Source: a virus (taxonomy: Duplodnaviria; Heunggongvirae; Uroviricota; Caudoviricetes). Taken from it: a stretch of 6,695 nucleotides of DNA. Position numbers and translations under genes: made by a program. The stretch's first letter is position 1. Every line of letters starts with the position of its first letter. A model generated the notes under the pieces. The model searched no databases. It worked only from the letters and a program-made list of their open reading frames with translations, and had not been told where the DNA came from. Where the stretch lies: IMG/VR virus record IMGVR_UViG_2740892230_000018; one strand, written 5' to 3'. Of this stretch, positions 1 through 6,695 are shown one piece after another.

Positions 1-190
1 CTGCTTCTCCTTGACCTTTCGGTCCGTAAGAGGCAATCTATATGTGACGAGCATATAGGGGCCTCACTTCGATTTATAGTCGGGTGGGGCTTTTATCTAT
101 CTGCCGTTGGTGTTCATGCCCGAGGCAGAATAGCCTCAAGCACCCGCTGCAATCCTACTTAACTCTGCCGTTACAGCAAACCGTTTTCGC

Positions 191-214
191 CCGATATGGG
201 AATTCCCATATCGG
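191..214. repeat. Perfect 24-bp palindrome ccgatatgggaattcccatatcgg, function unknown (possible protein-binding site or stem-loop)
   Basis: Read directly: positions 191-214 are self-complementary with an EcoRI-like gaattc core. No U-tract follows on either strand, so it is not a canonical intrinsic terminator. Confidence 0.5.
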
Positions 215-299
215 AATGAATTCAGTTCACCTGGCGAGGCTTAGCGTACAATTTTTTCCGTTTTGTGAGCTGCCCCTACATGCCGCTGGCGCGGCATCC

Positions 300-327
300 G
301 GAAAAAGAATCCACGTCCTGAAGGACG
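300..327 (-). terminator. Weak candidate intrinsic terminator downstream of the binding-protein gene
   Basis: A 5-bp GC stem (314-318 / 323-327, loop tgaa) lies 7 nt past the stop at 334-336; on the - strand it is followed after 3 nt by auucuuuuucc. The stem is short and the U-tract is not directly adjacent. Confidence 0.2.
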
Positions 328-333
328 AGGATG

Positions 334-1092
334 TCAAGTGCCTTTCCTGGTCCAGCCATATTTTTTGAATGCAGGCGCCGCTTCATCGGTTTGTAGCCAT
401 TCTGCAAATCGACGGGTTTCATCATTTGCATCCTGACGTACTGTAATGTTCATATCACGCCATATCACGTAGTCTGGCGCTATTTCCACGACATCACCAA
501 TTTCTGGATTACTGGCTGCCCAGTCAGCCCAGGTTATCCAGACATCTGCTCCAGGCTGATTCTCAAGAGCCTTACGTGCAGTTCCGCTATTGGGCGCATA
601 TAAAATAATATTTTTTCGGATTGCGGCGACAGTTTCTATATTCCCTTTACGTCCGGCAATATCTTCCCAGACGCCAGTGCCTGATGTATTACTGGTACCA
701 CCACCATCATTAACAATTACGCCAATCCCAGGTCTGGTCAGGTCGTCAATACTCCGGATATTTTTAGGATTACCTTTCTTTACCAGTAAAATACTTTTTC
801 GCAGATAAAGAGGCTGAATATCTTTTTCACTGAAGCTGTCTTTATGGTCCCGAATGATAGCCAGAGCAGATTGTTCTGATGCGCCAAACAAGATATCTGC
901 ATTTTTTTTGGCATCTTCATTCCATTTGTTCTGTGGGCCGTAATGAACGTTCACTATAATACCTGTTTTTTCGGCATAAAGTTTGGCTGCATCAAGCAAG
1001 GCTGTATGCGGGCCACCAGGACCATACAGATTGATATCAGCATAAGCAGCAGAAGACAGGAATATTAAAAAACCTGCCATTATGTTCCTCAT
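334..1092 (-). CDS. Secreted periplasmic substrate-binding protein, type 2 PBP fold, ModA (molybdate/anion)-like; orphan (no permease or ATPase nearby)
   Basis: 252-codon ORF, ATG at 1090-1092 with GGAG 6 nt upstream. N-terminus MRNIMAGFLIFLSSAAYA-DINLY looks like a Sec signal peptide with an AYA cleavage site. Architecture and the C-terminal motif ...FAEWLQTDEAAPAFKKYGW resemble ModA-type binding proteins from memory; not verified by search. Confidence 0.7.
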   Translation of the reverse strand: MRNIMAGFLIFLSSAAYADINLYGPGGPHTALLDAAKLYAEKTGIIVNVHYGPQNKWNEDAKKNADILFGASEQSALAIIRDHKDSFSEKDIQPLYLRKSILLVKKGNPKNIRSIDDLTRPGIGVIVNDGGGTSNTSGTGVWEDIAGRKGNIETVAAIRKNIILYAPNSGTARKALENQPGADVWITWADWAASNPEIGDVVEIAPDYVIWRDMNITVRQDANDETRRFAEWLQTDEAAPAFKKYGWTRKGT

Positions 1093-1256
1093 AAAAAACT
1101 CCTTTTATTGGTTATCATGAAATAAAGTTATAAACACTACAAATAATATATATTACATCCAGATAAACTTATCCGACTTTACCTCGTGCATAGCTTGTTA
1201 TTTAAAGTCAACAAAATAAGGAAAATTATACGCATATTGAAGAGTATAAACCTTAC

Positions 1257-1284
1257 ATGTTGATTACATTTTTGTAATCAACAT
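1257..1284. repeat. 12-bp inverted repeat with 4-nt spacer (atgttgattaca tttt tgtaatcaacat) in the AT-rich region upstream of the binding-protein gene; candidate operator
   Basis: Read directly. It lies about 165-190 nt upstream of the start codon at 1092, inside the AT-rich segment 1093-1340. No flanking U-tract, so a protein-binding site is more likely than a terminator. Confidence 0.4.
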
Positions 1285-1343
1285 CCTGTTTGGAATAGCC
1301 AGCCTTTAATGGATAACTATTTCTGACAATGCAATGAGTATAA

Positions 1344-1928
1344 TCAAGTCCATCTTCCACTGAGAATTAGAGGCGGCATGCTTTTTCCGGCTCTTGCCGG
1401 ATATCCGTAATTGTCCATAATCTGCAGATTTATACCTTCTGCATGACCTGTCAGCGAAAATTTGTCCGGTGTTTCTACGGGAATGACATCAAAAGTTACA
1501 CGCACTCGCGTTACCGTGTAGACCTACTTTCCTGCACTTGCAAGATCACAGTGGTGTAACCGTAACAGGAATTTATTCTCTGGACCGGCAGTAAATCCCT
1601 GAGTGGCGTGGTTCCCATATCAATTTCCCGCCAGGCAGCCTCCATTGCCAGCGTACAGGCTGGAGCCATGACCTGCCCTTTAAATCTGGCCCGACCATCC
1701 CACCGGACGTGTTCTTCTCCCCTGAACTTAGGTACAGTCATCTCCAGTGGCACAAAAGTGTCAGCGCCATAATTTTTGACCGTTATCGCGCTACGGATAT
1801 TTTGTTGACTGGTGAAAATCACCCCGCAGAATCAGGCTTATTCCCTTAACCCGGGCTTTCATCCTGACCGCCGCCTCACTACGACCAATCAGACTGCCGA
1901 TGCATTTTACCTTCATTGTTAGTATCAT
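1344..1928 (-). pseudogene. Unknown phage ORF split over three consecutive reading frames (frameshifted gene, sequencing error, or three small overlapping genes)
   Basis: Three - strand ORF pieces tile the gap between the DUF1627 gene and the AT-rich spacer: 1928->1791 (MILTMKVKCIGSLIGRSEAAVRMKARVKGISLILRGDFHQSTKYP), 1822->1511 (GTG start, 103 aa from the ORF track) and 1523->1344 (VYTVTRVRVTFDVIPVETPDKFSLTGHAEGINLQIMDNYGYPARAGKSMPPLILSGRWT, my translation). Frame switches fall within about 30 nt and 13 nt overlaps, the first at homopolymers (aaaa 1815-1818, cccc 1822-1825). No homolog recognised. Confidence 0.3.
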
Positions 1929-1951
1929 GATTTCAGGCCTGCACCATCCGC

Positions 1952-2686
1952 TCATTGCCCGGACTTCCGACAAATCCCGGCAACCATATCCCGGTGCTTG
2001 TTCAGCTCCCGCAGCGCGGCGCAGACTCGCTCCCACTTCTGGACATGATTCTTCGCCCTACGCAGTTCGCGATTTGCCATATGCAGCGATGGCAAAATCA
2101 AATCATCTTCTCGCGTTGCAGTAAACGATGGCAGCGACTGCACAATGTCCGCCACAGTTTCTGTTTTAATATCTTCCTGTGTTGCATCTTTCTGTACCGG
2201 TAACGCAACACCGGCTGGCTGAGGAAAGGCTTTACCATCGGTTTCCGCTACCGATTCAACTTTCGGCTCTGCTGGTAAATTATCACCTGGTATGCAGTAA
2301 CGAATTTTACCGTTCTGGTTTACGCGAATCAGACGACCTTTGCTGATTGCCATTGCCAGCGTTGAAGCAACTTTGCGGGATGTTGTACCGAACAGCGTAG
2401 CCAGTTCATCCGCCGTTTGTGGTCCGCGTTGTTCAATCGTCGCGGTTAAATCGCACTCTGAGATTTTCGCTTCTGTTGCCGTGGTGGTTTCTTCTGGCGC
2501 TGGCTGTTCCTGCTGAACGTTGTTATCAGCCACACGCCAGGTGTATACGCTTTTATCAACGAAGCCAGCCTTTTTCAGTTCCCACAGCTCGTTCAGTACT
2601 TCTTCACGACTGATATCAAGGCGCGCAGCCAGCTCTACCGACGTGGCTTTTCCCATCGCTTTCAGTGCGTCAAAAACAGTCTCCAT
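1952..2686 (-). CDS. Lambdoid prophage hypothetical protein, DUF1627-like, with N-terminal winged-helix-like region
   Basis: 244-codon ORF, ATG at 2684-2686 with GGAGG 6 nt upstream, 33 nt after the P-like stop. The N-terminus [43 protein letters not shown] looks like a wHTH. Family name is from memory of E. coli prophage annotations. Confidence 0.7.
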
Positions 2687-2719
2687 AAATTTCCTCCCGG
2701 TAAAAAATCACTTCTCAAC

Positions 2720-3385
2720 TCAAACAAAACCAGCCGCTTTCCGGCGTTCATATTCCTGTTTCAGCAACTCAATTGGCGTTGGCCCCGACGGGCGTTTGGG
2801 GGCCGCCAGTTGTCGCCGGACTGGCGGAACGCTCAGGCCGTTACTAACATGCTTTGCCCATTTCGTCAGTTGCCGTTCTGCAAGCCGTTTTAATTCCCCT
2901 TCGGTCATCTGGCGCTCAATCCCCTTTGAACGCATCTCGAGGCAAATGTGATACAGCACAGGCTGAGACCACGGGTACTTATCACTTCCGTCGTATCGCC
3001 AGGACTCATTGCGCCAGCGGCAGTACTCCTCCATCACAGCATCCACCGTCAGACCGAATGGATTGGCTCCGCTTTTCGAAATCAGTGCCACAAACTCAGC
3101 CAGGTCCGGAGGCCATGTTTCACCCGCCCGGCAGCAGTCCATGCACTGGCGGCAGACCTGCCGGATTTGCTGCTCAGTCATCGCGCCAATCTGTGCAATC
3201 CAGAGCTTCGAAGGTGCGGCCCCGTTCTTCTGTGTCCAGCGGTTCGAATACACCTCCCCCATAAGCTCCCACAGCTTCCAGACCGTTTCCGTCGCTGATA
3301 AATCCGTTTTCACGTTCCCACTGCTCACGTGCTGCCCGAATTTCCTGAACTGCCCGTGATGCGGTGCCACCTGGTGCTGCTGCAT
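2720..3385 (-). CDS. Replication protein P-like (lambda P family, DnaB helicase loader)
   Basis: 221-codon ORF, ATG at 3383-3385 with GGGGG 6 nt upstream. Recalled lambda P aligns along its length (for example VDAVMEEYCRWR...YPWSQPVLYHICLEM... against lambda VDMVYEYCRKRGLYPDAESYPWKSNAHYWLV...). No Walker A motif, consistent with P rather than DnaC. Alternative starts at 3262 or 3181 would shorten the overlap with the O-like gene. Confidence 0.75.
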   Translation of the reverse strand: MQQHQVAPHHGQFRKFGQHVSSGNVKTDLSATETVWKLWELMGEVYSNRWTQKNGAAPSKLWIAQIGAMTEQQIRQVCRQCMDCCRAGETWPPDLAEFVALISKSGANPFGLTVDAVMEEYCRWRNESWRYDGSDKYPWSQPVLYHICLEMRSKGIERQMTEGELKRLAERQLTKWAKHVSNGLSVPPVRRQLAAPKRPSGPTPIELLKQEYERRKAAGFV

Positions 3386-4312
3386 GGTTTACCCCCTTGC
3401 TGACTGGTTTAACCTGCGCCCTGACGTGATTTACGTGACGGGCGAATTTCTGCTCCCACTGAATCTGCGTAAACACTTTCCCCTCCGCTGCCCAGTAGTC
3501 CCGGAAGGCGGCAAGTTCAGCAGGTGTAAATTCTGTCTCCGGCAAAGCCATCCCCCACAACGCAGCCCGTCGTCGAAAATCCCGTGACGGATACCAGCTA
3601 TCGCTCATCGGGAATTTTCCGATGGGTTCGCTCAGGCCATACAGGAATACAGGGGGGGCTGCCTGTAACGACAAAACTTCCTGCTCACTGGNNNNNNNNN
3701 NGTCATCGGAAATTTTCCGATGGGTTCGCTCAGGCCATCCAGGAATACAAGGGGTGCTGCCTGTAACGACAAAACTTCCTGCTCACTGGTCGGAGCACTC
3801 TCGCGTGCGTTATGTGTGGGGTTTAGATCTTTGGGTTCCTTTGGGTTCCGTGATCCGTTTTTGGGTGTCTTTGATGGAAAATTTGGGTGTCTTTGGTTAT
3901 TTTCCATGCAGCTAAGAGTTCCGTTTTTGGGTCTGTTTTGTGCTGAAACATAACCATTTTCGGTACTGTTTTTATTAACAGCACCAATTTTACCCACCTT
4001 TAAAGACTCCCGTTTTTGGGTGTATTCAGGCTCGGCAACACTTTCTTCTACACCGATAAGTCGGTACACCACAATTTGCTTTGTTCTGCCTTTTCTCTCA
4101 CCGGTATCAACAATTAACCCAATCTCCATCAGGTGTCGTAAGCTGTCCTGCACAGTCTTTTTGTTTAGTTCCGTTACTTCTGCCAGTGCAGATACAGACG
4201 GGTATGCACACAAATCGGCACCGCACATATCAGCAAGCCAGGTCAATACAGACTTACTGGATGAACTGCCGGTTTTCACCTTTTTAGCCCATCGTAGTGC
4301 ATCGATACTCAT
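3174..4312 (-). CDS. Replication initiator, O-like: N-terminal helix-turn-helix domain, iteron-encoded linker, DnaT-like C-terminal region; gene model crosses an assembly join
   Basis: N-terminal part from ATG 4310-4312 (MSIDALRWAKKVKTG...), GGGG about 5 nt upstream. C-terminal part is the 3174..3674 ORF (..SDSWYPSRDFRRRAALWGMALPETEFTPAELAAFRDYWAAEGKVF..). The two parts share the peptide LQAAP(L/P)VFL(D/Y)GLSEPIGKFPM on either side of the N run 3692-3701, so one copy is redundant and the true length is uncertain. Gene order matches lambda O then P. Confidence 0.6.
3605..3789. other. Probable assembly join: N run 3692-3701 flanked by two ~87-bp near-identical copies (3605-3691 and 3703-3789)
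   Basis: Copies differ at about 5 positions (for example catacagg versus catccagg). Exactly 10 N. Both copies encode the same O-like peptide. Confidence 0.6.
3829..4027. repeat. Putative phage origin of replication: iteron array (core TTTGGGT, consensus about CCGTTTTTGGGTGTCTTTG) plus an adjacent AT-rich segment, inside the O-like gene
   Basis: Read directly: tandem ctttgggttc x2 (3829-3848), ccgtttttgggtgtctttg (3855-3873), tttgggtgtctttgg (3883-3897), ccgtttttgggtctgttttg (3921-3940), cccgtttttgggtgtattc (4009-4027), with a more AT-rich stretch at 3941-4008. On the coding strand the repeats encode the PKNG-rich linker (RPKNGT, TPKNGSRNPKEPK). Lambda likewise has ori iterons within O. Confidence 0.55.
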
Positions 4313-4956
4313 ACAAACCCCTGGCAGACATTTGTTTATCTGCAAAGTAATATTGATATTGCTGACGATACGCATGCTTGAAAGCAATAGCTTTTTCTAT
4401 AAGCTCGTCAGTCTCACGTTCCACAACAGCTGGATCCGCAAAAAGCAGCCCGGACTCCACCACATCGCCATATTCTTTGTTTAATCCGGCGATCATGTAC
4501 GTAATGCTTTTTCCATCACTGATCTCACGATACAACCTGAAATCACTAATTCGGATAGCCTCCATAATTGCCGGAATCAGCGCCGTGAATTTTTTCCGCT
4601 TATCCCTGGTGTCGATAGCTTTCCAGCGTTCGAATATCTTCACCCGGTTAACGCCCAGCGCCCGTTGATCAACCTCGCCATCATTAAACGTGACGCGTTG
4701 AACATCGATGTTCGGGCGTTCTTTCAGAGCCCAGAATGCTTCCGTGATTAATATCGTCGCNNNNNNNNNNCCCGGCGATCATGTACGTAATGCTTTTTCC
4801 GTCAGTAATTTCACAATACAATCTGAAATCGCTGATCCGGATAGCCTCCATAATTGCCGGAATCAGCGCCGNNNNNNNNNNCTGCTCCTGTGTCATTCCT
4901 GGTCGGCATACCCAGGTATCCAGAGCCTCACAAACCTGTTCAGTGGTGATTTTCAT
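4284..4956 (-). CDS. Hypothetical early-region protein in the cII/ydaT position; gene model interrupted by an assembly-join block
   Basis: The N-terminal 25 codons (ATG 4954-4956, MKITTEQVCEALDTWVCRPGMTQEQ) overlap the dicC-like stop by 17 nt, suggesting translational coupling. The C-terminal 158 codons (4284-4760) are open up to the N run with no internal ATG. Both flanks are on codon boundaries at the gap edges. Function not recognised. Confidence 0.45.
4761..4881. other. Probable assembly artefact: 100-bp variant copy (4772-4871) of 4485-4584, bounded by two 10-N runs
   Basis: About 91% identical to 4485-4584. It encodes ALIPAIMEAIRISDFRLYCEITDGKSITYMIAG against ...RLYREISDGKSITYMIAG in the main copy. 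It sits about 190 bp from its cognate, so it looks like a displaced allelic mini-contig. Confidence 0.55.
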
Positions 4957-5167
4957 TGTTCAACCGCCCCGCCCGCTTTGCCTTACGATATTCGTCATAA
5001 ACTTTGGGGTCGTACTGAAGTTCCCCGCCGGATGCCTCTTGCAGGCGCATCGCGCGACCTTCAGGAACCAGTTCTCCCCATGCAGCAACGCTTGCCAGCC
5101 TAACTCCTGCGGCATTGGCAAGCTTTGTTTTGCTGCCAAAAAACGCTATAGCATCAATTTTCAACAT
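4940..5167 (-). CDS. dicC: Cro-like small regulator, DicC-like
   Basis: 75-codon ORF divergent from the dicA-like gene, ATG at 5165-5167 with AAGGAG 6 nt upstream. Size and position match DicC of the Qin prophage; the sequence MLKIDAIAFFGSKTKLANAAGVRLASVAAW looks like a small HTH. Confidence 0.7.
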   Translation of the reverse strand: MLKIDAIAFFGSKTKLANAAGVRLASVAAWGELVPEGRAMRLQEASGGELQYDPKVYDEYRKAKRAGRLNNENHH

Positions 5168-5243
5168 ATCGAACTCCTTAGATTTTCCTAAGGAAACTAG
5201 ATCGTAGAGAAACCTAAGTCAAGAAAAATTAGAATTACCTAAT
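5168..5243. promoter_or_regulatory. Divergent dicC/dicA promoter-operator region with repeated CCTAAG/CTTAGG half-sites
   Basis: The 76-bp intergenic region holds an inverted repeat tccttag-attttc-ctaagga (5175-5194) and further cctaag/cctaa copies at 5213-5218 and 5238-5242. Operator role is inferred from position between the two regulator genes. Confidence 0.5.
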
Positions 5244-5651
5244 ATGAAAAACGAAACCTTCGGTGCTCGCCTCTTATACAGGCGTAAAAAATTAAAACTG
5301 TCTCAGGCCGCATTAGGTAAGCTGGTCAAAGTGGCTCACGTAACAATTTCTCAATGGGAAAGAGATGAAACACAGCCAGCGGGGAAGAGATTATTCGCAC
5401 TGAGCCAGGCGCTTCAGTGCTCGCCGACTTGGCTTCTTTTTGGAGATGAAGATAAGCAACCAGGCGAACCGATCCCAGATAATCAGCCAGTTAATCTGAC
5501 AGAAGATCAAAAAGAGTTGCTTCAACTGTTCGACGCACTGCCTGAGTCAGAGCAAAAGGCTCTGTTGTCAGAGATGCGTGCTCGAGTTGAGAATTTCAAC
5601 AAACTTTTTGAAGAACTACTCAAAGCTCGCAAAAGAAGCGCAAATAAATAA
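5244..5651 (+). CDS. dicA: HTH-XRE repressor, DicA-like (lacks a LexA/S24 peptidase domain)
   Basis: 135-codon ORF. Strong recalled similarity to E. coli DicA: RLLYRRKKLKLSQAALGKL..ISQWERDETQP.GKRLFALSQALQCSPTWLLFGDEDKQP...LPESEQ...EMRARVENFNKLFEELLKARKR. Same length as DicA. Confidence 0.85.
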   Translation: MKNETFGARLLYRRKKLKLSQAALGKLVKVAHVTISQWERDETQPAGKRLFALSQALQCSPTWLLFGDEDKQPGEPIPDNQPVNLTEDQKELLQLFDALPESEQKALLSEMRARVENFNKLFEELLKARKRSANK

Positions 5652-5683
5652 CCCCCCTTTTTTTCGCAACTCTCTGTAATAAA

Positions 5684-5714
5684 AAGCACAAACTTTCAAA
5701 TACTTGTGTTTTTT
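5684..5714 (+). terminator. Candidate intrinsic terminator downstream of dicA
   Basis: Stem agcacaa / ttgtgtt (5684-5690 with 5704-5710, includes a G-U pair), 13-nt loop, then a T run through 5714. The loop is long, so confidence is low. A variant copy exists past the N run at 5803-5812. Confidence 0.3.
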
Positions 5715-5908
5715 ACATCAAGAAGCTTAGGTTTTTCTACACAAAAAGCTTGACCATAACTCTTAGGCTATTCTAAATTCTACTCATCAAGACACCGCAC
5801 GGNNNNNNNNNNTCCCTTTTTTTCGCCACTCTCTGTAATAAAAAGCATAAACTTTCAAATGCTTGTGTTTTTTACATCAAAAAACTTAGGTTTTTCTACA
5901 CAAAAAGC

Positions 5909-5939
5909 TTGACCACAATTCTTAGGTTATTCTAAATTC
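5909..5939 (+). promoter_or_regulatory. Candidate sigma70 promoter for the ydfABC (dicB-operon) transcript, with flanking CTTAGG operator-like half-sites
   Basis: -35 TTGACC (5909-5914), 18-bp spacer, -10 TAAATT (5933-5938). CTTAGG occurs at 5885-5890 and 5921-5926, the same motif as in the dicA/dicC intergenic region. A variant copy lies at 5750-5779. Confidence 0.35.
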
Positions 5940-6014
5940 TACTCATCAAGACACCGCACGGTGTTCTCAGCAAACAGTTCCGCTACCCTGGCGTTAAGGG
6001 GAAATGAGGTCAGC

Positions 6015-6170
6015 ATGGATACTATCGATCTTGGCAACAACGAATCTCTGGTATGCGGCGTGTTTCCCAACCAGGACGGTACGTTCACCGCGATGACGTA
6101 TACCAAAAGCAAAACGTTTAAAACCGAAAATGGTGCCCGTCGCTGGCTGGAAAGAAACTCAGGTGAGTGA
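6015..6170 (+). CDS. ydfA: Small prophage protein YdfA-like (51 aa)
   Basis: ATG at 6015-6017 with GAGG 5 nt upstream; translation MDTIDLGNNESLVCGVFPNQDGTFTAMTYTKSKTFKTENGARRWLERNSGE. Position after dicA matches Qin synteny. The ORF-track model from GTG 5961 is a longer alternative. Confidence 0.7.
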   Translation: MDTIDLGNNESLVCGVFPNQDGTFTAMTYTKSKTFKTENGARRWLERNSGE

Positions 6171-6171
6171 T

Positions 6172-6300
6172 ATGGATTTCGACACAATCATGGAAAAGGC
6201 TTACGAAGAATACTTCGAAGGCCTTGCCGAAGGCGAAGAAGCTCACAGCTTCAACGAATTTAAACAGGTGCTTTCCAGTTCGGCAAAATCTAATGGCTGA
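6172..6300 (+). CDS. ydfB: Small prophage protein YdfB-like (42 aa)
   Basis: ATG at 6172-6174, one nt after the ydfA stop; translation MDFDTIMEKAYEEYFEGLAEGEEAHSFNEFKQVLSSSAKSNG, stop 6298-6300. Not in the ORF track because of its size; the track ORF 6167..6514 is in another frame and runs through two N gaps. Confidence 0.65.
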   Translation: MDFDTIMEKAYEEYFEGLAEGEEAHSFNEFKQVLSSSAKSNG

Positions 6301-6540
6301 TAAGCGAAACAGCACCGCGAGGAATCAGNNNNNNNNNNTGGTCTTGCCGAAGGCGAAGAAACTCTCAGCTTCAACGAATTTAAACAGGCGCTTTCCAGTT
6401 CGGCAAAATCTAACGGCTGATAAGCGAAACAGCACCGCGAGGAATCAGNNNNNNNNNNTCAGCTTCAGTGAGTTTAAACAGGCGCTTTCCAGCTCGGCAA
6501 AATCTAACGGCTGATAAGCGAAGCAGCACCGCGAGGAATC
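6221..6540. other. Probable assembly joins: three variant copies of the ydfB 3' end and ydfC ribosome-binding region, separated by N runs 6329-6338 and 6449-6458
   Basis: 6221-6328, 6339-6448 and 6459-6540 are collinear variants with a few substitutions (gctcacagc / actctcagc, caggtg / caggcg, taatggc / taacggc). The first two both end at ggaatcag. Confidence 0.6.
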
Positions 6541-6543
6541 AGT

Positions 6544-6695
6544 ATGCAGAAACGAGAACCCGTCATCATCGCGCCAGACTATACCGATGATGAACTTTAT
6601 GAGTGGATGCGCCAGAAAATTAATGCAGTGCAGGATCTGAAATGGGCCAATGAAGCCAGGACTAAGCAGGCTGAAAATCTGTCCGCTCTGGAGCA
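6544..6695 (+). CDS. ydfC: YdfC-like protein, 5' partial (runs off the window end)
   Basis: ATG at 6544-6546 with GAGG about 8 nt upstream; MQKREPVIIAPDYTDDELYEWMRQKINAVQDLKWANEARTKQAENLSALE... Synteny dicA-ydfA-ydfB-ydfC as in Qin. Confidence 0.65.
   Translation, partial: MQKREPVIIAPDYTDDELYEWMRQKINAVQDLKWANEARTKQAENLSALE

Follow-up and report, generated by a model that had tools for sequence, protein, structure and literature searches.

A stand-alone periplasmic binding-protein gene in an ompW-integrating lambdoid prophage corresponds to the virulence gene paa/adfO

Introduction

What is the gene of an exported substrate-binding protein doing next to the early genes of a phage, with no transporter genes to accompany it? 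The question is raised by positions 334-1340 of a 6,695-nucleotide stretch of Caudoviricetes DNA (IMG/VR record IMGVR_UViG_2740892230_000018; hereafter, the window). A sequence-only reading of the window described the product as an orphan, ModA-like periplasmic binding protein and as possible prophage cargo, and allowed that the gene might equally belong to the host chromosome beside the prophage. Our analysis indicates, with a probability of about 0.9, that the gene at 334-1092 on the minus strand is paa (adfO, Z2053), an already described accessory virulence gene that the ompW-integrating lambdoid prophage (OI-57 / CP-933O / PPompW) of EHEC and other STEC carries as a moron. paa/adfO is a routine marker for virulence typing of STEC, EPEC, and ETEC, and OI-57 has been linked to the more pathogenic seropathotypes. 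According to two published studies, OI-57 carries adfO (z2053) along with ckf (z2054), and an adfO mutant shows lower adherence to HeLa cells and lower protein secretion (PMC8565820; PMC9144400).

Results

Three features define the gene and its position with respect to the phage backbone.

334..1092, minus strand: paa/adfO coding sequence, an open reading frame with an ATG start encoding 252 amino acids, labeled 'AcfC family adhesin Paa' in RefSeq
1099..1104, minus strand: consensus Shine-Dalgarno sequence AAGGAG, six bases ahead of the start codon at 1092
1..145, minus strand: antisense RNA sok, part of the hokD (ckf) toxin module (86.3 bits for Rfam RF01794, where the gathering score is 59)

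The 252-amino-acid product is Paa/AdfO, an already published E. coli virulence factor encoded in OI-57 of O157:H7. The protein is 100% identical to the RefSeq 'AcfC family adhesin Paa' cluster, which counts 616 member sequences, and it matches at 100% in 9 of 11 PPompW or Stx2a phage records and at 99.6% in the other two, where it is labeled 'Paa/adherence factor AdfO'. The location of the Shine-Dalgarno sequence favors the 252-amino-acid start over the 248-amino-acid start given in the PPompW phage records. At the DNA level, identity to the RefSeq paa loci of complete STEC genomes is 99.8-99.9%, and positions 1-2000 of the window are found at a coverage of at least 80% in 573 of 5426 complete E. 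coli genomes. The protein had previously been treated as an unknown orphan, which its perfect match to RefSeq Paa (AdfO/Z2053) contradicts; the orphan observation itself was correct, but is ordinary because the gene is the previously described paa/adfO. The window as a whole is draft-like, with N10 joins elsewhere, and the paa region is intact.

In complete genomes, the gene order is dicA/dicC, ydaT, O, P, DUF1627, a papH-like pilin pseudogene, paa, sok/hokD, rem, ydfU, rusA, and Q, and paa has the replication module (O, P, DUF1627) on one side and the block sok/hokD-rem-ydfU-rusA-Q on the other. Taken further out, one side holds hokD, rem, ydfU, rusA, Q, and the lysis and terminase genes, and the other DUF1627, P, O, ydaT, dicC, dicA, exo, xis, and int. 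The window is colinear with PPompW_EH2246. hokD is annotated just past window position 1, with sok directly downstream of paa, and sok at 1..145, as a landmark of the phage backbone, makes paa internal to the prophage. In the Qin prophage of K-12, the corresponding slot, directly upstream of hokD, is taken by relBE (relBE/flxA/ydfV). Base composition also sets the gene apart, as GC content is 0.41 in paa and 0.51-0.59 in the phage genes. Lying between bona fide phage genes, missing at this slot from a related phage (K-12 Qin), and distinct in base composition, paa is a moron, and the proposal that it is prophage cargo is borne out by the phage genes found on both sides of it in complete genomes and in the deposited PPompW phage genomes.

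The boundaries of the cargo became apparent from comparison with plasmid copies of the gene.

266..1298, minus strand: paa cassette of ~1 kb, common to the prophage and to IncF plasmids of ETEC/STEC at 86-89% nucleotide identity
280..297, no strand assigned: GC-rich hairpin ATGCCGC-TGGC-GCGGCAT at the downstream cassette edge, kept in every cassette copy aligned there
314..327, minus strand: terminator-like hairpin CGTCCTTCAGGACG, 7 nt past the paa stop codon and with a T-rich tail after it, partly deleted in some plasmid copies
1093..1256, minus strand: upstream region of paa, AT-rich by composition (~29% GC) and conserved with the plasmid copies
1257..1284, no strand assigned: inverted repeat with perfect 12-bp arms around a 4-nt loop, located 8-14 bp inward from the upstream cassette edge
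1292..1822, minus strand: papH/pixH-like minor pilin pseudogene, frameshifted and truncated, joined directly to the paa cassette in the same cargo block

As judged from these alignments, paa appears to move as a unit of ~1 kb that comprises the palindrome, the AT-rich leader, the gene, and the hairpins, and that is found on IncF plasmids too. The pilin pseudogene, labeled in RefSeq as 'fimbrial protein; frameshifted; internal stop', has 68% identity to an intact 195-amino-acid pilin whose gene, in pap/pix-type operons, is located between those of the major subunit and the usher, and the 3' end of the pseudogene is lost at the junction with the paa cassette. What had been taken for an AT-rich spacer between paa and the phage early genes is indeed AT-rich (GC content of 0.29 for 1051-1350, compared with 0.48-0.59 for the phage genes), but it is not spacer alone, as the pseudogene intervenes at ~1292-1822. 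On one of the plasmids (L003), a second copy of the GC-rich hairpin is seen elsewhere.

The inverted repeat reported by the sequence-only reading at 1257-1284 is present, with arms ATGTTGATTACA (1257-1268) and TGTAATCAACAT (1273-1284) that are 100% complementary. None of 400 Markov simulations of the entire window produced a perfect arm of at least 12 bp, and 4 of 5000 did so when the AT-rich region alone was simulated; as RNA, the repeat is predicted to form a hairpin of -15.1 kcal/mol (z = -4.4). All occurrences were at paa loci; 576 genomes carry the repeat, the median being one copy per genome and the maximum two, and this confinement led us to reject the palindrome as a dispersed repeat or as the site of a common regulator. 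The terminator scan did not call it as an intrinsic terminator, there being no U-tract, and to our knowledge it has no convincing match among the operator consensus sequences of CRP, TyrR, EvgA, and IHF. The palindrome was present in 3 of the 12 loci compared. Among plasmid copies, the core ATTACA-TTTT-TGTAAT is invariant and the 12-bp form is not conserved in most, and the idea of an operator is weakened because the outer arm is what most of these copies have failed to keep. The chromosomal homologs of E. albertii, Raoultella, Edwardsiella, and Enterobacter are uninformative on the palindrome, because their nucleotide homology is confined to the coding region.

Instead of being a regulator site, the repeat could be a relic or structural hotspot of the recombination by which the paa cassette was fused to the truncated papH-like gene, or a weak insulator hairpin against read-through from the early operon of the phage, an explanation to which we would give even odds. 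The stretches homologous to the plasmid cassettes and to the intact papH-like gene each come to an end within ~8-14 bp of the repeat, and only the 6-bp core and the loop are invariant, the outer right arm being variable in four plasmid lineages. The stability of the RNA hairpin, and the fact that the phage early genes are transcribed toward the repeat on the same strand, also agree with this explanation. The missing U-tract after the hairpin, however, means that it is not a canonical intrinsic terminator, and the perfect form is 100% conserved in the 576 genomes, even though recent shared ancestry may account for such conservation.

On the paa strand, between the ATG and the repeat, our scan found no consensus sigma-70 promoter (no site with at least 9 of 12). 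A TATAAT at 1230-1225 on the minus strand, unchanged in 8 of 8 aligned cassette copies, is a candidate promoter only, without a recognizable -35. The description of the locus as a horizontally acquired moron with its own regulated promoter hence holds for the look of a moron, given the low GC content, the AT-rich upstream region, and the terminator-like hairpin, but not for the promoter, given the lack of a sigma-70 consensus and the loss of the 12-bp form from most plasmid copies. In a lysogen, paa might be transcribed from a weak or activator-dependent promoter of its own in the AT-rich region, for which the invariant TATAAT would be the candidate, and the palindrome would then lie at about -50.

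Export of the protein is predicted from its first codons.

1039..1092, minus strand: Sec signal peptide, codons 1-18 (MRNIMAGFLIFLSSAAYA), with cleavage predicted before D19 on inspection of the sequence

The n, h, and c regions read MRN, IMAGFLIFLSSAA, and AYA|D, respectively, and because no cysteine is present the signal peptide is of the signal peptidase I type and not that of a lipoprotein. The predicted mature N-terminus, D19, is also the first residue of the crystallized PEB3 constructs, which align from query residue 19, and in the AF2 model of Paa (pLDDT 92, pTM 0.85) residues 1-18 are disordered, with order from residue 20. Residues 20-247 match PF13531 (SBP_bac_11) with 118 bits against a cut-off of 25, and PEB3 (E=1.2e-81) and AcfC (E=3.5e-81) align over residues 11-248 with ~55% identity to each. 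In Foldseek searches, the model superimposes on AcfC (4jb7) with a TM score of 0.90 and an rmsd of 1.2 A, and on PEB3 with TM scores of 0.87-0.88. By full-length homology and a class II two-lobe fold, the family is AcfC/PEB3/Paa, a subset of Pfam PF13531 SBP_bac_11, and Paa is predicted to be a Sec-exported, non-lipidated class II periplasmic binding protein of this family. The initial description of a stand-alone substrate-binding protein with a signal peptide, and the type 2 binding-protein fold that profile searches and structure prediction could reveal, were both confirmed by the AYA|D site, the PF13531 match, the AF2 model, and the Foldseek results.

The label 'ModA-like' applies to the fold, but not to the family. 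ModA and the sulfate-binding proteins are the next-nearest structures, at a TM score of ~0.70 and 12-19% identity, and curated profiles yielded 17-23 bits against cut-offs of 62-470: 18.3 against 62.5 and 17.7 against 470 for ModA (TIGR01256 / NF002920), and 21.5 against 155.5, 22.6 against 288, and 19.0 against 308 for Sbp/CysP (TIGR00971, NF008022, NF008106). Matches to sulfate/thiosulfate binding proteins were weak and local, limited to residues 93-146 around the anion loop. Membership of Paa in the ModA or sulfate-binding families was rejected, as these cut-offs are widely missed.

As for the orphan status of the gene, a profile search found no ABC permease or ATPase among the other ORFs scanned in the window, in agreement with the sequence-only reading, and the annotation of a complete genome lists none for 14 kb in either direction, modB and modC being likewise absent. 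No permease or ATPase lies beside paa in the phage and plasmid loci examined, and no such partner immediately adjoins the gene in 9 of 9 neighborhoods of distant homologs from nine other taxa. Among these stand-alone sites are a P2-like prophage of Aeromonas, the V. cholerae island VPI-1, and a position beside cdtABC in Campylobacter, so that the suggestion to look for homologs inside prophages or next to permease genes returned one of the former. The Edwardsiella and Enterobacter chromosomal homologs lie 0.7-1.0 kb from complete ABC operons; we rejected these operons as partners, as they have binding proteins of their own, are at that distance, and are not conserved in arrangement.

Paa could nonetheless be a true transport binding protein, for molybdate, tungstate, sulfate, or a phosphorylated C3 acid, that serves an ABC transporter encoded by the host, in which case the prophage would provide its host with a nutrient-uptake upgrade and not with an adhesin. 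The class II fold, with ModA and Sbp as next-nearest structures, and the local matches around the anion loop are compatible with transport, as is the case of PEB3, which Min et al. reportedly proposed in 2009 to be a 3-phosphoglycerate transport protein, and which PDB titles list with L-phospholactate. We consider this explanation improbable, however, as the ModA and Sbp scores are far under their cut-offs, no permease or ATPase immediately adjoins the gene at the paa loci or in the nine diverse homolog neighborhoods, and a partner transporter of any family member is unreported in PMC5976639 and PMC8565820.

Discussion

Our results place paa, as a moron, within the ompW-integrating lambdoid prophage. 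That it should be host chromosome flanking the prophage, put forward earlier as an equal possibility and favored by atypical GC content alone, is refuted to near certainty by the prophage maps, with phage genes on both sides, the ompW attachment site ~12 kb from paa, and the gene itself within deposited phage genomes.

A broader view, which we hold to be doubtful, is that paa is a discrete and self-contained mobile cassette of ~1 kb that has traveled among a pap/pix-type fimbrial operon, IncF plasmids, and the ompW-integrating lambdoid prophage, that the 12-bp palindrome at its edge is functional, and that AcfC-family orphans are recurring cargo of unrelated temperate phages. The palindrome could, in such a case, be an activator operator located ~50 bp upstream of a promoter devoid of a -35, or else a site of cassette transfer. 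The P2-like prophage of Aeromonas shows the AcfC/PEB3/Paa family to be recurrent phage cargo, and if such genes are regular cargo of unrelated phages (lambdoid in E. coli, P2-like in Aeromonas), a transporter-independent, host-sensing role might have been captured repeatedly. How the gene moved, and how it might be regulated, can be approached through the boundaries of the cassette, the papH-like remnant, and the palindrome.

With regard to function, the anion-binding loop S134-N-T136-S137-G-T-G does not vary within the family: S134, T136, S137, G138, T139, and G140 are invariant in 38 homologs, down to 51% identity. T136 and S137 of Paa align with T138 and S139 of PEB3, loop residues that, in the 2009 work of Min et al., are said to function in ligand binding. 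An SG(S/T)ARK segment is also conserved between the two proteins, and the specificity of Paa may differ from that of PEB3 because K135 of PEB3 is T133 in Paa. Once exported to the periplasm, Paa would be expected to bind a small anionic ligand there, by analogy with PEB3, which binds phosphorylated C3 acids, and AcfC, which binds sulfated glycans and was crystallized with D-aspartate. Paa might then promote adherence and colonization in a direct manner, as a lectin-like protein exposed on the cell surface, or by an indirect route involving sensing, chemotaxis, or altered secretion. AcfC is periplasmic by experiment, binds sulfated glycans, and mediates chemotaxis toward mucin, and was not an adhesin in cell assays (PMC5976639), so that the 'adhesin' label of the AcfC/PEB3/Paa family is contested. 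For a protein of this fold, the indirect route seems more plausible to us than the lectin-like one, and it matches the published findings on AcfC and on the adfO mutant.

Compared to known systems, Paa has the class II fold and the anion-binding loop in common with ModA, Sbp, and CysP of ABC importers, whose genes, unlike paa, share operons with permease and ATPase genes. PEB3 of Campylobacter jejuni (PDB 2HXW, 3FJ7, 3FJG, 3FIR) is much closer, with ~52-55% identity over the mature protein, the S-N-T-S-G-T-G loop and the SG(S/T)ARK segment conserved, and a stand-alone gene in both cases; PEB3, however, is chromosomal and N-glycosylated at a D-F-N-V-S sequon, whereas Paa is phage-borne and lacks the sequon (the aligned residues are DSFSEK). 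AcfC of Vibrio cholerae (VC0841, PDB 4JB7) is a periplasmic protein encoded without a transporter partner, as is Paa, on the horizontally acquired VPI-1; its context is that of a pathogenicity island and of the ToxT regulon, and its reported role is in chemotaxis toward mucin, not in adhesion (PMC5976639).

Among the lambdoid morons of the nin or replication-to-Q region, relBE beside hokD in K-12 Qin occupies the same slot of a prophage with DicA/DicC immunity, and atypical GC content and a terminator-like hairpin are likewise found at paa, but here the cargo is a pilin pseudogene with an exported binding protein and not a toxin-antitoxin pair. With Paa (porcine attaching-and-effacing-associated protein)/AdfO of OI-57 (CP-933O) in O157:H7, finally, there is no difference of substance, as the protein is identical, ckf/hokD adjoins it, and the prophage is integrated at ompW.

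Identity of the gene and its product

The observation made in this region is real, because the open reading frame, the signal peptide, the PF13531 domain, the AT-rich spacer and the inverted repeat were all found, and, in line with the sequence-only reading, no ABC permease or ATPase was seen among the window ORFs scanned. The interpretation of the gene as prophage cargo is also right. The gene is laid out as follows:

334-1092, minus strand: paa ORF, 252 aa
1099-1104, minus strand: consensus AAGGAG, 6 bases 5' of the paa ATG

The N-terminus of Paa, MRNIMAGFLIFLSSAAYA followed by D, has n, h and c regions and an AXA site of the signal peptidase I type, and inspection of this sequence revealed no lipobox cysteine. 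These features, together with the alignment of D19 with the first residue of the crystallised PEB3 constructs and the confinement of disorder in the AlphaFold model to residues 1-18, bear out the signal peptide proposed earlier. Residues 20-247 correspond to PF13531 (SBP_bac_11; Pfam, 118 bits). By megablast, the full 2 kb of window 1-2000 is 99.8-99.9% identical in complete STEC genomes, where the ORF is annotated as "paa: AcfC family adhesin Paa", and at least 80% of this segment is present in 573 of 5426 complete E. coli genomes. Paa is, furthermore, 100% identical to a 616-sequence cluster named AcfC family adhesin Paa. Because the gene is the well-known virulence marker paa/adfO, the finding is already known: according to reviews (PMC8565820, PMC9144400), OI-57 (prophage CP-933O, inserted in ompW) carries the virulence genes adfO (z2053) and adjoining ckf (z2054, hok-family toxin), and an adfO mutant shows poor HeLa adherence and lower protein secretion.

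Family and fold

Among PDB sequences, the best matches of Paa were PEB3 of C. jejuni (E=1.2e-81) and AcfC of V. cholerae (E=3.5e-81), both spanning the mature protein, with sulfate-binding proteins at E values of only 1e-4 to 1e-3. The AlphaFold2 model (pLDDT 92, 38 homologues) gave a TM of 0.90 and an rmsd of 1.2 A against AcfC (4jb7) and a TM of 0.87-0.88 against PEB3; a second tier was formed by ModA of several species (TM about 0.70, 12-19% identity), and below it came Sbp and ferric-binding proteins. Paa is a member of the AcfC/PEB3/Paa family. Membership in ModA and Sbp, judged by curated NCBIfam cut-offs, was rejected, as the scores fell far below them:

ModA TIGR01256: 18.3 bits, cut-off 62.5
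ModA NF002920: 17.7 bits, cut-off 470
Sulfate-binding TIGR00971: 21.5 bits, cut-off 155.5
Sulfate-binding NF008022: 22.6 bits, cut-off 288

The earlier label "ModA-like" is hence correct for the fold but not for the family. Residues S134, T136, S137, G138, T139 and G140 are invariant in a 38-sequence alignment reaching down to 51% identity; T136/S137 correspond to T138/S139 of PEB3. Mutation of the latter two was reportedly found by Min and colleagues in 2009 to abolish 3-phosphoglycerate and PEP binding, and through this correspondence we take the invariant loop of Paa to be anion-binding. The two proteins also differ: Paa has T133 at the position of PEB3 K135 and lacks the glycosylation sequon of PEB3.

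Genomic neighbourhoods and possible function

We surveyed the neighbourhoods of eight homologue proteins with 53-87% identity, along with several plasmid copies. The E. albertii homologue (7001-7762 of the fetched locus; 87% amino acid identity) is chromosomal and stands alone with an aga/kba-type PTS cluster on either side, and has only the coding region in common with the E. coli cassette, without palindrome and AT-rich leader. The Raoultella and Francisella homologues are likewise alone, that of V. cholerae follows tcpJ/toxT in a VPI-1-type island, and that of Campylobacter adjoins cdtABC. Complete ABC operons with their own binding protein lie 0.7 kb away in Enterobacter and, in Edwardsiella, just past a traT-like gene situated 0.96 kb upstream. 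The IncF plasmid copies of ETEC and STEC are single genes near repA, IS elements and the STa enterotoxin gene. The Aeromonas homologue (6001-6774 of a metagenome contig; 54-56% identity) resides in a P2-like prophage, with the gpA replication gene on one side and ogr/portal on the other, where P2 phages classically carry cargo. Temperate phages of at least two unrelated types thus have a member of this family as cargo. In none of the eight homologue neighbourhoods or the IncF plasmid copies was a dedicated permease or ATPase directly adjacent, and the homologues surveyed are thus not confined to complete ABC operons on the chromosome and away from prophages, a pattern that the sequence-only reading had named as evidence against cargo.

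AcfC, a periplasmic protein, has heparin, chondroitin sulfate and mucin among its ligands; chemotaxis towards mucin requires it, adhesion does not (PMC5976639). Crystal ligands, according to PDB titles, are D-aspartate for AcfC and L-phospholactate for PEB3. Paa would be exported to the periplasm, as its export signal suggests, where it would bind an anion, either a small ligand or a glycan, and would enhance colonisation. Because of fold and location, a route through sensing, chemotaxis or secretion effects is more plausible than a role as a surface adhesin of the classical kind. As the main alternative, Paa could be a true transport binding protein serving a distal ABC system; this is improbable, and no support for it was found.

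Assembly of the window

Six runs of exactly 10 N (3692-3701, 4761-4770, 4872-4881, 5803-5812, 6329-6338 and 6449-6458) join pieces that in part duplicate each other, which gives the window the look of a scaffold of draft contigs or of allelic variants that were collapsed; ORFs across these joins, with X-containing translations, are therefore artefacts. Among the duplications, about 86 bp in reference coordinates are common to 3703-4760 and the piece before it, 4771-4871 represents another allele of part of 3703-4760, and 5814-6003 overlaps 4882-5802.

The AT-rich spacer and the cassette

1051-1350: AT-rich spacer, 29% GC (48-59% in phage genes)
1257-1268 and 1273-1284: inverted repeat, ATGTTGATTACA / TGTAATCAACAT, 4-nt loop
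1230-1225, minus strand: TATAAT
280-297: GC hairpin ATGCCGC-TGGC-GCGGCAT
1292-1822, minus strand: papH/pixH-like minor pilin pseudogene, frameshifted and 3'-truncated, directly upstream of the paa cassette in the prophage

The 12-bp inverted repeat lies exactly where it had been placed, at 1257-1284. A perfect arm of at least 12 arose in 0 of 400 first-order Markov simulations of the window and in 4 of 5000 of the AT-rich region alone. Its core, ATTACA-TTTT-TGTAAT, is unchanged in all eight aligned cassette copies; the outer right arm varies in four plasmid lineages, so that a long perfect palindrome persists only in the prophage (12 bp) and in a single plasmid lineage (10 bp). In E. coli it was found in 576 genomes (median one copy per genome, maximum two), always at paa and nowhere else. 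As RNA it has a predicted fold of -15.1 kcal/mol (z = -4.4); the terminator scan does not call it, and a U-tract is absent. The TATAAT is unchanged in all aligned cassette copies and has neither a -35 nor an extended -10; if it is a -10 element, the palindrome centre would fall near -50. The palindrome may be an operator, a junction relic or a weak insulator, with the non-regulatory readings jointly at about even odds. A second perfect palindrome, CCGATATGGGAATTCCCATATCGG (191-214, 24 bp, no loop), lies between the sok RNA and the cassette edge at about 266, and its chance probability is as low as that of the 1257-1284 repeat.

Prophage and plasmids share only window ~266 to ~1286-1298, at 86-89% identity. 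The downstream cassette edge lies just past the GC hairpin, which is kept in all copies whose alignment covers this end. Plasmid pSTEC388_3 has a second, inverted copy of the hairpin near yacAB (6547-6570 of the fetched locus, 23/24 nt), so that it may belong to a small REP-like repeat. Upstream, the cassette gives way to at least five different flanking sequences within about 8-14 bp past the palindrome. While the spacer is real, it is not all that separates paa from the phage genes, as the frameshifted pilin pseudogene also lies in between. This pseudogene has lost its last ~10 codons at the junction with the cassette, and the cargo block is therefore a papH-like remnant followed by palindrome, leader, paa and hairpins. 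Its intact relatives (195 aa, 68% protein identity) sit between major subunit and usher in pap/pix-type operons, which suggests that, before its arrival in the phage, paa had been inserted into a fimbrial operon or had recombined with one.

Prophage context and comparison with Qin

In O157:H7 PV15-279 and phage PPompW_EH2246, the genes run in the order int, xis, exo, dicB, ydfC, dicA / dicC, ydaT-like, O, P and DUF1627, followed by the fimbrial pseudogene, paa, hokD, rem, ydfU-like, rusA, Q, tRNAs, lysis and terminase, with split ompW at the integrase end. The window is colinear with PPompW_EH2246 from 12092 to 5875, and directly downstream of paa are found:

1-145, minus strand: sok antisense RNA of the hokD/ckf type I toxin module (Rfam RF01794, 86 bits)
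Just beyond window position 1: hokD

Taken together, these data place paa inside the prophage, between phage genes, in agreement with its reading as cargo, and consequently exclude that it is host chromosome beside the prophage. In PV15-279, two IS1203 copies (3621-4834 and 17511-18723 of the fetched locus) interrupt the lysozyme gene and the replication O-like gene; that prophage copy is therefore defective, with paa intact.

The picture is mostly that of a moron, with phage genes on both sides, a GC content of 0.41 in paa and 0.29 upstream against 48-59% in phage genes, and a terminator-like hairpin 7 nt past the paa stop codon; of the promoter of its own that had been attributed to it, the TATAAT is a candidate lacking a -35. 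Qin of K-12 shares the DicA/DicC immunity region and the hokD-rem-ydfU-Q block with this prophage; there relBE is directly upstream of hokD, with ydfV and flxA beyond, in the place that paa holds here. The place upstream of hokD is, therefore, a variable cargo slot.

Follow-up and report, generated by a model that had tools for sequence, protein, structure and literature searches.

Positions ~1290-1758 (minus strand) of the prophage DNA studied here very probably hold the non-functional remains of a minor pilin gene of the papH/pixH type, truncated at both ends and lying beside paa/adfO in an OI-57 prophage, a reading to which we assign a probability of about 93% on the strength of sequence comparisons. 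A 10-bp deletion, a 5-bp deletion, a nonsense codon, and the loss of both gene ends together mean that no pilin would be made from it. The original prediction, which concerned positions 1344-1928, had proposed a single ~195-codon reading frame broken across three frames and had offered three explanations, namely a pseudogenised cargo gene, a sequencing error in a real gene, or three small overlapping phage genes. The first of these was correct in kind, as the collinear homology and the lesions indicate, but the boundaries were wrong. Throughout, the window means the whole stretch of DNA that was analyzed (6,695 nucleotides), and coordinates refer to it unless another record is named.

Source prophage and existing annotation

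Window positions 1100-2100 are 100% identical to many STEC chromosomes (O157:H7, O26, O103, O111, O121, and O145), and the window derives from O-island 57 (OI-57) of EHEC/STEC, where it makes up the early region of the lambdoid prophage. In EDL933, OI-57 carries adfO/paa (z2053) and ckf (z2054) (PMC8565820); the relic goes unmentioned in that review of OI-57. Equivalent prophages in the phage collection bear the name PPompW.

The PGAP annotation was taken from NZ_CP027544.1 and converted to window coordinates. All genes are on the minus strand, in this order:

Beyond the left window edge, minus strand: hokD
334-1092, minus strand: paa, "AcfC family adhesin Paa"
1253-1786, minus strand: pseudogene "fimbrial protein; frameshifted; internal stop" (MJ68_RS31160 in NZ_CP027544.1)
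1791-1955, minus strand: 54-aa hypothetical protein
After the 54-aa open reading frame (ORF), minus strand: DUF1627, replication protein P, DnaT-like/O-type gene, YdaT, Cro/CI, and repressor

The feature is already annotated as a pseudogene in RefSeq and is an ordinary gene remnant. To PGAP's generic name we add the assignment to the PapH/PixH subtype, a precise map of the lesions, both points of truncation, and the identification of the 54-aa neighbor as a truncated phage helix-turn-helix (HTH) gene.

Reading frames in the gap

Between paa (334-1092) and DUF1627 (1952-2686), the ORF list and a three-frame translation show the following pieces filling the gap:

1253-1360, minus strand: 35 aa, frame C (not named in the original prediction)
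1344-1505, minus strand: 53 aa, frame B
1511-1822, minus strand: 103 aa, frame C
1791-2036, minus strand: 81 aa, frame B (originally taken to start at the ATG at 1928)

The list and the translation bear out the claim that three consecutive minus-strand ORFs fill an otherwise gene-free gap. A single ~195-codon frame running across three frames is another matter: just two frames are in use, alternating as C, B, C, B from the downstream end; the extra downstream piece had been missed; and the upstream piece belongs to a different gene. Intact PapH-type proteins are also 195 aa long, but the agreement with the 585 nt (195 codons) of the predicted feature is fortuitous. A Pfam search of the individual ORF pieces returned zero matches.

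Relationship to PapH/PixH-type minor pilins

In P pili, PapH halts elongation of the fibre and serves as its anchor at the usher. Pilus termination requires a subunit that is incapable of further donor-strand exchange, a structural and biochemical property of the expressed protein that is established for PapH (literature and PDB 2J2Z) and has no bearing on the relic, which would not be expressed.

The ORF pieces were joined into a repaired translation, which served as the query against a large protein database. It matched over 100 proteins with PF00419, each 195 aa long, with E values from 1e-57 to 1e-41, and the names given by their sources to some of these 195-aa matches include PixH, PapH, and type 1 fimbrial protein. 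P0004 (195 aa), the closest of the intact homologs, shows 69% amino acid identity to the repaired translation; it aligns with the PapH crystal-structure chain 2J2Z_B over aa 24-195 (E 6.5e-80) and passes the Pfam threshold of PF00419 (Fimbrial) with 29.8 bits versus a cutoff of 25.6. The family, which the original prediction did not recognize, is therefore recognizable as that of the PapH/PixH-type minor pilins. The profile searches with the repaired relic itself gave no significant match: there were zero Pfam matches at E<=10, so that the PF00419 gathering threshold was not reached, and NCBIfam returned weak FimG/FimI/LpfA matches alone (E 0.04-0.15). For this reason, the family assignment rests on direct homology in the large protein database.

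Gene context points the same way for the intact relatives. The P0004 gene comes second in operons that run papB-like regulator, major pilin, H gene, PapC usher, PapD chaperone, PapJ-like, pilin, adhesin, and EAL protein. One intact homolog with operon context is located on a plasmid, and the papH/pixH position is that between the major pilin and usher genes. True papH genes reach at best ~70% nucleotide identity to the relic in blastn, over short stretches. The original prediction had suggested a joint TBLASTN of the peptides against prophage genomes in search of a single intact homolog of about 195 aa; such single intact homologs exist, but their setting is the pap/pix-type chaperone-usher operons of chromosomes and plasmids, and not prophages.

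Compared with PapH itself (the terminator/anchor minor pilin of P pili in uropathogenic E. coli; PDB 2J2Z, 2XG4, and 2XG5), with which P0004 aligns over the whole mature protein, the relic still shows recognizable motifs (EEHV.WDGRA.FKGQV.APACTL, RVRVTFD, and GINLQI.DN.GYPAR.GK.MPP). Unlike PapH, it is truncated at both ends, carries two frameshifts and a stop codon, has no papC, papD, or papA neighbor, and resides in a prophage. From its sequence we conclude that the relic cannot terminate or anchor a pilus. Its closest intact relatives are PixH and the genes of unnamed pix-like operons on E. coli chromosomes and on ETEC and other plasmids (85-88% nucleotide and 60-69% amino acid identity, all of 195 aa); these are intact genes in complete operons, whereas the relic is an isolated 470-bp fragment. 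The RefSeq/PGAP pseudogene beside paa in OI-57-type prophages is the same sequence as the relic, under a generic name only.

Anatomy and lesions of the relic

In a blastn comparison with all complete E. coli genomes, pilin homology is confined to window 1294-1758 (85-86% identity), and below ~1290 the alignment falls to background. DNA alignments that included L002 put the nearest intact genes at 87-88% nucleotide identity to the relic. When P0004 was aligned to the window by tblastn, three collinear segments emerged, which together with the lesions and flanking sequence give the following picture:

1290-1758, minus strand: whole relic of the PapH/PixH-type minor pilin gene, codons 24 to ~185 of 195 aa
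1759-1783, minus strand: junction filler of ~25 nt, matching neither pilin genes nor the phage backbone
1592-1758, minus strand: segment A, codons 24-79, with 42/56 residues identical to P0004 aa 24-79
1591/1592, minus strand: 10-bp deletion (gene nt 238-247; intact sequence CAGAACAGTC), the first real frameshift
1358-1591, minus strand: segment B, codons ~84-161 in the other frame, with 66/82 residues identical to P0004 aa 80-161 and one internal stop
1524-1526, minus strand: nonsense codon TAG, which is CAG (Gln105, "GKQVYT") in intact genes and gives "GK*VYT" in the relic
1357/1358, minus strand: 5-bp deletion (gene nt 482-486, GGAAT), at which the original frame is regained
1290-1357, minus strand: segment C, codons 163 to ~185 (aa 163-182 in tblastn)
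1253-1289, minus strand: read-through tail of the last ORF piece ("...KQDVDYKNVINM*"), non-homologous to pilin and forming the upstream end of the paa module

Segment A holds the mature N-terminus and the conserved "FKGQV.APAC" motif. The alignments around the nonsense codon read AAAGTAGGTC versus AAAGCAGGTC, and the two deletions sum to 15 nt lost. The PGAP pseudogene model reaches 1253 and includes the non-homologous tail. An 18-bp deletion followed by residual 3' homology, once apparent at this end, was rejected, being better read as the place where homology ends: the match to the plasmid paa module extends to 1278-1286.

Within the mature protein, homology to PapH/PixH runs from codon 24 to codon ~185 and no further. 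Codons 1-23, with the start and the signal peptide, are missing, so the relic lacks an intact ~195-codon ORF with a start and a Sec signal peptide; codons ~186-195, encoding the last beta-strand ("...ALRFKLDYE"), are missing as well, and with them the C-terminal strand. Neither is the relic situated in a usher/chaperone operon, being flanked by paa and the phage HTH/DUF1627/P region, and no chaperone, usher, or other pilin gene was found near it. Collinear homology, disabling lesions, and the fixation of those lesions across genomes mark it as a pseudogene, with which PGAP concurs. The dN/dS of the relic versus intact genes is 0.36-0.43 and that of an intact pair 0.14, values that rest on ~55 substitutions and mix the time before and after inactivation. 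Conserved Trp and Gly positions have been replaced in the relic (for example, EYWGEE to KFRGEE and VWWDG to VRWDG). Both the ratio and the replacements fit a gene that may have evolved under relaxed constraint.

The real changes of frame, located by tblastn and DNA alignments, are at 1591/1592 and 1357/1358 and not at 1815-1825 and 1511-1523, where they had been placed at first. Positions 1511-1513 and 1344-1346 are out-of-frame read-through stops, from which the true frame changes lie ~80 nt and 13 nt away. A G-run at ~1823-1826 is indeed present and polymorphic, in line with the earlier mention of homopolymers, but the frame of the pilin relic does not change there.

These coordinates also bear on the view that the region comprises three or four small independent nin-region-like phage genes with their own starts, or one gene with programmed frameshifting. 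Some phage and prophage records do call the pieces as proteins (P0001, P0002, phrog_29700, and phrog_30109), and the ORFs abut or overlap, as is common in phage genes. The pieces are, however, collinear with one 195-aa pilin, their frames change at deletions relative to intact genes and not at slippery sites, the segment with the best homology holds an in-frame stop, and the ORF ends extend into non-homologous read-through. Moreover, the sole truly phage-derived piece (1791-1916) is half of an 84-aa gene that has lost its HTH, and among related prophages without paa none has the pilin pieces. We consider independent small genes or programmed frameshifting very unlikely, and the three small overlapping phage genes of the original prediction give way to pieces that align in order to one pilin gene broken by deletions and a nonsense codon. 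The ORF calls P0001, P0002, and phrog_29700 and the 54-aa "hypothetical protein" are gene-caller artefacts and no proof of function.

The upstream piece, a truncated phage gene

The piece upstream of the relic had been grouped with the other two, whereas its matches (phrog_30109 and a homolog in L008) identify it as a separate phage gene:

1791-1916, minus strand: 3'-truncated "DNA-binding protein" gene, the first 41 codons of an 84-aa phage HTH gene

The 54-aa ORF (1791-1955) matches phrog_30109 from residue 14 on. In related prophages without paa, an 84-aa "DNA-binding protein" gene comes after DUF1627, and an intact 84-aa homolog at L008 2879-3133 shows 91% nucleotide identity to window 1784-1920. 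This intact protein starts MKVKSIGSLIGRSEAAVR..., and the window reads MKVKCIGSLIGRSEAAVR... from the ATG at 1916. By this alignment, the predicted native start is the ATG at 1916 (MKVKC...), not that at 1928 or PGAP's 1955. Phage homology stops at ~1784, and the window has a TAG (1793-1791) in place of the intact gene's CAG. Pfam HTH matches in the 84-aa protein are found only at aa 44-77, which is the lost part, so a full-length HTH is not present in the window.

Distribution of the lesions among genomes

Among complete E. coli genomes, 544 records match the relic over 1253-1790 with >=99% identity (at least 99%), and 33 more do so at 95-99%. A more diverged allele from a chicken isolate (L009, 98.9%) has the same three lesions. 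It also has 1 extra G in the G-run at ~1823-1826, where PGAP reports the small ORF as frameshifted; a change of this type puts the truncated phage ORF and the first pilin piece into one reading frame, as in the fusion protein P0001 (147 aa).

These data weigh on the second original explanation, a sequencing or assembly error in an intact, functional pilin gene. In its favor, the window was scaffolded from draft sequence and contains six N-runs, and the nearby G-run varies between genomes. On the other hand, the lesions are a 10-bp deletion, a 5-bp deletion, and a substitution, none of them within a homopolymer, and they recur in the 544 complete genomes and in the diverged allele. Positions 1-3691 form one contiguous block that is 99.76% identical to the finished chromosome, and even after repair of all three lesions the start codon, signal peptide, and C-terminal strand are still absent. 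An error of this kind is scarcely credible, and the population data (the 544 genomes and L009) led us to discard it.

An apparent evolutionary intermediate was considered as well. The 1.2-kb Logan contig L006 (from ERR13033386) encodes P0110, which combines an intact 5' end with the relic's deletions, and has the major pilin gene adjoining. Nucleotides 1-885 of this contig are 100% identical to a plasmid pix-like operon (L012), and nucleotides 853-1198 correspond to the L009 relic allele with one difference, so that the switch falls inside a 33-nt common stretch. No complete genome holds this mosaic. Given the 33-nt switch and its absence from complete genomes, we rejected P0110/L006 as an intermediate and regard it as a probable short-read (k-mer) assembly chimera.

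The paa/adfO module and its linkage to the relic

On its downstream side, the relic borders on the adhesin gene module:

266-1286, minus strand: paa/adfO module, consisting of the AcfC-family adhesin CDS (334-1092; Pfam SBP_bac_11) and ~190 nt of AT-rich upstream sequence

The GC content at 1001-1300, the paa upstream region, is 28-35%. Plasmid paa homologs (86-89% identity) match the window from 266 to 1278-1286, which places the junction of the paa module with the 3'-truncated end of the relic at ~1287-1293. Pilin sequence was searched for beside these plasmid homologs as a donor context of paa plus relic, and none was found.

Records with the relic at >=95% identity (at least 95%) number 577 and those with paa at the same threshold 578; linkage between the relic and paa of the STEC type is close to perfect. 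Because nearly all copies are near-identical, the population data are silent on selection. One strain has an IS2/IS3-associated deletion variant of the prophage (L010, NZ_CP027325.1, 3001-4914), in which paa survives along with 67 nt upstream of the relic boundary (window 1253-1319). Missing from it are the replication genes and the remainder of the relic. As this variant has paa without the relic, the relic is dispensable.

Two repeats were noted in this part of the window. A perfect 12-nt palindrome (window 1257-1284, ATGTTGATTACA ... TGTAATCAACAT, with a 4-nt spacer) lies in the paa module, ~165-190 nt upstream of the paa start, and may serve as an operator-like site or fold into a hairpin. 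The relic itself is bracketed by a perfect 13-nt inverted repeat (1206-1218 and 1798-1810, AGTCAACAAAATA / TATTTTGTTGACT), whose arms fall upstream of paa and within the truncated phage gene, respectively; our own rough estimate of its chance occurrence is ~0.03 for a region of such size.

Could the relic DNA have been retained for an acquired non-coding role, as regulatory or insulating sequence upstream of paa or as part of an early-operon transcript? The near-perfect linkage to paa of the STEC type (577 against 578 records) and the inverted repeat around the relic would agree with this. Recent clonal spread of one prophage module explains the linkage equally, however, with copies that are mostly >=99% identical (at least 99%); plasmid paa alleles hold ~190 nt of their own upstream sequence without the relic, and L010 does without it too. 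In the relic region, the Rfam scan found zero families, promoter and terminator scans stayed at background level, and a repeat scan gave nothing pointing to a non-coding function. We regard retention for such a role as highly improbable.

Origin and significance

Returning to the reading of the fragment as a dead pilin gene, which no result contradicted, its origin can be sketched as follows. The fragment and paa sit side by side past the replication genes of the OI-57 prophage. A ~470-bp internal fragment of the terminator-pilin gene of a pap/pix-type operon would have become joined to the paa module, and may have come together with paa by illegitimate recombination. Insertion of paa plus the fragment would have cut off the 3' half of the 84-aa phage HTH gene. 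The relic presumably persists only through its linkage to paa in a recently spread prophage; any order of the truncation and the internal lesions would be conjectural.

The fragment might alternatively mark the original home of paa/adfO (a pix-like fimbrial island), or it might be co-opted cis-acting DNA or a short translated product that affects paa or prophage early transcription. If true, this would account for a fragment beside essentially every STEC-type paa allele; we deem it a long shot.

For annotation, the outcome is that the "gene-free" gap by the paa/adfO virulence gene holds two gene remnants, a pilin fragment and half a phage HTH gene, and no undiscovered gene. The bounds of the paa cargo module (~266-1286, plus the relic to 1758) could aid in tracing the movement of the adhesin gene between plasmids and prophages. 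Outside annotation, the significance is slight.

Other observations in the window

The draft nature of the window is evident from six runs of 10 N (3692-3701, 4761-4770, 4872-4881, 5803-5812, 6329-6338, and 6449-6458), and the pieces between them are duplicated ends or short paralogous copies. For instance, on the finished genome the start of 3703-4760 lies 87 nt before the end of 1-3691, and the 101 nt of 4771-4871 are a duplicate. In such a scaffolded draft, the "repeated peptides" of ORFs that span the N-gaps are assembly artefacts.

At the left edge, Rfam identifies a sok antitoxin RNA (RF01794, 86 bits) at window 1-145 (minus strand), part of the hokD/ckf type I toxin-antitoxin locus just outside the window. 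In the reference genome, PGAP calls the O-like replication gene region, with its DnaT-like ssDNA-binding domain (window 2720-4387, minus strand; L001 8075-9125), frameshifted or partial, which suggests that the prophage is also replication-defective.

Follow-up and report, generated by a model that had tools for sequence, protein, structure and literature searches.

The repeats clustered in the initiator gene of the window (the whole 6,695-bp stretch of prophage DNA that was analysed) are very probably, to judge from the sequence, the iterons of the prophage's replication origin, located inside the initiator gene itself. This reading rests on the clustering of TTTGGGT far above chance, on arrays found at the same gene position in homologues across genera and classes, on constraint at the DNA level (three reading frames, fixed synonymous codons), on the association of the array with the N-terminal domain of the initiator, on the design shared with the lambda iterons, and on the context of a P-like loader gene and cI/Cro/cII-like genes. 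A lambda-style origin within the gene is the ordinary, expected arrangement here; the known lambda arrangement is extended and no new principle is involved.

The window shares about 98% identity with the EHEC prophage PPompW. The gene order is cI-like, Cro-like, cII-like, initiator and P-like. In the initiator (346 aa), an HTH_36-like winged-helix N-domain is connected to a DnaT domain through a PKNG-rich linker. In the window its gene is split by an N10 scaffold join (3692-3701), with 87 bp duplicated on either side (overlap); LC567822.1 (7887-9381) has an intact allele. The DnaT domain (PF17948, aa 201-267) scores 61 bits, above the gathering score of 25 bits. HTH_36 (PF13730) scores 20.9 bits (E 3e-4) in the window/PPompW protein against a gathering score of 25 bits, and 30.5-49.3 bits in six homologues aligned over the whole domain. 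The loader gene lies directly downstream of the initiator (PF06992, 62.2 bits vs a cut-off of 26); its probable ATG at 3181 gives an 8-nt overlap with the initiator stop, as in Rac-SA53. A simple scan of 3100-5400 yielded no sigma-70 consensus promoter or intrinsic terminator, so a pR-like promoter was not placed. No DnaA boxes were found in the window in a relaxed search (TTWTNCACA), and hence there is no evidence for an involvement of DnaA. In the complete E. coli genomes that carry it, the initiator gene is annotated only as 'DnaT-like ssDNA-binding domain-containing protein', with no origin marked. The features are listed in Table 1.

Table 1. Initiator gene, loader gene and putative iterons in the window
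Feature	Position	Strand	Remarks
Initiator CDS, 5' part (N-domain + PKNG-rich linker)	3703..4312	-	ATG 4312; on contig piece 3703-4760
Initiator CDS, 3' part (DnaT DNA-binding domain + C-terminal tail)	3174..3691	-	beyond the N10 join
Initiator N-terminal winged-helix (HTH_36-like) domain, aa 1-95	4028..4312	-	presumed iteron-binding domain
Lambda-P-like helicase-loader gene	2720..3181	-	PF06992, E 6.6e-17; phrog_109 (P-like helicase loader)
Most AT-rich stretch of initiator gene, between iterons A and B	3938..4002	.	66% AT; candidate unwinding region
Iteron A (full) AATACACCCAAAAACGGGAGTCTT	4003..4026	-	core 4020-4010; frame +1, peptide YTQKRES
Iteron A2 (decayed) AAAGGTGGGTAAAATTGGTGCTGT	3978..4001	-	aligns with intact EPP-1 iteron 2, TAAAGACACCCAAAAACGGTGCTGTTAA
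Iteron A' (decayed) AACAGTACCGAAAATGGTTATGTT	3947..3970	-	aligns with EPP-1 iteron 3
Iteron B (full) AACAGACCCAAAAACGGAACTCTT	3914..3937	-	frame 0, peptide RPKNG
Iteron C (variant core CCCAAATTTTCC) CAAAGACACCCAAATTTTCCATCA	3872..3895	-	aligns with EPP-1 variant AAAGACACCCAATTTTGG
Iteron D (full) CAAAGACACCCAAAAACGGATCAC	3850..3873	-	frame 0, peptide TPKNG
E1/E2, two tandem 10-bp partial copies GGAACCCAAA x2	3829..3849	-	followed by AGATCT (contains GATC)

The heptamer TTTGGGT occurs six times in the 6,695-bp window, always on the plus strand (3830, 3840, 3860, 3882, 3926 and 4015). The mean in dinucleotide-preserving shuffles of the window was 1.04, and six or more copies were seen in none of the 200 shuffles. 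The preliminary description had reported at least five copies of a motif of about 19 bp with this core, and the six matches in 3830-4021 bear this out, two of them being merely 10-bp partial repeats (E1/E2). On the gene (minus) strand the repeat unit, about 18-24 bp long, forms an imperfect inverted repeat (AAGACACCCAAAAACGGGTGTCTT-like). Repeat searches returned a 24-nt family (3848-3871, 3914-3937, 3947-3970 and 4003-4026) and a 14-nt family (3830, 3860 and 3882), and TRF returned a 10-bp tandem repeat (CTTTGGGTTC, 2.1 copies, 3829-3849). Of the copies in the array, three are full, one is a variant and two are decayed, and there is one 2 x 10-bp partial repeat; the full core is retained only in copies A, B and D. 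The array lies inside the initiator ORF and encodes aa 96-162 (approximately), between the winged-helix domain (1-95) and the DnaT domain (201-267). The core and 3' flank of iteron A are identical to those of iteron 1 of Edwardsiella phage EPP-1, the closest phage relative. Variants of the CCCAAATTTGG type are also found in Acinetobacter phage LZ35, in Bcep176 and in lambda iteron 3. E1/E2 form the post-array segment, the position at which relatives and lambda have an AT-rich element.

An AT-rich segment adjacent to the repeats had also been described. It is real (66% AT at 3938-4002 vs 55% in the gene part 3790-4312) though modest, and falls within the array. It contains the least stable 40- and 60-mers of 3750-4300, which in the window as a whole rank only about 400-450 of about 6200-6400 in instability. 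Because two intact EPP-1 iterons can be aligned with it position by position, the segment is read as decayed iterons (A2 and A'), and its interpretation as a lambda-like AT-rich flank was rejected on the same ground. In 40 of 66 genes of the family the 40-mer richest in AT begins at nt 400-499, immediately beyond the array as in lambda, and AT content peaks at gene nt 450-500. Such a flank downstream of the array, seen in most relatives, is not evident in the post-array segment of this prophage.

This bears on the alternative that the initiator binds the repeats mainly for regulation (autoregulation, titration/handcuffing, incompatibility), while initiation occurs at another site, such as an AT-rich intergenic region. 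Iterons in plasmids do have such control roles; this prophage has no strong AT-rich element beside the array, and much less stable DNA is present at other places in the window, such as 5193-5252 and 1113-1172. Those other AT-rich sites are, however, intergenic promoter/operator regions or part of the foreign Paa/AdfO flank, an AT-rich peak directly past the array recurs across the family, and arrays within the gene are the origin in lambda and Stx phages (PMC7466680) and in SPP1 (PMC6316719). A mainly regulatory role is accordingly considered unlikely.

Conservation of the repeats acts on the DNA and not on the peptide. The motif CCCAAAAACGG is read in frames 0, 1 and 2 as PKNG, TQKR and DPKTE. 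The repeats in the window encode RPKNG, TPKNG, NPKEPKD and HPNFP, and copy A is out of frame (YTQKRES). Within frame-0 motifs every Pro codon is CCC (18/18 vs 18/95 elsewhere in the same genes) and every Asn codon is AAC (20/20 vs 58/111). Synonymous shuffling of the PPompW gene gave a mean of 0.93 copies against three observed, a count reached in 38 of 2000 shuffles (moderately significant); for EPP-1 and Vibrio H20 the observed count was reached in 0 of 2000.

The same data bear on the view that the repeats are a by-product of a slippage-prone PKNG linker, selected as protein or unselected, and have no DNA function. The region does encode a low-complexity, probably disordered linker, and spacing by multiples of 3 in some homologues (18/24 nt in phiV10, 24 nt in Vibrio H20) would suit duplication of codon units. 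Against this, one DNA core yields unrelated peptides in three frames, synonymous positions are fixed, the units are palindromes, the core persists at 27-43% protein identity while the linker peptide between the copies is not conserved, and initiators with the same C-domain and another N-domain are without the array. The frame and codon data already largely refute a linker by-product, which is regarded as very improbable.

The iteron reading had been made to depend in the preliminary description on conservation of the repeats in homologous initiator genes; they are conserved, and at the same position in the gene. The seven phage initiators compared that share the N-domain belong to phages of E. 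coli, Edwardsiella, Vibrio, Acinetobacter and Burkholderia and are 27-43% identical to the window protein over their full length. Each of them has between 2 and 7 copies of CCCAAAAACGG (≤2 mismatches) at about gene nt 260-470, with almost none outside the array in their 5-9 kb loci. A scan of genome contigs with a four-sequence homologue alignment provided 73 loci from different species. Here the core (≤1 mismatch) occurs at 4.31/kb in gene nt 200-620 vs 0.019/kb elsewhere (both strands), an enrichment of about 225-fold; at least one copy is present in 48 loci and at least two in 33. Most loci without CCCAAAAACGG have A-tract-centred repeats of their own, mostly palindromes, at the same gene position (GTCCCAACAATGGGAC, GTCGGAAAAATCCGAC, GTGCCAAAAGTGGCAC and CGCCGGAAACGGCG). 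The conserved RKT[VI] motif in the putative recognition helix has changed as well in the lineages with their own palindromes, which is anecdotal. These lineage-specific palindromes offer, family-wide, test cases for initiator-DNA recognition.

The C-domains that accompany the N-domain in the homologues are DnaT, Phg_2220_C, the lambda-O C-terminal domain or none assigned; in phage GF-2 the N-domain homologue carries a lambda-O C-terminal domain and is followed by P. The array is present and conserved across these genes and is inherited, at the DNA level, together with the N-domain, irrespective of the C-domain. The converse case is the Rac prophage. The C-terminal half of YdaU (DnaT + tail) and the loader gene ydaV are about 91% DNA-identical to the window, whereas the N-domain of YdaU is DUF1376, the linker is different and there is no CCCAAAAACGG array (three matches at ≤2 mismatches in the Rac-SA53 YdaU gene vs 2.39 by chance). 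The same C-domain with another N-domain and without the array shows that the half presumed to carry origin specificity was swapped as a cassette. There is also a tentative proposal, a serious possibility although not the favoured expectation: the N-domain and its palindromic array may form an ancient, portable 'origin-specificity cassette'. It would share descent with lambda O, given an identical TCCC..AAAAC..GGGA iteron design even though no similarity is detectable at the Pfam level. Across Gamma-, Beta-, Alpha- and Deltaproteobacteria it would have been joined time and again to one or another recruitment domain (DnaT, lambda-O C-domain, Phg_2220_C and others), with changes in the recognition helix (RKT[VI] to HRDTV, NRHTI and SDRAV) tracking changes in the half-site (CCCAA to GTCGG, GTGCC and CCCCCG). 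If true, nature would have supplied the data from which to read how phage initiators recognise DNA, their recognition code.

The lambda iterons, ATCCCTCAAAACGAGGGA and similar, are experimentally defined (PMC7466680). They have the same TCCC..AAAAC..GGGA layout with an A-tract centre as the array in the window, and AAATTGG variants occur in both. In both cases several imperfect inverted repeats of about 19 bp lie in the initiator ORF between the DNA-binding and recruitment domains, at gene nt 349-433 of O and about 287-484 here, the same relative position. The spacings in lambda (20, 24 and 23 nt) are non-codon, and those here are likewise not multiples of 3. The order cI / cro / cII / initiator / P, with a P-type loader directly next, is also common to both. 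The previously noted resemblance to the lambda origin thus appears, at the level of sequence, to extend to design, relative position and gene order. Differences from lambda are that the arms are about 3 bp closer (CCC-AAAAAC-GGG vs CCCTC-AAAAC-GAGGG), the copies are more numerous and wider apart (20-89 bp), the last iteron is not followed by a tract of 75-80% AT, and the P-like protein has only about 153 aa (vs 233).

The initiator had been called 'O-like', which is apt only in terms of architecture and distant similarity. It combines an HTH_36-like N-domain with a C-domain of the DnaT type, not the lambda-O C-terminal domain. The full-length PPompW protein gave no match to Phage_rep_O (PF04492) at E ≤0.01; lambda O scores 123 bits. 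The only bridge to lambda O consists of common matches to the O-like PHROGs 678, 345 and 391. Homology to lambda O is unproven, since aligning the family N-domain with the lambda O N-terminus by hhalign yielded a probability of 5% and a PDB sequence search with the N-domain profile returned nothing below E 0.1.

Of 5426 complete E. coli genomes, 908 (about 17%) carry the N-domain and array at about 95-100% conservation, including EHEC lineages O157, O26, O111 and O145. All 80 viral-contig loci returned are E. coli prophages with N-domains 99-100% identical, and the initiator ORF is intact at 346 aa in 70 of them. Among 26 E. coli haplotypes the cores of iterons A and D carry no SNP. Avoidance of the cores as a whole is not significant: the 33 core positions among the 230 nt contain 3 of the 35 variable sites, against about 5 expected. 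Iteron A' regains ACCGAAAACGG through a T-to-C change at gene nt 357 in many of the E. coli prophage haplotypes. Iteron B has the consensus CGG in the window and most haplotypes, and CAG in the PPompW reference record.

This conservation argues against the array being a relic, that is, a former origin in a defective prophage that no longer functions. Decay would fit three observations: two of the seven positional copies (iterons 2 and 3) have degenerated by comparison with EPP-1, the post-array segment lacks the AT richness seen in 40 of 66 relatives, and the PPompW record contains a frameshifted exonuclease pseudogene. Set against these points are the near-identity of N-domain and array in the E. 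coli genomes, the intact ORFs in the viral contigs, and the fact that two iterons and the AT-rich region suffice for unwinding of lambda DNA in vitro (PMC7466680). A relic is given little probability. With the repeats read as iterons, a probable origin is assigned to the prophage replication module of about 17% of complete E. coli genomes. Knowledge of the origin and its specificity determinant would help to predict cross-activation or interference between co-resident lambdoid prophages after induction, a matter of relevance to Stx-phage biology.

The proposed course of initiation is modelled on lambda. Early transcription from a Cro-side promoter would proceed leftward across the cII-like gene and on into that of the initiator. 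The winged-helix N-domain would bind, as dimers, the imperfect palindromes of about 20 bp (consensus near AAGACACCC-AAAAAC-GGGTGTCTT), and the bound DNA would be that coding for the initiator's own flexible linker. Initiator and palindromes could then form an O-some-like nucleoprotein complex that would destabilise DNA nearby, in the 66% AT segment (3938-4002) or else in the post-array segment (3790-3849). The DnaT-type C-domain and the adjacent lambda-P-like protein would recruit the host DnaB. Binding, unwinding and loader recruitment are thus suggested by analogy.

An iteron plasmid replicon (RepA / pi / RepE type), in which iterons lie in a non-coding origin beside a rep gene encoding a two-winged-helix Rep, was rejected: the array is inside an ORF and there is no Rep_3-type Pfam match. 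The RP-C match of the initiator (16.5 bits) is sub-threshold. The Stx phages 933W and P27 have six iterons within the gene, the extra, weaker ones adding linker residues, and the weakly bound iterons are still needed for replication (PMC7466680). The array in the window resembles these origins in its extra, weaker copies; 933W and P27 have a true lambda O and lambda iteron sequences, however, whereas this prophage has an initiator of a different family. In Bacillus phage SPP1, oriL lies inside gene 38, which encodes the replisome organiser G38P, and is composed of direct repeats together with an unwinding element rich in AT (PMC6316719). As with the array here, it is inside the gene of its binding protein (presumed in the case of the prophage initiator). 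SPP1 differs in its unrelated host phylum, its repeats, its second origin oriR and its gp39/gp40 loader-helicase partner.

The literature searched yielded no usable iteron descriptions for phiV10, epsilon15, DnaT-type initiators or Rac oriJ, and no experimental evidence of binding or replication for any member of the N-domain family. No origin is annotated in the phiV10 record. The phiV10/epsilon15-type 'primosomal protein' has the same HTH_36 + DnaT architecture and the same downstream P-like gene; the phiV10 initiator shares 41% full-length identity with the window protein (39% over a 172-aa query). Seven core copies (≤2 mismatches; best ATCCCAAAAACGGGAT) lie at nt 261-465 of the phiV10 gene. 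Their spacing is tighter than in the window (18-24 nt) and all of them lie in frame 0; three AACCAGTCATAT 12-mers come after them.

The window contains six copies of the motif TTTGGGT, all within 3830 – 4021 on the plus strand; the mean of shuffled sequences was 1.04, and none of 200 shuffles reached six. Repeat finders recovered a 10-bp tandem and two repeat families, of 24 and 14 nt. On the gene strand the units form imperfect palindromes centred on an A-tract. A preliminary description had listed multiple copies of the motif; the cluster stands, far above the shuffles, but two copies are only partial. The array codes, as was also described, for the PKNG-rich linker of the initiator (aa about 96 – 162). 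The AT-rich segment reported beside the repeats exists (66% AT at 3938 – 4002 vs 55% in the gene part 3790 – 4312), but lies inside the array. The least stable 40- and 60-mers of 3750 – 4300 fall in this segment and are unremarkable across the whole window.

Within and between genes, the core falls in each of the three reading frames and gives the peptides PKNG, TQKR and DPKTE; the starts of TTTGGGT modulo 3 in the window are 2, 0, 2, 0, 2 and 1. Frame-0 copies always use CCC for Pro (18/18, vs 18/95 elsewhere in those genes) and AAC for Asn (20/20, vs 58/111 elsewhere). Shuffling of synonymous codons reached the observed near-exact core count in 38 of 2000 trials for PPompW (a prophage integrated at ompW in EHEC strains, e.g. 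LC567822.1, with 98-99% identity to the window), and in 0 of 2000 each for Edwardsiella phage EPP-1 and Vibrio phage H20. Because of this frame use, the codon fixation and the synonymous shuffles, a purely peptide-driven repeat is largely ruled out.

Lack of conservation in homologous initiator genes had been named beforehand as a refuting outcome; the repeats are conserved. A tblastn search with the N-domain (the winged-helix region, aa 1 – 95) plus linker matched 72 phage records, and six diverse ones were examined: Edwardsiella EPP-1 and GF-2, Escherichia phiV10, Vibrio H20, Acinetobacter LZ35 and Burkholderia Bcep176. All six carry 2 – 7 core copies (≤2 mismatches) at gene nt about 260 – 470, straight after the winged-helix domain; outside that position the core is almost absent from their 5 – 9 kb loci. 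Another 73 loci came from a scan in which each species was represented by a single genome; they belong to Enterobacterales, Vibrio, Pseudoalteromonas, Acinetobacter, Marinomonas, Sphingobium, Zoogloeaceae, Desulfovibrionaceae and others. Core density in these (≤1 mismatch, gene strand) is 4.31 per kb at gene nt 200 – 620 vs 0.019 per kb elsewhere, with at least one copy in 48 loci and at least two in 33. Most core-less loci carry arrays of their own at this gene position, mostly A-tract-centred palindromes: GTCCCAACAATGGGAC in Acinetobacter, CACCCAAAATTGGGGT in Wohlfahrtiimonas, GTCGGAAAAATCCGAC in Sphingobium, GTGCCAAAAGTGGCAC in Zoogloeaceae and CGCCGGAAACGGCG in Desulfovibrionaceae. The putative recognition-helix motif RKT[VI], otherwise conserved, is altered in lineages whose half-sites diverge most. 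That recognition-helix changes accompany half-site divergence is suggestive only, the sample being small and uncorrected for phylogeny. Of the by-products, the suggested covariation of half-sites with the initiator across the family lends itself best to reuse.

In several relatives the last iteron is directly followed by short tandem repeats with a different motif. They occupy the position of lambda's AT-rich unwinding region and may act in unwinding or loading, as an element specific to the family. In PPompW and EPP-1 the post-array segment ends instead in AAAGATCTA(A/C)CCCC, GATC site included.

Alignment of the PPompW and EPP-1 arrays gives positional orthology at six iteron positions. Positions 2 and 3 are decayed in PPompW and together form the AT-rich segment. 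After the last full iteron of PPompW follow E1/E2, AGATCT and a C-rich stretch; this part is not AT-rich, whereas the orthologous segment of EPP-1 is the most AT-rich 40-mer of its gene. Cores A and D are invariant among 26 array haplotypes in E. coli prophages, core B shows the CGG consensus in most E. coli alleles, the window included, and in many alleles A' has regained ACCGAAAACGG. Avoidance of the cores by SNPs among the 26 haplotypes was not significant.

By sequence comparison, the array goes with the N-domain and not with the C-terminal domain. Initiators sharing the N-domain carry a DnaT (PPompW, phiV10), Phg_2220_C (EPP-1) or lambda-O C-terminal domain (GF-2), the remaining ones having a C-terminal domain without assignment, and their downstream partner is P-like, a DnaB-like helicase or DUF6475. 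YdaU of the Rac-SA53 prophage has a C-terminal half with about 91% DNA identity to the window, but a DUF1376 N-domain, unlike the HTH_36-type of PPompW, and a different linker; no core array was found in its gene (three weak matches vs 2.39 expected). The GF-2 initiator (L008 2429 – 3271) is a natural chimera, in which the HTH_36-type N-domain and CCCAAAATTGGG iterons are fused to a lambda-O-type C-terminal domain (TRPDAAIQRGTKWGT...WIYGVQL), with the P gene next. The N-domain there holds the slot of lambda O's origin-binding domain, before the lambda-O C-domain and P. Because of this arrangement, the strongest indirect argument, the N-domain would be the origin-binding domain.

In the PPompW reference protein the HTH_36-type winged helix is matched weakly (20.9 bits, below cut-off; 30 – 49 bits in six homologues), and is followed by a low-complexity linker and a DnaT DNA-binding domain (61 bits). 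The initiator belongs to PHROG 1032, 'replication initiation protein'. Its naming as O-like holds in part: the N-domain matches the 'replication initiation O-like' PHROGs 391, 678 and 345, which lambda O also matches, but Pfam Phage_rep_O gave no match for the full-length reference initiator, and a direct comparison of profiles showed weak similarity to the lambda O N-terminus. The ORF downstream is a lambda-P family member of ~153 aa if ATG 3181 is used, which overlaps the initiator stop by 8 nt, like in Rac-SA53; 140 aa are annotated in the PPompW record, and lambda P has 233 aa. The open frame (2720 – 3385, minus strand) runs 204 nt further upstream, over the initiator 3' end, and the Pfam P match starts 14 residues upstream of this ATG. 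The C-terminus of the initiator and the P-like ORF share a match to PHROG 15931.

A perfect 9+1+9 palindrome, CATCGGAAATTTTCCGATG, lies at 3704 – 3722, at the DnaT-domain start (peptide EPIGKFPM), with a variant at 3607 – 3625; the PPompW reference carries an imperfect allele. Rac-SA53 ydaU (L002 3462 – 3530) has a tandem pair of this type, both imperfect and 35 bp apart. The window palindrome is similar to the Sphingobium iteron. Either it is there by chance, or it may be a second protein-binding element that goes with the DnaT-type C-terminal half.

It is well established that phage initiators typically have iterons within their genes. Lambda has four, ATCCCTCAAAACGAGGGA, ATCCCCTAAAACGAGGGA, ATCCCTCAAATTGGGGGA and ATCCCTCAAAACAGGGGGA (PMC7466680). 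They are located at O gene nt 349 – 433 with spacings of 20, 24 and 23 nt, and an 80% AT 40-mer follows. The best copies of the family share this design (ATCCCAAAAACGGGAT in phiV10, ATCCCAAAATTGGGAT in GF-2, AAGACACCCAAAAACGGGAGTCTT in EPP-1 and PPompW), with arms about 3 bp closer together. At family level an AT peak also follows the array, as in lambda: the most AT-rich 40-mer starts at nt 400 – 499 in 40 of 66 family genes, and mean AT excess over the 66 peaks at nt about 476, just past the array. SPP1 oriL, within gene 38, is another experimentally established in-gene origin (PMC6316719).

The proposal of an iteron-type origin inside the initiator gene, as in lambda, is supported by this strong comparative evidence (conservation, N-domain linkage, lambda-like design). 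The iteron array is very probably the origin of a lambda-P-dependent replication module of HTH_36/DnaT type, and would extend the known in-gene arrangement to this initiator family, for which iterons were not found described in the literature searched. N-domain plus array (window 3800 – 4320) are present in 908 of 5426 complete E. coli genomes at ≥95% identity, annotated as 'DnaT-like ssDNA-binding domain-containing protein' with the origin unmarked; the PPompW and phiV10 records have no annotated origin.

Coordinates of the repeat copies, genes, assembly joins and post-array tandem repeats
Feature	Source	Position	Strand	Remark
Copy A	window	4026-4003	-	full core CCCAAAAACGG
Copy A2	window	4001-3978	-	decayed copy
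Copy A'	window	3970-3947	-	decayed copy
Copy B	window	3937-3914	-	full core CCCAAAAACGG
Copy C	window	3895-3872	-	variant core CCCAAATTTTCC
Copy D	window	3873-3850	-	full core CCCAAAAACGG
E1/E2	window	3849-3830	-	two partial 10-bp copies
cI/DicA-like repressor	window	5244-5651	+	
P22-Cro-like gene	window	4940-5167	-	
cII-like/YdaT gene	window	between Cro-like gene and initiator	-	
Initiator	window	ATG at 4312	-	346-aa 'phage replication protein'
Lambda-P-like gene	window	2720-3181	-	PF06992, phrog_109
N10 runs	window	3692-3701, 4761-4770, 4872-4881, 5803-5812, 6329-6338, 6449-6458		
Post-array tandem	phiV10 (L004)	2909-2944		AACCAGTCATAT x3
Post-array tandem	Vibrio H20 (L005)	about 2965-3005		CAGAACCAGTCATTAGAACC-like units
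Post-array tandem	GF-2 (L008)	2795-2842		CAGAACCAGTCATTAGAACC-like units
Post-array tandem	Bcep176 (L007)	2942-2977		AGAACAGTAGGAACAGT x2

The 6695-bp draft scaffold forming the window has six N10 joins, each between overlaps of 83 – 148 bp that are 91-95% identical. It is pieced together from contig ends, which are probably copies, collapsed or variant, of several similar prophages, so that several genes look interrupted or duplicated (initiator, cII-like gene, ORFs at 6167 – 6590). The array sits on the contig piece 3703 – 4760, and the first join splits the initiator gene. The minus-strand genes run leftward in the order P22-Cro-like, cII-like/YdaT, initiator, lambda-P-like, with the cI/DicA-like repressor opposite. 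Downstream of the repressor gene, a 23-bp unit is repeated 1.9 times at each of two sites (5708 – 5751 and 5867 – 5910; GTTTTTCTACACAAAAAGCTTAG and GTTTTTTACATCAAAAAACTTAG). These two arrays are copies of each other across the join at 5803 – 5812 and may be operator-like or other regulatory repeats. The gene directly after the P-like one (1952 – 2686, minus strand) encodes a DUF1627 protein whose N-terminus holds a winged helix (HTH_20-like); this gene occupies the ydaW position of Rac and is kept in PPompW. The ORF at 334 – 1092 (minus strand) encodes the Paa/AdfO adherence factor, with a solute-binding-protein fold (SBP_bac_11); it adjoins the most AT-rich DNA of the window (1113 – 1172, 82% AT) and has the look of a moron that inserted on the downstream side of the replication module.
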